A DNA stretch of 64,000 nt, taken from the IMG/VR virus record IMGVR_UViG_3300045988_159773; one strand, written 5' to 3'. The stretch comes from a virus. Positions within the stretch are counted from its first letter, which is position 1, and each line of letters opens with the position of its first letter. Shown here piece by piece: positions 1 to 64,000 of this stretch. Below the pieces are notes generated by a model. That model was not told the DNA's origin and searched no databases. It saw only the letters and a program-made list of their open reading frames with translations. The position numbers were made by a program, and so were the translations under genes.

Positions 1-375
1 CCCCTTATTGTCCTCAACAAAGATAGAGTTGCGGGATGCCAAAAACGGCTTGATGACTGTCGAGTCAACCGTGCAGGTCATTTGAACTCTCTGGTTGCGA
101 ATCGACTTACGGACGATACCGCGCTGCCCCGCTACAAAGTCCAAAAAGTTCCCAGAGAGCTCCTTGGTCGAGAAAAGCTCCGAGAACGCCTGAGTAGAGC
201 CGTTGACAGTGGAAAGCCCATCCGCCAGCATCTGCAAAAATACGTTGAATGGCGTACCCTCATCAAGAGAGATGTCATTGCCATACGCCGCGCGAGCAAA
301 GATTGCAAGCTGCTCATATATTTCCTGGCGAGTTGCAATCTTCAAGCCAGTATCTGTCAATTTGATAAAATCCAC
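1..375 (-). CDS. baseplate J-like protein, N-terminal fragment (gene continues past window start)
   Basis: Not in ORF track because truncated. GTG at 375 lies six nt after GGAGG and the frame stays open to nt 1. Translation VDFIKLTDTGLKIATRQEIYEQLAIFARAAYGNDISL...LDFVAGQRGIVRKSIRNQRV resembles N-termini of baseplate J/gp47-family proteins. Follows tail/baseplate genes. Confidence 0.5.
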   Translation of the reverse strand, partial: MDFIKLTDTGLKIATRQEIYEQLAIFARAAYGNDISLDEGTPFNVFLQMLADGLSTVNGSTQAFSELFSTKELSGNFLDFVAGQRGIVRKSIRNQRVQMTCTVDSTVIKPFLASRNSIFVEDNKG

Positions 376-385
376 TGTTCGCCTC

Positions 386-934
386 CTACTTCTTCAGCAT
401 TCTGCCGAGTTCTTCCACTGCTGCGTCCGAAGTCTTAAACCCGCCGAACACCGTTCCGAAGTCGCCTGTTTCCTCGTCGTAACCGCAAGAAATGGCGTAG
501 TCTTTCATACCCTTGCGGTGAATTACCGCGTACTTGCGTCCCGCCTTATCAGAGTCCGCCACAACCATATCGTAATCGTCCGAAATAAGGTTTGCATAGG
601 TCTCGGTAGCCGCCGAGTCTCTTTGCGGCAGTTTCCGTCCCATCCACGACAACAGACTCGAACCAGCGTGCAAGAGGTTGCCGCCAGTCACCGCAATCAA
701 TTTGAGTGCCGTCTGCAACGCCTGAGGTGTCTTCGCCGACTGCAAAAGTTTCTTCTGCTCAGCGATTGCCAGTGCCGCATTTGCCAGTGCGCCGCCAATA
801 GAGTCATTGACGTCTTTCATCGCCGAGTCAAAGTCCCCGTCGTAAACTTCGAGATAGTTCTCCCAGCTAAACTTATCTTCGGCGTCCTCAATGATTTGGT
901 CTAGCAACGCCTTTTCAGAATCGGATAATTTCAT
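386..934 (-). CDS. hypothetical protein (tail/baseplate module)
   Basis: 182-aa ORF, ATG preceded by AGAGGTG, tightly packed in the minus-strand structural operon. No motif recognised. Confidence 0.6.
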   Translation of the reverse strand: MKLSDSEKALLDQIIEDAEDKFSWENYLEVYDGDFDSAMKDVNDSIGGALANAALAIAEQKKLLQSAKTPQALQTALKLIAVTGGNLLHAGSSLLSWMGRKLPQRDSAATETYANLISDDYDMVVADSDKAGRKYAVIHRKGMKDYAISCGYDEETGDFGTVFGGFKTSDAAVEELGRMLKK

Positions 935-948
935 AATTCACCTCTGAA

Positions 949-957
949 TAATATAAC
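949..957 (-). promoter_or_regulatory. late-promoter-like motif (GTTATATTA variant)
   Basis: Minus strand GGTTATATTATTCAGAGGTGAATTATG. Member of the recurrent GTTATTNTAA family found just upstream of late genes. Confidence 0.35.
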
Positions 958-958
958 C

Positions 959-1957
959 TCACTTGTAGTACGCCGAACTCGTGCCAGCCATAACTGCTAC
1001 ATACGAGGTCTTGCACGCGCCAACGTGAGAGTCAAACTGCGTGGTCATCTTCACCACTCGGTACAGCCCAGCAGGGTCATACGATGCCCCGAACTGGTTT
1101 GACGGAACGAACCCGTCCCTGTTGTCAATGATTGCCGAGTTCGGTAACCACACATATGAGTATAAGACTATCTTCGGGTTGATTAAGGTCTCAAACCTCA
1201 TTCCCTCGGTGTCAATGCAAGGATACCCTATAAGACCAGAGCGAGCCACCACCTTACCGTCTTCGGTGTACTCGCCTAGAATTACCACGTCGAGGTCTGC
1301 CGAGGTCGGGCGCATAGGCACGAACACAATCCCCATCGGCGTGGTCGAAATCATATACTCAACTTTGCTCAGAATAGAGTTCACGCAATCCAGCGTCTTG
1401 CCGTAGAACGAAATCGGCGAGTCGATGTAGTGCTCTTTCAAGGCTTCGGGTATTTGGTAATCCATCCCCTGCACTGTCGAGTTCTCGAACAGTCCCTCCA
1501 CCACATCGTACACCGACGTCCCAGCATCGAACTGAGCAGTCGACACCGCCGACGTGAAAAAGTTCTGAATTTGATACGCGTAAATCTTCGTGATTGTCGT
1601 CATCGCGTCCTGACGAGTTGTAAACGCACGCGCAATCGTGCCGACAAAAATAACGCTGGTCTTTCCCTCGTTCTCATCCTGATAGCCGAACGAAATACGA
1701 ATGAACTTCGGGTCGTCGACCAGCACGTCCTCCCCAGTGTTTTCGTCTACCATCGTCTTCTTTAACGCGAAAATAGGCGCGGCGATTGTCGCTGGGATGT
1801 TATACACTTGAATTGTTGCGCGTGGCGAACCAGACGAGGACGGCAGATACTCAATCGTGCCAGAGCATTGCAACTTAGTCTCCTGCTCGGGGTCGACTAA
1901 GAACACCGAGTCCCCGTATCTATCGAACACCTCAATCGACAAAATGCGTCCGAACAT
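959..1957 (-). CDS. tail/baseplate structural protein (function not assigned)
   Basis: 332-aa ORF. TAATG stop/start overlap with the upstream gene. Lies between the tape-measure region and the baseplate J-like gene. Confidence 0.6.
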   Translation of the reverse strand: MFGRILSIEVFDRYGDSVFLVDPEQETKLQCSGTIEYLPSSSGSPRATIQVYNIPATIAAPIFALKKTMVDENTGEDVLVDDPKFIRISFGYQDENEGKTSVIFVGTIARAFTTRQDAMTTITKIYAYQIQNFFTSAVSTAQFDAGTSVYDVVEGLFENSTVQGMDYQIPEALKEHYIDSPISFYGKTLDCVNSILSKVEYMISTTPMGIVFVPMRPTSADLDVVILGEYTEDGKVVARSGLIGYPCIDTEGMRFETLINPKIVLYSYVWLPNSAIIDNRDGFVPSNQFGASYDPAGLYRVVKMTTQFDSHVGACKTSYVAVMAGTSSAYYK

Positions 1958-2262
1958 TATTCCTCATCCTCCACCCAGATTTGAAAATCCTTGATAGTCT
2001 TGGAAGTGGGGTTGAACGCATACAGCTCTGGCTTGGTCGGGCAGAACCACAATTTGAACCAGCTGAACTGTGAAAGCATATTCGTCCCAGTAGAAACCGT
2101 TATTCCAGACAGCAAAAGTTTCATACCCATCAACCGAATAAGGTTGAAGTAGTATGAATCGCTGAACGCGTTGTAACGAATTTCAAGTCGATAAGATGTT
2201 CCATTCGCACTGAAATCTACGTTGAACGCCGTATTCGTTTTTATGGTGATTATTTTCGTCAT
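1957..2262 (-). CDS. hypothetical structural protein
   Basis: 101-aa ORF, ATG start, coupled (TAATG) to the downstream gene. Confidence 0.55.
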   Translation of the reverse strand: MTKIITIKTNTAFNVDFSANGTSYRLEIRYNAFSDSYYFNLIRLMGMKLLLSGITVSTGTNMLSQFSWFKLWFCPTKPELYAFNPTSKTIKDFQIWVEDEE

Positions 2263-2270
2263 TGCTTCTC

Positions 2271-2600
2271 CTACAACACCAGCGGCAAGAACACCCCGAA
2301 CCCAATCTCGTGTGCAGGTCCGCCAGAGGGCTGGATATCCTGTCCGATTTGGTTACGTCTGTCAAGGTGCAGAACGACACCGACCGCCCCAGCCTTTGGC
2401 ATCGACTCTCCAACGACATACATATTCTTCACCACAGGCGGCACAACGCTCACTCCGTCCACCGAGTCCGCGATAGTAAGCTGCACATCCACTTGCTTGT
2501 CGTGAACCGCCACGACAATAGCCTGAGAGCAAACTCTCAGGTCGCGGAATATTTCGCTTTTCAGGTCTCCCATGACCTGGTTCATATCTTCATTTATCAT
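2271..2600 (-). CDS. hypothetical structural protein
   Basis: 109-aa ORF with ATG start in the compact tail operon. Confidence 0.55.
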   Translation of the reverse strand: MINEDMNQVMGDLKSEIFRDLRVCSQAIVVAVHDKQVDVQLTIADSVDGVSVVPPVVKNMYVVGESMPKAGAVGVVLHLDRRNQIGQDIQPSGGPAHEIGFGVFLPLVL

Positions 2601-2608
2601 TATTCACC

Positions 2609-3262
2609 TCACCCGAACAGAGAACCAAAGAACCCGATGACACCGCCTATGACCGCCCCTGCCGCCGTTCCTATGCCTGGAATGACAGAGCCGATAGCCG
2701 CACCGACAGCTGCGCCCGTAGCACCTGCCATCAAAGCTGAGCCGATGTTGGCGGGGCTGTCTACCGCCGCCGCACCACCAACCGAGATAACATCGCCATA
2801 CGCCGCCTGATAATACTGGTCTGGGTTCTCGATTATTCCCGTTCGTAATGTCTGAACCCGCGCCTCTCTGAAATTGAGGGTCGGGTTGAATAGAGCCAAG
2901 TCCTGGTCAGCCCACGAGTACGACTGCAATATCATATTTGGGAAGTAATACCGAATGGACGTGACCTCAACTCTGGTCGCGTCCTTGAACCACCGCTGCA
3001 AAAGCTCGTTCACTTCCTCGGGCGAAAGCTGCTTCTCCACCCTACCGCCAGCGGCATCTGTTTCCACCGAGTAAATCAGCGATTTGGAAACTTCTGATGC
3101 CTTCAGCTGAAAGCTCACGTTATCTGGCTCGCGGTAATAGTGGTCAGAGAACGACGTGCCCTCGATAGTAGGATAGCTCGTCAACGAATTCGTTCTCGTG
3201 GTGTTGCCGAGCATCGAGCCATAAATATAATATTGCTTGTTATTTTCGGTTACGAGAATCAT
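2609..3262 (-). CDS. tail protein with C-terminal glycine-zipper hydrophobic segment
   Basis: 217-aa ORF immediately after the tape-measure-like gene (4-nt overlap). C-terminus GATGAAVGAAIGSVIPGIGTAAGAVIGGVIGFFGSLFG. Confidence 0.6.
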   Translation of the reverse strand: MILVTENNKQYYIYGSMLGNTTRTNSLTSYPTIEGTSFSDHYYREPDNVSFQLKASEVSKSLIYSVETDAAGGRVEKQLSPEEVNELLQRWFKDATRVEVTSIRYYFPNMILQSYSWADQDLALFNPTLNFREARVQTLRTGIIENPDQYYQAAYGDVISVGGAAAVDSPANIGSALMAGATGAAVGAAIGSVIPGIGTAAGAVIGGVIGFFGSLFG

Positions 3263-4407
3263 CCGTTATAGCCTCCCTTGTTGGAATAAGACAGCTGGCG
3301 AGCCAATTCATCATTGTTGTGGAAATCGTTGCCGTAAATATTATACGTGCTGTTGTTTGAAGTGTTTCCATTGTTGTTGGTAATGTTTGTCGGATTCGCA
3401 GAGCCGAAACCTGGAATCTTGCTTATCAGACTCATCGCCTTTTCCAGAATTGTAACGACAGTGGTCAAGAAGTCAATCAAACCGTCGAACACCGCTTGCA
3501 CCAGCGGCGAACCCAAGAAATCCAACGTCACATCAAAAAAGTCCCCAATCTTTCCGATAAACTTGTCAAACGTCTTCGATTCGGAAACCAACTTCAAAAT
3601 AGTAAGCTGCAAGCCCATTTGGAACTTAGCCTGCATCTCCTGATATTCGCTCATCGACTGCGTGAACCTATCCAACTTGTCGGGGTCGAGTTTGCCGATG
3701 CCCTCGTTCCAGAACTCGTTGAGCGAATTGAACACGCGCCGCTGTTCCGCAGTCATTCGTCCGATATCACTCTCGCTCATACCGAGCGCGTCCAGAGAGT
3801 TTTGGAAACCCAGAGCCTGTGTACCAGACAGCCCGTAACGTGTCATAATATCGCGCTGGCTTTGCGAGCCGAACGCGCCGAGAGGATTAAGCTGGTTGGA
3901 GTAATTCGCAATCTTGTCAATCGCCTCTCCAATCTGGTCTGCAAACGCTTTAACCGCAGTGATTGCAATGTTCACACCCGCCGCGAACTTGCCAATGCCC
4001 GCCACCGCATTAGAGCCAGCCTCTTTAAGTTTGCTGCCTGTTGATTTCATCGAGCCAGCATAGTCCGCCACCGCATCTACGACCGCTTTGGACTCCAAAC
4101 CCTTTTCCTTGTTGCCGTAGGTATAATCCTTGATGATGTCTTCCGACTTCTTCTTGGTCTGTTCAAGCAACTGTTTGGTCGCGGGGTCAAGTCCGCCCTT
4201 CTTCAATTTCGCGTCTATTTCAGCGACAATCTTTTGCTGCTTGGTCAGCTCCTCATTATACTTCTTTGCGGTCGCGAGGGCATTGTCAATAAACTCGTCC
4301 GAAACTTTTCCCATTTCAACGAGTTGGTCGCTTATCGCACCTGTCACCTTATCGAGTTGTGCTTGGTCGAAGTCAAGCCCGACCTTCATTAAATACTTAT
4401 CTGCCAC
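3259..4407 (-). CDS. tape measure-like protein
   Basis: 382 aa, GTG start six nt after GGAGG, helical/coiled N-half. Position directly downstream of a G/GT chaperone-type frameshift pair. Confidence 0.5.
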   Translation of the reverse strand: MADKYLMKVGLDFDQAQLDKVTGAISDQLVEMGKVSDEFIDNALATAKKYNEELTKQQKIVAEIDAKLKKGGLDPATKQLLEQTKKKSEDIIKDYTYGNKEKGLESKAVVDAVADYAGSMKSTGSKLKEAGSNAVAGIGKFAAGVNIAITAVKAFADQIGEAIDKIANYSNQLNPLGAFGSQSQRDIMTRYGLSGTQALGFQNSLDALGMSESDIGRMTAEQRRVFNSLNEFWNEGIGKLDPDKLDRFTQSMSEYQEMQAKFQMGLQLTILKLVSESKTFDKFIGKIGDFFDVTLDFLGSPLVQAVFDGLIDFLTTVVTILEKAMSLISKIPGFGSANPTNITNNNGNTSNNSTYNIYGNDFHNNDELARQLSYSNKGGYNG

Positions 4408-4419
4408 GCCGCGCCTCCT

Positions 4420-4455
4420 GATTAAAATAACGGCTTAGGGATTCCCCAAGCCGTT
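4420..4455 (-). terminator. hairpin (AACGGCTT / AAGCCGTT) followed by ATTTTAA
   Basis: Perfect 8-bp inverted repeat at 4429-4436 / 4448-4455. The 3' arm runs into the late motif. Overlaps the end of the frameshift ORF. Confidence 0.4.
4422..4431 (-). promoter_or_regulatory. late-promoter-like motif GTTATTTTAA
   Basis: Minus strand CCGTTATTTTAATCAGGAGGCGCGGCGTG, upstream of the tape-measure-like gene. Confidence 0.45.
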
Positions 4456-4964
4456 AATAGTATCCGCTTCTTGATTCGATTTCAAAATGAGGACTTCGAC
4501 TAGGTCTAAAACCTCAAGCGCATTCAATTGATATTTGATTTCGTAGTATGTCGAAAGCCCCGCCGAAACCAAAGCACTGACATAGGGGCTTACTCTTTGT
4601 GCTTTTTGGCTGCCGCTCCCTTTGCCGCTTCTGTTTGTGCCATGAGGGATTGGTAAGTCTTGGACTCGGTAAAAACTGGCAAGCAGACCGTGCTGCGAAA
4701 CTTGAAAAAGATGTCGAGTAAGGTCGATGCTGGCAGGTCGGGCAACGTCACATTGCCGTCTTCGTCCATGAGCGCGAACCACTCCGAACCGTTCCTCGTC
4801 CACATAACGTTGCGCAGACAATCCAACTTGAATTGCTTGCTGTCGGTGTCCTTGCCGATGTTTCTGTCCGCCAAGTCAAGCACGTCAAGAGAGCTCATCT
4901 TCTTGAACTTGATAATGACGTTCGGCATGAAATCCTTGTATTCTACTTCCCAAAAGTTATCCAT
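4435..4964 (-). CDS. tail assembly chaperone GT-like product made by -1 frameshift
   Basis: ORF 4435..4821 is in the -1 frame relative to 4590..4964. Slipping at C-AAA-AAG gives ...AAAKK/AQRVSPYVSALVSAGLSTYYEIKYQLNALEVLDLVEVLILKSNQEADTINGLGNP, ending 27 nt before the tape-measure start. Confidence 0.5.
4590..4964 (-). CDS. tail assembly chaperone (G-like)
   Basis: 124-aa ORF directly upstream of the tape-measure-like gene. Ends ...GCC AAA AAG CAC AAA GAG TAA, with a slippery CAAAAAG four codons before the stop. Confidence 0.6.
   Translation of the reverse strand: MDNFWEVEYKDFMPNVIIKFKKMSSLDVLDLADRNIGKDTDSKQFKLDCLRNVMWTRNGSEWFALMDEDGNVTLPDLPASTLLDIFFKFRSTVCLPVFTESKTYQSLMAQTEAAKGAAAKKHKE
4602..4608 (-). 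other. putative -1 programmed ribosomal frameshift site (C AAA AAG)
   Basis: Plus-strand ctttttg is minus-strand CAAAAAG, inside the overlap of the two chaperone frames. Confidence 0.5.
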
Positions 4965-4968
4965 CGCC

Positions 4969-5319
4969 TTAGTCCCCCACTCTGAAAATCACCTTTCTGT
5001 CAATAAGACTCTGGATGGCGGACAGTTTGAGGTCTTCAGCCGTCAGAGGACGCTCGACACCTTTCTGGAATATAATCATATTCTTGTCGTTCGCCCACGT
5101 GCCGTAAGTCTTTTGCACCTTGCCCGCGTCGTCGCGCTGGTGCGTATGCGTCAGTTCCTTGATGATGCGCATAAACTTTTCCGAGCGGTAGTTGCCTGGC
5201 TTATATCTCGAGGGCGCGGTGCTCGGAGTGGGAGTAGGGGCAACCCCTTCACCCGCCTGAGGAACCGTAGCTCCCGCCAAAGCCGTATCTGCAATCGTTT
5301 CCGTATTTTTATTTTCCAT
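4969..5319 (-). CDS. hypothetical structural protein
   Basis: 116-aa ORF with ATG start and an Ala/Pro/Thr-rich N-terminus. Confidence 0.55.
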   Translation of the reverse strand: MENKNTETIADTALAGATVPQAGEGVAPTPTPSTAPSRYKPGNYRSEKFMRIIKELTHTHQRDDAGKVQKTYGTWANDKNMIIFQKGVERPLTAEDLKLSAIQSLIDRKVIFRVGD

Positions 5320-5356
5320 AGTTGTATTCCTCCGTCATTATGAGTATAGAAAAGTT

Positions 5357-5818
5357 TCAAAGAATATCAGGCTGTTCGTTACGAATTGCTTCTCCGTCTT
5401 CAATATCCTGCCCAGCGTTCAATCCAATGGCACGAGCCGACGTCAATCCGAGGTCGGTCAATCCATTAAAGCTCTCAATCTTCATCATCCCAAAAGTGCG
5501 ATGGACGAGGATGTCCCCGATTTGAAGTGTAGACGGCTTCAAGTACATCACATTGAAGTGTTGAGTAGAACGGTCACCCCCAGCAGTTGCACTACGCGAA
5601 CGTTCCATCGGGGTGATTATGCACTGAAAGTCCACCCACTCCACTTTATGGTCTGGGCGTCCCTTGTCATCAAACTTGTTGATGATATTCTTTTGCCAAC
5701 GTGCCCAATCAAGCACAGGCGCAACCGCTTGCATCAACGCTGCAGAGCCGCCAGTGATGACTGGATTCGTTGCCCAGTCCTGTCTCTTTCTTCTCGAATC
5801 TCTGTTAGTCCTTGCCAC
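5357..5818 (-). CDS. possible head-tail adaptor / head closure protein
   Basis: 153 aa, GTG start after GGAGGAGG. The segment EWVDFQCIITPMERSRS...FNVMYLKPSTLQIGDILVHRTFGMMKIESF resembles HK97 gp8/SPP1 gp16-type adaptors (weak, by eye). Confidence 0.4.
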   Translation of the reverse strand: MARTNRDSRRKRQDWATNPVITGGSAALMQAVAPVLDWARWQKNIINKFDDKGRPDHKVEWVDFQCIITPMERSRSATAGGDRSTQHFNVMYLKPSTLQIGDILVHRTFGMMKIESFNGLTDLGLTSARAIGLNAGQDIEDGEAIRNEQPDIL

Positions 5819-6401
5819 CGCTTACCTCCTCCACTACAATCATACCATTCGTTGCGGTAGTATACCCCGTGCCGATACCGATAGAACCCGCGCCCGCGTC
5901 TTCACCATCATCGAAATCATCAATAAGTGTGTTCCAATTGATCTCCACATCAGTGCGCTCCCACCACTCGCCATTAATCTCCTCAGGAAATGTGGTAAGA
6001 CGTGGCTCTCCGTTTAGAACCGATTGCATATTCAACATCATCGTCAGAACATCTGGAATGCGGAAAAACGCCTTCACCCGAATAGCATTCTGCATCGAAT
6101 TTGCGCCGTAACAAGTCACAGTCAACTTGAACGGAATGACCGTCGACACGTCATCCGACACCTCAGTAGACAGCAGGTCCAGAGGGTCGAAGTGCCACCA
6201 AAAATAGATGATGTCTGTCGTGTTCCTCGCTGCCTTTACTCCGTCCTTCATAGGGTCGTGCGCATCCATCCTATTTACCGCGAACGGATTCGTCAACTTA
6301 GTTTTCAAGTAAGCTGGTCGAATGTTCGATGGATGCACCTTAGGCAAGCATTTACACAAAATGCTCTGTATTGAATCTTCGTACCACTCTCTGCTCTTCA
6401 T
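5805..6401 (-). CDS. hypothetical structural protein
   Basis: ORF 5805..6416. I prefer the ATG at 6401 (MKSREWYED...) because GTTATTGTAATT sits directly before it, as at two endonuclease genes. Confidence 0.5.
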   Translation of the reverse strand: MKSREWYEDSIQSILCKCLPKVHPSNIRPAYLKTKLTNPFAVNRMDAHDPMKDGVKAARNTTDIIYFWWHFDPLDLLSTEVSDDVSTVIPFKLTVTCYGANSMQNAIRVKAFFRIPDVLTMMLNMQSVLNGEPRLTTFPEEINGEWWERTDVEINWNTLIDDFDDGEDAGAGSIGIGTGYTTATNGMIVVEEVSGGKD

Positions 6402-6403
6402 AA

Positions 6404-6413
6404 TTACAATAAC
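6404..6413 (-). promoter_or_regulatory. late-promoter-like motif (GTTATTGTAA), 2 nt from ATG
   Basis: Minus strand TGTTTTCATGGTTATTGTAATTATGAAG. Confidence 0.4.
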
Positions 6414-6415
6414 CA

Positions 6416-6440
6416 TGAAAACAGCCCACCGAAGTGAGCC
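6416..6440 (-). terminator. intrinsic terminator-like hairpin
   Basis: Minus strand GCTCAC-TTCG-GTGGGC followed by TGTTTTC, downstream of gene 6475..7329. Confidence 0.5.
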
Positions 6441-6474
6441 GCCTTCCGAAATATTTGCTCAACGTGAATATTGA

Positions 6475-7329
6475 TTACGCGTCGGGGTTGTTCTTCTTGA
6501 GGTCGTCCGCCAGAACCGTAGTGATGTAGTCCTTCGCTCTGTCAAGGCAGGTCAACAGGGTCGGCACAATGACAAAGTCAATGAACTTGTCCCACGCGAA
6601 CTGCTTGGCTGAGGTCGTAGCCTCTTCCTTTGGCTCTTCCGCCTTTTCTGGCTCGGGAATAGGGTCAGCTGGCTTCTCTTCCTCCACAGGCGCGGCGGGT
6701 GCTTCCTCTGGAACCTCGTTGCAGGTGCAGAAGTGCTCGGGTGCGCCGCACTTCTCACAGTTCCCAGTCCACTCAACAGCGGGCGGCTCGAGCGTTGGTG
6801 CGGGGTCTACCGCGACTTCCTCTTGAGCGACCGAGAGGTCAGCCTCAAGTTTCTCTTCGACCTCGGGCGGCAAATCTCCGACAATCTCCACGCCGTCGAC
6901 CACAGGCTCGCCCTCGGGAACTTCGTCCACCAAGTCGATGGACTTCACGTCCTCGCCCTTGACCTGGACAACTTCCTCGACAGGCGGCGTGGGTGCGACC
7001 GTAGGCGGGGTCTGATGTACACGAGTAAAGATGCCCTGCGGTGCTTTCGGGAAAGCCTTCGGGTCAAACTCGGGTATTTTGAACTTCTCCGCGAGGGATT
7101 CCTGTGCAGGTGCAGTCTTCGCCTCTTCCACTGCGGTCGGAGTCTCCTCAACAGCCGCAACAGGGGTCTCAACTGCGGGCGCAGTCACCTCAGGTGCTGG
7201 CTCTGCAACAGGAACCTCGGGTACAGTTTCGGTAGTATCTATGACGGCTGGCGTCTCTTCGACAGCCGCTTGTGCACTCTGCTCCTCGATTTTCTTTTCG
7301 AGATTTAAGTTATTCCGTTCGAATTTCAT
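6475..7329 (-). CDS. acidic Pro/Glu/Val/Ala-rich protein
   Basis: 284-aa ORF with low-complexity PEVPVAEPAPEVTAPAVETPVAAVEETP repeats and a CEKCGAPEHFCTC cluster. Immediately downstream of the large terminase. Confidence 0.6.
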   Translation of the reverse strand: MKFERNNLNLEKKIEEQSAQAAVEETPAVIDTTETVPEVPVAEPAPEVTAPAVETPVAAVEETPTAVEEAKTAPAQESLAEKFKIPEFDPKAFPKAPQGIFTRVHQTPPTVAPTPPVEEVVQVKGEDVKSIDLVDEVPEGEPVVDGVEIVGDLPPEVEEKLEADLSVAQEEVAVDPAPTLEPPAVEWTGNCEKCGAPEHFCTCNEVPEEAPAAPVEEEKPADPIPEPEKAEEPKEEATTSAKQFAWDKFIDFVIVPTLLTCLDRAKDYITTVLADDLKKNNPDA

Positions 7330-7357
7330 AATATCGCTCCTTACTTGTCAACCTTAA

Positions 7358-7367
7358 TTAAGATAAC
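7358..7367 (-). promoter_or_regulatory. late-promoter-like motif (GTTATCTTAA)
   Basis: Minus strand TTGGTTATCTTAATTAAGGTTGACAAGTAAGGAGCGATATTATG. Confidence 0.35.
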
Positions 7368-7387
7368 CAATTTTCCCCTATCTTACA

Positions 7388-9493
7388 CTAAAGCCAAAAA
7401 TTACTCTTTCCTTTCACCATCGTGACAACACCGCGAACGCACCGAGCCACGCGCTCAGTCGTAATATCGTAGTCCGTCGGTATGTTCTTAAACTCCTTGT
7501 TTGGGGAACGCCAGCGCATAATATCCAGAACGGTAGTCGTGCATTCTTGCAGTACCTGAATCTTGTTCTTTGCGAACCCGCCCTTGATGATGCTTGTCGA
7601 CACCAAAATGTTATCGTCTTCAAACTCGTACATACCGAACACGAATTGAGTAAGGTTGATGACTTGCTGATTGGTCGAGCAGTCATAGATAATCGTGCCT
7701 GGCTCAATCTGTTTTAAGAAGTCCGACAGCTCCGCCACAGAGGGGAACTTGTGCTCCTCGGTTACGGTGAAAATGTCCTTCGTCTGGTCGTGGCGAATTT
7801 TCAACGCGTAGTACAATCCGCCGCTCTCCGTCACGCCGAAGTAGTGATTCCAATACTCGGTATCGTGTGGCTTCTGGATAATGTTTTGGCTTGTGAACAC
7901 GCCAGAATAAATGAACATATTCTTCTGCATGAAATGCGTGATGACCAGCTGGGTGAACGCGTCGACATCGTCGTCATTCGCCACAGTAGGGAACGACATC
8001 AAGTGCCTACACAGCTCCGACACCCGCTCAGACTCAACGAACTTTACACGACCCTGCCGCAGGTACACGACCGCCAACTCAAGCCTCGCCATCTTCGATC
8101 TAGTTCCTGGCTGGAACGGAATCAAACCTGCGACCGTACCAGCAAGCATCTGCAACAGCGGCGAACCATTCGCCTTGTCTTCCACGACTTGGAATATACT
8201 CGGGTCGATGGCTTCAAGGTTGATTAAGAATTCTTGCTCTTTGCTTATCGACATCCGCTCCATCATCGCGTCGGTGATGTACAGCGTCGAGAATTCGTCC
8301 GACCAGCCCTCAACGTAACCGTGTTGGTCGCTCGTTTCCAAATCCTTGACAGGACAGTCGTGCGATGCGTAATGCGTAATCTTGTTGACAGCGGCAAAGT
8401 CTTCTTGCGTGATAGTTGCCGCATTGATGTCTTCAAGCGATACAACGTTCAAGCCAGAAAGAGCCACGTTCTGTTGGAACTGACACTCAAAGTCAATTTC
8501 GCCCAACTTCATGCGCTCAACCGAGTAGTCTCCGAAACGCTTGCCAGCCAGCGGATCACCCTTCTTGCGAAACCAGATTTTGCCCGACAGCGGGAAAATG
8601 AATGCCTCGTCCTCAGTGGCGAGAGCCTTCAAAACTGTGTTCGAATAAAGTCTGGACAGCTCTGGGTCGGACGTAATCATATCCGATACGTCCCCTTTGC
8701 AAATCCTCTGCATGATATGGCAGGTGACTCCCGTCTTCGGGTCGTTCAAACGCGTAGACTGCGTGTACCTGATGTAATCCTTTGCAGACTGCAACACCTT
8801 ACCGTCCGCACGCGCGTCCTGCACGTTGACCAAGTCATCGTTGAGGATAAAGTTAGAACCACGACCAGTAAACGACTTCATAGATGTCGAATAAGACTTG
8901 CCGAGATTTTGCATCTCCACCAGCGTCGAGCTGTCGTAACGCAAACGATACTCCTCTTCTGGGAACATCATTCTGAATTTCTCGCTATTCAGCAAAAGCC
9001 TCTTCTTGTCAATGAACTCACGCGACAGGTCTTGCGAGTGCGACACCGAAGTGGTCATAACAGGTTGGTGCATCATGCACCACACAGGTCCGCATACGTT
9101 AACGATTAAGGACTTGCCAGCACGAGGGTGAATGTTGATGTTGTGGTTTCGTACGTGCTCGCCGCGAAACATCTTATCACGCACGTCACACTTAGGCATA
9201 ATGCCCGTCTTCTTGAAGTACTTTATCTTTGCCTTCTCGTATTCAGCGTCCGAGATGAATTTTGAGGTCAGTGATTCGGGCAGTTTGTTGACCGACATAA
9301 ATACAAAGCATTCGCAAAGAAACTCAATATACGTCTCGTCCACAAACGGAAACGGCTCAAACGTGTCCCAAAAATATTTGACAAACTCGTACAAGTCCGA
9401 CATCACCAGCTCACGCATAGCGCGAATTGGCTTATACGTAATCACTCCCAAATCAGGCAATTCTTTAACTTGTCGTTGTGATGAAACTCCCAT
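7388..9493 (-). CDS. terL: terminase large subunit
   Basis: 701 aa. Walker A-like IHPRAGKS. C-terminal nuclease-type motifs VEDKANGSPLLQML and NDDDVDAFTQLV. No SD; TATACT lies 6 nt upstream of the ATG. Confidence 0.85.
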   Translation of the reverse strand: MGVSSQRQVKELPDLGVITYKPIRAMRELVMSDLYEFVKYFWDTFEPFPFVDETYIEFLCECFVFMSVNKLPESLTSKFISDAEYEKAKIKYFKKTGIMPKCDVRDKMFRGEHVRNHNINIHPRAGKSLIVNVCGPVWCMMHQPVMTTSVSHSQDLSREFIDKKRLLLNSEKFRMMFPEEEYRLRYDSSTLVEMQNLGKSYSTSMKSFTGRGSNFILNDDLVNVQDARADGKVLQSAKDYIRYTQSTRLNDPKTGVTCHIMQRICKGDVSDMITSDPELSRLYSNTVLKALATEDEAFIFPLSGKIWFRKKGDPLAGKRFGDYSVERMKLGEIDFECQFQQNVALSGLNVVSLEDINAATITQEDFAAVNKITHYASHDCPVKDLETSDQHGYVEGWSDEFSTLYITDAMMERMSISKEQEFLINLEAIDPSIFQVVEDKANGSPLLQMLAGTVAGLIPFQPGTRSKMARLELAVVYLRQGRVKFVESERVSELCRHLMSFPTVANDDDVDAFTQLVITHFMQKNMFIYSGVFTSQNIIQKPHDTEYWNHYFGVTESGGLYYALKIRHDQTKDIFTVTEEHKFPSVAELSDFLKQIEPGTIIYDCSTNQQVINLTQFVFGMYEFEDDNILVSTSIIKGGFAKNKIQVLQECTTTVLDIMRWRSPNKEFKNIPTDYDITTERVARCVRGVVTMVKGKSNFWL

Positions 9494-9504
9494 ATTCTTA
9501 GTAT

Positions 9505-9541
9505 AGAAAAACCGAACACCTCAAAGCGCTGTGTTCGGTTT
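9505..9541 (-). terminator. intrinsic terminator
   Basis: Minus strand AAACCGAACAC-AGCGCTTTGAG-GTGTTCGGTTT followed by TTCTAT. Confidence 0.6.
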
Positions 9542-9557
9542 ATAACGATTTAATATT

Positions 9558-9845
9558 TCAGTGGGGCAACCCTTCGGCTTTCGCTTTCTCACGCAACGCC
9601 CGCAACTCTCTCGCGCTCATGCCCGACAGGTCTTTGGGATACGTTGCAAAAAACTTTGCCGACTCCGCCGAGTTCGTATACGACTCACGCAAATAGGCAT
9701 CATTCTTCTTTTTCTTATAATCAAGTCGCATCAAACACCACATAAAGCTGCCATACCGCGCGACATATTGTGGATTGTAAACTGGCAAGTTCTGCTCGAC
9801 TAAGAGGTAGTACCCGTACACCTCATTGAAGTCATATTGGTTCAT
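9558..9845 (-). CDS. hypothetical protein
   Basis: 95-aa ORF with ATG start; 4-nt overlap with the upstream gene. Confidence 0.55.
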   Translation of the reverse strand: MNQYDFNEVYGYYLLVEQNLPVYNPQYVARYGSFMWCLMRLDYKKKKNDAYLRESYTNSAESAKFFATYPKDLSGMSARELRALREKAKAEGLPH

Positions 9846-10291
9846 TTCACCGAGCAGACCTCAATCACCCGCATCGCGAACTCCTTGTCCTGGATTGCCG
9901 TGATTTGAAGTCCCATCGCCCGACAGATTGCCTCCGCCACCATCATCACCTCTTCGTCAGAGAGATACGGGTCGAGCGTCGAAATGATTTTATAGTCCTG
10001 TCCATCGTGGTCGATGTAGTCAATGCACAATCTCGGGTACACGATTGCCACCGATTTGACAGGTAGAGTGTCTCCGATTATGTAACAGTCAAGACAGTCC
10101 CCGTCACCATCCAACGTTGACGGAATAAAGCCGTAGTTTGCAAAGAACGGAATGTGATGAATATTTGTGACAGGGAAAAACTGCGGAGCGTTGTTCTTTA
10201 CCTCACGCCGCACTTGTGTTCCCTTGGTCACCTCGACAACCGCCCGACAGGTGACCCCATTAAATTCATTTGGAAGTGTCAAATAATTCAT
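9842..10291 (-). CDS. inorganic pyrophosphatase (family I-like)
   Basis: 149 aa. FFANYGFIPSTLDGDGDCLDCYIIGD matches the family I PPase core (NYGFIP.T...DGDP.D). Confidence 0.7.
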   Translation of the reverse strand: MNYLTLPNEFNGVTCRAVVEVTKGTQVRREVKNNAPQFFPVTNIHHIPFFANYGFIPSTLDGDGDCLDCYIIGDTLPVKSVAIVYPRLCIDYIDHDGQDYKIISTLDPYLSDEEVMMVAEAICRAMGLQITAIQDKEFAMRVIEVCSVK

Positions 10292-10303
10292 CGTGCACCC
10301 ACA

Positions 10304-11917
10304 TTAATCAATGGCCTTTGCAACGCCAGACGAAACCTGATGCCAGCCGTTCTTGGAAAGCTCGCTCTTCAATGCCTCTGGGGTAGTTTCGTTCATCGCG
10401 TATTTGTTGTACCCGAACATCCCCTCGCGCATAGAAAACTTCTTTCCGATGTAGAAATAAAGGTTCGGGTCAATGTTCGACTGCATCACGTAAACTATGG
10501 TGTCCCTGCCTGGCTCTTTGGTGGCTACGATACCATCCTTTATCGCCGCACGAACTTTTGCCATCGCCTCAGCCGCGCTGTGAGCGCGTGTGTCGAATTT
10601 CTTGTCTCCAACGGACACACGAAACGACCTCAGCGCACCCGCTTTGTCGGCAAAGCAGTCAGAGAATTTGTCTTTGAAATTGTCAGCATAGTCTTCGGAC
10701 ATATCACAGTCCGTACTCTCGAACTTGAACTCGCCCGCTTCGCTGTCAAACACCACAGAGTCGAGCAGTTTAATCTTGCCCTGATTGATGTTCGTAACGA
10801 CCTCATCATACGACAGCCGACCGCAGACATTACCATCCGCGCCGAACTGAACGATGAACTCTCCGCTGTTGATGTCGGGGATAATGCTCTCCACTACGCA
10901 AGGCGTTCCGAAGTAACGGATACGCTGACCTACCCGCAGTTTGTGAGAATCGCCTAGAATCTCTACTCCGTCGCGAATAGAGTCGTTGACCTTACGGATG
11001 AACAGCAGTTTGCCGTCCGATCCATTCAAATACGAGTAGAGCAATTTCGTGCCAGAGAGCAACCGAACGATAACGTCCTTGCCGCGTGCTTCCACGCTCG
11101 CCCCTGGGTAGTACGAGCGCAACTCTCCGATGTTGTTGAAAGAGCTTTTCGCCTCAAAATCTTCAAACTCAGCATCAGAGATAAACATACGTACATTCCT
11201 AACTCCGTGCTTCGATGCAAAATCCTTAGCCTCCGCCAAAGAATATCCACCGTATACAGTGAGAACGTTAACGATATGTTGCTGCGTCATAGCACCGCTT
11301 GGAATACCCTTCAAATGCTCCTTGAGAACCTTGATTGTCTTATCAAAGTCCACTTTATCCTTGACGTCAATAGAGTCTCGGATGCGTGCAACACCCGCGC
11401 GACCCGCTTCGCAAAGTGCGATATGATTGCCTCGAATATTTTTCATAATATATTGCCCGTTGACCTCCTCAATATCTGCGGTATAGCCGACAGACAAATC
11501 CCGCTTCTTCTTCGTCAGAATCTCGTCAATGACCACAGGGTCGGTGGCTACGATGTCCGCCATAAGGCATCCATCGAACTCACCCACGCCGCGCCGAATG
11601 TTGGTCATAAAACCCTTTTGCAGATAGCTGACCGTCTCGGGAGTAACGTTCTCTTCGGGGTGGTCGTCTACCAGCGGCTTGTAGTTCATCGACTTCATAG
11701 AGATTGGGTCGAACACTTCCTCGGGCGAGCGGTACACCTTCACAATCTTATCAGGCGAGCCGTCTTCGATGAGTTCACTCTCACGATAGTCATAATAACC
11801 TGTACGCGCAAGAACAACGTTCTCGCATATCAGCTGACCGTTGTTGTCGCGCCACAGATTGTTGGAAATCTGCTCGCCGTAGATAGTATCTTTTATGCTG
11901 TCAGAAAATCTCCTCAT
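10304..11917 (-). CDS. DUF2213-like prohead protease/scaffold-type protein with long C-terminal extension
   Basis: ORF begins at GTG 11923; ATG at 11917 follows GAGGTGGG. The N-terminal ~180 aa (...DDHPEENV...LSVGYTADIE...NIRGNHIALCEAGRAGVARIRD) resembles DUF2213. The C-terminal part shares a domain with 19649..20518. Confidence 0.55.
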   Translation of the reverse strand: MRRFSDSIKDTIYGEQISNNLWRDNNGQLICENVVLARTGYYDYRESELIEDGSPDKIVKVYRSPEEVFDPISMKSMNYKPLVDDHPEENVTPETVSYLQKGFMTNIRRGVGEFDGCLMADIVATDPVVIDEILTKKKRDLSVGYTADIEEVNGQYIMKNIRGNHIALCEAGRAGVARIRDSIDVKDKVDFDKTIKVLKEHLKGIPSGAMTQQHIVNVLTVYGGYSLAEAKDFASKHGVRNVRMFISDAEFEDFEAKSSFNNIGELRSYYPGASVEARGKDVIVRLLSGTKLLYSYLNGSDGKLLFIRKVNDSIRDGVEILGDSHKLRVGQRIRYFGTPCVVESIIPDINSGEFIVQFGADGNVCGRLSYDEVVTNINQGKIKLLDSVVFDSEAGEFKFESTDCDMSEDYADNFKDKFSDCFADKAGALRSFRVSVGDKKFDTRAHSAAEAMAKVRAAIKDGIVATKEPGRDTIVYVMQSNIDPNLYFYIGKKFSMREGMFGYNKYAMNETTPEALKSELSKNGWHQVSSGVAKAID

Positions 11918-11929
11918 ACCCACCTCTAC

Positions 11930-12547
11930 TTATGCCTGCGTGTCCACAACAGAGATAGTAACCGTGGTGTATTTTCCATCACGCCCAAGCAAAATTGTCC
12001 TCGTCCCGTTCTCAAGCTGCAACCACAGCACGAACGAGCCAGCCGCAAGACCAACAGTGGTGGCTTCTGTCACGTCCTGTTCCGTCAGTTCCTTGCCTCC
12101 GAACGAAGTACCGATGATGGTTGATTCACCAGTAGCAATCGCGACAGCGAGCCACGCGCGAGGTCCGAGAGTAGCCTCGATCGCATCGTCCGATACGTAT
12201 TTTACGAGTTTGGAAAAATCCACCTCAATTCTGTAATTGGAATCGTCAACCTTCGACATCGTCGCTGCTGCCTGATTGATAACCGCACTGTCGTGAATCT
12301 CCGCTTCCGCAGGTATTCCGCTCGCTGGAACGACCGACAGTGCAAGAGCCGTAAACACGTCAGCTGGTGCAGAGTCGACCTCAACATTGTAAGATCCGCC
12401 GAAACGTTCATAAAATAAGGCTTCCTGTCCTTTAACCAGAACAGTCATAAAGTCCTTATCCTTAACTCCCAAATCGACGTAAGAACTCTTCATGCGGGTG
12501 AGAGTGTCACCCTCGCTACGGTCCATTTTTACGATATATTCTTTCAT
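11930..12547 (-). CDS. hypothetical structural protein
   Basis: 205-aa ORF with ATG start in the compact operon. Confidence 0.55.
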   Translation of the reverse strand: MKEYIVKMDRSEGDTLTRMKSSYVDLGVKDKDFMTVLVKGQEALFYERFGGSYNVEVDSAPADVFTALALSVVPASGIPAEAEIHDSAVINQAAATMSKVDDSNYRIEVDFSKLVKYVSDDAIEATLGPRAWLAVAIATGESTIIGTSFGGKELTEQDVTEATTVGLAAGSFVLWLQLENGTRTILLGRDGKYTTVTISVVDTQA

Positions 12548-12559
12548 GATTACCTTCCT

Positions 12560-14209
12560 TTAATTCTTAAACCGCGAAATGCCTTTTGCGATATCAGACG
12601 AAGTGGTTGGAGTTGCCGAAATGTAATTGATTTTGTCCCCGCGAGCCTCGATGACCTTACGATATTTCGCAACGGCTTCATCCTCGCTGTTGGCGTCCAC
12701 GATTACCGCTACGTTATTTCCGTAAGGGAAATCATTCGTGCAAGCCGTTACGGTGTACGCCGTGTCCTTCAAAGAGGACACCCGCTTGACAGCCGCCAGA
12801 CTGTCGGTCGCTTTGACGAGTAGAGTCTTTCCCGTTGCCTTGTCCACGACCTTGAACATCTTGGTGGAATCCTTTATCTTCCTGTACCCATTCTTCGCCA
12901 ACATTGTCTTAAACCCAGACACAGATGCCCCGTAAACATCTCCATCGCGGCTAAACTGCCACTCCACGTTGCCGCTATTCGTAATATTCGTCACAGTCAA
13001 AGTCGCTAAGCGAGCATTCTGATACTGCTGCCCCACCTTGACATCTTCACCCGCGTCCACAATCGGAGCATAGATGGTCGCGGCGTCTCTCGCCTCGATG
13101 ATTCCCTTATTCTTGTACGCTGGGTTCATCTCGAGGAACTCCTTTACCGCCGCTTCTTTGGAAACCGCCGACCACTCAGCAACCTTATACGAACCAAAAG
13201 GTCCCTTGACGTAAATTTTGAACTCCTTCTCTGTTGCATCGCCTTTATACCCGTTGGCGTACATTGCACGAGTTTGAGCCGCCGCCTCTTTCTTGGTGGC
13301 AAACTGACCGTGCGTCCCTTCTTTTCCCTTGTTGGTGTACCCAGAGCCAGACTTGACGATGTCATCTTCCATTCCGAACGAGGTCTCTGAGTCAAGCAAC
13401 TTGACCTTGCCCTCCCCAATGAGTTTCTGGAACTGTGCCTCGGTGAACTGACCGTCCACTGCCGCATTGCCGAACGGAACACCGCCGCCCCAATTGTAAA
13501 AACGGTACACGCCCTCGCGCAGTCCATTCTCGTTAGACGTGATTTCAAAACCGCGATAAGAGCGACCGCCCTCCTGATAAAGACCGTAAGGGATGCCGTC
13601 CATGCTGCGACCTTCGCCGCCGACAATCTTGCCGTCCTTCACCTCAGATGTGGAATCCAAAACAGTAAGGGTCACGCTCTTGTCCGAACGCAACTCGTAA
13701 CACCCCTTGGAATTATTCCAAACCCAGTCCTCATCGCTCATTGGATTATAATCCTCAAGTCCCTTGTAAAGCACTTCACTTCCGCGCTTCACGACAACGA
13801 GGTCGTCCTCATACTCCAAACGACGTCCATCAGCAACTTCGGTATCACTCATCTTTTTTGCCGTATATTTGAGTTTATAATACGTCTTATCCCCAGCAGA
13901 ACGTCTATCGTTTCTTCCCTTTGCACGCTCTTTTGCTTCTTCTTCAGAAAGATTTTCTACAACAAAATAATTTGTCTTTTCTCCGATAGCTCCACCAGAT
14001 TTCCAAACTCCCCATTTCTCATCAGTAAAAGCGGAGTCGCGATAGTCCACGTGCTTGCCCTCTGGCGTCTTGATGACATAGTTGGCATACTCGTTGGGAT
14101 TGCCGCCCCAACTCTTTATCATGGCTTTCGCCTCTTCCATCGAGCCAGCGACCGAACCCGTCTTCTCCATGCCGCGAGCCGAATTGATATAAATTTCAAA
14201 TTTTGCCAT
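12560..14209 (-). CDS. large multi-module hypothetical protein (virion module)
   Basis: 549-aa ORF; TAATG coupling with the upstream sheath-like gene. Confidence 0.6.
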   Translation of the reverse strand: MAKFEIYINSARGMEKTGSVAGSMEEAKAMIKSWGGNPNEYANYVIKTPEGKHVDYRDSAFTDEKWGVWKSGGAIGEKTNYFVVENLSEEEAKERAKGRNDRRSAGDKTYYKLKYTAKKMSDTEVADGRRLEYEDDLVVVKRGSEVLYKGLEDYNPMSDEDWVWNNSKGCYELRSDKSVTLTVLDSTSEVKDGKIVGGEGRSMDGIPYGLYQEGGRSYRGFEITSNENGLREGVYRFYNWGGGVPFGNAAVDGQFTEAQFQKLIGEGKVKLLDSETSFGMEDDIVKSGSGYTNKGKEGTHGQFATKKEAAAQTRAMYANGYKGDATEKEFKIYVKGPFGSYKVAEWSAVSKEAAVKEFLEMNPAYKNKGIIEARDAATIYAPIVDAGEDVKVGQQYQNARLATLTVTNITNSGNVEWQFSRDGDVYGASVSGFKTMLAKNGYRKIKDSTKMFKVVDKATGKTLLVKATDSLAAVKRVSSLKDTAYTVTACTNDFPYGNNVAVIVDANSEDEAVAKYRKVIEARGDKINYISATPTTSSDIAKGISRFKN

Positions 14210-15402
14210 TACAGTATACTCCCGTTAACCTGAATTACACGTGCGCCATGCACCGACTGAAGTGCCACATAGATATACGGAAATCTCTTTGCGCTTCGGT
14301 CAGCCGCCGAAATCGCATTGATAGGTACAAAGAACACCTTGTACCCCAGCGGCAGAATGTCGCCATTTTGAATAATGGTATACTGCTTTCCGTTGTACGA
14401 AATCTTCTTGGTCTCGCCCGTATACGTCGCATCGGTTTCCAAGAAACCGTTATCAATGTACTTGACCAGCTGAGAGCGAATGGCGTCAATCAGTTTCGAC
14501 TGCCCTTCCTGCGTCAGCGGCAGTTTGCCGAATAAGAGCTCGATGTTGGCGTAGTCGAGGTCACGCTCAATGCGCGCCGCACCGAAGTCGAGCGAGATGG
14601 AAATCTTATCAGGCGAGCAATAGTCCCCGCCGATGTTAAGAATTCTGTTCGCCACGTTTCCGATGAGATTGTAATACCCATTGTCCGCATCCTGCGTAAG
14701 CAGGGCGAAAGTCGTTTGGTCAATGTCCTCGAAGTGATTCTGACCAAGCGACTCGGGAGTAAAGTTGTAATCCTGAATGGCGTTTTCGGTGCTGGTATCA
14801 ACCTGTGAGAAGTACGCGCCGACCAGCAGAGCCGCATCGATGAGGTCACCAGAGGAAACCAAAGTCGAGTACTTCACCACCGACAGCGTCGTGTTGAGCG
14901 AGTTCGTGGTAACGAAGTCCGTCGTGTTTGCAGTAAAGCAAGCACGCATCGTGTTGAGTGATTTGTTGTCCGTCTCGCTCCATCCGTTGCCCGAACAGAA
15001 ATTTGCAATGTTGAAAATTTCCGCAGAGGAATACGCACCCGATTTCGCAGTCACGCTGTCGCTGAAAACCACAAAGAAGTAGTTGTCCACAACGCGCGTA
15101 ACCGCACGCATGTCCGCCTTGAAACCGTCCAGCGAGAATACACTCGGCGCAACGATACAGAGCGACGTGCCGCCGTTCTTAAAGTATTCAACAACGGACT
15201 GACGGATTGCCGCGCTCGTTGCTTGAATCTTGTTGTCGAAATCCTCGACCGAATTTACAATGGCAAAATTGCCGCCGCCAATTTCTGGAGTATTCACCGT
15301 AACCGATGCAAAGTACACAGTCGTCCTGAAACCAGTAAAGGTCACAGGCTGGCTGAGTACTTCTATGTTTGCGCCTACGAAATTTTTAATCGAAATGCTC
15401 AT
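14209..15402 (-). CDS. tail sheath-like protein (DUF3383-like)
   Basis: 397 aa. N-terminus MSISIKNFVGANIEVLSQPVTFTGFRTTVYFAS and overall size recall DUF3383-type sheath proteins (by eye only). Confidence 0.4.
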   Translation of the reverse strand: MSISIKNFVGANIEVLSQPVTFTGFRTTVYFASVTVNTPEIGGGNFAIVNSVEDFDNKIQATSAAIRQSVVEYFKNGGTSLCIVAPSVFSLDGFKADMRAVTRVVDNYFFVVFSDSVTAKSGAYSSAEIFNIANFCSGNGWSETDNKSLNTMRACFTANTTDFVTTNSLNTTLSVVKYSTLVSSGDLIDAALLVGAYFSQVDTSTENAIQDYNFTPESLGQNHFEDIDQTTFALLTQDADNGYYNLIGNVANRILNIGGDYCSPDKISISLDFGAARIERDLDYANIELLFGKLPLTQEGQSKLIDAIRSQLVKYIDNGFLETDATYTGETKKISYNGKQYTIIQNGDILPLGYKVFFVPINAISAADRSAKRFPYIYVALQSVHGARVIQVNGSIL

Positions 15403-15839
15403 TCGTCACCCTCCTCGAACGTTACCACGCCAGCCAAGAAATTGAACGTACGGCTGCCCACAGATTCCGAAACCGTGTTGTCGGGAATCTTGTCGGGGAA
15501 CACCCCACTGCCGTAACCCTGAATGTTACCAAGCAGGTCGGTGACCGTGATGGTGCTTTCAGCCAGATTTGGATTGGCTTCGCACCAATTTATAAACTTC
15601 GTCAACCTTGCGATTAACGAGCTGGACTGTGAAATCTGAATGTTGAAACTCCCCGTCCTATTCTTCGTATAGCCAGCAACGTAACCACCATCGGGTGAAC
15701 CCTGCATGGTGAAAGCCGCATTACCGCGCGACATCGTAACCTGACCGACAAGATGACCATTCCCGCCGACCACGATTTGCTCGTAATTTGGATTATTGAT
15801 GGTCAACGAAACCGTGGATAATGAAACTATCTTTGCCAT
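15399..15839 (-). CDS. tail tube-like protein (DUF3277-like)
   Basis: 146 aa. Adjacent to, and overlapping by 4 nt, the sheath-like gene. Pattern resemblance only. Confidence 0.35.
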   Translation of the reverse strand: MAKIVSLSTVSLTINNPNYEQIVVGGNGHLVGQVTMSRGNAAFTMQGSPDGGYVAGYTKNRTGSFNIQISQSSSLIARLTKFINWCEANPNLAESTITVTDLLGNIQGYGSGVFPDKIPDNTVSESVGSRTFNFLAGVVTFEEGDE

Positions 15840-15853
15840 AATTATCTCCTTGA

Positions 15854-15863
15854 TTAAAATAAC
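15854..15863 (-). promoter_or_regulatory. late-promoter-like motif GTTATTTTAA
   Basis: Minus strand ATGTGTTATTTTAATCAAGGAGATAATTATG. Confidence 0.45.
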
Positions 15864-15873
15864 ACATATTTTC

Positions 15874-16332
15874 TTAAGTTGTAATCAGTCCCACGAATCC
15901 TCTGTTCATGACCAGATTTACCAACCGCCGACCGTACCCAGTACCGAGCCAGTATCCAGCCCAACCGTCCTTAGCCCCCATCGGCATCGTGTAATCAATA
16001 TCATAATTATACGAAACCGCGCCAATCGTTCGGTTGGACATCACGCCGCCGACCGCAGAATCCGCATCCGTTGACTGTGCAAATTCTGGAAGAGTCTGCA
16101 CTATGAAGTGCGCGACCGCCAGACAGATTGCCTCGTCATAATCCGTTTGCAGGATATTTGCGTTCAGCCGCTCCTGACTCTTTTGAATTGCCTTGTCGAG
16201 TAGGGGTCGGAGTGACTTCTCTTTGAGTACCCACGCCAATTTAGGAATATAGATTTTGAAGTCCTCTTCGCTGAATTTTGGCGGTTCAGTGGGTGGCGGC
16301 AAGCCGTTCAAATTTCCGATGTAAAACATCAT
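15874..16332 (-). CDS. possible head-tail connector protein
   Basis: ORF 15874..16518, but ATG at 16332/16329 follows GGGAGGG and makes an ATGA overlap with the stop of 16329..16889. ...YDEAICLAVAHFIV... is reminiscent of gp6/DUF4054-type adaptors. Confidence 0.45.
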   Translation of the reverse strand: MMFYIGNLNGLPPPTEPPKFSEEDFKIYIPKLAWVLKEKSLRPLLDKAIQKSQERLNANILQTDYDEAICLAVAHFIVQTLPEFAQSTDADSAVGGVMSNRTIGAVSYNYDIDYTMPMGAKDGWAGYWLGTGYGRRLVNLVMNRGFVGLITT

Positions 16333-16889
16333 ACCCTCCCAAGCCATACGATAAAGAATGGCGTAAGCACTATCAGTGCGTAAATCAAAAGAGCCAGCAA
16401 CAGCACAAGCCACGTCTTCTTGACCACCACCCGAATCTTGTACACGAAAAACGTGATAGGAGCGACCAAGAAAAATCCGATGGTTACGATGTATAGCGTG
16501 TTGAAAAACCATGACCACGCCTTCATCAGCATCACGCTGCTCTTGTTCGTTGTTTTCTCGTCATATCCGAAGTACGAACACGCCGCCTCATTCGCTTCGA
16601 AAAACGCCTTCTTGTCCGCTTTGTCTGCTTTGCTCTTTGCAACCTTGAGGTGCGTATCAATTACAGAGTCAGCCGTCTCCAGAATCTTCTCTTTGACACC
16701 CTCGTCGGTCTGCACCTTGTGGACAATTCCTGCTTGCAATACCGTCTCAACGAGGTCAGCCGCCTTGTCCACTTCGACAGGCGGCGCGGCGGGAGTAGAG
16801 TTCTCGTCCTTCGAGAAAAAGTAGTTTGGAACCGCTGGCGTAGTTTGCGCAGTCTCCTCTTTCGGTATCAACTCATTCGGTTCACTCAT
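16329..16889 (-). CDS. membrane protein (C-terminal transmembrane helices)
   Basis: 186 aa. C-terminal WFFNTLYIVTIGFFLVAPITFFVY and WLVLLLALLIYALIVLTPFFIVWL. 4-nt overlap with the portal gene. Confidence 0.6.
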   Translation of the reverse strand: MSEPNELIPKEETAQTTPAVPNYFFSKDENSTPAAPPVEVDKAADLVETVLQAGIVHKVQTDEGVKEKILETADSVIDTHLKVAKSKADKADKKAFFEANEAACSYFGYDEKTTNKSSVMLMKAWSWFFNTLYIVTIGFFLVAPITFFVYKIRVVVKKTWLVLLLALLIYALIVLTPFFIVWLGRV

Positions 16890-18484
16890 TTCTTACCACC
16901 TTCGAACAGAGAATTATAGTCCGTTCGTTTTGTATTCGTTGCGATTTTACGCTCTTCGTCTCTCGCTTCGTCCTCCCCACCTTCGTCCTGCGGCTCTTCT
17001 TCCGCTGCCTTGTCCGCGCGGCGGCAGAGTTCCAAGTCTCGGTCTTCAAGGTGGAGTCCGAACCCAGTCCTCTTCGATGCTGACTGCAACTCGAGGAACG
17101 CCGACTCGTGCGTCATCACACCCGCATCCATCAGTTCGATGACTGCATCTTTGATGCTCGTCAGCTCTTCCTGCTTCGCTTTCTCCGTCCTGTCGTACAG
17201 AGGAATAAAGTCGAAGTCAAAGTCCTCCATCAGCTCCGTACCCGTAACCTTTGCGCCGAGAATGAGCAATTTGCGTACATTCTTGTAAAGCATCTCATTC
17301 TGCCGCACGCCAATAAAGTTCTCGTACATTCTCGCCTCTGGACTCTCTTCGGAATTGAAAACACCCGTCTTCAAATCGCCGAACAGGTAGAACAGCGGCA
17401 TATTGAACGCACCCGCAACAATCGGTCTGTTTGCGTCGATGAGCTGCGACAGCCCCGAAAAGTTCATCTCGTGCTTTTGGTAGTCGTCTGATGCGTCCAA
17501 CAGCGCAACCCCATTGGAGCTACGGAAACTGTTGATAGCCGCCATCTGACCAGACAGTACCGCGCTTGCCGCCGCATTGCCTCCCGCCAGACCAGTCATA
17601 ACACTGCGAAGTCCTTGCAGTTTGATGATTTCGACTAAGGCTTTGTTCACCAGCGATGCCGAACTGTTCTTCACGTTGGAATAGTTCATAAGGTCTTGCA
17701 GAACCGCCTCAACCTCAGAAACACCCCAGCCCATCAACTGGACTTCAACTAGCCGCACGCTTCTCTTATTCACCCAGCGCAGAACGCGAGTATGGTGCAC
17801 CTTTACAGACTCGCCCACTCCATCAATCTGGAAATTGTAAAACTTCGGCTCGCCGAACGCTGGGTCTTGAAAGTCATCAACCTTCTCCGTGCTTTGCTCC
17901 ACTCCATACCAACGGTCAGTAGTGTAAAAGTTGACACGCGAACCCTTCTTCACTCGGTCAAGTTTCAACGGTTTTGAAAGGTCTTTCTCGCCGTCGTCAA
18001 CCATCATTAAAGTGACAGCACCGCCGAACAGTCTCGCTTGCTCGGTGGCGTAAATCATTTCAGAGTTTTGGCGGGCGAACCAAGTGTATAGGTTCTTCAA
18101 TTTGTTCGGGTCTTCCTGGTCTCGAATTTCGACACCACGCGCCCACATATCCTCAGCGACCTTGTCAACGCCTTTGCGTAATTCCCAGCACGAATGGTAA
18201 AGCGCGGTGAGCTCCGAACGATTGAACGTAATCATGTTCATATCGTAGTAGCCCGCCATCGTGTTCGCCGCGAACGTTCCAGTCTTTTGAATAGGGTTGC
18301 CGAAATAGCCGTCAGCCATCTGAGCTCCAGCTACCACACCCTTTGCAACTGCGTCGTTGAGAGCCACCTCCATATCATGACCAGCCTGTTGCTGGGAATT
18401 CTTAGAGATTGTCCCGCTCACCGAGATGGACTTATCTTTTGACCGTGCAATATTCGCGTCCGCTACCTTGTCTTTTATATCCAT
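16886..18484 (-). CDS. portal protein (DUF1073-like)
   Basis: 532 aa. Central ...WARGVEI...EQARLFGGAVTLMMVDDG... and acidic C-terminus are typical of DUF1073-type portals. Confidence 0.7.
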   Translation of the reverse strand: MDIKDKVADANIARSKDKSISVSGTISKNSQQQAGHDMEVALNDAVAKGVVAGAQMADGYFGNPIQKTGTFAANTMAGYYDMNMITFNRSELTALYHSCWELRKGVDKVAEDMWARGVEIRDQEDPNKLKNLYTWFARQNSEMIYATEQARLFGGAVTLMMVDDGEKDLSKPLKLDRVKKGSRVNFYTTDRWYGVEQSTEKVDDFQDPAFGEPKFYNFQIDGVGESVKVHHTRVLRWVNKRSVRLVEVQLMGWGVSEVEAVLQDLMNYSNVKNSSASLVNKALVEIIKLQGLRSVMTGLAGGNAAASAVLSGQMAAINSFRSSNGVALLDASDDYQKHEMNFSGLSQLIDANRPIVAGAFNMPLFYLFGDLKTGVFNSEESPEARMYENFIGVRQNEMLYKNVRKLLILGAKVTGTELMEDFDFDFIPLYDRTEKAKQEELTSIKDAVIELMDAGVMTHESAFLELQSASKRTGFGLHLEDRDLELCRRADKAAEEEPQDEGGEDEARDEERKIATNTKRTDYNSLFEGGKK

Positions 18485-18501
18485 TCTAAGTCCTCACTAA
18501 A

Positions 18502-18510
18502 TAATATAAC
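18502..18510 (-). promoter_or_regulatory. late-promoter-like motif (GTTATATTA variant)
   Basis: Minus strand AGCCGTTATATTATTTAGTGAGGACTTAGAATG, upstream of the portal gene. Confidence 0.35.
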
Positions 18511-18522
18511 GGCTTCGGTTCC

Positions 18523-19173
18523 TTACTCGTACAGTTTCCGCATCTCTGCAATAAACCTCTTCTTGGTCTCCTTGAACTTCTTCAAGTCAAAGCCGCACAG
18601 ACCATACATGCCATCAAACGAAAAGTTGTTCGCTACGAACAGCCGCCCGAACAGCACAAGGTCAGCGTCCTCCAATTCATCAATCATATCGTACACGTTG
18701 GAAAGGCTCTCGTTATATTCTGCTTCTGAGCCAGTGCCCAGCACCTTCTCCTCAAAGTTCGAGTAGTCCTGCTCGTCCGCGTCCTCATCTTTGACCAAGT
18801 CGCCTATCAATAAAAATGATTGCTTCTCCGCCTTGATTGAATTGTTGATGCGAATGTTCTTCACCATCAGTTGAAAGTATGAAAAGAGTTGCCCGTCAGA
18901 CTCAAAGTACGGAGCAACCTCAGCCAGAACGCACCGAGAAATCAACTTGTGCGCATACAGATATATATCAGCCTCATCGTCATCCGTCCCTCTCACATAG
19001 TGGTTGGTAACCCTTACATACGGTGCCTCGAACCGCTCCCACATTTGCCGCTTCTTTATTTTTCCGTTAGGTTGAACCTCATCATAATAAGAGTTGAGAA
19101 ACTCAGACACCGCCTCAGGTGTCTTTGGCAGATTATATATTTTATTTACAAATTCATTTTGAAAAACCGCCAT
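18523..19173 (-). CDS. hypothetical protein
   Basis: 216-aa ORF. Its ATG lies in the 3' arm of the hairpin at 19161..19195. Confidence 0.55.
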   Translation of the reverse strand: MAVFQNEFVNKIYNLPKTPEAVSEFLNSYYDEVQPNGKIKKRQMWERFEAPYVRVTNHYVRGTDDDEADIYLYAHKLISRCVLAEVAPYFESDGQLFSYFQLMVKNIRINNSIKAEKQSFLLIGDLVKDEDADEQDYSNFEEKVLGTGSEAEYNESLSNVYDMIDELEDADLVLFGRLFVANNFSFDGMYGLCGFDLKKFKETKKRFIAEMRKLYE

Positions 19174-19195
19174 ACTATAGTATGGCGGTTTTATT
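19161..19195 (-). terminator. strong palindromic hairpin / bidirectional terminator overlapping a start codon
   Basis: AAAACCGCCATAC-TATA-GTATGGCGGTTTT, perfect, flanked by A and T runs. Confidence 0.55.
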
Positions 19196-19210
19196 TTGAT
19201 TTGGAGTAAA

Positions 19211-19618
19211 TTAGCCGCGCTTAGTTTGGCTCACGATTTCATCAACTCGTTTATCACCCTCGGCTATGAGTTTTTCGGCTTCTTTCTGTATCTGCTGCTT
19301 CACTTTCTTCCACTCAGCAACGAAACCAGCCAAGCCGTCACGCTTAACGGCGGCAGTGAACTCTTCGCGGCTCTTGATGTTGTTCTGCTTTACATACGCA
19401 GACTCCCACTCAGAATAGAGTCGTCTTGCAACTTCTCCGCGCTCCACAGTCCAGAGGTATTTTGCCGCCTCGACCGCTTCTCGCGAATCAAAATCTTTGA
19501 CCGCAACGCCACGCGCGATAGAGTCCTTTATATCTTTTGCCTGACGAACAGCGTCGACCTCTTTGTCAGCCGTGATTAAAAGTTCAATGCCATCGTTCAA
19601 GGTAACTTTGTATTTCAT
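19211..19618 (-). CDS. hypothetical protein
   Basis: 135-aa ORF, ATG after GGTAGGAG. Confidence 0.6.
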   Translation of the reverse strand: MKYKVTLNDGIELLITADKEVDAVRQAKDIKDSIARGVAVKDFDSREAVEAAKYLWTVERGEVARRLYSEWESAYVKQNNIKSREEFTAAVKRDGLAGFVAEWKKVKQQIQKEAEKLIAEGDKRVDEIVSQTKRG

Positions 19619-19636
19619 AATCGATTCACTCCTACC

Positions 19637-19645
19637 TAAAATAAC
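19637..19645 (-). promoter_or_regulatory. late-promoter-like motif GTTATTTTA
   Basis: Minus strand GTACGTTATTTTAGGTAGGAGTGAATCGATTATG. Confidence 0.45.
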
Positions 19646-19648
19646 GTA

Positions 19649-20518
19649 CTAGTTTCGTCCTCGGATAAAAATCAGAGTACCGCCGTCCCCGTACGCGTAT
19701 TCGAGTTCCGCCCCACTCTTAAGTATGACAGTCATACCGTCGCTGCGTGGACGGAGCGATGCCCCCACGTAGTGACTTTTAAGCTCTCCAATGCTTCCGA
19801 AAGAGCCTTTTGCCATATAATCCGAGAAAGCCGAATCACCAATGCCGTACACAGACTTCAACATCTCCGCCGCAACCCTGCGAGCCTCGTCCTCGGTGGT
19901 GAACACCGTCTTCTCGGCGAACGGAGTAGAGCTGAACTTGATGAATCCATTCGGACTGTATCTCGTCCACCATCCCTTGTCCGATGTGATTGCCCAGCCC
20001 CCGTCAACCTTGACAACATTACCTGCGGCGGGCGCGTCCTTGATTACCTTTGGAACTTCGTCACCCCACAGCGACTTGTTGAACAGCGTGGTGACGAAAA
20101 ACTCGCCAGCGGGAACCTTAGACCCGAACCGAACCTCGGTGCCGTTTTCCTTATAGGTCTCGCCGTTCGGTGCCTTAAAATAGTAGTACCCAGACGGAGC
20201 CTGGTGCATACGCCACTTTTTAGTAGGGCGTGCATCCTGCACAGGCTGCTCACCCTCAGTTGGAAAGTCGGAATTATCCACCGAGTCCGTGCCCACGATT
20301 TTGGCAGTAGAGTGCTTATTGAAAATCTTGCTCAAATCGCTGATGTGGTCGATTTCTGCATTGCGAAGTCGCTCCAGCTCAATGCGGTCAGACTCGTCCC
20401 AATCGCACGCCTTCAAAACTTTATCATAGCCCGAAATTGCTTCGGTTTCGTCAACAATGAGAAAATTCAAAGCGTCGCGCTTTGTCATTCCTTTCTCGAT
20501 AATTTCTTCTTTATCCAT
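19649..20518 (-). CDS. hypothetical protein sharing a C-terminal domain with 10304..11917
   Basis: ORF 19649..20530. ATG at 20518 is 6 nt after GGAGG (AATGGAGGCTCAGATGGAT). C-terminus SFGSIGELKSHYVGAS...LKSGAELEYAYGDGGTLIFIRGRN. Confidence 0.6.
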   Translation of the reverse strand: MDKEEIIEKGMTKRDALNFLIVDETEAISGYDKVLKACDWDESDRIELERLRNAEIDHISDLSKIFNKHSTAKIVGTDSVDNSDFPTEGEQPVQDARPTKKWRMHQAPSGYYYFKAPNGETYKENGTEVRFGSKVPAGEFFVTTLFNKSLWGDEVPKVIKDAPAAGNVVKVDGGWAITSDKGWWTRYSPNGFIKFSSTPFAEKTVFTTEDEARRVAAEMLKSVYGIGDSAFSDYMAKGSFGSIGELKSHYVGASLRPRSDGMTVILKSGAELEYAYGDGGTLIFIRGRN

Positions 20519-20533
20519 CTGAGCCTCCATTTA

Positions 20534-20543
20534 TTAAAATAAC
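20534..20543 (-). promoter_or_regulatory. late-promoter-like motif GTTATTTTAA
   Basis: Minus strand CTTGGTTATTTTAATAAATGGAGGCTCAGATG. Confidence 0.45.
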
Positions 20544-20554
20544 CAAGTAGCCGC

Positions 20555-20782
20555 TCACTTCTTGCGTCTGAGAATTGAAACCAGCTCACGAGAGGACACC
20601 AGCACCGCACCAGCGGCGAGAGCCGTGTTTAACTTGCGTTTCGTTGTCAAGTCGTAATGCGGGTGTCGATGCTCTGGCGCGTCCTGATACCATTCGCAGT
20701 GCATACCGATTGACAACGCAAAAGCGTGAAGTACTTCTTCACGCTCATCGCTTATCAAGTGAACGCCGTCGGTGTAAATCAT
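20555..20782 (-). CDS. DUF4031 family protein
   Basis: 75 aa. HLISDEREEVLHAFALSIGMHCEWYQ...HPHYDLTTKRKLNTALAAGA fits the DUF4031 pattern (H.I.D..eL..fA..iG....w.q...HYDl..kr..A...GA). Confidence 0.65.
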   Translation of the reverse strand: MIYTDGVHLISDEREEVLHAFALSIGMHCEWYQDAPEHRHPHYDLTTKRKLNTALAAGAVLVSSRELVSILRRKK

Positions 20783-20901
20783 TTGTCGAACTCTTCCATC
20801 TCCTGAAAGATTTGCTCCTGCGCTTGCGGAGTAAGGGCAAGCTCGTAGATTGCGTCCCCGTTATCCGCTTCCGTTATTCCGATCAGTTTTACACCGACCA
20901 T
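20779..20901 (-). CDS. small hypothetical protein (40 aa)
   Basis: Below the ORF-track cutoff. ATG at 20901 after GAGGTTGGT. MVGVKLIGITEADNGDAIYELALTPQAQEQIFQEMEEFDK. ATGA overlap with the DUF4031 gene. Confidence 0.4.
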   Translation of the reverse strand: MVGVKLIGITEADNGDAIYELALTPQAQEQIFQEMEEFDK

Positions 20902-20908
20902 ACCAACC

Positions 20909-21058
20909 TCACTTGTCTTTGGCGAGCCATTTGCGCTCGCACTTTTCACAGCTCCTGCCGTAGTAGTAAATCTCCTCCGCAGTCAGAACACGATAGCAGT
21001 GACAGCATCGTGGCTTCCTGCTGAACTTCGAGATGACCCACCGAAAAAACTTGCACAT
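20909..21058 (-). CDS. small zinc-ribbon protein (49 aa)
   Basis: Below the ORF-track cutoff. ATG at 21058 after GGCAGGAGGAACGAAT. MCKFFRWVISKFSRKPRCCHCYRVLTAEEIYYYGRSCEKCERKWLAKDK. Confidence 0.45.
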   Translation of the reverse strand: MCKFFRWVISKFSRKPRCCHCYRVLTAEEIYYYGRSCEKCERKWLAKDK

Positions 21059-21091
21059 ATTCGTTCCTCCTGCCTTCAAGTATGTATACAG

Positions 21092-21640
21092 TTAATCAAA
21101 CGTTGGGTCTTCGATTTGTTTCTCTTGTTCGGCGGGGTCATCGAACGGCGGCAGAACATACCCGCGAGCGCGGTCACGTTGCATACACCTCAGCATAGAA
21201 GATAGAATGACTTCCTTGTCCGCCCGCAGTTCAACCTTTCTACACGACTTTATGCAATGCAGGGAACGCAACCCATCAATGAACTCCGCGCGGTATTGAA
21301 CGCCTCGTGGCGTCTGTTCGGAAATCTGCTCCGCTCGGTCAATCGCCACGTACACGCCGACGTGCTTCGGAATATCGTCCTTGACTTTTTCATAGACCGA
21401 CAACGGCATTACAAAATAATTCCTGTTGCCAATAAAGGTCCATGCGTGACCAGAGCGAAAGTCCGCGACAGAGGACTTAATCTCGTAACACACCGTCTCG
21501 CGGTTGCAGTTGTACATAATGCAGTCCACAACCTCACTGCCGTACCACCCGATGGTGCATTCGAATGTATAGAACTCAGAGCGACTCGTAAAAAGTCGCT
21601 CTAAAAGTTGCTCCAATTTTCTCGTAATAAAGCTCTTCAC
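21092..21640 (-). CDS. PD-(D/E)XK nuclease-fold protein (MmcB-like)
   Basis: 182 aa, GTG start after GAGG. VVDCIMY...CYEIKSSVADF resembles the D...E.K core of MmcB-type proteins. Confidence 0.45.
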   Translation of the reverse strand: MKSFITRKLEQLLERLFTSRSEFYTFECTIGWYGSEVVDCIMYNCNRETVCYEIKSSVADFRSGHAWTFIGNRNYFVMPLSVYEKVKDDIPKHVGVYVAIDRAEQISEQTPRGVQYRAEFIDGLRSLHCIKSCRKVELRADKEVILSSMLRCMQRDRARGYVLPPFDDPAEQEKQIEDPTFD

Positions 21641-21643
21641 AAA

Positions 21644-22414
21644 TTACCTCGGTTTATGAATTGGCGGGTCTACTCTCCTTTCGCGAGGGTGGAAACCCTG
21701 GTCTGGGTCGCTAACGCTGTACCCCTCGCAATCCTCGTACGTTCCTTGAAAGCCGACCGAAACCAACTTCGGCGGGTACTTCATATAGAACTCGCGGTGC
21801 GTTTCGGGTCGTTTCCAATAGTCCAACACGCCCTCAGCCTCAAGCCGCTTCTTCGCCGCCTCCACTTCCTCATTATAAAGATAAATGCCAAGCGTTCGAT
21901 TGTGCGAGGTGTAACGGCTGTGTTCGGGCATCATCGGCATGACGTCCCCGTCATAGAGCAAACCCTGCGCGGGGTGCGGAATGTACTTGGTCTCGCGGTC
22001 AAAGCAGTTCTCTTCGAACGGAATGTTGTCAAGCGGCGCGGAAATAAGGAACTTGCGCTTCTCAAACTTGTACATAGGTCGCAACTCGTGGGTGATAATG
22101 AACTTGCGCCCGTTCTCTTTCCAGATTTCGGGTAGCCACTTGCTCTCGTCACTTCCAAGGTTGAGAGTGACCTCCGCGCCGACCTTGAACTCCTTTTCCT
22201 GTCGCGTGCTGTTCGTGCTCATCGGCTTCACAGCCTCGTGATTCCAAAACGCCAGAATCTCGTGAATGTCATATTTGGCGCACGAATGCTCGTCCGCGTG
22301 CGGTCCGAGGTCTCCGTAATCCTGATAATGGTCGCGGATAAACCCGCCGCCGAACTCCTTAGGAATAAGGAACTTGAACGCGCACCCGCCGTAGATGTTT
22401 TCGTACTTGCCCAA
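21644..22414 (-). CDS. hypothetical protein (TTG start as drawn; consensus SD-ATG lies in frame upstream but is separated by TAG)
   Basis: 256-aa ORF starting at TTG 22414 with no SD. AAAGGAGGATTGAACAAATG at 22447 is in the same frame; TAG at 22430-22432. Confidence 0.5.
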   Translation of the reverse strand: MGKYENIYGGCAFKFLIPKEFGGGFIRDHYQDYGDLGPHADEHSCAKYDIHEILAFWNHEAVKPMSTNSTRQEKEFKVGAEVTLNLGSDESKWLPEIWKENGRKFIITHELRPMYKFEKRKFLISAPLDNIPFEENCFDRETKYIPHPAQGLLYDGDVMPMMPEHSRYTSHNRTLGIYLYNEEVEAAKKRLEAEGVLDYWKRPETHREFYMKYPPKLVSVGFQGTYEDCEGYSVSDPDQGFHPRERRVDPPIHKPR

Positions 22415-22489
22415 CTTGTCCGCTCTGTTCTAACTGAAACTGCCCATTTGTTCAATCCTCCTTTGATGGTTACGTATACGCCAGACCGC

Positions 22490-22756
22490 TCAATCCTTTG
22501 CGCTCTCCACCCGTAAGACCTCAATGCAGTCCTCGCCGTTTTTGCCCGCGACTTGCAACGCGAACCGAGCAACACCCAGAGAGGTCAGCATACTCGAAAA
22601 CTGCCGCAATTTCTCCATCTGCTGCGCGTCGTACCCGTCAGCCCGAACGGTGAAAATGTACAGCATATTCGGATTGTTCAGTTCAATGCCCTGAGTCCGA
22701 ATAAGCCTCTTTTTGATATCTCCGTACCGCTTTCTCATTCTTTTTCCGATCTCCAT
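22490..22756 (-). CDS. hypothetical protein
   Basis: 88-aa ORF. The alternative ATG at 22738 forms an ATGA overlap with the upstream stop. Confidence 0.5.
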   Translation of the reverse strand: MEIGKRMRKRYGDIKKRLIRTQGIELNNPNMLYIFTVRADGYDAQQMEKLRQFSSMLTSLGVARFALQVAGKNGEDCIEVLRVESAKD

Positions 22757-23064
22757 ATGATTTTGAGGTAGTTACACCCAAGACCGTCGAACGTGTAACC
22801 AAGTGGCTTGAAATGCGATATTAAGGCTTCTCGCAAAGTGTCTTCTATTTCATCAATCGACAGCGCGATTCCGTCGGTAAACTCCGATCCGCACAGGTTT
22901 GGCGAGTCACACGAGAACGCCCCGCGCTCAACCGCTTCCTCAATGTTTTTCTCGGTCTGGTCAATTGCACGCTCGATTGAATCGTTCAGCAACTTCTCAA
23001 GCCGCTCCTGAGACCGCTTCGAAATCTCTCTTGCCCGCATATTTGCCTCACTTGCGTTCAACAT
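22735..23064 (-). CDS. hypothetical protein
   Basis: ORF 22735..23091. ATG at 23064 is 7 nt after GGAGGG (MLNASEANMRAREISK...). Confidence 0.55.
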   Translation of the reverse strand: MLNASEANMRAREISKRSQERLEKLLNDSIERAIDQTEKNIEEAVERGAFSCDSPNLCGSEFTDGIALSIDEIEDTLREALISHFKPLGYTFDGLGCNYLKIIWRSEKE

Positions 23065-23167
23065 CCTTATCCCTCCTCTTTCCGTCCTCATAGACCTCTT
23101 ATGCCAAGTTCCACATTTTGCACAATTTCTCGACCAGTGTTCTTGCTCCTTTTATTCAGCAATCTGT

Positions 23168-23473
23168 TTATACACCTTTTTTATCTCCTTTCAAATCCGC
23201 CTGACGCATTTCGGCGGCGAGTTCTTTTATAATATGTATAACATCAACGCCTTCGTAGTCGCTGGTCGGACAGATATTTGTAGTAATCAAATCTAAAAAC
23301 TCATCAATAACATCGCTTGCTTTGCGGTAGCTCTGGTTGTATAATCTTGTTGCACAATTGTGGTCTCTGCATGTGTCTTTTTCGTAGCAATTGCTGCAAC
23401 TTTTGTTTCCGCAAACGATGTTAAAATACATCGCTTTCGCCATTTTCTCAATCTGCTCTTGTTTGTCTTTCAT
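23168..23473 (-). CDS. Cys-rich hypothetical protein
   Basis: 101 aa, ATG after GAGGAAG. CGNKSCSNCYEKDTCRDHNC. Confidence 0.55.
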   Translation of the reverse strand: MKDKQEQIEKMAKAMYFNIVCGNKSCSNCYEKDTCRDHNCATRLYNQSYRKASDVIDEFLDLITTNICPTSDYEGVDVIHIIKELAAEMRQADLKGDKKGV

Positions 23474-23547
23474 TTTTGTTCTTCCTCATAAAGCATATGC
23501 GTACCGTCGGAGTTTAGCAATACAGTAAGACTGCCCGCGCTTCATAA

Positions 23548-23982
23548 TCATTTCCCGTTTCCAATCGTGTATTTCTTATACTCGATGATTTTAAACGTCG
23601 GGATTGCCTTAGTAGAACCCCAGCACCGACACTTGAAAAACGCCTCACTGTGGTCAAACGTCTCAATGACGTCGGCTTCGTCCAGCTCCACAGTAAGGAC
23701 TAGCACCTCACCCTGCATACCGTGAACCAGAGCGAATTTGAGACAATCCTCTGGCTTCTCACACAAGTACACCAACTTCTCCATGTTGCGGAGCTCAAGC
23801 CCGTTGCAGACAATTGAGTCCAAGTTGGATAGTTCTGTCACATGATAATAAGTCTTCTTTGCGAACGCGCCGAGAACCGCGTCCCAGCGTTCGTGTTGCA
23901 CAACATGCATAGCATTGCAGTATTTACACTTCATTCCCATCTTCGTCTTCTTCGCGGTATCCACATAGGGCTGTTTCGCCAT
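23548..23982 (-). CDS. small ADP-ribosyltransferase-fold-like protein (Tpt1/KptA C-domain or DarT-like), uncertain
   Basis: 144 aa. YYHVTELSNLDSIVCNGL...VYLCEKPEDCLKFALVHGMQGEVLVLTVELDEADV parallels the H-x-T / SIL..GL / vHLs / hG.pvvL.vd pattern of Tpt1/KptA and the DarT N-motif. The alternative start at 23934 makes an ATGA overlap. Confidence 0.3.
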   Translation of the reverse strand: MAKQPYVDTAKKTKMGMKCKYCNAMHVVQHERWDAVLGAFAKKTYYHVTELSNLDSIVCNGLELRNMEKLVYLCEKPEDCLKFALVHGMQGEVLVLTVELDEADVIETFDHSEAFFKCRCWGSTKAIPTFKIIEYKKYTIGNGK

Positions 23983-24119
23983 TTGTTGCGCGGTGGGGCA
24001 TTGACAACCTCAACACCAGCCGCCTTCCAACCGAGATACTTCTCGCACTTTGCGTGACACCCTATTGAACGCTCTTTGCAGTCCTTACAAGGACACACTC
24101 CTGGATATATCTTTGCCAT
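23931..24119 (-). CDS. small Cys-rich protein
   Basis: 62 aa, ATG start. CPCKDCKERSIGCHAKCEKYLGW. Confidence 0.45.
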   Translation of the reverse strand: MAKIYPGVCPCKDCKERSIGCHAKCEKYLGWKAAGVEVVNAPPRNKWRNSPMWIPRRRRRWE

Positions 24120-24122
24120 ATA

Positions 24123-25556
24123 TTACAACTGTTGCTCCCACAACTTGCCACCGTGCAGAAAATGCTCTGGTCTTAACTTGTAGCGGTCAATCACCACCAC
24201 AGGCTCACGCACGATTGCAAACACCGTGTCCGTGATGATTTCCTCCGCTACAAACTCCTCAAACTGACCTGCCTTGTCAAGCACGAACACGAACCGCTGA
24301 ATGTGCGGGTTGAGTAAAATGGTTCGCTCCACCCAGTCGTACGTGTACACCGAGTCTGTAAACGAGTCATTCCAACTCTCTTTTGCACCGATTGCCGCGC
24401 CCTCGTAAATCTTGTACTTAACGCCGTTGGACAGCTCGCGCTCAACTTCCCTCTTTCCAACGCCATACGGCGAGCAAGTCAACATCCCCACCTTGTTAAA
24501 ATCAACAGGTCCGAACTTGTCTTCAATCCCCTCGTTCCACGCGTCATTAAGACAGTTTTGAATGTCCACTCCTAAGAACTCGCATCCCGCTTTTACCTCT
24601 GCAAGCGTTGTCTCATTGATGTCCCCTGCGCGGTACTTCTTGCCCAGAGAGCCAGCACCCAGAGCGCGACCGAGAAAACCTTGAAACGCGTCGTAGATAT
24701 ATTCCTTATCGCCGAGGTATTTCTCAATGAGGTACCGTGCCAGTGCGGGTCGGAATAATGATATCTTCGCCGCCACCTTTGCCTGGTTCAGACCTAAGAC
24801 TACGGTCTGCGGCGTTACGAATGCCTTCCCGTTGATAATCTTCACGCCAGAATAAAGTATCCTGTTCTTGATGATTTTGCGCAGAATCTCGTCGTCTTCC
24901 CATGCTTCGAGCAAGGACGGCGTATCACCCGAACGATACGCGTAAATGCTTTGGTGGAAGTGCCGCATAATATCGTTGCCCGTGGTCGAGGTCTTGCTCT
25001 GCGGCGAGTGCAACCCGCACAGGTTGAGCCAGCTCTCTTTGAGTTTGAGCGGGTCGAGCGTCGGATAAGGAAATCCCTCTTTGCGGCACAACGCCAACGA
25101 GTTCTCCACCACCTCGTCAACCGACACCCCAGACCGCTTGAGCAACAGATAGTTGCACAGCTCCGTTATTTGGCTCTTGCCATAAATAAGGTATTCGGCG
25201 TTCTTCGGTATGTAAGAGCGGTCACCGTCGTCTTGGCAGAGGTCGCTCTCGTCAATATCGATAAGCGTCGTAATGTTGCCGAACGCATCGAACAGCGCGA
25301 AACTGAAATTGTAGTCCGTTTCATGGTCGTCATCCTTCCATATCGGATAGTGGACTGCAAACCGAATCTTGTTCGTGTGAAAAAACGAGAACATCTTATT
25401 CTCGCACGAGGGCATCTCGATTTCCGTCTTCTTCAAGTTTTCAAACGCCGTTATAGAGTAGCGGCACAGCGTAAAGCCGTCACGCCTTTCACGAACGATT
25501 CCATCTTTTGCCGCGCCACCGAACAGCGAACGCTGACCTGTAACATTAAAGCTCAT
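24123..25556 (-). CDS. hypothetical protein with weak SAM-methyltransferase-like motif
   Basis: 477 aa, ATG after GAGGTG. SLFRPALARYLIEKYLGDKEYIYDAFQGFLGRALGAGSLGKKYRAGDIN recalls the motif I region of N4/N6 DNA methylases. No clear (D/N/S)PPY. Confidence 0.35.
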   Translation of the reverse strand: MSFNVTGQRSLFGGAAKDGIVRERRDGFTLCRYSITAFENLKKTEIEMPSCENKMFSFFHTNKIRFAVHYPIWKDDDHETDYNFSFALFDAFGNITTLIDIDESDLCQDDGDRSYIPKNAEYLIYGKSQITELCNYLLLKRSGVSVDEVVENSLALCRKEGFPYPTLDPLKLKESWLNLCGLHSPQSKTSTTGNDIMRHFHQSIYAYRSGDTPSLLEAWEDDEILRKIIKNRILYSGVKIINGKAFVTPQTVVLGLNQAKVAAKISLFRPALARYLIEKYLGDKEYIYDAFQGFLGRALGAGSLGKKYRAGDINETTLAEVKAGCEFLGVDIQNCLNDAWNEGIEDKFGPVDFNKVGMLTCSPYGVGKREVERELSNGVKYKIYEGAAIGAKESWNDSFTDSVYTYDWVERTILLNPHIQRFVFVLDKAGQFEEFVAEEIITDTVFAIVREPVVVIDRYKLRPEHFLHGGKLWEQQL

Positions 25557-25572
25557 AAAACACCTCGTTTAA

Positions 25573-26043
25573 CTATACAAAAATATGGTGCTCTTTGGAA
25601 AGACGGCGCACCAGACCCGCTACACACGAAAAGTCAATTTCAAAAATCATAAGATAATGCGGATACTTGCGCAGGTATTTCAAGTGCCTCTTCTCCAACA
25701 TTAAAGCCGCAAGCATGGCGTTCCACAATGGCAAACTTTCCACATAGTCCGACAGCAAGAACTCCATTTCAAAGAAGTCATCCACGTCATAATCGCCACG
25801 CAGATAATGGCATAACTTGCAACTCGTTTCCATAAAACCCATTGCAATGTCAAGCGCACCGCCGCTCGCAATCATTTTTCGGGTCACGCTGCGAGGGATG
25901 GAATAAAGACGGCTTCGCTCATTTGACCTCTCAATCAAACGGCGCAAGCCGCCAGAAACCCCGAACCATATCAGATACATGAGTAAAATCGTGGACGTTA
26001 TGTTAATCAAAATCAGTGCTGTCAAAATCCTCTCCCTTCTCAT
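25573..26043 (-). CDS. membrane-anchored hypothetical protein
   Basis: 156 aa; N-terminal TM ILTALILINITSTILLMYLIWFGV. Confidence 0.5.
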   Translation of the reverse strand: MRRERILTALILINITSTILLMYLIWFGVSGGLRRLIERSNERSRLYSIPRSVTRKMIASGGALDIAMGFMETSCKLCHYLRGDYDVDDFFEMEFLLSDYVESLPLWNAMLAALMLEKRHLKYLRKYPHYLMIFEIDFSCVAGLVRRLSKEHHIFV

Positions 26044-26425
26044 TCACCTTTGGAACTCGCGACCAGTGCGTTGCGTAGCGCGGAAACGCCGTGTCAAGCG
26101 GTGTGCCACAGTAAGGTGGCTCCTCAATCGGCAAACGCCACCACAATACATCACCATCGTCCTCAGACCACGTGTCAGCGGGGTGCAAGTTCAACAGGTC
26201 GGCGAGCATAACACGCAAATTCTCAATCTGCTTGTTCGCTTCCACTAAGGCGGCTGCACTCTCCTTTGTCGCAAGCTCTTTCTCCTCGTTCCAAAGCAAG
26301 AGCAGAGCATCAGCGATTTGAGCTGCAAAGTCGGGTGTCGGAAAATCCGCGTATCGCGAATCACCGCTTGCGCGGAGCTGAATGCGCATTCCCATTAAAG
26401 TCTCGATGAGCGTGTTCCTATCCAT
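26003..26425 (-). CDS. hypothetical protein
   Basis: 140 aa, ATG after GAGGGAG. Confidence 0.55.
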   Translation of the reverse strand: MDRNTLIETLMGMRIQLRASGDSRYADFPTPDFAAQIADALLLLWNEEKELATKESAAALVEANKQIENLRVMLADLLNLHPADTWSEDDGDVLWWRLPIEEPPYCGTPLDTAFPRYATHWSRVPKVNEKGEDFDSTDFD

Positions 26426-26675
26426 TTCTCTCCCTCAATTTCGCTTCCGCGTCTGATTTCGACAGGAACACCGTCTTGCCGAGCGCGGAAAGCGCAGTCA
26501 AATATGTGCTGTTCTTTTCAAGGCGAAACCGAACTCGGTCTCCAATGACAAACTCAGCAATTTTCGTCTCCCAGAGTTTGCCCTCGCTATCAATGAACCA
26601 GACCACAGTCCCCACCGCAAGCGGCAAGTGTTCTTTCCAATTCATAATCTCATCTTTAAGGTCTAAATTATTCAT
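26418..26675 (-). CDS. hypothetical protein
   Basis: ORF 26418..26705 starts at TTG. First good ATG is 26675 (MNNLDLKDEIMNWKEH...) downstream of GAGGG. Start uncertain. Confidence 0.45.
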   Translation of the reverse strand: MNNLDLKDEIMNWKEHLPLAVGTVVWFIDSEGKLWETKIAEFVIGDRVRFRLEKNSTYLTALSALGKTVFLSKSDAEAKLRERNG

Positions 26676-26708
26676 TCTTCTTGCAACCCTCATTAATAAG
26701 TACAACCG

Positions 26709-28574
26709 CTACGAGAACTGTTTACCAAACTCCGCGATAAATTGTTCGCGCGTATACGTAATTATTGCCCCATCGACAATCTTGGTCTCGTACTTTCCTT
26801 TGCCACCCTTTATCCAGTGGCTTTGAATGTTCAGCCCGCGAGCCACTTTGATGGGAAATTGAATGTCGTCAAGCGATGCCACTGGAATCGGAACGCACCG
26901 ACAATTTCCCACAAAAATCGCTGGACAAAGTTGATAAATTCCAGTATAATGTTCAATGTTATGAACAAACAAAGAATCTATTCTTCTGACTTTTTTCACA
27001 AGGCGCACAAAATGCACACCATCGATAGAATCCCTATTTGCAAGGTCGCTTCCATCCTTGGATGCAAGAGCGACACGCTCAAGAATGGATTTATTCGTCT
27101 CGGACTCCCATTCACACTCAACATCCCCCCTGCGCAAAGCAAACTCCCCTCGAATAAAATTATTGACAAATTTAATAAAGGTCAGTCTGTTCTCAGCCTT
27201 TCCAAAGAATTCAACGTCGACCGTGGAGTTATTGTGAGACTGCTCAACAACAACGGAATCAAAGAGCGTACTGGTAGCCAAGCCAATATTATCAGATTCC
27301 AAAACACACCGCAAGACCAACTCAAACAGCTCACCAAATCTGCCAATGAGACTCTGCGCGGCAGAAAGTACACCGCTGACGAACTCCACGCCCGCGCCCT
27401 TAAAAGAGAGGTCAACGGAACTATGCACGCGCACATCGGATTCTTTGAAAACGAAGTCCGACAGGAATTTGAAAAGTTCGGATATAAAGTCACTCCGCAA
27501 AAAGCTATCTACGGATACAATGTCGACCTCTTTATCAACGATTCCGTCATTGTGGAAGTCGAACCCGTTGCTCAATTCCTTTTCAAGATGCCCAGCACAC
27601 ATAAAGGCAAAAAACTTAAAGAGCTGCTCAAAGGAAATTACAAGGTCATCTACATTGTTCCCATGAGCAAATCCGCGACTCCCTATAACATAGTCCCCCT
27701 CTTCCAACTCCTTGACCGAACGGAAACCGACTGGAGTCACGAATGGGTGATTAGGTGTAACAGTGACGGTAATGCCATCATCGAAAGTTAAATCAAAGAC
27801 TTCCCCCTCATACTCTCTGCGGTAAACCTTATTTATTCCGTAGAGAGTTTTTATTTCTGTTTCACCACTAAAACAATTAATGAACCGACCGCAGTGGTTC
27901 TGGTAGTTGTCAATCGTTGGCGGGTCATTCCAAAAGAACAGCACCCCGTCCAGAATAGAGTGGGAACTACGCACCCGCGAGTCCTCGCTTGTCGACCAGA
28001 TGTAAGCGTTCAGTCCGATTTTCTGCATACGTAATTGGGTAAGCGTCGAGGTGATTTTTGCAGACTCTGTGCGGATGATTACCCGCGCTCGCTTGCCCAG
28101 TCGCTCCGTCAGTTCTTTGGCAAACTCCGTACCGCGAAACGCCGTCCCTCTCTTATACGCCCTTTCCATATCGAGCGCGATGTCCTGCGGCAGGTCTTTG
28201 ATTAAGGACACGTTATGCCTGAACGCCTCCATGAACCTGTCGTAGTCCTCTTTGTTGTTCAGCAGATTTTTCGCCCGCAAATTCAAGTACTTGTTCCGTG
28301 GATTCTGAATGAACGCGCCGACAATCAACTCGAACTCCTTGCCCGACTTTGCAAAAGTCGAGTTCGACAGGTTGAGGATGGATTGCTTCAACGGCTTTAT
28401 GGTAAACTCGTGCAAAATCATATCAACCTCTTCGTATGATTTTGCCTTGCGAATGCGCGACGTAAGCTGTGCCTCGACTTGCGCTTTGAACGCCGCCGTC
28501 AGCAGATTCTCCTGTGTCCAATTCGATTTCAGTTTGCGATTTATCTTCCTACGGAGTCTTTTCGTCAATTTCAT
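26709..28574 (-). CDS. head morphogenesis protein (SPP1 gp7 / Mu F family) interrupted by an intein
   Basis: 621-aa ORF. N-extein ...ARVIIRTESAKITSTL...IWSTSEDSRVRSSHSILDGVLFFWNDPP...HCGRFIN and C-extein CRCVPIPV... together rebuild the family hallmark (R.E...; D.r.c..C..l.G; hpnCRC). Confidence 0.75.
   Translation of the reverse strand: MKLTKRLRRKINRKLKSNWTQENLLTAAFKAQVEAQLTSRIRKAKSYEEVDMILHEFTIKPLKQSILNLSNSTFAKSGKEFELIVGAFIQNPRNKYLNLRAKNLLNNKEDYDRFMEAFRHNVSLIKDLPQDIALDMERAYKRGTAFRGTEFAKELTERLGKRARVIIRTESAKITSTLTQLRMQKIGLNAYIWSTSEDSRVRSSHSILDGVLFFWNDPPTIDNYQNHCGRFINCFSGETEIKTLYGINKVYRREYEGEVFDLTFDDGITVTVTPNHPFVTPVGFRSVKELEEGDYVIGSRGFAHGNNVDDLVISFEQLFKFFAFMCAGHLEKELSNGFDFHNDGIVDKEVDIVSVDSFLRSDFISELFKFLSDFVFKESDVRVHSSVDLSFKGAGVEFVSGVLSAAQSLIGRFGELFELVLRCVLESDNIGLATSTLFDSVVVEQSHNNSTVDVEFFGKAENRLTFIKFVNNFIRGEFALRRGDVECEWESETNKSILERVALASKDGSDLANRDSIDGVHFVRLVKKVRRIDSLFVHNIEHYTGIYQLCPAIFVGNCRCVPIPVASLDDIQFPIKVARGLNIQSHWIKGGKGKYETKIVDGAIITYTREQFIAEFGKQFS
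26922..26950 (+). promoter_or_regulatory. sigma-70-like promoter on the plus strand (TGGACA-17 nt-TATAAT)
   Basis: -35 at 26922-26927, -10 at 26945-26950. First in-frame ATG after the expected transcription start is 26961 (near-leaderless). Confidence 0.4.
26961..27791 (+). CDS. homing-endonuclease-like protein (two HTH motifs + PD-(D/E)XK/Vsr-like nuclease) encoded antisense inside the intein
   Basis: Plus ORF 26742..27791; ATG at 26949 or 26961. IPICKVASILGCKSDTLKNGFIRLG and GQSVLSLSKEFNVDRGVIVRLLNNNG look like HTH motifs. GFFENEVRQEFEKFGYKV...YGYNVDLFINDSVIVEVE parallels the nuclease cores of 28571..29524 and 37160..38701. Only protein-like plus-strand ORF in the window. Confidence 0.6.
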   Translation: MNKQRIYSSDFFHKAHKMHTIDRIPICKVASILGCKSDTLKNGFIRLGLPFTLNIPPAQSKLPSNKIIDKFNKGQSVLSLSKEFNVDRGVIVRLLNNNGIKERTGSQANIIRFQNTPQDQLKQLTKSANETLRGRKYTADELHARALKREVNGTMHAHIGFFENEVRQEFEKFGYKVTPQKAIYGYNVDLFINDSVIVEVEPVAQFLFKMPSTHKGKKLKELLKGNYKVIYIVPMSKSATPYNIVPLFQLLDRTETDWSHEWVIRCNSDGNAIIES

Positions 28575-29524
28575 TTCAGCACCTCAATTACAAAACGCTC
28601 CGTCTCATCTCTACGATTTACCCAAGCGTCCTCTGTTATAAAATAAAGGTGCACCCCCTTTTCCGCGCACCGAGCCAACTTAATTGAGTTAAACTCATCT
28701 GAGGTCATCCCCTTCTTTTTAAGCAACACCTCATCAGAATGCCAGTAAGTCCCATTATACTCAAAAGCAACAAACTTATCTGGAATCAAAATATCCAACT
28801 CAAGCGGCGGTATAAACGTACGTGTGTTTACATCAATATCGCAACCACACACAGACCGAACAAAATCCTCAAGCTCCCTCTGCTGCGCCTGATAATTCCT
28901 GACCCAATCAACCCCCAAACGAGCCAAAGCACGACGTGCATGACCACTTCCACTAAAGCCAAAATAATCAATCAAACTATCGAAATCAACGTGCTTCCTT
29001 TCATCCACAAAACGCGCCTCGATAAACTCCCTTGTCAAGTCATCCACATTCCGCATATGAATATGCTTGTTATGCTCGACCCCATACTTATCAAGCATAG
29101 TTTTACGCTTCTTCATAAGTGCCTCCTCACTGCCACCCCCGAACGGAACACCATACCGCGCGACACATGTATCCTGAGCCTTCTTTTGAACAGCCACATT
29201 GCTAAATGGACTATTTCCACCAAACCGCTCCCTGTTTCTTTGTAAGGTTTTCTCCTTATTAGAACCCCACAACGCCACAGTAGAGCCGTACTTATCCATG
29301 CACGTTTGTTTCCTCTTCTCAATTGCTTTCTCAGTGTTTAGGGGGTTGCTATTCATGCACTGCAATTTTGCCGCACACGAACGACTACACGTGCCTTTCC
29401 AAATACTCTTCTCTTTTCCGCAAATAGGACAAGTGTCCATCGCATGAACGCACGATGGACACAAAGTAACTCTCATATTCCTAACATCAAACTCAGAGCC
29501 GCAATGCACACAAATCTTCTTCAT
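28571..29524 (-). CDS. free-standing homing-endonuclease-like protein (Zn-ribbons + PD-(D/E)XK/Vsr-like nuclease)
   Basis: ORF 28571..29560; ATG 29524 (MKKICVHCGSEF...) follows GTTATTTTAACT. Repeated ..KYG.. motifs. C-terminal QQRELEDFV...LELDILIPDKFVAFEYNGTYWHS. ATG 29560 (TAATG with the helicase stop) is an alternative start. Confidence 0.6.
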   Translation of the reverse strand: MKKICVHCGSEFDVRNMRVTLCPSCVHAMDTCPICGKEKSIWKGTCSRSCAAKLQCMNSNPLNTEKAIEKRKQTCMDKYGSTVALWGSNKEKTLQRNRERFGGNSPFSNVAVQKKAQDTCVARYGVPFGGGSEEALMKKRKTMLDKYGVEHNKHIHMRNVDDLTREFIEARFVDERKHVDFDSLIDYFGFSGSGHARRALARLGVDWVRNYQAQQRELEDFVRSVCGCDIDVNTRTFIPPLELDILIPDKFVAFEYNGTYWHSDEVLLKKKGMTSDEFNSIKLARCAEKGVHLYFITEDAWVNRRDETERFVIEVLK

Positions 29525-29526
29525 AG

Positions 29527-29536
29527 TTAAAATAAC
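29527..29536 (-). promoter_or_regulatory. late-promoter-like motif GTTATTTTAA, 2 nt from ATG
   Basis: Minus strand GATTGTTATTTTAACTATGAAGAAG. Confidence 0.4.
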
Positions 29537-29559
29537 AATCAGAGATGTATGTACCGTCA

Positions 29560-30903
29560 TTATTCAGAGTTTCGCTCGAACGCTTCTTGCTCCATTACCA
29601 CATACCTATCCACAATTTCAGAGTTCGAAAAAGTAGCCTTCGCATGAGGATTAAAACCCGTAACAAAAAGACCATCCAACGAGCGCACACGACTGAACGC
29701 AACGTATACTTGCCCATTCATAAACATCCTTGAGCAATCAATAAATGCCGCGTCAACCGACGTGCCCTGTGATTTATGTACGGTTATAGCATAAGCCAAC
29801 CGCAACGGCAACTGGTTGATGGTTGCCAGCGTGACGTCAATTCCGCGCTCGTTTTTCTCGGTCGGATTAAAGATGGTCTCTTCTTCGACCGTGTACACGA
29901 TGCCGCTGTCAAACCGCACGATGGGATTGCCGTAGGTATCGGAAAGCCCGAACCCCTCATCCTCCGTTCCAATGCCAGAGAACCCGATGACCTCACCCAG
30001 AGAGCCGTTGAACAGATACCCTCCGTCAACGTCCTTGTTCTTACACATCATCACCCGCGCACCGACACGCAACACCAACTCCTCTGGAATTAGCGAGTCT
30101 TTCCAATACGCTCGAATAAGGTTCTCGTCTCCGTAGGAATCCGCGCGGAACTTTCGCTCCGTGGCGGGGTCAAGTTTGTTGAACTTGAACACATTGTACT
30201 GGTCAACCTCTGCGTTGGTCGAGAACAGCCGAATTGCCGTGTCATCGGCGGGAACCTCGCGCGACTTGATACGTGCAATGTCCTGCGCGTTCAACTTGTT
30301 GTACCTCAACCGAGTAAGGATACGGTAGAACTCGTCGTCCCCAGACTGACGGAAATTCGATGTCATAAGCATCGTCTTGATGTTTGCCTCTTTCCAACAC
30401 TTGCAGTCCCAGCAGATTTTATCGTTGGCTGACGTGCCCTTAAACACAGGCGGCAACTGCAAAAAGTCACCGAACAGCGCGACCTGAACCCCGCCGAACG
30501 GAAGTGAGGAATCCCTCACCATCTTACAAATCTCGCTCACACACTCGAGCAGAGCGTCCGACACCATCGAAATCTCGTCGATTATGAGTAACTTTGCCGA
30601 ACGGACAGCCCAACCCCGCTTACCAGCATCAACCTTATTCGCACTCTCCTTTGCGTTCGGCGCACTGGGATTGATGAGGAACTGCGAGTGCAACGTGCGC
30701 CCGCCGACATTGTTCGCCGCGATGCCCGTGCTTGCCGTCGTCAATACTCGACCCTTGTAGTTCGCTCGTATGAAGTCAATAAGGAAAGACTTGCCAGCAC
30801 CCGCGCGTGCGGTTACAAACAAGTTCTCCCCAGCATTGAGGGCGTCCCAGCACATCTTTTGGTCAACGCTTAATATTGAAGTGTCTACAATCCTTTCGTC
30901 CAT
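29560..30903 (-). CDS. Pif1/RecD/Dda-like SF1 DNA helicase
   Basis: 447 aa. Walker A ARAGAGKSF, Walker B LLIIDEISMV, C-terminal AITVHKSQGTSVD. Confidence 0.8.
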   Translation of the reverse strand: MDERIVDTSILSVDQKMCWDALNAGENLFVTARAGAGKSFLIDFIRANYKGRVLTTASTGIAANNVGGRTLHSQFLINPSAPNAKESANKVDAGKRGWAVRSAKLLIIDEISMVSDALLECVSEICKMVRDSSLPFGGVQVALFGDFLQLPPVFKGTSANDKICWDCKCWKEANIKTMLMTSNFRQSGDDEFYRILTRLRYNKLNAQDIARIKSREVPADDTAIRLFSTNAEVDQYNVFKFNKLDPATERKFRADSYGDENLIRAYWKDSLIPEELVLRVGARVMMCKNKDVDGGYLFNGSLGEVIGFSGIGTEDEGFGLSDTYGNPIVRFDSGIVYTVEEETIFNPTEKNERGIDVTLATINQLPLRLAYAITVHKSQGTSVDAAFIDCSRMFMNGQVYVAFSRVRSLDGLFVTGFNPHAKATFSNSEIVDRYVVMEQEAFERNSE

Positions 30904-31054
30904 GCTACCCTATACGCCTTTGTCACTCTATTTCGTCCGCCGTTTCCTCGTTCTTGCTCACGTCACTTCAAAAGCTCGCGAACACCTGCGACATGTAACC
31001 ATCTCCACGTATTCCATAGCGTTGTCTTTGAACCACTGCAAAGGTTCAACCCTT

Positions 31055-31063
31055 ATTATATCA
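31055..31063 (-). promoter_or_regulatory. possible extended -10 promoter (TGATATAAT)
   Basis: Minus strand GGGGGTGTGATATAATAAGGG followed by the TTGAACC/GGTTCAA hairpin, upstream of the helicase gene. Confidence 0.3.
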
Positions 31064-31228
31064 CACCCCCTTCCAGACAACGCAGTACGGATACTTTTTG
31101 CTGTCCAGCCCTCCGAGATAAACGCATGCATCATAATCCTCGTCGTTCTTGTCGCAGAGGATGCCGCCGTCTTTCTTTACGCACTCCTCCGCCTGTTCCT
31201 TCGTTTCAAATACCTGAAACCTCGTCAT
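31061..31228 (-). CDS. small hypothetical protein (55 aa)
   Basis: Below the ORF-track cutoff. ATG 31228 after AAGGAGGAATTATC. MTRFQVFETKEQAEECVKKDGGILCDKNDEDYDACVYLGGLDSKKYPYCVVWKGV. Confidence 0.45.
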   Translation of the reverse strand: MTRFQVFETKEQAEECVKKDGGILCDKNDEDYDACVYLGGLDSKKYPYCVVWKGV

Positions 31229-31317
31229 GATAATTCCTCCTTGGCGAACCCGCCTAATCCTTTATACAAATACGGTCATAATAAGGAAAGCGGCGAGCTC
31301 TCGCCCGCCGCCACTTC

Positions 31318-31950
31318 TTAAAACCACGCCGACATCACTACGCCGTCTTCCCACTCGAGTACGAGGTCTTTCCCCGTGTCTTTCTTGAGGGCTTCCAGCA
31401 GACGTCCCTGAATCTTCTCGATGGTGCTTTCGGGCTTCTTGTATTCCGCGCCGAACTCCTTTGCACCCGCGTGGCAAATTGCCATATCTTCCTCGTCCAC
31501 GTTGATGTTAAACGCCTCGTTCTCGTCCCAGATTGTGATGTGCTTCTTGTCCGCCTTGAACTTGAAACGGAAACGGCTTTCCATATCGAGGATAAATCCG
31601 TCGTCCAACAGGTCAAACGTCCACGCGCTCAGCTCCTTGATTAAGGCTGTGAGGTTCGGGAACTGCACCGCCAACTCTTCGCTGATGGCGGGCTTGCGGC
31701 GGTAGCAGTGCTCGCACTCGTCGACCAAAATCAGTTTGTTCTCTTTGATGAACGGATTGGTCTTCGGCATCATTTTGCCGCACTTCTTACAGCAGGTCGT
31801 TATCTCGTAAATCGGTTCAACGATTGTCTCGACCTTAGCGAATGGACACTCACGCCCGTCCTCGGTGCACCCGCCGCACTCTTCCAGAGCGCGGCACTCG
31901 GCTTCGTTTGTGCAGATGAGTCTCTTTCCTTTTCTTTCAAGCGTCTTCAT
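31318..31950 (-). CDS. Cys-rich hypothetical protein
   Basis: 210 aa. TAATG coupling with the upstream gene. CTNEAECRALEECGGC...CCKKCGK...CEHC. Confidence 0.55.
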   Translation of the reverse strand: MKTLERKGKRLICTNEAECRALEECGGCTEDGRECPFAKVETIVEPIYEITTCCKKCGKMMPKTNPFIKENKLILVDECEHCYRRKPAISEELAVQFPNLTALIKELSAWTFDLLDDGFILDMESRFRFKFKADKKHITIWDENEAFNINVDEEDMAICHAGAKEFGAEYKKPESTIEKIQGRLLEALKKDTGKDLVLEWEDGVVMSAWF

Positions 31951-32357
31951 TAGTTCTTACCTCCCACAATAAGGTCATACAGTTTTGCTTTGAGTTCCAC
32001 TATTTCTTTGTCTCTTTCCGCAATGATGGCGTCACGCGCCGCAACTTGCTCCGACAGCTCGGTCACATTGTGCACCTGGTTCATACAAACCTCGCGCAAC
32101 TGCTCAATCTCTTTCGTAGCCGCCTCAAGCTCGGGATTCTCAATCCAGATGTTGATGGTGTCCGCGCCGAGATTGATTTCCAGCCTGTCACCCAAATCGC
32201 AAATCCAATTGTTCTCGGTCTGAGTGCTGCACGCATAGATGTCATACCCTGCGTTTTCACTTCTCTGCGCGTCCCTGTCGTAGTCCGTGGGGAAAAGCCT
32301 GTTTGCCAACACCCACGCCGCGTCTTTGCTTACTACTGAAATTCTTTCCTTGTTCAT
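31950..32357 (-). CDS. hypothetical protein
   Basis: ORF 31950..32420. ATG 32357 follows AAAGGAGAATCGAAC (MNKERISVV...). First gene after promoter cassette copy 2. Confidence 0.55.
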   Translation of the reverse strand: MNKERISVVSKDAAWVLANRLFPTDYDRDAQRSENAGYDIYACSTQTENNWICDLGDRLEINLGADTINIWIENPELEAATKEIEQLREVCMNQVHNVTELSEQVAARDAIIAERDKEIVELKAKLYDLIVGGKN

Positions 32358-32408
32358 GTTCGATTCTCCTTTGAGGTTTGGGTGTTTATCACTTCCAACC
32401 TTGTGCCT

Positions 32409-32437
32409 AATATAGCACATTTTATTTAAGATTGCAA
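32409..32437 (-). promoter_or_regulatory. sigma-70-type promoter, cassette copy 2 (TTGCAA-17-TATATT, TG extended)
   Basis: Minus strand AAACGCTTGCAATCTTAAATAAAATGTGCTATATT with upstream A/T-rich TTTTAATTAAAAT. Near-identical to copies at 63133..63161 and 59700..59728. Confidence 0.65.
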
Positions 32438-32489
32438 GCGTTTACATGAAAAAATATTTTAATTAAAATTATTTATTTCAAACCTCATA

Positions 32490-32508
32490 TTCCTCGGTAT
32501 GCGAGGAA
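32490..32508 (-). terminator. hairpin TTCCTCG-CATAC-CGAGGAA (weak terminator)
   Basis: 7-bp stem downstream of gene 32560..32745. No clean U-tract. Confidence 0.3.
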
Positions 32509-32559
32509 AGAACCGTCACCATTGATACATGGTAAGACGAACCCGCATGCCTACGGCGG

Positions 32560-32745
32560 TCATCTTTTCACCGCCGTGAGGTCTTCGAACGTGATATTAT
32601 GTACGAAACAACCGTGCACCTTGTTAATAAGGTCGTTGTTCGTCCCGTCCGTATATGTATCCTTAAATTGTTTTAGTTGACCGAGAGTCGTAATCCCGAT
32701 TTCCTTAGCCCACTTTATGAGCTGCATAAATTCGTTGAGTGTCAT
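32560..32745 (-). CDS. hypothetical protein
   Basis: 61 aa; ATG after AAAGGAGAATTGAACA. Confidence 0.55.
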   Translation of the reverse strand: MTLNEFMQLIKWAKEIGITTLGQLKQFKDTYTDGTNNDLINKVHGCFVHNITFEDLTAVKR

Positions 32746-32801
32746 TGTTCAATTCTCCTTTGATTTGGTGCTTACATATACAAAAACAGGTACGATTTTC
32801 A

Positions 32802-33662
32802 TCATACCTGTTCCATACCCAAAAGCCGAAAGATGAACGCCCGAAACTTCTCACGCGCTGTGTCAAAGTCCATCACCGCCAGCATACGAGTCCAGCACTC
32901 GTTAACGTCGAACGGCAACTCCAAATTTGCAACGTCCTTCTTAGCCAACTTTTCCATAATCTGCTCGGTGTTATCACGCCCGACTTTATCTGGGTCGAGG
33001 GATAGAACTATTTTGCCGTAGTGCTCTTTGAACAGTTCCACCAGTCCGTTGTGGTTTCCTGCGCCGTTCAAAGCAATCGCCTTAAAGCCGACTGTGCAGA
33101 ATGTGTAGGCATCAATCATTGACTCGCACACGAACACCATATCGGTCGGGCGCAACGTGTGCGTGAGGGCGGGAACGGCGTCCGTCGGAGCTGAGTTCGC
33201 ATACCCCTTCTCATGAATAAGGCGTGATACATCATACATAAAGTACCCGTCCTTATCGAACGCTGGCATCGAAACTCGGTCATCGTATTCGTGAACCCGA
33301 AACTGCTCCTGCACCTCATACGAGATGCCGCGAGAGAACAGATACTTCGATGGTGTGTACTCAAATCGCGACATATGAAATTTCGCGACAGACGGCGAAT
33401 TGAGTGTTGGCAGTTTCTTTTTCTTCTTGCGCAGACCAAAGTCGTGCTCGATGTTTAGCAACTTGTAAATGTTGCCAGACTTTCCCGTCGAGAAGTCTTT
33501 AAAGAAACCCTCGGTGAACTTCTCCGTGTCGCGGAGCAAAACCGAGCAAGACGGATTCTTGTCATTGGGGTTAAAAGGGGAACATATGTACGCATAGTTC
33601 CCCTTTACCTTAGGGCGTCCGAAGTGCGCCTCTAAAATTTCAAGTAGTTCTTGCTCTGCCAT
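32802..33662 (-). CDS. DNA primase (zinc finger + TOPRIM)
   Basis: 286 aa. CSPFNPNDKNPSCSV zinc-binding element; MVFVCESMIDAYTF and SLDPDKVGRD TOPRIM-like acidic motifs. Confidence 0.65.
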   Translation of the reverse strand: MAEQELLEILEAHFGRPKVKGNYAYICSPFNPNDKNPSCSVLLRDTEKFTEGFFKDFSTGKSGNIYKLLNIEHDFGLRKKKKKLPTLNSPSVAKFHMSRFEYTPSKYLFSRGISYEVQEQFRVHEYDDRVSMPAFDKDGYFMYDVSRLIHEKGYANSAPTDAVPALTHTLRPTDMVFVCESMIDAYTFCTVGFKAIALNGAGNHNGLVELFKEHYGKIVLSLDPDKVGRDNTEQIMEKLAKKDVANLELPFDVNECWTRMLAVMDFDTAREKFRAFIFRLLGMEQV

Positions 33663-33663
33663 T

Positions 33664-34659
33664 TCAACCCTTCAATACGCTGTTCGGATGCCTCCAATTC
33701 TCATTAGTGGTATCGCGCACCCGCAGGTATCCGTCCTCGGCTTCCTCGGCCACGACGTGCGTCTCGACTGGGCTTACCGACCTTATCCTATACAACGAGA
33801 ACAGGCAACGCGCTTCCTCATCTCCGTCCTTGCTGTAAAGATTCGGCAGATGACCGCGCAACGCCAAGTCCGTAACTGTCGGCAGTTTCATGATTTCGTA
33901 GTTCGTGCACAGGGTCGAGAGGAATCCCTCAAACCCCTTCGGGAACAGAGGGTCGCCATCTTTACATCCCGCTGCAATCGCGTCCACAGTGTTGTACTTC
34001 TCCGCAATTTCCTTTGCCACCTTCTTTCTGATGCGCGGAAACCCTGGCAGATTGTCCGAACTGTCCCCGACCATCGCCCTGTACAGCGGCAACGCGTCGA
34101 TACGGCAACCGAGAAACTTATCGGTGTATTTCGGGTCTTCGTAGTAAGTCTTCAAATCGACCAACTTCAACCTGCCGTCGGTATCGAACTCCTTCGCAAT
34201 AAAGATGTTGTCACCCGCCGCGAGAAGTTGCAACATATCCCCGTCCGCAGAATACACGATGATGCGCTCGTATTCCGACTGCCACATCTGCGCCATATAC
34301 GCGATAACTTCGTCCGCTTCCAGAGCGCGGTGGAAAGCAATTTGCGTGCGATCAAACGCCGCCGCACACTCAGCAATGACACCCAAGTCATCAAACGCCG
34401 TTGCAACCGTGCCGTGCCCGCGATTCGCTTTGTACTCTGGATTAAGGCTCGTGCCGTGAACAGCCACGCCGTCCAGACAGAATACGATGTCCGCCTCTGG
34501 GTGCTTCGTGTTCAGTGACTTCAACAGCCGAGCGACACCATACAAATGCCCAGATTTCAGCACCGTGCCGTTATGCAGTGTCACCTGCAAGTCCTGATGA
34601 ACGTGCCACATACGGTGGATGACCCACGATGCGTCAATAAGTATTAGTTCCTTTTTCAT
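33664..34659 (-). CDS. 5'-3' exonuclease / flap endonuclease (RNase H-like, PIN domain)
   Basis: 331 aa. LIDASWVIHR, LDGV...EYKANR, YSADGDMLQL, MVGDSSDNLPGFPRIRKKVAKEI. Confidence 0.8.
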   Translation of the reverse strand: MKKELILIDASWVIHRMWHVHQDLQVTLHNGTVLKSGHLYGVARLLKSLNTKHPEADIVFCLDGVAVHGTSLNPEYKANRGHGTVATAFDDLGVIAECAAAFDRTQIAFHRALEADEVIAYMAQMWQSEYERIIVYSADGDMLQLLAAGDNIFIAKEFDTDGRLKLVDLKTYYEDPKYTDKFLGCRIDALPLYRAMVGDSSDNLPGFPRIRKKVAKEIAEKYNTVDAIAAGCKDGDPLFPKGFEGFLSTLCTNYEIMKLPTVTDLALRGHLPNLYSKDGDEEARCLFSLYRIRSVSPVETHVVAEEAEDGYLRVRDTTNENWRHPNSVLKG

Positions 34660-34866
34660 TTACTCCTCCGAGTCTCTTTGATTAGCAAACTCCGCCACAC
34701 ACTTCAAACAGTAATGCCGACTTCCGTCCTTAGACGATATGAAGTCTCGTATCATTCGCGCCTCATCAACTCGATGATTTACAATTAGTATCTCTCCACA
34801 CTCGGCGCAACGGCAGTCAAGCCGCACATCAACCTCTCTTAAATCTTCGATGGTTTTATTTTTCAT
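34660..34866 (-). CDS. small zinc-ribbon protein
   Basis: ORF 34660..34938 starts at TTG. ATG 34866 follows GGGAGGTG. CRCAECGE...CLKC. Confidence 0.5.
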   Translation of the reverse strand: MKNKTIEDLREVDVRLDCRCAECGEILIVNHRVDEARMIRDFISSKDGSRHYCLKCVAEFANQRDSEE

Positions 34867-37114
34867 TGTTGCACCTCCCGCTCTCCATATACCACCGCGC
34901 AAACCTTTTTGCTTGCCATTCAGTAAAGTTTCTGACAACGTGTGTCTTCTTCCACTCCGTCACAGCGTCCAGCTCGTCGGGCGTCCCAGAGAACGTTGGA
35001 ATGTGAATGCGAATCATCGTGTTTTCGCGTTCCTCACGACCGCGCAACATCTTCAATAATGAGTGGAATACGTTCTCAACCAAATACACGTAGTTTCCTC
35101 TGTACCAGTCCCCGATGTTTTTCTGCTCCATCCACGAAACCACATAATTTGAGTTGATAAAGTCCACAGGACAGAACTCGTCGTTGTACAATTTCAGATT
35201 TACATTGTTCACTCTGGACGGCAAGTTGCCATACGCATCCATTCGCTGCCAATCCTCGACGTGCCTCTTCGCTGAAACGTAAAATGTGTACTTCGGTTCA
35301 CAAACGACATTTGGATTAGTCGTATCTGGAACTCCATAAATACGCTTGCGATAATAGATAGGCTCACCGCCAGTCTCTTCCGCCGTTTTATACGGCTTGC
35401 CTTCCCTATCCAGCTCGTACCATTCATCCTGCTTCTCAATAAAGCTGATGGTATTCAGACCTGGCTTGATGTCTTCGGCATCACGCGCACGATTTTCATA
35501 TCCGCGAGAGCGGTGCTCTTCCTGCTTCCACGTATAATCATAATGACTTGCGGCGGCGCGTTCAACGATGAGAATCGTGTCCCCGATTCGAACATCACCC
35601 TCCTTGCCGAGATCACGCCACTGCGAAAAATACGTCTTGAAATCAGGATATTTATTTGACGTCAGTTGTGCGTCCGCAGACGAGAAAATGACCTTATCGG
35701 ACGGCACGCGCAGATTGACATCTTTCAGCTCAGTAAATATGTTGGTGCTTTGAACCAGACCCTCGATAATGTAGAAAAGCATCATCTTATCGATTGCCTT
35801 CTTTACGACAGGGTCGCGTAACTTCGTTTTTCCTGGTTCGATTATATCATTCTTGTAGTCGTATTCACCTTTCCAGTCGGGCTTGATTTTCCTCTCCGCT
35901 TCCGCCCACGTAGCCGCCGACTCGAACAGATTGTCCTCAACGAACACCTCTTCGTCAATAAAGCTCAGCCAGATGTTCTCGCCATTGCGGATAATCATTC
36001 CGACCTGATTCTCATGGTAATATTCCAACGCTTTCAGTCCGTCGATTTCAGAATCGTATGCGAAGTACTTCTTGTCCTTCGAAGTGCGGAAAAACGTGAT
36101 GCATTTTTCGCTCGGAGCGAACACGTCCAATACGCACTGCTTCTTGAAAATCTCGGTCGTTGTTCCGTGATTGCCGTCGAACCTGCCGAACTCCTTCACC
36201 GCCAGCAATGCGAACTCTTCATCAAGAAACTTGAACTTCTGATAAAGCACCAGCGGACTGTTGCTCGTCTTACCCCTTCTCAACTGGGTCAAAGTAAAGG
36301 TCTCTCCAAACAATGAACGCAACGCGAAAATGTTGAGCTCTAACATGAAAATCGAGTCCTTCATCTTGTCCACGCGCTGTCGCAGTTCCGCAAGCTGCAA
36401 CTCCTGCTTCTCTTTCAGTTCCTGCATCTTGCGTTCCATTTCTTTCCGCGCAAGCTCATATTTCTCTTTCGCCTCAGCCTCGGCACGTTCAAGCTCTTTC
36501 TGCATCTCCGCGTGCTTGCTTCTTACCTCGCACATATGAACCGTTGTGGGCAAGCCTAACGCACTTTCCGTGTTCGCCAACACAAGCCCACCGCCTTCCA
36601 CGTCAACGGGATTGCCGCCCGAAAGCATCGCGCTTATGTCCCCGACAGTAAAGTCGTCATAGTTGTTCACACGCTCGACATCCACGAACTCTTTCGGAAT
36701 GGCGAGGTAACGAGTAGCCGCGTATTTGAGTACGTAAAACCGACCCGTCTCTACCACGATTTCCAACTTGCCTCCAAGCTCTTCGTAGTGAGCCATCGCA
36801 CGCTTAACCGCATCAATCTTCTTCGGCAACCATTCCTCGTAGTCCTTCTTCGGGTCGCTTCCGTAACCGCCGAACTGCTTAGTCAACAGCTCATCAAAGT
36901 CACCGAAATCACACACCCAGCGAGATGCCCGACTGTCGTAATGCTGATGCGCCTTTGAAATAACGAAAAGACAGTCATCATCGATGCCCGCCTTGTATCC
37001 ACACTCTTGCGTCTTGGGATAGTAATAATATTTGCTTCGGTCTTCAATAGAGAATAGGTGAGTCTGCAACTCATCGAATTTTATTCCGTTGATATACCCG
37101 ATTTTGTTCAGCAT
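34856..37114 (-). CDS. large hypothetical protein (752 aa) in replication module
   Basis: ATG after AAGGAGGA. Central coiled coil KHAEMQKELERAEAEAKEKYELARKEMERKMQELKEKQELQLAELRQR. No NTPase or polymerase motif recognised. Confidence 0.65.
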   Translation of the reverse strand: MLNKIGYINGIKFDELQTHLFSIEDRSKYYYYPKTQECGYKAGIDDDCLFVISKAHQHYDSRASRWVCDFGDFDELLTKQFGGYGSDPKKDYEEWLPKKIDAVKRAMAHYEELGGKLEIVVETGRFYVLKYAATRYLAIPKEFVDVERVNNYDDFTVGDISAMLSGGNPVDVEGGGLVLANTESALGLPTTVHMCEVRSKHAEMQKELERAEAEAKEKYELARKEMERKMQELKEKQELQLAELRQRVDKMKDSIFMLELNIFALRSLFGETFTLTQLRRGKTSNSPLVLYQKFKFLDEEFALLAVKEFGRFDGNHGTTTEIFKKQCVLDVFAPSEKCITFFRTSKDKKYFAYDSEIDGLKALEYYHENQVGMIIRNGENIWLSFIDEEVFVEDNLFESAATWAEAERKIKPDWKGEYDYKNDIIEPGKTKLRDPVVKKAIDKMMLFYIIEGLVQSTNIFTELKDVNLRVPSDKVIFSSADAQLTSNKYPDFKTYFSQWRDLGKEGDVRIGDTILIVERAAASHYDYTWKQEEHRSRGYENRARDAEDIKPGLNTISFIEKQDEWYELDREGKPYKTAEETGGEPIYYRKRIYGVPDTTNPNVVCEPKYTFYVSAKRHVEDWQRMDAYGNLPSRVNNVNLKLYNDEFCPVDFINSNYVVSWMEQKNIGDWYRGNYVYLVENVFHSLLKMLRGREERENTMIRIHIPTFSGTPDELDAVTEWKKTHVVRNFTEWQAKRFARWYMESGRCNNEK

Positions 37115-37159
37115 CTTTTGAGTCCTCCTTCGAACTTACCTACATATACAAAATCAAAC

Positions 37160-38701
37160 TTATAAATCAAAAACATAATGCAAAGTGCCCGCATTTGCCA
37201 ACGTCAGTAAATTTCCAATCTCATCCTGGTGCTTAACAGCAGAATGATATTGTGGCATTCTTGAATACACCTTACCAACGCTTGGAATAAAACAGTCACC
37301 TGTCTTATTGAATAGCGTGCATTCTTTCATAAATATTATTCGAACGCTCGGTGGTGTAACCTCAATAAACCTTCCTCCCATAGCCGCCAACGAAGTACCT
37401 GCATGCTTATCAAAATCAACAAAATAATGCACTTCCTTAACACTGGGATAATGTCTCCTCGCCCAATCCTTAACGTGCCTCATCAATCTGCTTGCACCAC
37501 CAACAACAACCGTATTTAACGCAGTTGCCGAACGACCTATCTCGAGAGCCGTCCTATCATACCCACCACGACCTGTTTGCTTAAAAGTAACTCCATAAGC
37601 CATTAAAATTCTTCCGTCAAACTCCAAACCAAAAGTAACAATGGTACCGCCCTTTGCACCAAACTCACTATTTTGCTTAAAGAACTTCTCCGACTCTGAA
37701 TGACTCAACTCGCGTAAAATACACTTTCTTGCAAACACACGATTCGAACGACCGAAACAACCTAAAACCTGAGATTTTATCCTCTCTCGTATCCTCTCAT
37801 CATCCCATTCCCAATCCCAAATATGAATAAGGCGTATTCCATTCTCACGACACACCAACGACTTATCTTGATGATACTTCATTGGATTTGAAACACGCTT
37901 TGACAACTGCTGGACAGAGTGCCAATAAGAGCCGTTGAACTCAATAGCCATCTTAGCGTCTTCAAAATAAAAATCTAGCTCCTTTCCATGTAACACAGTA
38001 CGGTTACTCGCTTCGAACACCAATCCCTCATCACGTAACCACGAACCAATCAAAGTCTCATACGAACTCTTTTGAGTACGCTCCAATTTCAAAGTACCAT
38101 ATTCACTGCGCGACGCTATCGCGTGCAACGGCAAACCTAAACGCGTTGCAACCACCCTAGCGGTACGATCTTCAATCGGCAAACTATCCACGTACTGCTG
38201 CAACAAAACCTCATCATCAAGCATCTTCAAGGTCTCAATTGGCAAGTCACCATACACACCCCGATAAAAATCTATTCTGTCAACCTCAGACCACCTCCGA
38301 AACATCGCGTCCGAACACCCAATAGAGAATGCCTCTCGATGACCACCATCATCTCGCTTCCAATGCTCCAACATCTTCCTTCGTTTAGACTCAAGCAGAC
38401 TCGGATTATCTTCATAACGCTTTTTATGAATCTGAGACAACTTCTCTGAACGCTCTGCTCGTTGTTCATCAGTAAGGCTTGCTTCATACAACTTCACAGA
38501 CTCGGAAATCTTTGCATGCGCTTCCTTATTAGAGGTCCATCCGATAACCGCGCACTTCTTACTACAATATTTATCTCTTCTCCAATTCATAGGTTTGCCG
38601 CACACAATGCAAATCTTATCTTTTCTGCAATCTGGACAAACCTTACAACTCGTAGTAGATTCAAACTCTTTTCCGCACTGCGAACAAGTCTCTATTCTCA
38701 T
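37160..38701 (-). CDS. free-standing homing-endonuclease-like protein (Zn-ribbons + PD-(D/E)XK/Vsr-like nuclease + C-terminal domain)
   Basis: ORF 37160..38782. ATG 38701 (MRIETCSQCGKEF...) lies after the capsid-gene terminator and GGTGGG. ...SYETLIGSWLRDEGLVFEASNRTVLHGKELDFYFEDAKMAIEFNGSYWHS. Confidence 0.6.
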   Translation of the reverse strand: MRIETCSQCGKEFESTTSCKVCPDCRKDKICIVCGKPMNWRRDKYCSKKCAVIGWTSNKEAHAKISESVKLYEASLTDEQRAERSEKLSQIHKKRYEDNPSLLESKRRKMLEHWKRDDGGHREAFSIGCSDAMFRRWSEVDRIDFYRGVYGDLPIETLKMLDDEVLLQQYVDSLPIEDRTARVVATRLGLPLHAIASRSEYGTLKLERTQKSSYETLIGSWLRDEGLVFEASNRTVLHGKELDFYFEDAKMAIEFNGSYWHSVQQLSKRVSNPMKYHQDKSLVCRENGIRLIHIWDWEWDDERIRERIKSQVLGCFGRSNRVFARKCILRELSHSESEKFFKQNSEFGAKGGTIVTFGLEFDGRILMAYGVTFKQTGRGGYDRTALEIGRSATALNTVVVGGASRLMRHVKDWARRHYPSVKEVHYFVDFDKHAGTSLAAMGGRFIEVTPPSVRIIFMKECTLFNKTGDCFIPSVGKVYSRMPQYHSAVKHQDEIGNLLTLANAGTLHYVFDL

Positions 38702-38708
38702 AACCCAC

Positions 38709-38745
38709 CAAAATAAAATACTCGTAGAGGAAACTCTACGAGTAT
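38709..38745 (-). terminator. strong intrinsic terminator after the major capsid gene
   Basis: Minus strand ATACTCGTAGAG-TTTC-CTCTACGAGTAT followed by TTTATTTT. Confidence 0.75.
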
Positions 38746-38778
38746 TATAACAATTTTGGTTAGACTTTTTTGCCCCTA

Positions 38779-39885
38779 TCAAGCAAAGTCGTAGTACTTG
38801 ATGGGTGCAGTGAGGTCCGCCGCGTCCGTGTTGTACATCATCTGAATCTGCGAAACCTGACCCACGAACAGCGAAACGTATTCCGCGTTGGTGATGTCGG
38901 GCAGAGTGATGTACAGGCTGATGGCGTAAGGGATATCCAAACGCAGGAAATCCTCGTCATAGCGGTACGCAACGATACGACCGTGGCTGTTCGTGCCCAT
39001 GCCGCTGAGCTGAGGACGTCCCTTCAGTTTCAAACGGTAGTTCTCCACGCCCGCCGCGATGGACTCGTCGATGCCCATGTTGTGCCCCATGATGAACTCG
39101 CGGAGCGTTGCCGTATACAGCGTGCTGAAACGGCTGGTAAGCTCGGTCGCATCCTCGACAGGCATAAGAATGTTGTCGGGAATAAGGGCGAGGTTCATGT
39201 TGGACTGAATCAGCGAGTCGCTGATGATGCCGTTGATGAGAGCCACAACCTCGCCGTCGGTCATCTGCGCAAAGCCCGTGCTCGCGGGAGCAAGCGTGCC
39301 AGCGGGAATAACCGAAACAGGAACGCGCGAGTCGCTGGTGAACAGACCGTCGTTGCCGTTCGCGCCGAGATACGCAATCTTGTTGACGAAGATATCAAAG
39401 CCCGCAACGATTGCGTCCTTGTAGATGGCTTCGAGCGATTTCGTGAAATTGACCTTGTTCAGTTTCTCGACCTCGATGAACTTCAGCCCGTACGCGATTT
39501 CGTAGGTGAATACATCCACCTTGTTCGCGTTGGCTTTCGCGTTCACACGCTGAACCTGGTTCACGTTGTTGCCGACCAGAGTGGTCTCATCGCCCTGACC
39601 AGCCCACTCGACCGTGTAGTATTCCACAAAGTCGACCAAGCCGCCGCCGACCTTGACAGGAATATCCTGGGCGTACGTGGTATTCCACTTCGGTTCGTAA
39701 ACCTTTTCGTGGAGTTTTGCAAGCGACGTCTGTACGAATGCAAAGTTCGAGTCATGCAGACGTCTGTCGCTGACGAGTTTCTTTGCCATAGCGGGGCTCG
39801 CGTCGAACACGCTGATGCCCGCAGGGTCGTACTGGAACGAGGATGCATGCATCTGACGGTCTTTCAAATTGATTTGAGTTAACAT
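38779..39885 (-). CDS. major capsid protein (DUF2184-like)
   Basis: 368 aa, ATG after GGAGGAGG. Preceded by scaffold- and decoration-like genes and followed by a strong terminator. Family assignment by eye only. Confidence 0.6.
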   Translation of the reverse strand: MLTQINLKDRQMHASSFQYDPAGISVFDASPAMAKKLVSDRRLHDSNFAFVQTSLAKLHEKVYEPKWNTTYAQDIPVKVGGGLVDFVEYYTVEWAGQGDETTLVGNNVNQVQRVNAKANANKVDVFTYEIAYGLKFIEVEKLNKVNFTKSLEAIYKDAIVAGFDIFVNKIAYLGANGNDGLFTSDSRVPVSVIPAGTLAPASTGFAQMTDGEVVALINGIISDSLIQSNMNLALIPDNILMPVEDATELTSRFSTLYTATLREFIMGHNMGIDESIAAGVENYRLKLKGRPQLSGMGTNSHGRIVAYRYDEDFLRLDIPYAISLYITLPDITNAEYVSLFVGQVSQIQMMYNTDAADLTAPIKYYDFA

Positions 39886-39906
39886 CTCTTTTACCTCCTC
39901 CTTCCT

Positions 39907-40392
39907 TTAAATGTACTGGACGTACACTTCGGACACGTTGCCCTCGGTGCGTCCAGTAAAGCGCATGCCTGGCAGGGAAATGTTGCTGCCCGCCGTGGCA
40001 GTAAACGCTCTGTTGGTGAAATCGTAATACACAGCCGCGCCCTCGGTTGGTGCCGTGCCCGTAAACGGTACAGCAATCGAGCCGCGAATCACAGCCGCGC
40101 CACGCACGCCTGGTTTGAAAACAACCTTGCCGTCTGGCGACTGCGGGAACATCGGGTCGAGCAATACGTTGGTAGCCAACGCAATGCCCGCAACCTTCTG
40201 CGTGCCCGAAAGAGCCGCTTTCGCGCGGGTGTAGACCTGGGGCGCACTCGAAGTGAGCAACAGGTCGCCTGGCAAAATGCCGTCGGTCTCGGAATTCGCT
40301 ACCGCGTAAGCGCGGCGCAGAGTGTCGTTGACCTGGGTCTCGTAGCCGACTTGCAGTTTCTTATATCCATCTGCTCCGTAAATCATACTCAT
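39907..40392 (-). CDS. head decoration / capsid cement-like protein (DUF2190-like)
   Basis: 161 aa. ...VAGIALATNVLL...GVRGAAVIRGSIAVPFTGTAPTEGAAVYY fits the DUF2190-type pattern. Immediately upstream of the capsid gene. Confidence 0.4.
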   Translation of the reverse strand: MSMIYGADGYKKLQVGYETQVNDTLRRAYAVANSETDGILPGDLLLTSSAPQVYTRAKAALSGTQKVAGIALATNVLLDPMFPQSPDGKVVFKPGVRGAAVIRGSIAVPFTGTAPTEGAAVYYDFTNRAFTATAGSNISLPGMRFTGRTEGNVSEVYVQYI

Positions 40393-40412
40393 GGTTTTCT
40401 TTCCTCCTCTCC

Positions 40413-40922
40413 TTACTTATTCGCGACTTTGTCGTAGCGGCTCTGGAAAGCAACCTGAGTTGCGGTCGCGGTGTCCATGACCTTCTTTTCGCCGACACGA
40501 GTAAAGCCAGAGTAAGCGTCCTTCACATCCTTGGATGCTTTTTCGCCGTCTTTGTCTTCGCCCTCGTCGTCCTTGTCCACATCCTCGTCGTCCGAGTCCT
40601 GAGCGTTGACAGGCTTTGACTTGTCGATTTCCATTTTCAATGGTTCGACCTCCATACCCGTCGCGGGCTCGTTGCCGTCCTTGATTTTGGGCTTCCCAGC
40701 AGAGCCGCCCGTGCCGAACGCTGCGTCGAACTTCGCCGACAGGTCTTTGATAGCGTCCCAGCAACCCTCGAGCGTAGGTCCGCCCTCGTCTTTCTTGGAC
40801 TTCGCATCCTCGGTCTTCACCGCCGCAATACCAGACTCGGAAATGTCGGGGTTATCCGTCAGTTCCTCGACTTCGTACACGTCATCGGCGTCGAACAAGC
40901 TGCGATATACTTTTTTAGGCAT
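40413..40922 (-). CDS. scaffolding-like acidic protein
   Basis: ORF begins at GTG 40928; ATG 40922 is 8 nt after GGAGG. Highly acidic (DSDDEDVDKDDEGEDKDGE). Upstream of decoration and capsid genes. Confidence 0.45.
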   Translation of the reverse strand: MPKKVYRSLFDADDVYEVEELTDNPDISESGIAAVKTEDAKSKKDEGGPTLEGCWDAIKDLSAKFDAAFGTGGSAGKPKIKDGNEPATGMEVEPLKMEIDKSKPVNAQDSDDEDVDKDDEGEDKDGEKASKDVKDAYSGFTRVGEKKVMDTATATQVAFQSRYDKVANK

Positions 40923-40960
40923 TATCACGTCCTCCTTTAATGAATCGTTTTTGTCCTTAA

Positions 40961-41242
40961 TTAAAAAGACAGCGAGCCGAGAAAAATATTCCCGACTCGT
41001 TTTATTTCCATTAACTCAGCGCAAAGTCGCACTTCCGATTCGATGTAACTGAATTGTGTTTGCCAGCCCCAAGAGCCGCCATAAATACCTGGAATCTTCT
41101 CTTTTCCGTCATGCGAGGGGTAAGGTGCTACCTCTTTCGTAGCACCTCCCTGCAAAATCAAAATACCAGCCTCACCAGACAACGCATCACTCAATGCATT
41201 GCCAGAAACAGACTTCGAATCAACTCCTCTCCTGGTTTTCAT
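40961..41242 (-). CDS. hypothetical protein
   Basis: 93 aa; ATG after TAGGAGGATTT; N-terminus MKTRR. Confidence 0.5.
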   Translation of the reverse strand: MKTRRGVDSKSVSGNALSDALSGEAGILILQGGATKEVAPYPSHDGKEKIPGIYGGSWGWQTQFSYIESEVRLCAELMEIKRVGNIFLGSLSF

Positions 41243-41250
41243 AAATCCTC

Positions 41251-43746
41251 CTAAAAGACAACGACAATCGCGCTGGTGTTCACGTTGGAATAGACTGTGA
41301 TGAGTCCAGTCGTAATGTTGACCGTCGGACTATCATACGTCTCCTCGTACACGCTGCCAGAACTTATGCTGTAAATCTTGACTTTTGGCAAATACCGAGT
41401 TACCCCGCCGACAGTTACAAGCCCTTTTCCGTGTTCGGAATAAGCAATCGTCTGCGAGTAGTTTCCAGCTCCAGTACTGTCTCTCCACACCTTGGTCGGA
41501 TAACCAGAGATGGGTGGAGTGGACGAAGTAGCCGCCAGACCAACCACATACGGTGCACCAGCGTTTGCAATTACCGCGTCTACCTGCGCTTTCCAATCTG
41601 GGTCAATCGCGGGGTACAGATAACTCCAAGACAAACCATTATAATATCTGATGGTAAATCCAGTGCCGCTTGCAGATGCTAACTGATACCAAAGGTTTCC
41701 AGATACCGCAGATGGAGTAGCAGTTGACACAGAAATCACATTCTGCTTAGACTGTGCAAGCGTATACGCACCGCCAGAAGTAAAGAGCGAAGTGCTCCCA
41801 CTCGTAGCCGCGTCAGTAATGGCTCGGAACGATACCGCCGAATTGCCATTTCCGATGATTGCATATCCAGCAGTAAGAGTCGTTGCTCCCGTACCACCGC
41901 TCGCGACAGGCAACTTGCCCTGCACGCCTGGTGTGATGTTCGCAGTTCCGTCAAAGTTTGCAACCGCTGTCGAGTTCAGCGCGACACGAACCGTACGCGC
42001 CGTCTTCAACTTGGTAGCCGCAACTGCCGTTTGAGTTGCTCCCAGCGCACCAACCTCCGTATACGTGTAAGTCGGCTTTGTAGCCGCTTTTGCCCACGCG
42101 TACACGTCGCTTGCTGGACGAGAGTTAGTAAGGCGGGTATCCTTGTCGCCGATGACCATAGTGCTGGTTGCACTCTGGCTCGAGGTGTCGAAATTCTTGT
42201 TGAACGCCGTATTCTTAGTAAAAGCTGGTTCAGCCGCCGCCTTGTTAGCGTCGATGACTTCCTTGATGGTTTTGGAAGTATCCGTGCCGCCCGTGTTGGT
42301 AAATTCGTATGCAATGCTGTCCGCCGTGATGGTGTTCATCACCGACTTTCCGCTCGACAGCGTTCTCATCACCAGCGAAACCTGACCAGCAGAGTTAAAA
42401 CCGATGGTGGTATTGTCAAGCTGCATTGTCGTGTTCGGACGAACGTCAAGCGATGGTGGATTCGAGCCGTCAATCTTGACAATGATACGACCTGGAACTA
42501 CAGGGTCATTGCCCAGCAGATTATCAGTCTCCATCCATGCGCCGTTGGACGGAGCAGGTGTCACGTCCGCAAACGTCCAAGTCGTTCCATTATAATCGCC
42601 GCGCAACAGACCGCCCAAGTCATCAATAGAGCCGATGTACACAATTGCAGTATCACCCGCCTTTGCGTCTGAAACCGACTCGACCTGAGCCTGCGTACCG
42701 AAGTACGTAAACGTGCCCTGATAGGACGAACCTGTGATACTCGAGTTCACGAGGTTGTCCACATAATCTTTGACGGTCTCATTGGACGAGAACGCGCCGA
42801 GGATAATGCCAGAGTCTTTTACGTTGCCGTCTCCAGTAAAGGTGGCTACCCTGTTTTGGACTGCCGTCGGAACCGTGTTTATCTTGGTGCTCGGAATGAA
42901 CCGAGCCTCCGTCGTGATATTTCCTTCCGCATCCGTAATCAAGTTCATATTCGGCAGGTTGCCGCCGACCGACTGTTTGTTGGTTGCGTACGCGTCATAC
43001 TGAGCAACCTTTGCCGCAGTAATTCCGCTGTTCGTCGCAGTAAGCTGCACAGACGTCAGTGCATTCTGCTTCGCCGTCCACGAATTTTGCAACACCGTGG
43101 TAACGTGCAGACTCGTATTATTTGCATGGTTCTCCAACTGCGTTGCAGTAACCAGATTGGACAGCAGAGTGCCACCATCCACCACGCGACCAGCCGCATC
43201 GAACACGCCGACATGACCGACCGTTGCAGAAGTCTGCTTCTCCATTAAATTGGTAAATGGTGCCTCGGACTGAACCAAGTCGAGCGACAAAATGCCGTCC
43301 GCATAGTTCAAACGAACACCCGAACCACCAGTGATATATTTGATAGCGTTTTCGGAAATCGCGCCAGAATTGACATCCACCTCTGCGATGGAAACGTTAA
43401 TCTGCTTACTAGATTCTCGTTCAAGCTCAATAGAGCCTATGACCCTGCCGCCGAGCGCGGATGCGAACGTGTTCTTCGCTTGCATATACAAGTTGCCGTT
43501 CGTATCCTTTGCGGCGGTTACATTCCCCTCGGTCTGATTGTATTTCAACAGAAAAGCATCAACATAGAACGACTCTGGAAAATCATGGTATTGTCCATCG
43601 CCGCCAAGATACTGAATCGGCGAACCAGTGGTAGTCAGCGAATTCAGCAACGCCATATTTGCATGTGAGTGCTGGAGCTCAACCGCAGACTTGATAGCCT
43701 TTAACGGAATCATGCTCTCAACAAAATTATTCTTCGAACCTTCCAT
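41251..43746 (-). CDS. tail fibre / receptor-binding protein
   Basis: 831 aa. Thr/Ser/Gly/Asn-rich. ...AVAATKLKTARTVRVALNSTAVANFDGTANITPGV...LPVASGGTGATT is typical of phage fibre repeats. Confidence 0.65.
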   Translation of the reverse strand: MEGSKNNFVESMIPLKAIKSAVELQHSHANMALLNSLTTTGSPIQYLGGDGQYHDFPESFYVDAFLLKYNQTEGNVTAAKDTNGNLYMQAKNTFASALGGRVIGSIELERESSKQINVSIAEVDVNSGAISENAIKYITGGSGVRLNYADGILSLDLVQSEAPFTNLMEKQTSATVGHVGVFDAAGRVVDGGTLLSNLVTATQLENHANNTSLHVTTVLQNSWTAKQNALTSVQLTATNSGITAAKVAQYDAYATNKQSVGGNLPNMNLITDAEGNITTEARFIPSTKINTVPTAVQNRVATFTGDGNVKDSGIILGAFSSNETVKDYVDNLVNSSITGSSYQGTFTYFGTQAQVESVSDAKAGDTAIVYIGSIDDLGGLLRGDYNGTTWTFADVTPAPSNGAWMETDNLLGNDPVVPGRIIVKIDGSNPPSLDVRPNTTMQLDNTTIGFNSAGQVSLVMRTLSSGKSVMNTITADSIAYEFTNTGGTDTSKTIKEVIDANKAAAEPAFTKNTAFNKNFDTSSQSATSTMVIGDKDTRLTNSRPASDVYAWAKAATKPTYTYTEVGALGATQTAVAATKLKTARTVRVALNSTAVANFDGTANITPGVQGKLPVASGGTGATTLTAGYAIIGNGNSAVSFRAITDAATSGSTSLFTSGGAYTLAQSKQNVISVSTATPSAVSGNLWYQLASASGTGFTIRYYNGLSWSYLYPAIDPDWKAQVDAVIANAGAPYVVGLAATSSTPPISGYPTKVWRDSTGAGNYSQTIAYSEHGKGLVTVGGVTRYLPKVKIYSISSGSVYEETYDSPTVNITTGLITVYSNVNTSAIVVVF

Positions 43747-43762
43747 AAGTGCGCTCCTTAAA

Positions 43763-43771
43763 TAAAATAAC
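43763..43771 (-). promoter_or_regulatory. late-promoter-like motif GTTATTTTA
   Basis: Minus strand TAACGGTTATTTTATTTAAGGAGCGCACTTATG. Confidence 0.45.
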
Positions 43772-43773
43772 CG

Positions 43774-44172
43774 TTAGAACACCGAATTGCTTAACGCCGA
43801 CTTGTCAATGCGTAACGGCAGGTCAGCAATCAACACCCTAACAAAATTGTCGTCTTCGCCGTAAAGAGCGACACCGACATGATACGTCTTGCCCGCGCGG
43901 AGCTGAACCACTTCCTCAGTAGAGAGCTCCACTACGAACACGTTCGGCGAGATGAACTTATACGTCTTTTCAATGACTGGCGTATCATCACGCAAGTCAT
44001 CCTTGATTAAGAATCGGACGTACATCGTGGTTGGAATGTCAAAATACTGCTCACCCGTGTCTTTCTTGTGAAAAGTCACTTTGAACGGCGTATTGACAGC
44101 ATCCCCGTACCGCCAGACCCAAATCTTATTATCAGCCCTCTGGCTCGATGGCTCTGTTAAAATCTCACTCAT
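43774..44172 (-). CDS. hypothetical tail/baseplate protein
   Basis: 132 aa; 4-nt overlap with the upstream gene. Confidence 0.55.
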   Translation of the reverse strand: MSEILTEPSSQRADNKIWVWRYGDAVNTPFKVTFHKKDTGEQYFDIPTTMYVRFLIKDDLRDDTPVIEKTYKFISPNVFVVELSTEEVVQLRAGKTYHVGVALYGEDDNFVRVLIADLPLRIDKSALSNSVF

Positions 44173-45155
44173 TCTTTCAGCTCCTGATTAGTAAAGAGGT
44201 TTCCGTCGTTTTCGTTCATCAACCCATTTCCAGAATAGATGGACTCGAGCAAAACGCTCTCATCGCTCGGAATGTACCGCGCCGACTTGCACGACACCCG
44301 AATCTTTCCGTCGATTGCCTCGGTCAACGTCATATTGACAGAAGTGGCATTATACGACTTTGACGTAGGAATCACCTCGGTAAACGAGCCGTCCCCATTG
44401 TCACGCCACACCTCGAACGTAGCGTCTTCCAAAGCGTTAACATACGCCGTAGTATCTTTCGACACTGACACCCCATCTGCGACCGCAAGCGGCAATACGA
44501 ACGTCGTCGGTACCTTGATATTTGCGCGGGCAATCATCTTCTCGTTTGCGGAAAGGCACTGCTCCGTCGCTCGGATAACGTCGTGAGGAATCCAACCGAG
44601 AGAAAACCGCAACGTGCCATCCTCAGCAAAGAAGTCATAAATCCATCCATCACTCTCATCAAACCGCAGAGCCGCCGACGTCACCGCCTTGTCATAGAGC
44701 AGTTTCATTCTGTCAAATTCGACTGGCTTTATGATTTTGAGGTAGTCTGGCTTGTTTGCGGGCGAAAGGTTCATGCGAATAGGCAACGTCGATTTGACGA
44801 ACTGCCCATCACGAGTAAAGACGAACTGAACGTTGACGTACTCCTCTTTGGTCACCCATTCGTTAATCATCCCGTCAATAATAGTGTACGGAACATTCAC
44901 CGACTTTGGAACAGGCACAGACACTAAGAGCTGGTTCTTTGGAGTATAGAACTGCATCTCACAGTTGTAAGGTCTCAAAAAGATATCCCACACAATCACC
45001 AGCTGCGCTGGATTCCTGTCATATTGCGTGCCCAGAAAATCGTCGCTCGGAAAGCACTTGAAAAATTCCAAGTCGCTCACGCCGAACGAAAATACAATCC
45101 TCTTTTTATCAGTAGGGGCGGGCGGCAAATCGAATGGCAAATTGAAATTGTTCAT
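44169..45155 (-). CDS. hypothetical tail/baseplate protein
   Basis: 328 aa; ATG after GTAGGAGATAAGTT. Confidence 0.6.
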   Translation of the reverse strand: MNNFNLPFDLPPAPTDKKRIVFSFGVSDLEFFKCFPSDDFLGTQYDRNPAQLVIVWDIFLRPYNCEMQFYTPKNQLLVSVPVPKSVNVPYTIIDGMINEWVTKEEYVNVQFVFTRDGQFVKSTLPIRMNLSPANKPDYLKIIKPVEFDRMKLLYDKAVTSAALRFDESDGWIYDFFAEDGTLRFSLGWIPHDVIRATEQCLSANEKMIARANIKVPTTFVLPLAVADGVSVSKDTTAYVNALEDATFEVWRDNGDGSFTEVIPTSKSYNATSVNMTLTEAIDGKIRVSCKSARYIPSDESVLLESIYSGNGLMNENDGNLFTNQELKE

Positions 45156-45172
45156 AACTTATCTCCTACATC

Positions 45173-45181
45173 TAAAATAAC
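45173..45181 (-). promoter_or_regulatory. late-promoter-like motif GTTATTTTA
   Basis: Minus strand CATCGTTATTTTAGATGTAGGAGATAAGTTATG. Confidence 0.45.
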
Positions 45182-45185
45182 GATG

Positions 45186-45220
45186 TGAAAGAAAAGAGTC
45201 CGACCAATCTCGAACTCTTC
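45186..45220 (-). terminator. intrinsic terminator-like hairpin
   Basis: Minus strand GAAGAGT-(12 nt)-ACTCTTT followed by TCTTTC. Confidence 0.45.
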
Positions 45221-45237
45221 CCTATGTTTCGATGTAA

Positions 45238-45636
45238 TTATTCTTTTGGCGGCACGCGAGTGAACTTGGTAGGATTACTCGTCTTCGCAGTGCTGCTCAT
45301 AACCACACCCCCGTCCGTCACGTTATTCAACTTGCGTGGTTCAGGTGGTCTCGTCTCTTCCTTTCTCTTCTCTTTGCGCTGCTTCGGCTTCCTCTTCTTC
45401 AAACCCTTTCGAGTCAGTGAAACCGCCGCCGTCACAATAACGCCGAGCGCAGACAGCCCGACCGCCGCATACTTCCACAAAACCACCGTGCCTATCCAAT
45501 CTTTTGGGGCGTTCCAGAACCCAGTAAGAAATGTCTTCTCGAGCTCCCACACACCAGCGAATGTCGCGGCTTGTGACAGAGTAATGGCTGCAAAACAGAC
45601 TATTACCCACAGAAAAATCTTTAATACTCTCTTCAT
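45238..45636 (-). CDS. membrane protein with basic linker
   Basis: 132 aa. Two or three TM segments, then KKRKPKQRKEKRKEE. Possible lysis-module component. Confidence 0.5.
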   Translation of the reverse strand: MKRVLKIFLWVIVCFAAITLSQAATFAGVWELEKTFLTGFWNAPKDWIGTVVLWKYAAVGLSALGVIVTAAVSLTRKGLKKRKPKQRKEKRKEETRPPEPRKLNNVTDGGVVMSSTAKTSNPTKFTRVPPKE

Positions 45637-46268
45637 GCCTTAGTCTCCTCCGAGGTCTCTTTGATAGCCTTGCTGTCTTTCCAGCTGTCTTTTAATTTCT
45701 CGAAAAGCCCTTCCGCCACTTCTTGCAGTTTGCCGTTCTCAATAAAGCCAGCCAACTTTTGCTTGATATTCAGAATAAGCTCTTCTTTGTTCTCGGAAAA
45801 GAAAATGTCTTTGCCCGCCTGTATAAGCGGCAGATATTCCTCTTCTATTTTGGTTGCCACGTCGTCCAAGATTTTCGTATCAATGCCGAAAATCTCGCCG
45901 AGGTCTTCAAGTGCCTTCTTCCACGCACCGCCCTCGGTGGTCTTCTGCCAGATGTCCTTGAACAGCCCCTCAATCCATTTGAGCAAACCAACGTTCACCA
46001 CAATCGGAGTAAGGATGTTCACAACCAGAATCGCAGAGCCATACAGGGTGAACACATCATCGATGCGCTTCAAGATTGCCGCCAGAGCCGCCGACAGCCC
46101 CAAAGAAAATGCGTAGTTGAGGGCAGTGTACAGCGTGTGCCGCGCGTTTTCTTTCTTGATTACCTTACGCGCCAGCGGCTTGATGCACTCTATGAGAACG
46201 ATGGTAAGCACCGCTACGACAACCGCTTGCCACCCGTACTGTTTCAAAAGTTCAATAAGTAAATCCAT
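45633..46268 (-). CDS. membrane protein (possible holin-like)
   Basis: ORF 45633..46289; ATG 46268 is 5 nt after GGAGG. TM segments WQAVVVAVLTIVLIECI, ALNYAFSLGLSAALAAIL, SAILVVNILTPIVVNVGLL. Confidence 0.5.
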   Translation of the reverse strand: MDLLIELLKQYGWQAVVVAVLTIVLIECIKPLARKVIKKENARHTLYTALNYAFSLGLSAALAAILKRIDDVFTLYGSAILVVNILTPIVVNVGLLKWIEGLFKDIWQKTTEGGAWKKALEDLGEIFGIDTKILDDVATKIEEEYLPLIQAGKDIFFSENKEELILNIKQKLAGFIENGKLQEVAEGLFEKLKDSWKDSKAIKETSEETKA

Positions 46269-46304
46269 AACTGCCTCCTGAATTACCATAACGTCGAAAG
46301 CGTT

Positions 46305-48950
46305 CTACACTAGCAGAGTATACTGCGTTCCCGCAAACAAAGTCGCTACGGCGTTGATTGTCAAATCGCCGTCCTGGTCAAACACGCAGAACCCCACCTG
46401 CTCAACCTTTGCATAATCCCACACCTGACCGAACCTCAATTTTAACGTCGGAATAATTGATGCCTCAGCGTCAGAGAAAAAAGTATACGGTGTTCCATCT
46501 GGAGTGATATCCACCACTGGAGTAAAGGTGATGAGCAACTGGGAATTTCCAATCGCCTGTGCAGAAACCCCACTCAACAGAGTCGGGTCAAACGTAGCAA
46601 AGCCAGCCGCCAAGTCACGCGCTTCCGTCGCAGAGGAAAGACCATCGGATACCTTCTTAACTTCCTGGTCGGTGTACGCTTTCGAATCCGCCACAGACTG
46701 AGTCACAGCCGCCTCTCGGTCAGAAACCTCTCTCACCACCGCATCATTAACTGTCTTTACAGCCTTAGCCGATGCACCCACAGAGAGGTCTGCACCAGAA
46801 TCAAGCGCAACGCTATCCGAAAGTTTCACATGACCATACGCAGAGGAAGTGCCCCCTCCATACGTATCCGCTGCGGGGCTCGAGTGCACAGTCGGTGCCG
46901 CCCCCACATTGGCATACGTGAGATTCCTGTCCGCCGTCAAATCCAACCCATTTATTTTGCGGGTGGTTGGAACACACGCAGTATCAAACGGATGAACATG
47001 GTCTTCTCGTGCAAGCCCAGACGAAGTACCGACCGCCGCAGTACCATTCATTTTTGGCAACGCCGTGCCATATGGTCTCAACGTAGGAACTACGCTCTGA
47101 ACAAACGCCGTGGTTGCAATCTGAGTGTTATTGGTAGCCGTACTTGCCGTTGGAGCGGTCGGAGTTCCAGTAAAGGCTGGCGATGCAATATTTGCTTTCT
47201 GAGATTTCAGTGTTGATATATCCGTTTCAGCCGTGGTTACACGCGACTTCAAACTCGTAATATCCGCCGTATTCTGCGTCCCTTGCTCGGCTGGAGCAAA
47301 CGCATCAGAATTCTGAAATGCCGCAGAACCAAGCCCCTTAACTGGAATGTTATCAACTGACGATGTCCCGCTCCCCGTGGTAACCGACAACTTCAAAGTA
47401 CCATTATTCGTACCCGCCGACAACACCACAGAATCTACCTTATCAGCGAGGTTTGCAATGTCACTCTTAACGGTATCCCACCCGTTAATAGACATCGTTC
47501 CATCCGCTTCCACGTAAGACTTTCCATCTTCCAGCGAACTCTTTACCAAGCCGAGCAACTCGAGAGTCGCTTGTACCACGATATCAAATCCATCATCTCT
47601 CCAGCCCGTGCCACCTTGATAATAATTCCACACGTGATTGGTTGCCGACACCACAATGCTCACACCAGTAAAAGGTGGCTGAAAACCAAGCGAAACTGCA
47701 AATGCGTTAATTTGCTCCGCCGTAGGATTCGCACTCTCGGTGTACAGATACCGAGCATGCTGCCCTTCGAGTTTTCCGACACGCAAAACAATGTCAGCCA
47801 AAGTGATTTTATCCTGCTTTGCCATAAAACCATCATTGGTCTGGCTCGCAAGAGTGATGTTACGCGACAGGGTCGACACCGCACCCGTCACAGGATTCTT
47901 AAGTGTGACAGAGAGGGTCTGAACTCCATTTCCATCAACAGAAAACACCGCATTGGTAATATAGTTTTCGTTGATAGAGGTCTTGTCCAACTTCAACGCT
48001 TCTTCTGCCTTTGCACGAGCAACCTCATCATTAAGAGCCGTAATGGTTGCCTTGGTAAGCAGGTCCGCCTCAGCAGTTGTCATACGACCATCCAAAGACG
48101 TGATGTTTGTCTCCACCGTTGTCATACGACCGCCGAGCGCACCAATATTGTCCTCGTTTGTTTTGACTCGACCAGACAGATTCTCAATGTCAGTTGCATT
48201 CGCATCTACCTTCCCATCCGTCGACTCGAGGTCAGATTTTACAACCGCCAAATCCTTGTTTGTCTGTTCAAGCGAATTCAAAATAGAGGGGTGTGATTCT
48301 TGGCTGTCATTATGGGCATTAAGCTGACCGAGATTAATAACATCTCCAGCCTCAGAACCATCAGCAACCTTAAAACGCCCAGCCGCATCTCTCAAGGGAA
48401 CCGTATTAGACACCGCATCGGTATCCAAAAGAGCGGTATCCACCTTCTTTTTTAACTCTGGAATCAGCTCCTCTTTACTCACGTAGAGATTCATGTCCAC
48501 GTAAAAGCTCAGCGGCAACCAGACCAGACCCAGACTCTCATCGTGATACGCGAATACAATAAGATTCTCATCCTTAATCATATGCGCGATGAAAGGGTCA
48601 GAGGTATCTGGCAATTCCTCTCGCGTTGCAACATCACCGCCGTTTCTCAACAGACCAGAGAACCCGACATACAGCAACTGGTCAGTGCCGAGTTTTAACT
48701 CGTTCTGCAAATCCTTGCTGATAAACTGCTCCATCTGGTCAAGACGAACCTCAGCCGAGATGACATTGTCTTTGTCAATCGTAACGTTCGTCCCCGCCGT
48801 TAATTTCTGCTGGATTAAATCTCGGTTTCTCAAATACGCCGTACTCGATGGGTCTGTCTCCGCGTAATCTGTAAGCACCCACTTTGCAATGACGGAATCG
48901 TATATCTCGACTGTCACGTCGAAATCGTTAAAAACAATATTATCAGCCAT
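46305..48950 (-). CDS. tail fibre protein
   Basis: 881 aa. Coiled-coil heptad-like repeats (GRVKTNEDNIGALGGRMTTVETNITSLDGRMTTAEADL). SPAFTGTPTAPTASTATNNTQIATTAFVQ is a typical phage fibre collar motif. Confidence 0.75.
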   Translation of the reverse strand: MADNIVFNDFDVTVEIYDSVIAKWVLTDYAETDPSSTAYLRNRDLIQQKLTAGTNVTIDKDNVISAEVRLDQMEQFISKDLQNELKLGTDQLLYVGFSGLLRNGGDVATREELPDTSDPFIAHMIKDENLIVFAYHDESLGLVWLPLSFYVDMNLYVSKEELIPELKKKVDTALLDTDAVSNTVPLRDAAGRFKVADGSEAGDVINLGQLNAHNDSQESHPSILNSLEQTNKDLAVVKSDLESTDGKVDANATDIENLSGRVKTNEDNIGALGGRMTTVETNITSLDGRMTTAEADLLTKATITALNDEVARAKAEEALKLDKTSINENYITNAVFSVDGNGVQTLSVTLKNPVTGAVSTLSRNITLASQTNDGFMAKQDKITLADIVLRVGKLEGQHARYLYTESANPTAEQINAFAVSLGFQPPFTGVSIVVSATNHVWNYYQGGTGWRDDGFDIVVQATLELLGLVKSSLEDGKSYVEADGTMSINGWDTVKSDIANLADKVDSVVLSAGTNNGTLKLSVTTGSGTSSVDNIPVKGLGSAAFQNSDAFAPAEQGTQNTADITSLKSRVTTAETDISTLKSQKANIASPAFTGTPTAPTASTATNNTQIATTAFVQSVVPTLRPYGTALPKMNGTAAVGTSSGLAREDHVHPFDTACVPTTRKINGLDLTADRNLTYANVGAAPTVHSSPAADTYGGGTSSAYGHVKLSDSVALDSGADLSVGASAKAVKTVNDAVVREVSDREAAVTQSVADSKAYTDQEVKKVSDGLSSATEARDLAAGFATFDPTLLSGVSAQAIGNSQLLITFTPVVDITPDGTPYTFFSDAEASIIPTLKLRFGQVWDYAKVEQVGFCVFDQDGDLTINAVATLFAGTQYTLLV

Positions 48951-48965
48951 GATTATCTCCTCATG

Positions 48966-48975
48966 TTAAAATAAC
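48966..48975 (-). promoter_or_regulatory. late-promoter-like motif GTTATTTTAA
   Basis: Minus strand GGCTTTGTTATTTTAACATGAGGAGATAATCATG. Confidence 0.45.
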
Positions 48976-48976
48976 A

Positions 48977-49003
48977 AAGCCGCCCACTCACCGTGGACGG
49001 CTT
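48977..49003 (-). terminator. intrinsic terminator-like hairpin (11 bp)
   Basis: Minus strand AAGCCGTCCAC-GGTGA-GTGGGCGGCTT followed by TGTTATTTT. Confidence 0.55.
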
Positions 49004-49011
49004 ATTGAGGA

Positions 49012-50490
49012 TTAGAACTCGTAGAATATTTGCAGAGCCTTGAAGTCAGAATATATCTGTTTCCACTTCAGCTCGTCGGACGTGCCCTTGCAGTATACCT
49101 TGTACACCCGAACTGTCGACCGCGCACCGATTCGATAAACTCGACCGTACCCCTGCCAGAAATCTACCAGCGAGTTCGGACAGTCAATGAACACCATATC
49201 AGAGTAAGCCTCAGCCAGATTCAAACCGACACCGCCCGCCGTCAGCGACAGCAGAAGTACATCCACATTGCCGTCCAGACATTCGTGCAATAGGTCTGCC
49301 CTCTGTTTCAAGTTCAAAGTCCCATCGAACACCCGAACATCAGCGGCGTCTTTGAGGGCATCTGTCCACACGCTGAACGGCTTGGTGATGTTGCACGCAA
49401 CAATGCATTGGTTCTCCATTTCCCGCACGAAATCAATCTTGTGAGGATTGATGCAGTTGTTGTAATGACGAACGTTGTGCGGCGAACGCTTATCCCCGTC
49501 CTCAACAGGCACATCGATGATTTGCAACTCTGGCAACTCCGTGCCTCGGAACGCCAGACGAACCGAGTTCACAATCGGCAATAAAGACTCGAGGTTCTTG
49601 TATGCGGTGCAGACACGCTGCCCCATATAGTTGAAACCCCACTCCCCGTAGTAATTTTCGAACCCAGACTGACTCATCTCTGAGTTGAGTGCCCTCAGCC
49701 AGATGAGCAGAGAACGCCAGTCGAACGGCGTGAACTTAACAGGGCTTGCAGATAGCGACCAGTGGTCACCCGCAAGCTCGTGCAAGCCCTCAGTACGCAT
49801 CGCGCCAGACACTCGCTTGTTTCCCATGTTCGCAATCATATGAACTTCGTCGAACACCACGATATCTGGATTGAAATCCGCGAACGCTTTGAGCAGTTCG
49901 ATGTTGGAAAGCATATCAAAGTTCGCAGTAAGGACGTCTCCGTCTTTCGCCTCGGCAATCATCTTTAAGCTCTCTTTGGAACTGCCAACACCCGTGATTG
50001 TAATCTTGCCTTCGCACAGGTGGAACTTATCACTGTCCGTGCGCCAATTCTGTTGCAACGCCGCCAGACCAGTCACTACCAGCACTCTCAAATTGGGATT
50101 CACTGCGAACCGCTCTTCAAGTGCCAATAGAGTTATGCGTGTCTTGCCAGAGCCGACACCGAACTGCAATAATGCGTTTGGCATCTTTGCCAAAGCGTGC
50201 GCCGCATCTTCCTGATACTTGAAATCTGGGTCGTCCTCGAACACCCGCAAAGCGGGGAACGGTCTATCCTCGCCTTCAAACCGAACAGGGATATTGTGCT
50301 TCTTGCACTGCTCCTCCATAAACGCCAAAGTCGGCTTATCCACTTCGAGCAGTTTGAGCGAACGATGATATGCCGAAGTAAACTTCTTCGACTCCTTCAC
50401 AATCTTATATAAAAATTCTGGAATGTCCGCCACAAAGTACGCGTCCCAGACTGGTACCTTTATGCTCGGTTCGCCTCGTAAAACTCTCAT
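49012..50490 (-). CDS. SNF2-family (SF2) helicase/ATPase
   Basis: 492 aa. GVGSGKT, VVFDEVHMIAN (DEVH), LLLSLTAGGVGLNL, WQGYGRVYRIG. No SD; TATAAT lies 5 nt upstream of the ATG. Confidence 0.8.
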   Translation of the reverse strand: MRVLRGEPSIKVPVWDAYFVADIPEFLYKIVKESKKFTSAYHRSLKLLEVDKPTLAFMEEQCKKHNIPVRFEGEDRPFPALRVFEDDPDFKYQEDAAHALAKMPNALLQFGVGSGKTRITLLALEERFAVNPNLRVLVVTGLAALQQNWRTDSDKFHLCEGKITITGVGSSKESLKMIAEAKDGDVLTANFDMLSNIELLKAFADFNPDIVVFDEVHMIANMGNKRVSGAMRTEGLHELAGDHWSLSASPVKFTPFDWRSLLIWLRALNSEMSQSGFENYYGEWGFNYMGQRVCTAYKNLESLLPIVNSVRLAFRGTELPELQIIDVPVEDGDKRSPHNVRHYNNCINPHKIDFVREMENQCIVACNITKPFSVWTDALKDAADVRVFDGTLNLKQRADLLHECLDGNVDVLLLSLTAGGVGLNLAEAYSDMVFIDCPNSLVDFWQGYGRVYRIGARSTVRVYKVYCKGTSDELKWKQIYSDFKALQIFYEF

Positions 50491-50495
50491 ACCTT

Positions 50496-50503
50496 ATTAT
50501 ACA
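50496..50503 (-). promoter_or_regulatory. possible -10 element (TGTATAAT) giving a leaderless SNF2 mRNA
   Basis: Minus strand CTGCTTTTGTATAATAAGGTATGAGA. No convincing -35. Confidence 0.3.
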
Positions 50504-50530
50504 AAAGCAGACCTGATTTGGTCTGCTTTG
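50503..50530 (-). terminator. intrinsic terminator
   Basis: Minus strand GCAGACC-AAATCA-GGTCTGC followed by TTTTGTAT. Confidence 0.6.
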
Positions 50531-50537
50531 GCTTGTT

Positions 50538-51002
50538 CTATTTTCGTTCGATTTTGGATATTCGGTCCGCCCACCGCTCGGTGTAAAATGCATAATAGCT
50601 CACTTTGTGTTTCTGACGATAGCCAGCGAACAGCCCCGCCCAGATGATTGACGGCAACCCGATTACCAATAGGAATAGAGGTCCGAGAATCATCGACTGA
50701 ATCGTGTGCCCGTACTCGTGCCGCAACAGGTCATCAGCCTGACCGATGCGACATTTCAAAAGCGGGTCATAAACGTCGAACTTCATCTTGTCCGTTTCAT
50801 CAGTCAGCGGCGTGTCGTGAACCATTATGAACATACCCAAGCTCACGCTCCCTTGCTTGTTCGGGAACACGCTCACCACAGTGCGCTTATAACGCAGTGT
50901 GTCCGCTTTTCGTATTTTGCAGACGAGGAACACCACCAGACCCACCAGCGTCTGCGGCAGACACCACGTGAACTGCAAAATGTAAAATAGTGCCTTCTTC
51001 AT
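50538..51002 (-). CDS. integral-membrane HExxH zincin-like protein (DUF3267-like)
   Basis: 154 aa. TM segments plus HEYGH motif (LLRHEYGHTIQSMILGPLFLLVIGLPSIIWAGLF). Confidence 0.5.
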   Translation of the reverse strand: MKKALFYILQFTWCLPQTLVGLVVFLVCKIRKADTLRYKRTVVSVFPNKQGSVSLGMFIMVHDTPLTDETDKMKFDVYDPLLKCRIGQADDLLRHEYGHTIQSMILGPLFLLVIGLPSIIWAGLFAGYRQKHKVSYYAFYTERWADRISKIERK

Positions 51003-51466
51003 TTCAACCCCTCCAGCATCACCAGCAGAGCATCGAGGTCGTCCGCAATAAGGTCATACGAGCTCTCCGTGGTAATGCGTATTGGTCTACGAGCCGCCTT
51101 GTTCTCGATGACCTTGCTGTCGCTTGCATACACGAACTTTGGAGTGGACGAGTGAAAGTACACCACCACTCCGTAATGCCCGACGTGGGCGAATTGTGCC
51201 GATTCCTCGAAGTGCTCTAACTGACGGAACGCCGCGCACGAAAACCTCTCATCAGTCGTTGCTTTACATTCGAGTAGAGCTGTGAAGTGCTGGTCGAGGA
51301 CGATGAAGTCGCAAGGGTTAGAAACCCCCTTCCACGACCGTATTGTATGCAAACGCCAGAACTTGCAAGCTCTATGGGAAAGGGCGTCCCGCATCGAATT
51401 CTCGAGCAACGCCCCCAAATCGTTTGATTTTATTGGGCGTTCGCCAATCACTCGACTACTTCCCAT
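50999..51466 (-). CDS. RecU-like Holliday junction resolvase / PD-(D/E)XK nuclease
   Basis: 155 aa. ...SNPCDFIVLDQHFTALLECKAT... (D...E.K core). Confidence 0.5.
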   Translation of the reverse strand: MGSSRVIGERPIKSNDLGALLENSMRDALSHRACKFWRLHTIRSWKGVSNPCDFIVLDQHFTALLECKATTDERFSCAAFRQLEHFEESAQFAHVGHYGVVVYFHSSTPKFVYASDSKVIENKAARRPIRITTESSYDLIADDLDALLVMLEGLK

Positions 51467-51660
51467 CTGTCGCTGAACAGCTCAATCATGGTCTCTTTCC
51501 ATGGAACGCGACCGAAACGACTCTCCACATAGAGATACGGCGCGGTCATCTTGCTGTGTTCGTCGGGATACTGTGCACGAATCACCACATCAGGTGACCA
51601 CTGCGGCAACCGCATTCCCTTTCCCTTCTTTACCTGCTCAAAAGCGTCTCCGAAAACCAT
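51448..51660 (-). CDS. DUF2829 family protein (Tad2-like, candidate anti-Thoeris sponge)
   Basis: 70 aa. MVFGDAFEQVKKGKGMRLPQWSPDVVIRAQ...SKMTAPYLYVESRFGRVPWKETMIELFSDRWEVV fits the DUF2829 pattern (F..A...lk.Gk...R..W...; ...PW....dlla.DWe.v). Confidence 0.55.
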   Translation of the reverse strand: MVFGDAFEQVKKGKGMRLPQWSPDVVIRAQYPDEHSKMTAPYLYVESRFGRVPWKETMIELFSDRWEVVE

Positions 51661-51675
51661 AAGTCCTCCTTAATA

Positions 51676-52134
51676 TTAACCCCCAAACACCGAAACAACA
51701 TCAGTTATTCTCAACGGCTGAGGATAAACTCCACTTCCAGATGCATTAAGCATCACATTTGCTAATTTTGTTGCTCCTGTAATGCCTTGCAAAAACAATC
51801 GATTATTGTAAACCTTTACTTCAAAGAACACCGCAACATCAGAATCATTTTCTGTTCTTCCATACGCGATCCCCAAAATAGGCGCATAATCTGAATAAAG
51901 GCTCGACAGCACAGTGCCAAGTGTGCTAAAATCAGTTGCTGCGGTCGACACCTTACTCAGCACAGAAAACGACGTTGTTCTATAACTTCCACTGCCAGTG
52001 TAATCGATATTTATCGACACATTGTGCACATAAAGGGTCAACCCACCCCCGCCTCCTGGCGGCGGGTTGTCTACCGAGTATGGTTCCTCAGTAAGCCCCC
52101 TAGTTGTGAATTCGAGTTCCCTTCTTGTCTTCAT
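51676..52134 (-). CDS. hypothetical protein, paralog A
   Basis: 152 aa; ATG after TAGGAGGTCTTT. N-terminus MKTRRELEFTTRGLTEEPYSVDNPP is paralogous to 52144..52542. Confidence 0.6.
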   Translation of the reverse strand: MKTRRELEFTTRGLTEEPYSVDNPPPGGGGGLTLYVHNVSINIDYTGSGSYRTTSFSVLSKVSTAATDFSTLGTVLSSLYSDYAPILGIAYGRTENDSDVAVFFEVKVYNNRLFLQGITGATKLANVMLNASGSGVYPQPLRITDVVSVFGG

Positions 52135-52143
52135 AAAGACCTC

Positions 52144-52542
52144 CTAAAATGCTTCATACAGTATAATATCTCCGTTCGCCACGCCGAAACCAGATACAAA
52201 CTCAACCTGAAGTGTACTCCCGTCCCACTCTATATTAAGCTGTATACCCATCCAAAACTCAACATTGAGGTAGTTTAATCCAAGGCTTTGACCTTCTGCT
52301 GTACTGTCGAGCGTAAACTCGCGCACCACAGCTGCCCCACTATCTGTTAAACCTACGATTCTAAAAAGCACCCTAACCTTATCTAAATGCTCTCCTACAT
52401 CGATTCGAAAGTTCTTTAAATCCTCTATGGATTCGCTCAACAACGCACGGAGCAGTCTCGCGCGGGGTGGATTGCTCAATGTATAGGCTTCTTCAGTAAG
52501 CCCCCCCATAGATGTCCCTTCAATGGTTCTTCGTGTTTTCAT
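52144..52542 (-). CDS. hypothetical protein, paralog B
   Basis: ORF 52144..52632, but its first 30 codons overlap tRNA-Pro. ATG 52542 follows GGAGGAACTGAT. MKTRRTIEGTSMGGLTEEAYTLSNPP. Confidence 0.6.
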   Translation of the reverse strand: MKTRRTIEGTSMGGLTEEAYTLSNPPRARLLRALLSESIEDLKNFRIDVGEHLDKVRVLFRIVGLTDSGAAVVREFTLDSTAEGQSLGLNYLNVEFWMGIQLNIEWDGSTLQVEFVSGFGVANGDIILYEAF

Positions 52543-52559
52543 ATCAGTTCCTCCGATAT

Positions 52560-52569
52560 TTAAGATAAC
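52560..52569 (-). promoter_or_regulatory. late-promoter-like motif (GTTATCTTAA)
   Basis: Minus strand ACCACTGTTATCTTAAATATCGGAGGAACTGATATG, two nt after the tRNA CCA end. Confidence 0.4.
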
Positions 52570-52571
52570 AG

Positions 52572-52647
52572 TGGTCGGGGTGACAGGATTCGAACCTGCG
52601 ACATCGTGGTCCCAAACCACGCGCTCTACCATCTGCGCTACACCCCG
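52572..52647 (-). tRNA. tRNA-Pro (anticodon UGG), CCA encoded
   Basis: 76 nt folded by hand: CGGGGTG-TA-GCGC-AGATGGTA-GAGC-G-CGTGG-TTTGGGA-CCACG-ATGTC-GCAGG-TTCGAAT-CCTGT-CACCCCG-A-CCA. Canonical T-loop, U33, anticodon TGG. Confidence 0.9.
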
Positions 52648-52652
52648 AAATA

Positions 52653-52727
52653 TAGAACGCCTTCTAGAGGTTTAAGCTCTAAAGATACCTCATAACTTTA
52701 AAAGCCCTGGATTGTTCCAGCGTTCTA
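52653..52727 (-). other. 75-nt structured spacer closed by an 8-bp stem (TAGAACGC/GCGTTCTA)
   Basis: Fills the gap between the tmRNA-TLD-like RNA and tRNA-Pro. Internal hairpins TGGA-ACAA-TCCA and TTTAGAG-CTTAAAC-CTCTAGA. Confidence 0.4.
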
Positions 52728-52728
52728 C

Positions 52729-52810
52729 TGGTGGAGTCGGCGGGTACCGCCCCCGCGTCCGACAACCTCCATTTGTTGGTCTAGCTGCCGTCGAATCTTT
52801 TCACAACCCC
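52729..52810 (-). ncRNA. tmRNA tRNA-like-domain (TLD)-only RNA, 82 nt, CCA encoded
   Basis: GGGGTTGTGAAAAGATTCGACGG...GGACGCGGG-GGCGGTA-CCCGCC-GACTCC-ACCA. Compare E. coli ssrA ends GGGGCUGAUUCUGGAUUCGACGG and GGACGCGGGUUCAACUCCCGCCAGCUCCACCA. G3:U70 and A73 present. Only 27 nt (a capped GACCAAC/GTTGTC hairpin) lies between the halves. Confidence 0.6.
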
Positions 52811-52821
52811 TTACATATGTA

Positions 52822-53484
52822 CTATACAAGTTTTCTTCCTCTTTCAAAGCCCGCAGGAAAATTTCCCATAGAATCACTCCACAACTTATTAGAAGTGCCG
52901 TCAGTAATCCAATATTTCCCATACATACCATTCCTGCTACCCGAATGAGACTCTGACATCTTCTTCCTCGATTCTTCGGAAAACACAAAACCAGTAGTCC
53001 CTCTTGTCCTTATTTTGTTCCCGTCCTTATCACAAAAACAGCGAGAACGTTCCTCATCAGTCATCTCCCTTGCCTTCTTTTGATTAGCCTCTTTTAACCT
53101 CTGCAAAATCCGCTTCCTATATTCTGGGTCATTTTTCATTCTCAAATTGTGAGCAGAAAACGCCTTGCCGCCACCTTTGCCACTCCTGTTAATAACATCC
53201 CAAGAACCTCCACCATCATGCATATTCGTGCAATTTGGAAACTTCTTACCCTCAGCAATAAAATGTATTTCAAGAGCATTCAGCTCCTCTTCTGAGTATG
53301 CCCACGCGAGAATATCTCTTCTCAAACCAGCAGTGCCGTGCTTCTCAATATAATCAAAAACAAACTTGCCCGAACCAAAGTAAGATTCCACAACTATTGA
53401 ACTTTTCTTTCTGCCTATATAAAACCGCTCGCCGTAAGTTTTTGAGGGAATATATGTCTTATAAATATATCCATAACGCTCCAT
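52822..53484 (-). CDS. GIY-YIG homing endonuclease (with NUMOD3-like repeats)
   Basis: ORF 52822..53499. ATG 53484 (MERYGYIYKTY...ERFYIGRK) follows GTTATGTTAACT. ...GFVFSEESRKKMSESHSGSRNGMYGK. Sits between two tRNA-like genes. Confidence 0.8.
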   Translation of the reverse strand: MERYGYIYKTYIPSKTYGERFYIGRKKSSIVVESYFGSGKFVFDYIEKHGTAGLRRDILAWAYSEEELNALEIHFIAEGKKFPNCTNMHDGGGSWDVINRSGKGGGKAFSAHNLRMKNDPEYRKRILQRLKEANQKKAREMTDEERSRCFCDKDGNKIRTRGTTGFVFSEESRKKMSESHSGSRNGMYGKYWITDGTSNKLWSDSMGNFPAGFERGRKLV

Positions 53485-53486
53485 AG

Positions 53487-53496
53487 TTAACATAAC
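53487..53496 (-). promoter_or_regulatory. late-promoter-like motif (GTTATGTTAA), 2 nt from ATG
   Basis: Minus strand CTCTATGGTTATGTTAACTATGGAG; same spacing as at 29524 and 6401. Confidence 0.35.
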
Positions 53497-53522
53497 CATA
53501 GAGCGTCATAGAATTGAACTAT

Positions 53523-53601
53523 TGGTGGAGTGAGCTGGACTTTAACCAACAACAGTCTCGCGCAATCGCGGCGACTATTTTCACCGTTAAACTATCACCC
53601 C
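53523..53601 (-). ncRNA. alanine-identity tRNA-like RNA (79 nt) without a canonical anticodon loop, CCA encoded
   Basis: GGGGTGA-TA-GTTT-AACGGTGA-AAAT-AGTCGCCGCGATTGCGCGAGACT-GTT-GTTGG-TTAAAGT-CCAGC-TCACTCC-A-CCA. 7-bp acceptor stem with G3:U70, A73, D-arm and T-arm. The anticodon arm is replaced by a 23-nt hairpin (AGTC..CGCG-ATTG-CGCG..GACT). Confidence 0.5.
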
Positions 53602-53814
53602 ATAAATACGATGCCGCCAGCGTTTATCGGCTTACGTAGCCTCTCCACTATAAGAGGTCGTAGCTGGCTAAGGGTTATTTGCCTTGCTTTCGCCGACATC
53701 GTTTGGTAGGCGTGTGCGGGATTACCACGCCCTCGGAACGGATAACTGCGACATCCCCGTCCCCATACGTCCGCTCCCGTCCAGCGAACGATAACACGAG
53801 CTCAATCGCTCGTC
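53602..53814 (-). ncRNA. ORF-free, GC-rich structured leader RNA upstream of the tRNA-like gene
   Basis: No ORF longer than 14 codons. Hairpins ACGAGC/GCTCGT, CGTTCGCT-GGACGGG-AGCGGACG, GGCGTG-(11)-CACGCC followed by UACCA, CCTCT/AGAGG, and a GAAA tetraloop. Begins about 7 nt after a TATAAT. Confidence 0.4.
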
Positions 53815-53820
53815 ATTATC

Positions 53821-53828
53821 ATTATACA
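53821..53828 (-). promoter_or_regulatory. -10 element TGTATAAT driving the RNA locus
   Basis: Minus strand TAAATTCTGTATAATGATAATGACG, immediately after the stop of 53833..54180. Confidence 0.4.
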
Positions 53829-53832
53829 GAAT

Positions 53833-54180
53833 TTAGACCTCACCTCGAGAAACTGCCAACAAAAATTTGAAAGTCTTTTCATCCATTGCGTAGTAGTTTT
53901 GCCCATCCCCGAAAGAGAAACAGACAGCCGCATACGATTTGAGCATCTGCGCTCTTTCCTCTTCCACCTTATCAAACCACTCTTTATGTATGGTCATGGA
54001 CTCGTGAGGGGTAACCTTTGTCTTGCACTCAATCACCCACTCATCTACTAAAACATCATATTTATTAAAGTTTCCGCCTCCGCTTTGAATATCATTTGTA
54101 CCGCCCAACGACTTGGCAACAGCCTTCTCTTGTAACTTTGAATAAAAACGTGTCGGTCTGTTTTCCTTTTCAATCTTCAT
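53833..54180 (-). CDS. Hjc-like Holliday junction resolvase / PD-(D/E)XK nuclease
   Basis: 115 aa. EKAVAKSLGGTNDIQSGGGNFNKYDVLVDEWVIECKTK (E...D...E.K arrangement as in archaeal-type resolvases). Confidence 0.5.
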   Translation of the reverse strand: MKIEKENRPTRFYSKLQEKAVAKSLGGTNDIQSGGGNFNKYDVLVDEWVIECKTKVTPHESMTIHKEWFDKVEEERAQMLKSYAAVCFSFGDGQNYYAMDEKTFKFLLAVSRGEV

Positions 54181-55024
54181 CGTGCCTCACTCTCCACTTA
54201 CCCTTACAATCTTCACATCGTTCTTGCCAACGCCCATTACGTCCCTTGTGAGCAGTAAAGGTCTTCCCACATATTATACAAGAATCTTCGCGCACCCAGA
54301 CCGAACCACGTCCGAACTTCTCACGCTTTTCTTCGGGTGTCATTCTCGCATAAGTCGCTCGCATCTTTTCAATCCCCAATCTCCTGCCCTCTTCGGCACT
54401 CAAGCCACTCTGACGAGCCTGTACCACACCAGAGCGTCCTGGACGAGTAGCCCACCACCTTCGAACACCATCAGATATTTTAGCCCGTGCTTCGGCTGAA
54501 ACAACGCGACCAGAATTAGCATCGCTTATCTTTTTATTGATAGCCACACGCTCCTCATCCGACATCCTCTTGTGCTGCTCTATCGCTGCCATCCTCAATC
54601 GCTCGCGTACTTCTGGAGTCCTCGACCGTCTTGCTGATTCAGACATACGTGCACGAACTTCATCCGACACAACACGACCACGCAAACCATTGCTTATCTT
54701 CATCTTTGCCACATCCGAATGATGATTATTAAATCCATCAAATGCAGTCAAAGTATTATATCCAAACTCTGGCAAGTAAGACCTAAACACGTGATGCCAC
54801 TCGAACTCTTTTTGCCGCAACTCTTGAACAGAACACTCCTCCAACAACTCAAAAACAAAACAGCCAGAGCCAAACTCCTTCCATTCTTCCCTTAAATGAA
54901 CGTTGGGATGCGTCCCCAGCATTAAGTTGCTGACGTGACCATCCCAACGATGTAAAATATCTTTTGACTTCCCAATGTAAACCCGACCGTTAATTACATT
55001 CCAGATTCTATAAATTCCAACCAT
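54170..55024 (-). CDS. GIY-YIG homing endonuclease (NUMOD3-like repeats, C-terminal Zn cluster)
   Basis: ORF 54170..55093; ATG 55024 (MVGIYRIWNVINGRVYIGKS...) follows GTTATTGTACTT. Lies 16 nt downstream of the DNA polymerase stop. Confidence 0.8.
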   Translation of the reverse strand: MVGIYRIWNVINGRVYIGKSKDILHRWDGHVSNLMLGTHPNVHLREEWKEFGSGCFVFELLEECSVQELRQKEFEWHHVFRSYLPEFGYNTLTAFDGFNNHHSDVAKMKISNGLRGRVVSDEVRARMSESARRSRTPEVRERLRMAAIEQHKRMSDEERVAINKKISDANSGRVVSAEARAKISDGVRRWWATRPGRSGVVQARQSGLSAEEGRRLGIEKMRATYARMTPEEKREKFGRGSVWVREDSCIICGKTFTAHKGRNGRWQERCEDCKGKWRVRHDED

Positions 55025-55026
55025 AA

Positions 55027-55036
55027 GTACAATAAC
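55027..55036 (-). promoter_or_regulatory. late-promoter-like motif (GTTATTGTAC), 2 nt from ATG
   Basis: Minus strand GACGTTGTTATTGTACTTATGGTT. Confidence 0.35.
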
Positions 55037-55040
55037 AACG

Positions 55041-57233
55041 TCACGACTTCTGCCAGAACTCCATAACTTCGGGCTCGCACCAGATTTTTGCACGACCGAC
55101 CTCAGACCCGACCTCCGACATCACGTCCGCCATATACTTGCCGCCTTCCACCGCAAGCTCTTCGGGGAACTCCGCAATAAGCTCGTCGTGAACCTGTAAC
55201 AGAATCTGACCGTGATATTTCTCACGGAATACGGGGTCGCGGAACAAAGCAATCATACACACCTTCGTCTGGTCCGCCGCCGAACCCTGACAGTACTGGT
55301 TACATGTCTGGCGCAATTCGTCCGTCTGATTCCAACGGTTGTCGTAAACCTCGATTCCCTCCGCCCTTGCCTCGTCCAGACACGCGCGAATCTGGTTGTA
55401 ATATTTCAACTTGTTCAGCGTGTCAGCCACCTCGGGGTGGTCGGGGCAATCGAACGCAGGTCCGCCGAGATACTTAAAATACCTACGCCGACCGAGAACC
55501 GTCTCCATATACCCATACTTCGTGCCGAACTCCGCACAGTCTTCCTGGAACTTCTTGACGTAGGGGAATCCTGCGTAGAACTTTTCGAGGATTCTGTCGC
55601 ATTCCTCGACCGTGTAAACGTGGTCGGACGAATCGTTATTAAGGGATTCAGCCAGCGACTTTGAACCCATGCCGTAGGTCACGCCGAGAACGATGGACTT
55701 GCACCTGTTTCTCAAATGCTTGTGCTTTCCTTTCTTGGTACATTCCTCGTACGGCAAGTCCCAGATGATGGATGCCATCAGCGCGTAGTAGTCGCGACCA
55801 GAGTTTGCGCCTTCCAACATCCTTGGGTCTTGCGAGCCGCCAGCCAAAATCGCCTGTTCCTGCTGCGAGAAGTCGCACGACACCAACTTGTGACCTGGAC
55901 GAGCCACGAACCCGCGTCGGAACCTGTTGTCCTTCGGCTGGTTTTGCAGATTCGGTCCAGACGAGCTGAAACGACCTGTATCAGCCCCGATGGTGTGATA
56001 CGTCGTATGCACGATGGGTATTCCGTTTTCGTCGTCAATGGCGAAACCTGGTATCGCTTCCGTATACGTCGAAATAGATTTGGTCAGTTTGCGAATCTCA
56101 AGAATGAGTTTCGGAATAGGGTGGTGCATCTTCGCGAGGAATTCCTCGCCCGTCTGCCGCTTCTTCGACACGTCTGGCAAGCGCAAGCGGTCGAACAGAA
56201 CCTCGCCCACCTGCTTCGGCGAGTTCGGATTAAAGCCTGGGAAGTCGCGCTGAATCTCAGCCAACTTCGCATCAACCTCGCTCCGCAGAGCCGCAGTGAA
56301 CTGTGCATAGTATTCGCGGTCGATGGCGATGCCTTTCATCTCCATATCCATGACCACTTCGATAAGCGGCAGTTCCACATTCTTCATCAGTTTGTAAATG
56401 CGAGGAAAGTGCTCACGCATTTTCTTCTCCTGATACTTTCCGAGAATGTAGTGCTTGATTGCGTCCACGCCGCCGTAGATACCCACGACAGCGGGGTCGT
56501 ATTTCGAGAACTTCTGCTTGAATAAAGACTTGTAGTCGTAGAATTCCTCGTCGGGGTCGATGTATTTTATGTACTGCGGTTTCAGCGCGGCGAGGTCTCT
56601 GTTGTCCAACAGCCGCGCCCCGATTTCAGCGTCCCAGCACATCGGGATGTCAAACCCAGCCGCCGACGTCGCGTACTTGTGACCACGCGCCTCCACCTCA
56701 GCTGGGTCGCGCAAAAACTCATATTTCTTGCCCGCCCAGATTTTCATCTGCGAACGGTCAAACTTCGTGTTCATTCCCCAGTACTTCCGACCGCCGCCCG
56801 TCAGTATTTCCTTGAGCCTGTCAAGGTCACCCGTATAGTTCTGCCCTTTCTCGTGGAACAGCGGAACATAAATACAGTCCTTGTCATTGCCAATCGAAAA
56901 CCCGACCAGATTGTCGAACCATACGCTGTCTTTGCCGTTCGTCTCGGTGTCGAAACCAAGTTCGGGTCGCGCCACCATATACTCGATGAGCTCTTCCTCG
57001 GTCGTTACCAACTGATAACGCTTCTCATATTTGGCGAACAGCTGCTTGATGCGCTGCGCGACCTCAATAGAGTCGTCTGGAATTGCTTTTGCCTTCGGCG
57101 TCTTGACCGCTTTTGGCGCGGCTGTGACCCCCAAATCTGTGGTCACAGAGAACAGCTGCCCCGTCTTTTTTGGTTCGGCTGTCCCCGACTTCTCAGCCTT
57201 CTTCGTCGGCTGAACTGGATTCTTTATAAGCAT
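55041..57233 (-). CDS. family A DNA polymerase (Pol I-like, with 3'-5' exonuclease domain)
   Basis: 730 aa. GFDTETNG (Exo I), CDFSQQEQAILA (motif A), RNRCKSIVLGVTYGMG (motif B), LQVHDELI (motif C). Confidence 0.9.
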   Translation of the reverse strand: MLIKNPVQPTKKAEKSGTAEPKKTGQLFSVTTDLGVTAAPKAVKTPKAKAIPDDSIEVAQRIKQLFAKYEKRYQLVTTEEELIEYMVARPELGFDTETNGKDSVWFDNLVGFSIGNDKDCIYVPLFHEKGQNYTGDLDRLKEILTGGGRKYWGMNTKFDRSQMKIWAGKKYEFLRDPAEVEARGHKYATSAAGFDIPMCWDAEIGARLLDNRDLAALKPQYIKYIDPDEEFYDYKSLFKQKFSKYDPAVVGIYGGVDAIKHYILGKYQEKKMREHFPRIYKLMKNVELPLIEVVMDMEMKGIAIDREYYAQFTAALRSEVDAKLAEIQRDFPGFNPNSPKQVGEVLFDRLRLPDVSKKRQTGEEFLAKMHHPIPKLILEIRKLTKSISTYTEAIPGFAIDDENGIPIVHTTYHTIGADTGRFSSSGPNLQNQPKDNRFRRGFVARPGHKLVSCDFSQQEQAILAGGSQDPRMLEGANSGRDYYALMASIIWDLPYEECTKKGKHKHLRNRCKSIVLGVTYGMGSKSLAESLNNDSSDHVYTVEECDRILEKFYAGFPYVKKFQEDCAEFGTKYGYMETVLGRRRYFKYLGGPAFDCPDHPEVADTLNKLKYYNQIRACLDEARAEGIEVYDNRWNQTDELRQTCNQYCQGSAADQTKVCMIALFRDPVFREKYHGQILLQVHDELIAEFPEELAVEGGKYMADVMSEVGSEVGRAKIWCEPEVMEFWQKS

Positions 57234-57838
57234 TCGATACCTCCCGCTAACTTCGTTACAGTATCCTTATACCCAAATTTCTTTATATCGTTGATGACAC
57301 CGCGATGCCAGACCAGCGTCTCCATCACTTCTTTGGACACAGGAACCGTAATATCACCGCCGCCATTGTCAAAATGCTCGGTGATAAACTTCGCTTTCTC
57401 TTCCCCAAAGATAGCGACCAGAGCCATGCCGAAACAACGGTACGCTGGCTCTCCGCCGTCCACACCGTTGCGCACCCTACAACCCCTCTTCATGAACCCG
57501 TTGTCAAGTATCAACTTTCCATTGTTATTAAGGCAGAACGGCATAATGGTGCATACGAATGATTTCAGTTTTGTTCCGTAGAACTTGCAATGACCGTTTG
57601 GTAACGCCAGTGGACAGCGTTTGCCGCGAATTGCCAACACCCGACCATACACAGGCAGAGATGGGTCAGCCGCTTTTAAGTCCGCCGCTTCGCGCTCTGT
57701 GAGCAGAACGACAGACGGTCCTGAACAGCACGCGCCATGACACACCCCTGCCGAGTATTCCGTCGAGCATAAAAACCGCTGGCGAGCAAACGCCGCGCTT
57801 ATACTTACTTTGCATTCGTCAACATTAAACAGCCCCAT
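57224..57838 (-). CDS. cysteine-cluster protein (YkgJ/UPF0153-like?)
   Basis: 204 aa. GVCHGACCSG, KRCPLALPNGHCKFY, FVCTIMPFC. Overlaps the polymerase start by 10 nt. Confidence 0.45.
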   Translation of the reverse strand: MGLFNVDECKVSISAAFARQRFLCSTEYSAGVCHGACCSGPSVVLLTEREAADLKAADPSLPVYGRVLAIRGKRCPLALPNGHCKFYGTKLKSFVCTIMPFCLNNNGKLILDNGFMKRGCRVRNGVDGGEPAYRCFGMALVAIFGEEKAKFITEHFDNGGGDITVPVSKEVMETLVWHRGVINDIKKFGYKDTVTKLAGGIECL

Positions 57839-58094
57839 CGTCCGCCTCGTTCTCCTCTTCCGCAGGGATTGCCTTGTAGAACTCCATCAGGTCACACCCG
57901 AAAACCTGCGCAAGGTTGTACAGGTTTACGAAAGTCGGAGTAGACATCCCGTGTACCCAATAGGAAATCCTCGACTGGGTGACTCCAATCTCACGCGACA
58001 AAACGCCCTGAGAGCCGCCCCACGCTTTGAACAACCTGTTAAAGTTGTATACGAAAAGCGGAAGTGCCGTTTCGTTTGTCAAAATGTTTTCCAT
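57825..58094 (-). CDS. XRE-family helix-turn-helix transcriptional regulator
   Basis: ORF 57825..58160; ATG 58094 follows GGAAGGAGATATC. ...QGVLSREIGVTQSRISYWVHGMSTPTFVNLYNLAQVFGCDLMEF. Confidence 0.7.
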   Translation of the reverse strand: MENILTNETALPLFVYNFNRLFKAWGGSQGVLSREIGVTQSRISYWVHGMSTPTFVNLYNLAQVFGCDLMEFYKAIPAEEENEADDGAV

Positions 58095-58124
58095 GATATC
58101 TCCTTCCATATGTTTAGTGTAGCA

Positions 58125-58177
58125 GTCGCACCCCGAAAATCGAGATGCGACTGACCACAAAATTAAATTGTCGCATC
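58125..58177. promoter_or_regulatory. three GTCGCA(T/C)C half-sites forming overlapping inverted repeats (candidate operator)
   Basis: GTCGCACC 58125-58132, GATGCGAC 58144-58151, GTCGCATC 58170-58177, in the 106-nt gap upstream of the XRE gene. Confidence 0.35.
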
Positions 58178-58200
58178 AGCCCACAGAGTGGGGATTGAGG

Positions 58201-59151
58201 CTAACGCCTCAATCCCATCCCCGTCATACGCGCCACGATTTGGTAAGCCGCCGCCAGAATCGTCATGCCGTAAGCCACGCGCTCGAACTGGTACTCCTCG
58301 TTGCCAGTGTTGCGGCTGCTTTCCTTATGCGTGTCATAATCGCTTGCCGCGAGGATTGCACCGTACGCCGTGCCTCTGAACCTTGCGATGTCTTCCTCTT
58401 CGTACGCCGCAGTAAGGTCGGTGATGATGCTCTGCTGACCGCGCGTAATCTTTTCCTCTTCGCCCTCGTTCGGAACCTCGATGCCCGCGAGCTCCTTCGT
58501 CAGAGCCTTGAACTGCTCGTCGCTGAAAGGCTGTTTCGCCAACAACTCAGCACGCGCACGCAACGCCTCGATGTATTGGTTGTTCTGCATAATGAGCTGC
58601 TTCGCGATGTCCAAGCGGTCTTTGACGTGCTTCGTGTGCGAGATGCGCAGTTTGACGATTCCGTTCTCATGTCCAGGTATCGGAATCATAAGTCCGTTTT
58701 CACAGACCAGCCGCATCGGGGTGAACATCGCGTTGATGCTTCCGCCACCGTCATGGCTGTTCGTGAACAGGATTGTCGGATACACTTCGTCTCCGCAGAT
58801 GTCAACGGACGGAGCCTCGCCGACCATGAACACGCGCTCACCCTTGTTGTATGTACCCGCCTTCGTAAAGGTGATACCCTCGCCCAGACAGTCGTCGATG
58901 AAATCGAAACCGTCTCTGTTCTGAACGACTTCGTAGCCGCCCTTTACGATGCCCAGCACCTGCTCGGTATCCGTGCGCACCGTTGCGAACTTGTTGGTGA
59001 TTTTCTTCTCGCCCGCGAGGAAAATCGGTCTCTTTTCAACCGTCCAGTCAAGTCCCGCTTTCGCGATAACTTCGTCGACCGAACTGCACCCTACGACTTC
59101 CGCGCCCATCTTTGCGTAATAAGGTTTACGCTCACTTGCCATCTGCTTCAT
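58201..59151 (-). CDS. DUF932 / phage-plasmid TIGR03299-like protein
   Basis: 316 aa; ATG after ACGGAGGA. ...LDWTVEKRPIF...FATVRTDTEQVLGIVKGGYEVVQN...ILFTNSHDGGGSINAMFTPMRLVCENG is the characteristic DUF932 layout. Confidence 0.6.
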   Translation of the reverse strand: MKQMASERKPYYAKMGAEVVGCSSVDEVIAKAGLDWTVEKRPIFLAGEKKITNKFATVRTDTEQVLGIVKGGYEVVQNRDGFDFIDDCLGEGITFTKAGTYNKGERVFMVGEAPSVDICGDEVYPTILFTNSHDGGGSINAMFTPMRLVCENGLMIPIPGHENGIVKLRISHTKHVKDRLDIAKQLIMQNNQYIEALRARAELLAKQPFSDEQFKALTKELAGIEVPNEGEEEKITRGQQSIITDLTAAYEEEDIARFRGTAYGAILAASDYDTHKESSRNTGNEEYQFERVAYGMTILAAAYQIVARMTGMGLRR

Positions 59152-59210
59152 TTGAAAAATCCTCCGTTGTTTTATTTATGTTCAAGCCGAAAAGCTCTAA
59201 CACACCAAAA

Positions 59211-59669
59211 TTACTCGTTAACTACTGTTACAAAACTGTCCACATAGCCCTGCAAGATTTCGAGTGCGTTTCCGATGACCGCGTTCTTTTCACGGATGAT
59301 GTACTCGGGAACGTGACGCTCGCGCTTCGCGTTTCTTTCAAGAGCCGTTTTCAAGCTCACTTTCACATAGCACAGCTCGACCCAGAAACCATACTCTTGC
59401 GCTTCCTTGATGATTCCGACAACGCGCTCCGCGTTCGTAGCCGTCGTATCATAAATAAAGTCTTCATCACCGCAAATCGCTTTCGTAAGCTCAATGCGCT
59501 CGAGCCTCTTGCTTTCTTCGTGAACCGCCGCAGGATTCAAAGGGTCGTATCCCTTGCACAACTTTTTCAACTCGTCGCAATCTATGGTTTTCAGACCTGC
59601 GTAACGTGCACGCGCTACCGTGCTTTTGCCCGCCCCGCTCAAACCTGCCATGATAACCATCTTTTTCAT
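59211..59669 (-). CDS. P-loop kinase (AAA_33 / zeta-toxin / polynucleotide-kinase-like)
   Basis: ORF 59211..59711; ATG 59669 follows GGAGGTTTCTT. MKKMVIMAGLSGAGKST Walker A. Confidence 0.55.
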   Translation of the reverse strand: MKKMVIMAGLSGAGKSTVARARYAGLKTIDCDELKKLCKGYDPLNPAAVHEESKRLERIELTKAICGDEDFIYDTTATNAERVVGIIKEAQEYGFWVELCYVKVSLKTALERNAKRERHVPEYIIREKNAVIGNALEILQGYVDSFVTVVNE

Positions 59670-59699
59670 AAGAAACCTCCAAACCTTGATTACGTGTTT

Positions 59700-59728
59700 A
59701 CTATACCACATTTTAATTGAGATTGCAA
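59700..59728 (-). promoter_or_regulatory. sigma-70-type promoter, cassette copy 3 (TTGCAA-17-TATAGT, TG extended)
   Basis: Minus strand AAACGCTTGCAATCTCAATTAAAATGTGGTATAGT with upstream TTTTAATTAAAAT. Confidence 0.65.
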
Positions 59729-59770
59729 GCGTTTAACCAAAATTTTATTTTAATTAAAATTAATTTTCAA

Positions 59771-59795
59771 TTTAAAAGCACGACCGAAGTCGTGC
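59771..59795 (-). terminator. intrinsic terminator after the ligase gene
   Basis: Minus strand GCACGAC-TTCG-GTCGTGC followed by TTTTAAATT. Confidence 0.75.
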
Positions 59796-59800
59796 CTTCA

Positions 59801-61090
59801 TCAATAAACTGATGTTTCGTCCTTGTCTGTTCGAATGATGTCAAGCCAGATTGGGAAACGGAGCGAACGCGAACCGTCCTTGTCGTACGATACCTCGAAA
59901 CATTTCAGCTCGACAATCTTGCCGATGAGCAGTTCGGGGTGCGCCCAGTACTTGTCACGCTGCTCGAACGTGAACCCAGAGCCGCATTTGGACGTATATG
60001 TCTTGCCGTCGATGTCGAACTCAACGTGGATACCGCCGAGAGTGCCGACCAGAGCTCCGATGCCTTCGAACACTCCCGTCACCCGCGCATCGACCGTCTT
60101 GAACTTCTTGACTTTGAGCAGGTCTCTCGTGCGCTTCGCCTGGTAAGGCGCGTCAGCCACATTAAGCATCAAGCCCTCCCAGCCGTTCTCCTGAGCGATA
60201 GCCGCCCACTCATTAATCTTCGATTGGTCGCTCCCCTCGTACAGGATGTCAACATTTGTAACCCACGACAGCTCACCATCCGCCGCAATACTCGCACTGA
60301 GTTTATGCTTACGCTCAATGCAAGTCTCCGCCGAGTATCCGTCAAGGAAGTCGCTTATCGGTAAACGGTCAAATACATGATAGACCAACCCCGACTTAAC
60401 GCCCTTGCTGTTTGCACTCGATACTGTAGCCCTGAACACATCTCCAGATGCGCCGTCTGCCTTGGCAATCAGCTCTCCGTCATATGCAACTCCGCGCTCT
60501 GCTATTGAAAGCAAGTCCGCCGCGACATCGGGAACCTCGCCGTAGTCCTGACCGTTGCGAGTAAAGAACTGCACCTCTCCGTTGTCGTGGACGAACGCCA
60601 CACAGCGAACCCCGTCCAACTTTTGCGTAACGATGAACTCCTTGCCGTCGAGGTGCTTCGGATTGTCGGCGAACGACTCCGCCAGCATTACTGCGAATAC
60701 CTTAATAAAGCCCTTGCCGTAAATCTTGTTCACCGTTGACGTATCAACACCGAATTTGAGCGATTTGGTGAACAACTGCAACAGCCAATCTCTATGCTCT
60801 GGAAAGCCGTTTGCATAATGGGAAACCACCGCAACGTCCTCCATTCTGCCTGTGTTATGCTTACGCAAATAGTTTAGAACTCCAACCAAGTCGAATGAAC
60901 GCTCTTGCCGAATATTTCCATACTTTTCGATTTTGTTCATCGAAATTCCTGTCACGACCATCGGGTCGAGTAAGAACTTGAGAACCTCAGTCCAAAGCTC
61001 GTTGTCCTTGTTCGCTTCGAGTATCGCCGCCTTTTCATTTCGGCTCGACGTCGCTTGCAGTTGCTCAATTATTTCCTTGATTCTTTCCAT
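59801..61090 (-). CDS. ATP-dependent DNA ligase
   Basis: 429 aa. VTQKLDGVRCV (motif I KxDG), WEGLMLN (motif IV), DLLKVKKF (motif V). Confidence 0.85.
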   Translation of the reverse strand: MERIKEIIEQLQATSSRNEKAAILEANKDNELWTEVLKFLLDPMVVTGISMNKIEKYGNIRQERSFDLVGVLNYLRKHNTGRMEDVAVVSHYANGFPEHRDWLLQLFTKSLKFGVDTSTVNKIYGKGFIKVFAVMLAESFADNPKHLDGKEFIVTQKLDGVRCVAFVHDNGEVQFFTRNGQDYGEVPDVAADLLSIAERGVAYDGELIAKADGASGDVFRATVSSANSKGVKSGLVYHVFDRLPISDFLDGYSAETCIERKHKLSASIAADGELSWVTNVDILYEGSDQSKINEWAAIAQENGWEGLMLNVADAPYQAKRTRDLLKVKKFKTVDARVTGVFEGIGALVGTLGGIHVEFDIDGKTYTSKCGSGFTFEQRDKYWAHPELLIGKIVELKCFEVSYDKDGSRSLRFPIWLDIIRTDKDETSVY

Positions 61091-61091
61091 T

Positions 61092-61559
61092 TTAACTCCT
61101 TAAAATTGTTTCGTTAATAATTGCCCGCAACTCGGAAACAGAAATCTCTCTATTTCCAACCGCAAGCATCCTTCGATTAAAAAGTTCCTTGTTTTTGAAG
61201 TCAATATTATAGCCGTCAAGCAAATAATCTCGTATCAACTCCATCGGAATAAAACCGTTGCCTCCCTTCATTTTTATCAACACGCATGCACTCCAAAACG
61301 CGCATAGCTCCGAAACCCAATGCTGAACCGCCGAGGACTTCGGGTCATCCGCAATCTTTTTAAGATGCGCCGCCCACTTATACCCAAAACTTGAAACCCT
61401 ATCTATTGCCGACCTACGATTAAATGCAAAATCCTTAAACGACACCGCACCACGACAATCAGTCACCATTGTAGCCTCGACAACCATTCCACGATTATTC
61501 ACGCTTGTAAGTCTAACCCTCTTTTCTTCCATAATAACTCCTTCAAAGTCGTCATTCAT
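61092..61559 (-). CDS. hypothetical protein
   Basis: 155-aa ORF, ATG start; 1-nt gap to the ligase gene. Confidence 0.55.
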   Translation of the reverse strand: MNDDFEGVIMEEKRVRLTSVNNRGMVVEATMVTDCRGAVSFKDFAFNRRSAIDRVSSFGYKWAAHLKKIADDPKSSAVQHWVSELCAFWSACVLIKMKGGNGFIPMELIRDYLLDGYNIDFKNKELFNRRMLAVGNREISVSELRAIINETILRS

Positions 61560-61578
61560 ATATACAATCCACGAAAGC

Positions 61579-61806
61579 CTAATTTACGCGCTGAACCGCC
61601 ACAAGACGATCAGCACCATAACGGCATCGGGGGTAAAGTTTACCCCCGCTTTCGATGTCCACGAATACAGTCTTGCCGCTCTTGTGATGTTCCACCGCCT
61701 TCACCGTCTGGGTTTCTCCGTAGTTGCAAATCATCACGTCCCCAGCCACCAGCTCGGCGGCGCGTATTGCGTTCCGCGCCCCGATTCCTTGCAAATGCAG
61801 TGTCAT
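61579..61806 (-). CDS. hypothetical protein
   Basis: 75-aa ORF; 4-nt overlap with the upstream gene. Confidence 0.5.
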   Translation of the reverse strand: MTLHLQGIGARNAIRAAELVAGDVMICNYGETQTVKAVEHHKSGKTVFVDIESGGKLYPRCRYGADRLVAVQRVN

Positions 61807-62117
61807 ACGCTCATCGCCTCCTTGACCTCAGCCAGCTCCTTCGAGTACATCGCCACCACGTTGTCGTAGTTCTTTTGCGCCCGCTCCTCGCTCATCATTC
61901 CGCTATTAATAAACATCTTGCGGTCGAAGTCCGCCATATCGATGTGTCCCTCAATCGCCGACACCCGCTCCGCAAGTGAGATTTCTCTCACTTGCGTCAA
62001 CGGATAGCCGCACCCGCACGCCTTCGCAATTGCGTCCTCTCTCGAGTCCGCACGCACGTCCTCAACGTGCGTGGTGCTTGTCATATTGTCTTTATACGCC
62101 AGACGGAAGTATCTCAT
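61803..62117 (-). CDS. hypothetical protein
   Basis: 104-aa ORF; TAATG-type coupling with the upstream gene. Confidence 0.5.
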   Translation of the reverse strand: MRYFRLAYKDNMTSTTHVEDVRADSREDAIAKACGCGYPLTQVREISLAERVSAIEGHIDMADFDRKMFINSGMMSEERAQKNYDNVVAMYSKELAEVKEAMSV

Positions 62118-63079
62118 TATCTCACCTCCGAAAAGCAGTGCGTTGCCGAGTAGTTGTCCGAACCATCGTCATAGGTCACCGTCTGATTGTCGCACACCTC
62201 GGTGTTGCGGGTTACGCGAAAGAACTTCTCGACCAACCATCTTGCGCGACCGTGGTCGTGCTTCCAATCGCCGTGCTCGATTTCAACGACAACATCGCCA
62301 TCATCGAGGTATGCGCCGCAGTGCATATCGTTCGCTTGCAGGTATTTGGAAACCTGCACGTCCAGCGGCTCGTCCGTTGCGCGGAGCAGATTAAGAGATG
62401 CCATATGGGATACTTTCTTGCCGTAGAACACCGCGTCCTCTTCGTTGTAGTACTTCGTGGTCACCGACGTGTACACATTGTCGAACACCTCGATGTCACA
62501 GGGGATTCCCAACTGATGGCAGGTGTCGCGGAAACGATAGTCATCATCCTTGTTGCGAATGACCGCCGCGAACTCGTACCCTCTCCAATTCATATGATGC
62601 GTCGATGCCTTACCAGCGTTCTTGCTGTTGTCGTAGTTGCCGACAGGAACGCCGCAGAAACGGCTGCCGAACTCGTCAGACGTAACCGTGCCGTCAAGTA
62701 TCGTATACACGTTGTCGATGTCGTACTCGACATATTCGTTCTTCTCGGAGTTGTACTCTTTGCGTGTCGTTGCCAACAAGGGAAAGCGACCGCCCTTCTT
62801 CACCGCGATATTCTCATACCACGCCGCGCACTCATAACCTCTGTCACAGTGCTCGAAATCCTCTTTTGCTACAAGCCAGCCGATGTGATGAACCATTCCG
62901 CTCATCGGTGACTTCGTGCACCATCTGCTGCCCGAATAAGACTCGGTGGTCATCTCGACCATTTCGCCGTCTTCCAGCTCGACCGTATATTTACCATCGG
63001 CATAACCGCGATACGTGCCGAACTCCATCTTGCCGTACTCAGTCCTTCTGAACCCGATTTTGTCGTTAACCTTAATCAT
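62117..63079 (-). CDS. hypothetical protein
   Basis: 320 aa; ATG after AAAGGAGAAACACATT. First gene after promoter cassette copy 1. Confidence 0.6.
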   Translation of the reverse strand: MIKVNDKIGFRRTEYGKMEFGTYRGYADGKYTVELEDGEMVEMTTESYSGSRWCTKSPMSGMVHHIGWLVAKEDFEHCDRGYECAAWYENIAVKKGGRFPLLATTRKEYNSEKNEYVEYDIDNVYTILDGTVTSDEFGSRFCGVPVGNYDNSKNAGKASTHHMNWRGYEFAAVIRNKDDDYRFRDTCHQLGIPCDIEVFDNVYTSVTTKYYNEEDAVFYGKKVSHMASLNLLRATDEPLDVQVSKYLQANDMHCGAYLDDGDVVVEIEHGDWKHDHGRARWLVEKFFRVTRNTEVCDNQTVTYDDGSDNYSATHCFSEVR

Positions 63080-63132
63080 AATGTGTTTCTCCTTTGAGGT
63101 CTGCGGGCATCCCCGCCTCCAACCTTGAGACT

Positions 63133-63161
63133 ATTATAGCACATTTTATTTAAGATTGCAA
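63133..63161 (-). promoter_or_regulatory. sigma-70-type promoter, cassette copy 1 (TTGCAA-17-TATAAT, TG extended)
   Basis: Minus strand AAACGCTTGCAATCTTAAATAAAATGTGCTATAAT with upstream TTTTAATTAAAAT. Confidence 0.7.
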
Positions 63162-63203
63162 GCGTTTACGCAAAAAATATTTTAATTAAAATTATTTTAT
63201 TTC

Positions 63204-63232
63204 AAAAGAAAACCGCCCCGAAAGGCGGCTTA
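63204..63232 (-). terminator. intrinsic terminator after the SbcC-like gene
   Basis: Minus strand CCGCC-TTTCGG-GGCGG followed by TTTTCTTTT. Confidence 0.7.
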
Positions 63233-63238
63233 TCTTTA

Positions 63239-64000
63239 TTAGAGTTGCAGGGTGGATATTCGGTCGGTCTTCGTCACCGTCCACGTCTTGTCCACAGGCA
63301 GGTACACATCGTCGTGGTGAGAGATAAAGAACGTCGAACTCAGTTCCAGACCAGACACCAACTCGATGAGTTGCTGCGCCGTTGCCTTGTCGCAGTTGTC
63401 GAGAATCTCGTCAAAGAACATAATGTTGGTTGTGAACCCGACCAAGTCCTCGAGCGTCTTTTTGAGCGCGAGAGTGATACACATCTTTACCACCTGACTC
63501 TCACCGCCAGACAGCACGCCGAAGTCACGCCCTCGATACGAAATCGAGATATTGTTGCCGTCGTCCTTGAAATCGATTTCCGTCGTGTCCAGCATCTTCT
63601 TGCAATACGACTTCGCATACGCGTCCAGCCGCTTGATAATGCTCGACAGTAAGATGGTTCTGAAGTCGCGGGTTGCGAACGAAATGACCTGGTTCAAGGT
63701 CGACAGTCTCGCCTGTTTCTTTTCAAGCTCTTCCGTCAGTTTCGACTTGCTCTCTTCCGCCGCCGCGATTTCTCCCTCAGCCCTCTTGATGTCGTCCAGA
63801 CACCCAGAGCGCACCGAATCCACCTCACCCAGCTGCACCTGCAAGCTCGATTCCTTCGACTTTGCCTCGCGCACTTCTGCCTCGCCGTTCGAAATCGTCG
63901 TCTTGCAAATAGACATCTTGGATGTGATTTCCGCTACACGAGGTCTGCACTCTCCGATGCTTTCTCTCAGCCCCTCAATCTCGTCGTTGGTCTGATTTTC
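63239..64000 (-). CDS. SbcC/Rad50-like recombination ATPase (T4 gp46-like), C-terminal part; gene continues past window end
   Basis: Frame is open from 64000. Coiled coil, then ABC signature VLSGGESQ, Walker B IMFFDEILD, and H-loop FFISHH. Confidence 0.7.
   Translation of the reverse strand, partial: ENQTNDEIEGLRESIGECRPRVAEITSKMSICKTTISNGEAEVREAKSKESSLQVQLGEVDSVRSGCLDDIKRAEGEIAAAEESKSKLTEELEKKQARLSTLNQVISFATRDFRTILLSSIIKRLDAYAKSYCKKMLDTTEIDFKDDGNNISISYRGRDFGVLSGGESQVVKMCITLALKKTLEDLVGFTTNIMFFDEILDNCDKATAQQLIELVSGLELSSTFFISHHDDVYLPVDKTWTVTKTDRISTLQL

Follow-up and report, generated by a model that had tools for sequence, protein, structure and literature searches.

The question raised by this locus is what keeps a stretch of DNA inside a phage head-morphogenesis gene readable without interruption on both strands. 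In the window, the 64,000-nt stretch of viral DNA (IMGVR_UViG_3300045988_159773) analysed in this study, the gene corresponds to one unbroken minus-strand ORF of 621 aa (26709..28574), and a second ORF of 276 codons lies on the plus strand within it (26961..27791). The most probable answer, with high confidence, is that the phage MuF gene contains a composite homing element made of an intein and an antisense nuclease.

The product of the minus-strand ORF matched PF04233 (E 8e-11, profile search) and the phrog_15127 "head protein" family (6e-67), and six homologs of the 621-aa precursor (P0151-P0156) have their architecture in common with the window. The unspliced precursor scored 43.1 bits against PF04233 (profile positions 2-99), and deletion of the central insert in silico raised the score to 55.8 bits over nearly the full profile (positions 1-110 of 112), both values exceeding the curated cut-off of 29.6 bits. 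On these matches, the interrupted gene is assigned to MuF (SPP1 gp7 / Mu F head morphogenesis), the identity that an earlier sequence-only reading had given it. The predicted N-extein (residues 1-233; 27876..28574, minus strand) ends in ...HCGRFIN by translation of the ORF, and its substitutions relative to locus L018, one of the closest relatives, fell 60/43/117 on codon positions 1/2/3, as in normal minus-strand coding. The predicted C-extein (64 aa; 26712..26903, minus strand) starts with CRCVPIPV, and the PF04233 match spans the junction once the insert is deleted. A megablast search of window positions 26000-29600 against phage genomes gave no match, and the window is without a close cultured relative. 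For the helicase neighbouring the MuF locus, identity reaches 38% at most.

The insert comprises 324 codons (residues 234-557; 26904..27875, minus strand) and is located just before the Cys of the NCRC motif in MuF. With slashes marking the predicted splice junctions, the precursor reads ...HCGRFIN/CFSGETEIKTLYG...TVTPNHPF...AIFVGN/CRCVPIPV, so that Cys1, the TPNH of block B, a Gly-Asn end and Cys+1 are all present. Residues C234, N557 and C558 are invariant in seven aligned homologs and 14 phage loci, as is block B (T273-P-N-H276) in the aligned homologs and phage loci. The penultimate residue is Gly (FVGN) in the window, L017 and L018, and H, S, R or K in other relatives; a His at this position of block G is common in class-1 inteins, not obligatory. 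The Intein_splicing family PF14890 matched the insert at 25.4-27.3 bits (E 1e-5 to 4e-6), below its gathering score of 35.8, and a PT-HINT match was weak; PF14890 is also found in the precomputed Pfam listing for the six precursor homologs. The N-terminal splicing (Hint) region with blocks A and B, approximately intein residues 1-95 (27591..27875, minus strand), has the pattern C[FL]xG...TPNHP[FV]LT...GD in all relatives, and its residues 30-95 overlap with the tail of the antisense ORF. The C-terminal splicing region with blocks F and G (26904..27023, minus strand), ...SLFVHNIEHYTGIYQLCPAIFVGN, aligned to ...GHVYNLQ...VxN/C of the relatives, and its opposite strand holds the promoter-like site and the start codon of the endonuclease gene. 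In addition, the intein-less loci L028-L034 have a contiguous PN/CRC, and 471 phage records likewise cross the junction uninterrupted. Judged by these motifs and boundaries, the insert is a class-1 intein at a conserved contiguous motif, and would be expected to splice; the sequence-only reading had placed the same boundaries, recorded the penultimate Gly, and reconstructed the junction that the intein-less homologs carry.

The interior of the intein, when read in the MuF frame (27024..27590, minus strand), corresponds to the reverse-complement read-through of the endonuclease gene and has no recognizable domain. No Pfam family, PDB match or homologs were found for it, and the earlier reading had seen no LAGLIDADG or HNH motif there. 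The AF2 model of the full precursor, built from a shallow alignment of seven sequences, gave it a pLDDT of 20-34 and was poor overall (pLDDT 43.7). An unstructured interior is suggested mainly by this absence of homology, to which the precursor model adds weak support only. It is highly likely that the approximately 190 central residues form no domain, openness being their only requirement.

The plus-strand ORF starts at ATG 26961 and stops at 27789-27791. Its frame is already open from 26700, and an ORF listing gives 349 aa from TTG 26742; ATG 26961 was chosen over this codon solely because the homologs start there. An exhaustive HMMER search of 1.84 billion 50%-identity cluster representatives retrieved 1026 homologs of the 276-aa product at E <= 1e-3, and its AF2 model had a mean pLDDT of 89.8. 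No existing record holds the exact protein sequence, and a word-index homolog search gave no match, because such an index cannot reach this protein and antisense ORFs are seldom called. Together with purifying selection in the plus frame, described below, the homologs and the model point to an antisense homing-endonuclease gene.

The encoded protein is predicted to combine two helix-turn-helix (HTH) DNA-binding modules with a Vsr-like/EDxHD-type PD-(D/E)XK nuclease core related to I-Bth0305I (PDB 3R3P), a composition that had been anticipated from the sequence and was borne out by profile searches. The HTH region (approximately residues 9-46 and 57-97; 26985..27251, plus strand) matched resolvase HTH and Sleeping Beauty PAI subdomain profiles, and HTH_7 or HTH_23 was detected in 17 of 38 endonuclease family members. 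For the putative nuclease core (approximately residues 160-235; 27438..27665, plus strand), the domain profile matched 3r3p (I-Bth0305I) at E 2.3e-4 and 3hrl at E 5.6e-3, and Foldseek matched the model to 3r3p (probability 1.00, TMt 0.59, E 0.011); these sequence and fold matches are modest and concordant. PF18741 was present in 12 of the 38 members. A phmmer search of the single protein against PDB returned resolvase HTH only, the nuclease link needing profiles. All the family-invariant residues (G160, E163, Q180, D189 and E199) are present in the window protein. However, the G-G-x-W-H motif, which holds the His equivalent and occurs in members such as P0003, P0038 and P0048, is missing from it, and its activity is therefore less certain; the ORF also ends approximately 25 codons short of most homologs. 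A likeness to the two free-standing endonuclease genes of the window (28571..29560 and 37160..38782) had also been claimed. Neither phmmer nor the family profile detected any match between them and the plus-strand ORF at E <= 10, and this kinship was rejected at the sequence level.

The plus-strand ORF and the intein share a single codon register (mod 3 = 0 on both strands), exactly as first observed. The codons TTA, CTA and TCA do not occur in the endonuclease frame, and the intein frame contains one of them, the TTA of Leu-29, which is the TAA stop of the endonuclease. The sequence-only reading had taken this double openness to be striking, expecting about a dozen stops in a random frame. 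This estimate did not hold: TTA, CTA and TCA together make up 1.1% of the codons in this genome, so 3.1 stops are expected in a codon-aligned antisense frame, and the probability of no stop in 277 codons is 0.044. Moreover, plus-strand ORFs of 150 aa or longer number 28 in the window, and most of them shadow minus-strand genes. Double openness in the window alone was therefore rejected as evidence, being only marginally beyond chance. Across the relatives, the excess over chance is overwhelming, the probability of chance openness dropping to 1e-6 for Aaphi23 and 2e-7 for a Helicobacter prophage, both AT-richer lineages, and to 4e-6 for Klebsiella phages. Both frames are open in all 17 loci tested (14 phage loci, L015, L017 and L018), and L019, L021 and L022 have the identical antisense arrangement at the identical site. 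Selection across the family keeps both frames open.

This conservation also bears on the idea that the locus is a fractured gene, in which the MuF halves would be made separately and trans-spliced around a free-standing endonuclease gene. A Vsr-like endonuclease gene between intein halves is indeed the arrangement described by Dassa et al. 2009 (PMC2677866). However, the intein frame is unbroken in all 20 loci examined, and the avoidance of TTA, CTA and TCA far above chance in several lineages implies selection for read-through, which leaves the fractured gene as the least probable of the explanations considered.

Comparison of substitutions between the window and L018 indicated which frame is constrained. 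In the interior, substitutions fell 61/14/36 on MuF-frame codon positions, compared with 78/55/153 in the exteins (Fisher p = 1.5e-6), and at 18% nucleotide divergence there were 42 amino-acid changes in the plus frame versus 60 in the MuF frame. Similarly, in Salmonella phages the interior substitutions at plus-frame positions 3:2:1 numbered 31:2:7 (p = 1e-4), and tblastn over the interior DNA gave 81-94 bits in the plus frame versus 29-45 bits in the intein frame. Interior purifying selection acts on the plus frame. None of the outcomes named in the sequence-only reading as refuting it was observed: no endonuclease match was obtained for the MuF-frame interior, and the plus-strand protein has homologs as well as a coding signature. 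At the N-terminal end of the intein, substitutions in residues 1-29 (3/3/10) were concentrated at intein-frame position 3, whereas those in residues 30-95, the region overlapping with the endonuclease tail, were balanced (14/4/14) and therefore point to dual constraint.

These patterns weigh against the reverse interpretation, namely that the in-frame interior is a functional endonuclease or other domain and the plus-strand ORF a shadow of the kind common in this genome. The many long codon-aligned antisense ORFs in the window, with the openness probability near 0.04, would be compatible with it, and so would the interior codon-usage log-likelihoods, which were positive in both frames (0.21 in the intein frame, 0.175 in the plus frame). 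Codon usage was for that reason rejected as a frame test in favour of substitution patterns. However, 1026 homologs, matches to nuclease and HTH families and a confidently predicted fold speak for the plus frame, whereas the intein-frame interior is without a match in Pfam or PDB and is modelled at very low pLDDT; substitutions accumulate at plus-frame third positions, and the tblastn scores of the same DNA are two to three times higher in that frame. A functional domain in the MuF-frame interior is already contradicted by these results, and the shadow-ORF explanation as a whole is very improbable.

As for the start signals of the antisense gene, a candidate sigma-70-like promoter, TGGACA-17-TATAAT (26922..26950, plus strand), was found ahead of the ORF where it had first been pointed out, matching the consensus at 11 of 12 positions. 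Its putative function rests on this consensus match. The site lies 10 nt upstream of ATG 26961 and would give a leaderless or near-leaderless mRNA, and its TATAAT is retained in L017 and L018. A Shine-Dalgarno site upstream of this ATG is missing in the window and present in relatives, in which GGAGG and the ATG are the reverse complement of the intein block F codons H-V-Y-N-L.

The composite element occurs at one shared site in Salmonella, Klebsiella, Edwardsiella, Aggregatibacter, Helicobacter and Gordonia phages, with an orthologous intein at the MuF site of 14 phage loci. Among Jersey-like phages, the intein is present in 58 of 391 records, and the remainder lack exactly 816 nt. When one intein-plus allele and one intein-minus allele of this group were compared, all 55 differing sites lay between -122 and +89 nt of the insertion site, the sequences being identical elsewhere. 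In this group the intein is polymorphic, being either present or precisely absent, and its flanks show a co-conversion-like tract. The window and L017 diverge by approximately 2% in the intein and 9% in its flanks, which suggests recent transfer, although the low intein divergence could partly reflect dual-coding constraint instead. Intein-less alleles were not found among the closest relatives, as L017, L018 and L025-L027 all bear the intein.

The presence of the intein in all close relatives, which fits fixation, is compatible with another possibility, that the intein is functional and the antisense ORF an unexpressed or inactive relic. The element would then now be passed on by vertical descent, as an oversized "mini-intein" whose linker is junk. 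Such decay is predicted by the homing-cycle model (bioRxiv 10.1101/2025.01.02.630785), and the missing Shine-Dalgarno site, the shortened C-terminus and the loss of the GGxWH found in some members are in line with it. However, the plus frame is under purifying selection in the window lineage, the family-invariant residues are all intact, the ORF is unbroken in L017 and L018, and the divergence trough relative to L017 suggests recent transfer. A relic is therefore unlikely, though it is the strongest of the competing explanations.

The antisense gene or its transcript could also have been co-opted for a non-homing function, such as regulation by the HTH protein or modulation of MuF expression by antisense RNA. 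The two HTH modules would suit a regulator, a plus-strand transcript would be wholly complementary to the MuF mRNA, and the association appears to be ancient and obligate, with no free-standing family member among the homologs whose DNA was inspected (4 database matches and 14 phage-record matches). Against this, the nuclease core residues are conserved across the family, and the presence/absence pattern and co-conversion-like tracts of the Jersey-like phages are a signature of homing rather than of a host function, so co-option is given very little credence.

The composite homing element would be expected to function as follows. Late minus-strand mRNA would be translated right through the 324-residue class-1 intein, and the N- and C-terminal Hint segments, through Cys1, TPNH, the terminal Asn and Cys+1, would excise it and join ...GRFIN to CRCVPIPV..., restoring the NCRC motif of MuF. 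The central residues would represent codon-aligned reverse-complement read-through of the opposite-strand gene, stop-free owing to the complete avoidance of TTA, CTA and TCA by that gene. The plus-strand gene would be transcribed and translated from its own start signals, the near-consensus promoter with a leaderless mRNA here and the GGAGG Shine-Dalgarno in relatives. Its 276-aa product, with two HTH modules and the Vsr-like/EDxHD nuclease, would cut intein-less MuF alleles of co-infecting phages, the presumed target, and repair would carry the intein over into the cut allele together with the nuclease gene and part of the flanking extein. Antisense placement may uncouple nuclease expression from that of the late, abundant structural protein. 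A free-standing gene that invaded a mini-intein may have given rise to the element.

A broader reading, tentative and somewhat short of an even chance, is that the element is ancient, successful, obligately antisense, partly dual-coding and adaptively oriented. It may have spread over phages of Proteobacteria, Campylobacterota and Actinobacteria, rather than resulting from the rare, accidental insertion of a free-standing gene into an intein. Intein block F may, as its reverse complement, supply the Shine-Dalgarno site and ATG of the endonuclease, and the block B TPNHP may in the same way supply its conserved C-terminal strand (Y)WVIRC. The antisense orientation may be adaptive in providing early, low-level nuclease from inside a late structural gene. 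Finally, most or all of the approximately 1000 metagenome clusters of "300-aa hypothetical proteins" that match the endonuclease may be embedded ORFs of this kind.

The architecture had been thought undescribed in the sequence-only reading. However, it is already known and not a new element class, and the window represents a further case of an arrangement that is more widespread than reported. Anti-sense LAGLIDADG ORFs in inteins, such as Synechocystis DnaX, date from 1998 (Gorbalenya 1998; Gogarten et al. 2002; both as cited in bioRxiv 10.1101/2025.01.02.630785). They also lie opposite a contiguous, in-frame intein, but encode LAGLIDADG enzymes instead of a Vsr-like PD-(D/E)XK nuclease and reside in other host proteins. 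The closest precedent is the 2025 preprint itself (Gosselin, Arsenault & Gogarten), which describes endonucleases of the VSR-like and LAGLIDADG types encoded anti-sense within full inteins of actinophage minor capsid proteins. The VSR-like cases and the window share a contiguous intein within a MuF-type minor capsid protein, an antisense endonuclease ORF between the splicing blocks, a Vsr-like fold that HHpred links to 3R3P and an extra helical region, and an interior that is unrecognizable in the intein frame. The main text of the preprint names no VSR-like examples; in this study, tblastn showed the window endonuclease to be homologous (1e-13 to 1e-14) to ORFs that lie antisense in MuF, at an identical insertion site, in Gordonia phages Fosterous, Vivi2 and Affeca. 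The differences are that the window belongs to an uncultivated phage of approximately 50% GC, not an actinophage, and that the arrangement, "extremely rare" in the preprint, is widespread here, extending to Salmonella, Klebsiella, Edwardsiella, Aggregatibacter and Helicobacter phages, the protein itself having 1026 matches among cluster representatives. Exact codon alignment, frame-specific selection and the overlap of Shine-Dalgarno and ATG with block F were not found in its text, in which "codon" occurs twice, both times unrelated, and "promoter" is absent.

The fractured genes of Dassa et al. 2009 (PMC2677866), in which split inteins are separated by free-standing Vsr-like homing endonuclease genes, have been proposed as an entry route of endonucleases into inteins. 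They occur mainly in phages and likewise have a Vsr-like putative endonuclease gene, equipped with control elements of its own, between the N- and C-terminal parts of the intein. However, their inteins are split and trans-splicing and their hosts are DNA synthesis and repair enzymes, whereas the intein described here lies in a structural gene and has a frame that continues across the endonuclease gene as reverse complement, which keeps it contiguous. I-Bth0305I, the EDxHD homing endonuclease of the recA group I intron in Bacillus phage 0305phi8-36 (PDB 3R3P; PMC3239194), provides the closest solved catalytic domain to the window nuclease. It differs in being intron-encoded on its host gene's own strand, in its N-terminal DNA-binding region, and in a motif His that has no clear equivalent in the window protein.

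The locus is a clear-cut natural example in which opposite strands encode two proteins codon for codon over approximately 830 nt, each frame being selected differently, one for protein sequence and the other for openness, with splicing at its ends. It supports the view of intein evolution in which the splicing domain came first and the endonuclease was acquired later. Gene callers systematically miss one of the two genes, or mis-call one on short contigs. The arrangement is also present in well-studied phage groups, such as the Jersey-like Salmonella phages and Aaphi23, and the antisense ORF was annotated in none of the 14 phage records examined.

The MuF gene, a head-morphogenesis gene of the SPP1 gp7/Mu F family, occupies 26709..28574 on the minus strand as a precursor ORF of 621 aa, and its NCRC motif is interrupted by an intein insert corresponding to residues 234-557 (26904..27875, minus strand), which starts with CFSGETEI, contains TVTPNHPF, and ends with AIFVGN before CRCVPIPV. 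An antisense ORF of 276 codons (the plus ORF) lies within the insert on the plus strand, with its ATG at 26961 and its TAA stop codon at 27789-27791, downstream of a promoter-like TGGACA-17-TATAAT (26922..26950, plus strand) with 11 of 12 consensus positions. The plus ORF and the MuF ORF have common codon boundaries, with every coordinate 0 mod 3, so that the codon of plus residue r is the reverse complement of that of intein residue 306-r. When the coordinates and sequence were re-read, the sequence-only reading proved accurate on the ORFs, the insert boundaries, the codon alignment, and the promoter-like element. The plus frame is open already from 26700, and the ORF listing starts it at a TTG at 26742; the ATG at 26961 was taken as the start because it agrees with the N-termini of the homologs. 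The MuF gene is 100% identical to that of the IMG/VR contigs 3300045988_153601 and _173223.

The unspliced precursor matched PF04233 (Phage_Mu_F) over profile positions 2-99 of 112 with 43.1 bits, and in silico removal of residues 234-557 extended the match to positions 1-110 of 112, spanning the junction, with 55.8 bits, in agreement with the family proposed for the spliced extein. The spliced sequence also aligned as a single piece over the junction in 471 phage records. Intein-less homologs were sought as well, and seven from IMG/VR (L028-L034; 35-43% identity, 295-313 aa) carry the junction as a contiguous motif, ...G(E)(F/Y)PN/CRC...PV...DIQFPIKVA (slash, insertion site). Cys1, block B TPNH, the terminal Asn, and Cys+1 are all present in the insert and invariant across homologs. 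The anticipated match to an intein profile was found with PF14890 (Hint), at 25-27 bits and so under the curated threshold of 35.8; we regard this match as real though sub-threshold. The penultimate intein residue is Gly in the window and in its two close relatives recovered, L017 (97% amino acid identity) and L018 (71%), and His, Ser, Arg, or Lys in other relatives. Since inteins lacking a penultimate His are still able to splice, this Gly is a caution rather than a refutation.

The openness of both frames could be a product of codon usage. In the 29 minus-strand genes of the window, TTA, CTA, and TCA, the reverse complements of stops, account for 1.1% of codons, so that 3.1 stops, rather than the dozen or so supposed, are expected in 277 codons of a codon-aligned antisense frame, which is stop-free with P = 0.044. 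The same scarcity explains the presence in the window of 28 plus-strand ORFs of 150 aa or more, most of them shadows of minus-strand genes (for example, 33688-34518, 38770-39882, and 58168-59247); the minus strand encodes all long genes of the window, whose GC skew is negative throughout. The description of the plus ORF as the only protein-like one on its strand has to be qualified in view of these many long frames, but holds for codon usage, with a score of +0.16 against a mean of -0.14 and a maximum of 0.04 for the other long plus ORFs. In the window alone, the double-open frames are only marginally beyond chance, and their significance comes from relatives. Both frames were open and codon-aligned in 17 of the 17 loci tested directly, and the probability of the endonuclease frame avoiding TTA/CTA/TCA, computed from each lineage's own Leu/Ser codon usage, was 1e-6 in Aggregatibacter phage Aaphi23, 2e-7 in the Helicobacter prophage (35% GC), ~4e-6 in Klebsiella phages, and ~3e-4 in Salmonella phages. 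The same intein/antisense-ORF arrangement was found in 14 phage records, namely Aaphi23, the Gordonia phages Fosterous and Vivi2, Edwardsiella phage MSW-3, three Klebsiella phages, the Helicobacter prophage, and six Salmonella/E. coli Jersey-like phages, and also in the metagenome contigs L015, L017-L019, L021, and L022.

Substitutions between the window and L018, sorted by MuF-frame codon positions 1/2/3, showed a normal coding pattern in the N-extein (60/43/117) and C-extein (18/12/36). The pattern is reversed in the intein interior (intein residues 96-284; 61/14/36), where substitutions are most frequent at what are third positions in the plus frame (Fisher p = 1.5e-6). The MuF pattern is restored in Hint residues 1-29 (3/3/10), which lie outside the plus ORF, and residues 30-95, overlapping the plus-ORF tail, are balanced (14/4/14). 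Compared with L018, the interior has 42 amino acid changes when read in the plus frame and 60 when read in the MuF frame. Among six Jersey-like phages, interior substitutions at plus-frame positions 3:2:1 were 31:2:7 (p = 1e-4), and tblastn against three distant phages gave 81-94 bits for the plus protein and 29-45 bits for the interior in the intein frame. Together, the substitution patterns, amino acid changes, and tblastn scores indicate that the plus ORF is a real gene, kept by purifying selection, and that the interior of the intein is its passenger read-through.

Searched exhaustively with HMMER, a set of 1.84 billion cluster representatives yielded 1026 homologs of the plus protein with E <= 1e-3, of which 216 had E <= 1e-10; most are ~280-300 aa long and align end to end. 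The relation to Vsr/restriction-endonuclease-like proteins suggested by the sequence-only reading was borne out through the family: a 38-member profile gave two matches to HTH domains of the resolvase and Sleeping Beauty types and, among Vsr-like structures, matched 3hrl (6.8e-4) and the catalytic domain of I-Bth0305I, 3r3p (0.014), and a profile of the nuclease region only gave E values of 2.3e-4 for 3r3p and 5.6e-3 for 3hrl. Pfam detected HTH_7 and HTH_23 each in 17 of the 38 members and REase_MTES_1575 in 12. An AlphaFold2 model built from the family alignment had a mean pLDDT of 89.8, and Foldseek matched it to 3r3p (probability 1.00, TM 0.59). The family-invariant G160, E163, Q180, D189, and E199 are all kept in the window's plus protein. 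In the MuF frame, the intein interior had no Pfam match and no meaningful PDB match, and its pLDDT was 20-34 in a poor model of the whole precursor. The divergent members P0003 (L019), P0038 (L021), and P0048 (L022), from loci with the same antisense arrangement, share the antisense location within a MuF intein and the CRC insertion site; they carry additional HTH repeats (up to four) and the canonical E-x-F-G-G-x-W-H nuclease motif. No free-standing member of the family was found among the loci inspected.

Translation signals of the endonuclease coincide with intein blocks. The Shine-Dalgarno sites before the antisense ATG of relatives (GGAGG in Aaphi23 and the P0001 contig, AGGAG in the Helicobacter prophage, and GGAG in Klebsiella phages), together with the ATG, are the reverse complement of block F codons His-Val-Tyr-Asn-Leu (L001, L004, L005, L007, and L015). 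No such site precedes the ATG at 26961 in the window, where the near-consensus promoter ends 10 nt ahead of this codon, and the mRNA would be leaderless or near-leaderless. At 26951..26963, the Shine-Dalgarno site has been lost and the ATG moved two codons relative to relatives. TATAAT is retained in L017 and L018, but in a stretch that also encodes block G. Likewise, block B TPNHP is, as derived by hand, the reverse complement of (Y)WVIRC, a conserved C-terminal sequence of the endonuclease family; the strict signature is present in 88 of the top 150 homologs, with variants such as HVIRG in most others.

The intein is carried by 58 of the 391 Jersey-like phage records matching the MuF gene of Salmonella phage sidste, and in sampled intein-less records the match to this gene falls into two pieces that together span 1029-1044 nt; the complete span, 1044 nt, is exactly 1860 minus 816. 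The intein-plus allele of sidste (2135-3994) and the intein-minus allele of phage S104 (301-1344) differ by exactly 816 nt. Once the sidste gene is spliced in silico, the two are of equal length with 55 differing sites (34 third-position), none of which lies outside the stretch from -122 to +89 nt relative to the insertion site, the remaining gene being identical. Such a tract would be expected from co-conversion of flanking markers, or from target-site divergence, under endonuclease-driven homing. Between the window and L017, divergence drops from ~9 per 100 nt in the N-extein to 0-5 per 100 nt in the intein, is still 2-5 per 100 nt in the ~400 nt on its 3' side, and is again ~9 per 100 nt further downstream. 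This trough suggests recent transfer, although dual-coding constraint may account for part of it. The ~400 nt (26487..26887) cover the C-extein and part of the next gene (26418..26705), regions further out differing by ~10 or more per 100 nt, and may reflect co-conversion in the lineage of the window itself.

The architecture had been considered undescribed, but a preprint already reports it (Gosselin, Arsenault & Gogarten, bioRxiv 10.1101/2025.01.02.630785), with a minor capsid protein among the host proteins, an EDxHD enzyme suggested by an HHpred match to 3R3P, and the proposal that a free-standing endonuclease gene invaded an intein. For the Synechocystis DnaX intein, the preprint cites earlier descriptions of anti-sense LAGLIDADG ORFs (Gorbalenya 1998; Gogarten 2002), and Vsr-like endonuclease genes between split-intein halves are known from "fractured genes" (Dassa et al. 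2009, PMC2677866). The antisense ORFs in MuF inteins of Gordonia phages are directly homologous to the window's element, which, together with the prior description, identifies it as a further case of this antisense-endonuclease intein, although the window's phage is non-actinobacterial and uncultivated and those of the preprint are actinophages. The interpretation of the sequence-only reading was essentially right except on novelty and in some supporting arguments, and the proposed mechanism appears well supported by comparative evidence. Relative to the preprint, additions may include the breadth over Proteobacteria and Campylobacterota phages and over ~1000 protein clusters, codon alignment that is strict without exception, selection specific to one frame, endonuclease translation signals and C-terminus overlapping intein blocks F and B, the co-conversion-like tract of Jersey-like phages, and the lack of a free-standing family member among the loci inspected.

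A free-standing homing-endonuclease-like gene (DUF7487, phrog_3339; 28571..29560, minus strand) lies directly upstream of MuF, overlapping its start codon as ATGA, and has a paralog at 37160..38782 on the same strand (phmmer 1.7e-10). The resemblance claimed between the plus ORF and these two genes was not detectable by phmmer or the family profile. The upstream gene is missing from the otherwise collinear L017 and L018, in which a helicase gene directly precedes MuF, and it therefore represents an insertion polymorphism. The antisense endonuclease ORF is annotated in 0 of the 14 GenBank/RefSeq phage records (L001-L014), and metagenome protein catalogues tend to call it only on short contigs with a truncated MuF, such as the 1.1-kb contig encoding P0001.

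What the first reader, a model, noticed from the sequence alone, without database searches (positions are those of the whole stretch)
52729..52810. 82-nt RNA resembling the tRNA-like domain of tmRNA with no mRNA-like (tag) domain
Seen in sequence:
- The minus strand reads GGGGTTGTGAAAAGATTCGACGG-CAGCTAGACCAACAAATGGAGGTTGTC-GGACGCGGGGGCGGTACCCGCCGACTCCACCA.
- The 5' 23 nt and 3' 32 nt line up with the two ends of bacterial tmRNA (E. coli GGGGCUGAUUCUGGAUUCGACGG ... GGACGCGGGUUCAACUCCCGCCAGCUCCACCA).
- The shared elements are GAUUCGACGG at the same offset, CGGACGCGGG / CCCGCC T-stem strands, the G3:U70 pair, A73 and an encoded CCA.
- Where a tmRNA has about 250-300 nt of pseudoknots and the tag ORF, only a 27-nt capped hairpin is present (GACCAAC/GTTGTC with one bulge).
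- The T-loop is GGCGGUA rather than UUCRANU.
- An alternative GGCGG-TAC-CCGCC hairpin competes with the T-arm.

Inference: this could be a charged-but-non-coding TLD that titrates SmpB, EF-Tu or AlaRS, or interferes with host trans-translation. Alternatively it could be a relic. It is not an attP-type ssrA 3' fragment, because both halves are present and joined.
Basis: partly seen in the sequence, partly recalled or inferred. Interest (0 to 1): 0.85.

Follow-up and report, generated by a model that had tools for sequence, protein, structure and literature searches.

The report
Phage mini-tmRNA without tag template
An 82-base gene in a human-gut phage encodes only the tRNA-like head of the bacterial ribosome-rescue RNA (tmRNA), without its message part. 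It belongs to a large, conserved and almost unannotated family of phage RNAs, described so far from a single mycobacteriophage, that probably blocks or diverts the host's rescue-and-tagging system.

Summary
Window 52729-52810 (-) reads exactly as reported. Rfam's tmRNA model aligns both ends across a 306-position deletion, scoring 39.7 bits against a threshold of 47.

It is neither a relic nor a chance match. I built a covariance model from 18 other tRNA-like-domain (TLD)-only elements found in viral contigs. That model scores the window element 58.0 bits. The one published case, mycobacteriophage DS6A "TLD only", scores 58.8.

- All helices covary.
- G3:U70 is essentially invariant and A73 is invariant or nearly so.
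- ARAGORN calls none of them.

Relatives of this roughly 96-kb gut phage carry divergent, compensated copies at the same locus.

The odd GGCGGUA T-loop is a natural variant found in bona fide Saccharibacteria and permuted (mostly alphaproteobacterial) tmRNAs.

Best reading: an alanine-accepting, SmpB-binding tmRNA mimic with no tag template that competes with host tmRNA. This mechanism is inferred from published TLD experiments and was not tested here.

Verdict: a new member of a known but barely described kind, and the family's breadth appears unreported.

The parts
52729..52810 (-). Mini-tmRNA gene (TLD-only tmRNA), 82 nt
   Evidence: RF00023 39.7 bits spanning model positions 1-374 with the body deleted; TLD-only model R1 58.0 bits; sequence read.
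52804..52810 (-). Acceptor stem, 5' strand GGGGUUG (RNA positions 1-7), with G3 of the G3:U70 pair
   Evidence: Pairs 7/7 with CGACUCC. In family alignments G3:U70 is present in 49/50 and 70/70 sequences.
52790..52803 (-). D-loop analogue UGAAAAGAUUCGAC (positions 8-21), with the tmRNA-specific UCGAC motif
   Evidence: UCGAC was part of both collection search patterns, so its invariance in those alignments is imposed. Unimposed support: it is retained in the syntenic clade orthologs and in DS6A, which were not found by pattern. UUCGAC is upper-case consensus in RF00023.
52760..52790 (-). P2 helix CGGCAGCU/GGUUGUCG (positions 21-28 with 44-51), closed by a 15-nt cap AGACCAACAAAUGGA containing a 3-bp CCA/UGG hairpin. 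This replaces the roughly 300-nt pseudoknot and tag region.
   Evidence: MFE fold. The P2 pairs were not used to select family members, yet 6 of 7 show compensatory changes. Among syntenic orthologs 6 of 8 P2 pairs covary.
52740..52759 (-). GAC linker plus T arm GCGGG-GGCGGUA-CCCGC (positions 52-71)
   Evidence: The identical T arm occurs in Saccharibacteria one-piece tmRNAs and in permuted tmRNAs of Alphaproteobacteria, Oceanococcaceae, Ectothiorhodospiraceae and phages. T-stem pairs covary in the family.
52729..52739 (-). Acceptor stem, 3' strand CGACUCC (positions 72-78), discriminator A (79) and encoded CCA (80-82)
   Evidence: Read from sequence. A at the discriminator position in all 43 first-set members and in at least 69 of 73 second-set members.
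52648..52728 (-). Structured 81-nt spacer RNA between the mini-tmRNA and tRNA-Pro (context; kind unknown)
   Evidence: Fold z-score -2.41. A 46-nt core is 89% conserved in L270, and the closing stem is compensated: AGAACGC/GCGUUCU versus GAAAUGGC/GCCAUUUC.
52572..52647 (-). tRNA-Pro(UGG), immediately downstream on the same strand (context)
   Evidence: ARAGORN; RF00005 62.8 bits.
52822..53499 (-). Homing endonuclease gene (NUMOD3; PHROG 314), ending 11 nt upstream of the mini-tmRNA. Part of a cassette absent from a near-identical phage.
   Evidence: Pfam and PHROGs. Comparison of window with L270.
53523..53601 (-). Second alanine-identity tRNA-like gene (G3:U70, A73, CCA) with no anticodon loop (context)
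   Evidence: RF00005 42.2 bits in permissive mode; fold; homolog in L270 with a compensated hairpin.

Best explanation
The element is a gene for a TLD-only tmRNA. It has the acceptor stem, D-loop analogue, a short P2 helix and the T arm of tmRNA, and a 15-nt cap where the pseudoknots and tag reading frame should be. It belongs to a large phage-borne family whose only described member is mycobacteriophage DS6A.

Proposed mechanism (inferred):
1. It is transcribed with the neighbouring tRNA-like genes and trimmed like a tRNA: RNase P at G1, with the CCA already encoded.
2. Host AlaRS charges it with alanine through G3:U70 and A73.
3. Host SmpB binds it through the conserved UCGAC/GGAC elbow and P2 neck.
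4. As Ala-TLD-SmpB-EF-Tu it competes with host tmRNA for SmpB and for stalled ribosomes.
5. Because it has no resume codon, no tag and no stop codon, nascent chains are not ssrA-tagged for proteolysis. Host trans-translation is therefore blocked or diverted during infection.

Shown here: the anatomy, family membership, selection on structure and on the alanine identity elements, and syntenic conservation. Inferred: expression, charging, SmpB binding and the effect on the host.
For: - Both halves align to RF00023 with the body deleted.
- Model R1, built from 18 other TLD-only elements, scores the window 58.0 bits and DS6A 58.8 bits.
R1 confirms 50 and 86 hits at E<1e-6.
- Pairing is 94.8% and 96.5%, against 72% and 67% in shuffles, with 15 and 16 of 21 pairs carrying compensatory changes. 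Acceptor and T-stem pairing were not imposed by the search patterns: 64 of 124 and 90 of 162 pattern matches pair perfectly, where chance predicts about 2 and far less than 1 (my calculation).
- G3:U70 is present in 49/50 and 70/70 sequences. The discriminator A is present in all 43 first-set members and in at least 69 of 73 second-set members.
- Relatives of this phage (PolA 64-100% identical) carry an R1-positive copy at the same locus with 12 of 20 pairs compensated.
- The same T arm functions in real tmRNAs.
- There is no conserved reading frame or stop in the cap (read from the sequences).
- Literature: a DS6A-like TLD molecule strongly inhibits tmRNA in E. coli (PMC4131195, PMC11915505, citing Mao 2009). 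Ribosomes transfer peptide to a TLD-only truncated tmRNA (PMC3895274, citing Shimizu and Ueda 2006).
Against: - There are no expression data. No sigma-70-like promoter lies directly upstream on the minus strand, so co-transcription is assumed.
- The Rfam score is below the gathering threshold, and the single-sequence fold z-score is only -1.86.
- A competing GACCAAC/GUUGUC helix exists in this copy.
- Four clade relatives (L261, L262, L266, L267) have no R1 hit, so the gene is accessory.
- No partner protein such as SmpB, Pth or ArfB was found in the window or as a recurrent neighbour.
- The inhibition experiment is known to me only through citing papers. It reports inhibition whether or not the molecule is chargeable, which fits poorly with the near-absolute conservation of G3:U70 if titration of SmpB alone were the function.
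- The benefit to a phage of blocking trans-translation is not established.
Confidence: 0.6

Rival explanations
1. Tag-free ribosome rescue for the phage's benefit. The charged mini-tmRNA with SmpB enters stalled ribosomes and accepts the nascent chain. The peptidyl-Ala-TLD then drops off or is hydrolysed by Pth or ArfB-type factors. Ribosomes are freed without marking phage proteins for degradation, as proposed for the CDS-less mitochondrial tmRNAs. This overlaps with the best explanation and differs in the outcome: productive rescue rather than inhibition.
For: - The strict conservation of G3:U70 and A73 argues that charging, and hence action on the ribosome, matters.
- Peptidyl transfer to a TLD-only tmRNA has been observed (PMC3895274, citing Shimizu and Ueda 2006).
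- CDS-less organellar tmRNAs that co-occur with SmpB are thought to help with incomplete mRNAs (PMC11915505).
Against: - No release mechanism is encoded nearby: no RF-1, ArfB or Pth domain in the window ORFs scanned.
- The E. coli experiment reported inhibition, not rescue (PMC4131195).
- There is no direct evidence that peptidyl-TLD is recycled.
Confidence: 0.22
2. A decoy or sponge for something other than the rescue pathway. Candidates are a host defence factor that senses or cleaves tmRNA or tRNA-like RNAs (for example systems with SmpB-like SPB domains), or another enzyme that uses alanyl-tRNA acceptor arms. The mini-tmRNA would then be one of several anticodon-less alanine acceptors made by the phage.
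For: - The same locus holds a second alanine-identity tRNA-like gene without an anticodon loop.
- Relatives carry further such elements, down to a 24-nt G3:U70 microhelix with ACCA.
- The cassette is swapped between near-identical phages. An anti-Thoeris-like Tad2 gene lies 1 kb away. Both are typical of counter-defence regions.
- CoCoNuT restriction systems carry SmpB-like domains predicted to bind tmRNA (PMC11090510).
Against: - The argument is purely circumstantial and no defence system is known to be neutralised by a TLD.
- The tmRNA-specific UCGAC and GGAC motifs are retained even in members not found by pattern (DS6A and the syntenic clade orthologs). This points to the genuine SmpB-tmRNA interface rather than a generic acceptor arm.
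Confidence: 0.1
3. A decaying relic: a full-length phage tmRNA gene that lost its middle by deletion and is on its way out.
For: - The Rfam score is below threshold and ARAGORN is silent.
- The gene is absent from some relatives.
- A homing endonuclease gene sits next to it.
Against: - The family has at least 116 distinct members of uniform size (67-95 nt, median 82 in the second set) with compensatory changes in every helix and conserved identity elements.
- Five syntenic orthologs differ at many paired positions yet keep pairing.
- No relative carries a full-length tmRNA at the locus.
Confidence: 0.03
4. An aberrant tRNA, or an attP-type ssrA fragment used for integration.
For: - It lies beside tRNA-Pro.
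- Temperate phages often carry the 3' part of ssrA at attP (PMC10865867, PMC9004378).
Against: - There is no anticodon arm, and no tRNA call by ARAGORN or by Rfam at this site.
- Both tmRNA halves are present and pair with each other.
- No integrase was found among the window ORFs scanned, and the replication gene set is of the lytic type.
- In DS6A the element lies about 10 kb from the integrase gene.
Confidence: 0.02

Closest known systems
Mycobacteriophage DS6A 'TLD only' tmRNA (tmRNA Website tmID 11587; Phage__Mycobacterium.9)
   Same: Phage-encoded, about 83 nt. It has an acceptor stem with G3:U70 and A73, UCGAC, a short P2 helix capped by a small hairpin, a T arm and no tag template. It gets nearly the same score on model R1 (58.8 versus 58.0 bits) and is not next to the integrase gene.
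   Different: Different phage lineage and host (Mycobacterium versus an unknown human-gut bacterium). In DS6A the CCA is not encoded, the T-loop is the canonical UUCGAUU, and the linker reads GCAC where the window has GGAC. The window copy has the GGCGGUA T-loop and a looser cap (AGACCAACAAAUGGA versus AAAACCGCACGCGGUA).
CDS-less organellar tmRNAs (jakobid, oomycete and Provora mitochondria, Rfam RF02544; Mallomonadaceae plastids, about 65 bp)
   Same: Natural tmRNA derivatives reduced to little more than the TLD, with no tag reading frame (PMC11915505).
   Different: They are organellar genes that work with a nucleus-encoded SmpB as the cell's own system, not viral genes acting on a host that has its own full tmRNA. 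RF02544 did not appear among the hits at this site.
Standard one-piece tmRNA (Rfam RF00023)
   Same: The two ends align to the model. The acceptor stem, UUCGAC, GGACGCGGG/CCCGCC and CUCCACCA all match. The T arm is identical to that of Saccharibacteria tmRNAs.
   Different: It lacks the resume codon, tag ORF and all pseudoknots (306 model positions) and scores below the gathering threshold.
Acceptor piece of two-piece (permuted) tmRNA (RF01849, RF04321)
   Same: A short RNA carrying the T arm and the 3' acceptor strand. Many phage copies have the identical GGCGGUA T arm.
   Different: In permuted genes the 5' acceptor strand lies downstream on a separate coding piece with a tag ORF. Here the 5' strand is upstream and covalently joined through a capped P2 helix, and no coding piece follows; the RF04321 hit is partial, 30.4 bits.
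Engineered TLD constructs used in structural and kinetic work (Gutmann 2003, Bessho 2007, Shimizu and Ueda 2006, as cited in PMC11090510 and PMC3895274)
   Same: Same design: acceptor stem, D-loop analogue, truncated P2 closed by a loop, and T arm. Such constructs are reported to bind SmpB and to accept peptide on the ribosome.
   Different: Those are laboratory truncations. This one is a natural, evolutionarily maintained gene.

Membership tests
TLD-only phage tmRNA (DS6A type) | 7-bp acceptor stem with G3:U70, discriminator A73 and a CCA end or its position | tested here: met
   GGGGUUG/CGACUCC + A + CCA. Family: G3:U70 in 49/50 and 70/70.
TLD-only phage tmRNA (DS6A type) | tmRNA-specific D-loop analogue (UCGAC) and a GGAC-type linker flanking P2 | tested here: met
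   Both are present at the expected offsets in the window copy. Their invariance in the collected alignments is imposed, because both search patterns required them. Among members not found by pattern, UCGAC is kept in DS6A and in all five clade orthologs. The linker is GGAC in four of the five orthologs, GGAU in L256 and GCAC in DS6A.
TLD-only phage tmRNA (DS6A type) | P2 helix closed by a short cap, with no resume codon, tag ORF or pseudoknots | tested here: met
   There are 29 nt between UCGAC and GGAC, forming an 8-bp helix plus a 15-nt cap. A UAG or UAA seen in some members is neither in a conserved frame nor conserved (sequences).
TLD-only phage tmRNA (DS6A type) | Scores with a covariance model of the family as well as the type member does | tested here: met
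   R1, built without the window or DS6A, scores the window 58.0 bits and DS6A 58.8 bits.
TLD-only phage tmRNA (DS6A type) | Encoded in a phage genome, not at an attP site | tested here: met
   Portal, terminase, PolA and other phage genes are present and no integrase was found among the ORFs scanned. The source is a roughly 96-kb human-gut viral contig.
TLD-only phage tmRNA (DS6A type) | Is alanylated, binds SmpB and inhibits host tmRNA | not testable with these tools
   Reported only for a DS6A-like molecule in E. coli, through citing papers (PMC4131195, PMC11915505).
tmRNA, standard (Rfam RF00023) | Score at or above the curated gathering threshold | tested here: not met
   39.7 bits versus 47. 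The related mini in L001 does pass, at 68.4 bits.
tmRNA, standard (Rfam RF00023) | mRNA-like domain with resume codon, tag reading frame and stop, plus pseudoknots | tested here: not met
   306 model positions are deleted. ARAGORN finds no tag peptide.
tmRNA, standard (Rfam RF00023) | tRNA-like domain formed by the 5' and 3' ends | tested here: met
   Both ends align with posterior probabilities near 1.
Two-piece (permuted) tmRNA (RF04321, RF01849) | Acceptor piece followed downstream by a coding piece that starts with the 5' acceptor strand | tested here: not met
   The 5' strand is upstream and joined. Downstream lie an 81-nt spacer and tRNA-Pro. The RF04321 hit is partial, 30.4 bits, and runs off into tRNA-Pro.
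tRNA (RF00005) | Cloverleaf with an anticodon arm and a 7-nt anticodon loop | tested here: not met
   No ARAGORN call. tmRNA outscored any clan member at this site. ARAGORN of 116 family members as tRNA.
attP-type ssrA fragment | Only the 3' part of ssrA, next to an integrase gene | tested here: not met
   Both halves are present and paired, and no integrase was found among the ORFs scanned.

The most novel reading that the evidence does not exclude
TLD-only tmRNAs are not a curiosity of one mycobacteriophage. They would be a widespread phage device against host trans-translation or tmRNA-linked defence, invisible to standard annotation. In this human-gut phage clade the mini-tmRNA is one element of a swappable, homing-endonuclease-associated cassette of anticodon-less alanine acceptors. 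The cassette combines a tmRNA-derived mini, a truncated alanine-identity tRNA-like RNA resembling tRNA-Ala, and in relatives even a G3:U70 microhelix. This implies that phages exploit AlaRS charging without decoding.
Probability: 0.3. Interest if true: 0.8.

Novelty: new member of a known kind. Interest (0 to 1): 0.55.

Why it matters
Trans-translation is nearly universal in bacteria and is a drug target. A natural RNA that phages maintain to engage AlaRS, SmpB or stalled ribosomes without tagging would be a ready-made inhibitor or probe of that pathway. It would also be a new item in the phage-host conflict over the translation apparatus.

Practically, censuses of phage tmRNAs rely on ARAGORN (PMC9004378), which calls none of the 116 family members tested here. 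This class is therefore missing from current annotations, including those of abundant human-gut phages.

The covariance model and alignments made here (R1, A3, A5) would allow a full census.

Tried and rejected
- BLAST of the region and of the 82-mer against cultured phages found only tRNA-Pro matches and 3' T-arm matches. The hits I followed up (Stenotrophomonas, Xanthomonas, Alcaligenes, Bordetella and Tunturiibacter phages, and a Mexican faecal contig) are permuted or full-length tmRNAs, with R1 scores of only 20-36 bits.
- BLAST with DS6A's element and with a typical member found no further cultured-phage minis.
- The search for related loci with PolA returned only the source contig. Relatives were reached through the protein database instead.
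- The single metagenome scan added only one new member, L254.
- I looked for a conserved partner protein by clustering ORFs within 4 kb of 72 family members. Only lineage-specific neighbours came up: HNH endonuclease, HTH, DUF1376 and FEN/RNase H.
- I considered that UAG or UAA after the P2 5' strand might end a mini-tag such as GGC AGC UAG. I rejected this because the triplet is CAA, GAA or AAA in other members and is not in a fixed frame (sequences).
- I considered host inference from the GGCGGUA T-loop (Saccharibacteria, Alphaproteobacteria). I rejected this because a phage with identical PolA (L270) carries an allele with a canonical UUCGACU loop.
- Mao et al. 2009 could not be read. Its results are cited second-hand.

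Full report
**1. The observation.**
- ARAGORN reports only tRNA-Pro(UGG) at 52572-52647. Rfam at gathering thresholds reports only that tRNA.
- In permissive mode on 52500-53000, Rfam's tmRNA model RF00023 matches precisely 52729-52810 (-), from model position 1 to 374, with 306 internal positions deleted. The score is 39.7 bits against a gathering score of 47, with E 1.6e-14 for that search.
- The aligned parts are the acceptor stem, UUCGAC, GGACGCGGG/CCCGCC and CUCCACCA.
- The minimum-free-energy fold is a 7-bp acceptor stem, an 8-bp helix next to UCGAC and GGAC capped by 15 nt, and a 5-bp T stem with a 7-nt loop. Its energy is -30.8 kcal/mol and its z-score is only -1.86.

**2. The 'odd' T-loop is a natural variant.**
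The exact T arm GGACGCGGG-GGCGGUR-CCCGCC occurs in 42 viral contigs and 73 genome contigs.
- ARAGORN calls permuted tmRNAs with tag peptides in 32 of the 123 loci held at that point, which also included loci fetched for other reasons. They come from Alphaproteobacteria, Oceanococcaceae, Ectothiorhodospiraceae and many phages.
- The many Candidatus Saccharibacteria loci carry standard one-piece tmRNAs with this T arm, scoring 58-71 bits on RF00023.
- Among all those loci, only the window's source contig (IMGVR_UViG_3300045988_156059) has the 5' half within 50 nt upstream.

**3. It belongs to a family.**
A first pattern joining the two halves across a short gap found a second, unrelated TLD-only element in two viral contigs (L001 and L003). 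It scores 68.4 bits on RF00023, above threshold. The T-arm scan revealed a third in L024 and L048.

- Of 124 matches, 64 have a perfect 7-bp acceptor stem at the right offset, although the pattern did not ask for one. Chance predicts about 2 (my calculation: 14 offsets times (6/16)^7).
- This gave 43 distinct sequences of 69-94 nt.

- It gave 73 further distinct sequences with perfect T and acceptor stems, 67-95 nt, median 82.
- All have G3:U70, and at least 69 of the 73 have A at the discriminator position.

ARAGORN calls none of the 116 distinct sequences as tRNA or tmRNA.

**4. Structure is under selection.**
I aligned 18 members, excluding the window and DS6A (A2).
- On a hand-drawn P1/P2/cap/T-arm structure, 92.9% of cells pair, against 76.6% in shuffles and about 50% in slid controls.
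- 6 of 7 P2 pairs carry compensatory changes, and P2 played no part in selecting members.

I built model R1 from this alignment. It scores the window element 58.0 bits (E about 3e-11). It also locates DS6A's element at JN698994 28478-28560, scoring 58.8 bits.

Alignments fitted to the model, which lean towards its structure, show:

| Alignment | Distinct members | Cells paired | Pairs with compensatory change | G3:U70 |
|---|---|---|---|---|
| A3 | 50 | 94.8% | 15 of 21 | 49/50 |
| A5 | 70 | 96.5% | 16 of 21 | 70/70 |

In A5, four of five T-stem pairs covary. UCGAC and GGAC are invariant in these alignments, but both were part of the search patterns. UCGAC is kept in DS6A and in the syntenic clade orthologs, which were not found by pattern. 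The linker is GGAC in four of five orthologs, GGAU in L256 and GCAC in DS6A.

None of the 73 bacterial loci fetched for the T arm contains a member.

**5. Its own lineage keeps it.**
The window is a tailed phage with terminase, portal, PolA, primase, PIF1 helicase, FEN, ligase and SbcCD. Among the ORFs scanned there is no integrase, SmpB, RtcB, Pth or AlaRS. Its PolA is identical to one on a 95.8-kb human-gut metagenome contig.

Relatives, with PolA identity to the window, carry an R1-positive element between the conserved 114/115-aa gene and tRNA genes:

| Loci | PolA identity | R1 bits |
|---|---|---|
| L270, L272 | 100% | 59.0 |
| L263, L264 | 84% | 58.0 |
| L258 | 76% | 70.1 |
| L256 | 75% | 56.5 |
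| L259, L260, L265 | 70% | 56.5 |
| L268 | 64% | 59.9 |

- The L263 and L264 copies are identical in sequence to the window's.
- The five distinct orthologs differ widely. Their acceptor stems read GGGGUUG, GGGGCAU, GGGGCUG, GGGGUGC and GGGGCAG. Their T-loops read GGCGGUA, UUCGACU, UUUGAUU and UUCGAAU.
- Yet 92.9% of cells pair, and 12 of 20 pairs show compensatory changes.
- Four relatives (L261, L262, L266, L267) have no R1 hit, so the gene is accessory.
- No relative has a full-length tmRNA at the locus.

**6. What it is not.**
- It is not a standard tmRNA: there is no tag frame and no pseudoknots, and the score is below the Rfam threshold.
- It is not a two-piece tmRNA: the 5' strand is upstream and covalently joined, and no coding piece follows.
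- It is not a tRNA: there is no anticodon arm.
- It is not an attP fragment: both halves are present and no integrase was found. In DS6A the element lies about 10 kb from the integrase gene.
- It is not a relic, given sections 3 to 5.
- A stop triplet after the P2 5' strand (UAG here) is not conserved in identity or frame across members, so a mini-tag is unlikely (sequences).

**7. How it most likely works (inferred).**
- The literature records one phage case. [quoted passage not shown] 2009). The 2025 tmRNA database paper repeats this and lists CDS-less mitochondrial and plastid forms (PMC11915505).
- Peptidyl transfer to a TLD-only truncated tmRNA has been observed in vitro (PMC3895274, citing Shimizu and Ueda 2006).
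- The family keeps the AlaRS identity set (G3:U70, A73). The tmRNA-specific elbow motifs are also retained; UCGAC holds even in members not found by pattern.
- From this I infer a tRNA-like processed RNA that is alanylated, binds host SmpB, and competes with host tmRNA for SmpB and for stalled ribosomes. Because there is no resume codon, nascent chains are not ssrA-tagged.
- Whether the net effect is inhibition or tag-free rescue cannot be decided here.
- The near-absolute conservation of G3:U70 argues that charging matters. That favours action on the ribosome over pure SmpB titration.
- I put identity as a TLD-only tmRNA at above 0.9 and the mechanism at about 0.6.

**8. Context that may matter.**
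- The gene sits in a cluster on the minus strand. In order: a 79-nt alanine-identity tRNA-like gene without an anticodon loop (53523-53601; RF00005 42.2 bits), a homing endonuclease gene (52822-53499), the mini-tmRNA, an 81-nt structured spacer, and tRNA-Pro.
- Against L270, the window is 99.4% identical down to 53523 and 97% identical from 52650 onwards. The 872 nt in between (endonuclease, mini-tmRNA and spacer) are replaced in L270 by 555 unrelated nt carrying a different mini-tmRNA allele. Only a 46-nt spacer core is shared.
- Relatives carry further G3:U70/ACCA elements without anticodons.
- No protein partner recurs next to family members across lineages. Only 9 of 69 members lie within 500 nt of a tRNA gene.

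**9. Novelty and verdict.**
- The kind is known: a phage TLD-only tmRNA, DS6A. The window element is a new member, from a human-gut phage and with the GGCGGUA T-loop.
- What I could not find in the held literature is any account of the family's breadth. The 2025 database paper still cites DS6A alone. A census of phage tmRNAs used ARAGORN (PMC9004378), which misses all members.
- I cannot exclude reports in journals that are not held.
- Interest is moderate at 0.55. This is not a new principle, but it is a conserved, widespread and testable phage RNA aimed at a core host pathway.

Noticed in passing
window 53523-53601 (-): A 79-nt tRNA-like gene, GGGGUGA...UCACUCCACCA, with G3:U70, A73 and CCA. 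It has a long hairpin (7+4 bp, AUUG loop) in place of D and anticodon arms, and a UUAAAGU T-loop. RF00005 scores it 42.2 bits in permissive mode only, and ARAGORN misses it. The L270 homolog has a compensated hairpin and a canonical T-loop. A 64-nt relative in L267 (6377-6440) looks like a truncated tRNA-Ala(UGC).
   Followed up: partly
window 52648-52728 (-): The 81-nt 'spacer' between the mini-tmRNA and tRNA-Pro is a structured RNA (z -2.41). Its 46-nt core is 89% conserved in L270 and its closing stem is compensated. It has no Rfam match and its kind is unknown.
   Followed up: partly
window 52651-53522 versus L270 6185-6739: Cassette swap between phages with identical PolA. The endonuclease, mini-tmRNA and spacer of the window are replaced in L270 by unrelated sequence with another mini-tmRNA allele and no endonuclease. 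The boundaries lie at the 3' end of the tRNA-like gene (53523) and at the 5' end of tRNA-Pro (52650). This suggests homing-endonuclease-linked allele replacement.
   Followed up: partly
L268 8383-8406; L266 7680-7735; L262 13086-13162 and 13231-13309: Clade relatives carry further anticodon-less alanine-identity acceptors. These are a 24-nt microhelix GGGGGUG-GUAAAA-CACUCC-ACCA, a 56-nt acceptor + hairpin + T-arm RNA, and two elements of 77-79 nt. One of the latter has the same acceptor stem as the window mini-tmRNA but lacks UCGAC and GGAC.
   Followed up: partly
window 51448-51660 (-): By synteny with relatives, this 70-aa gene is the Tad2-like (PF11195, anti-Thoeris sponge family) gene, about 1 kb downstream of the RNA cluster.
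   Followed up: no
window 59211-59711 (-) and 59801-61090 (-): An AAA_33/Zeta-toxin-type kinase lies next to an ATP-dependent ligase that has a weak RNA_ligase hit. This could be a kinase-ligase nucleic-acid repair pair.
   Followed up: no
window 52144-52542 (-) and 51676-52134 (-): Two adjacent paralogous ORFs with similar N-termini (MKTRR...GLTEE.Y...NPP) and no Pfam or PHROG match, immediately downstream of tRNA-Pro.
   Followed up: no
window 53470-53512 (-): A 20-bp hairpin overlaps the start of the endonuclease ORF. The terminator scan flagged it.
   Followed up: no
L051-L123 (Candidatus Saccharibacteria loci, e.g. L080 1418-1822): Saccharibacteria one-piece tmRNAs carry the GGCGGUA T-loop. 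ARAGORN does not call them, although RF00023 scores them 58-71 bits.
   Followed up: partly
L247 1118-1465 (Tunturiibacter phage Tunturi_4): A gene annotated as an RF-1 domain peptide chain release factor (ArfB-like) lies immediately upstream of the T-arm/3'-acceptor tmRNA match in that phage (R1 only 26.3 bits; probably the acceptor piece of a permuted tmRNA, not confirmed).
   Followed up: no
L170 5-84 and 1317-1395: One viral contig carries two different TLD-only mini-tmRNAs 1.2 kb apart.
   Followed up: no
L024 3627-4233 (-): The viral contig that carries the mini-tmRNA with the T arm identical to the window's also encodes a ROOL RNA (319.8 bits) and at least nine tRNAs.
   Followed up: no
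L001 10069-10239 and window 52572-52810: In two unrelated phages the mini-tmRNA is followed by tRNA-Pro(UGG), 7 nt and 82 nt downstream respectively. Across the family only 9 of 69 members lie within 500 nt of any tRNA gene.
   Followed up: partly
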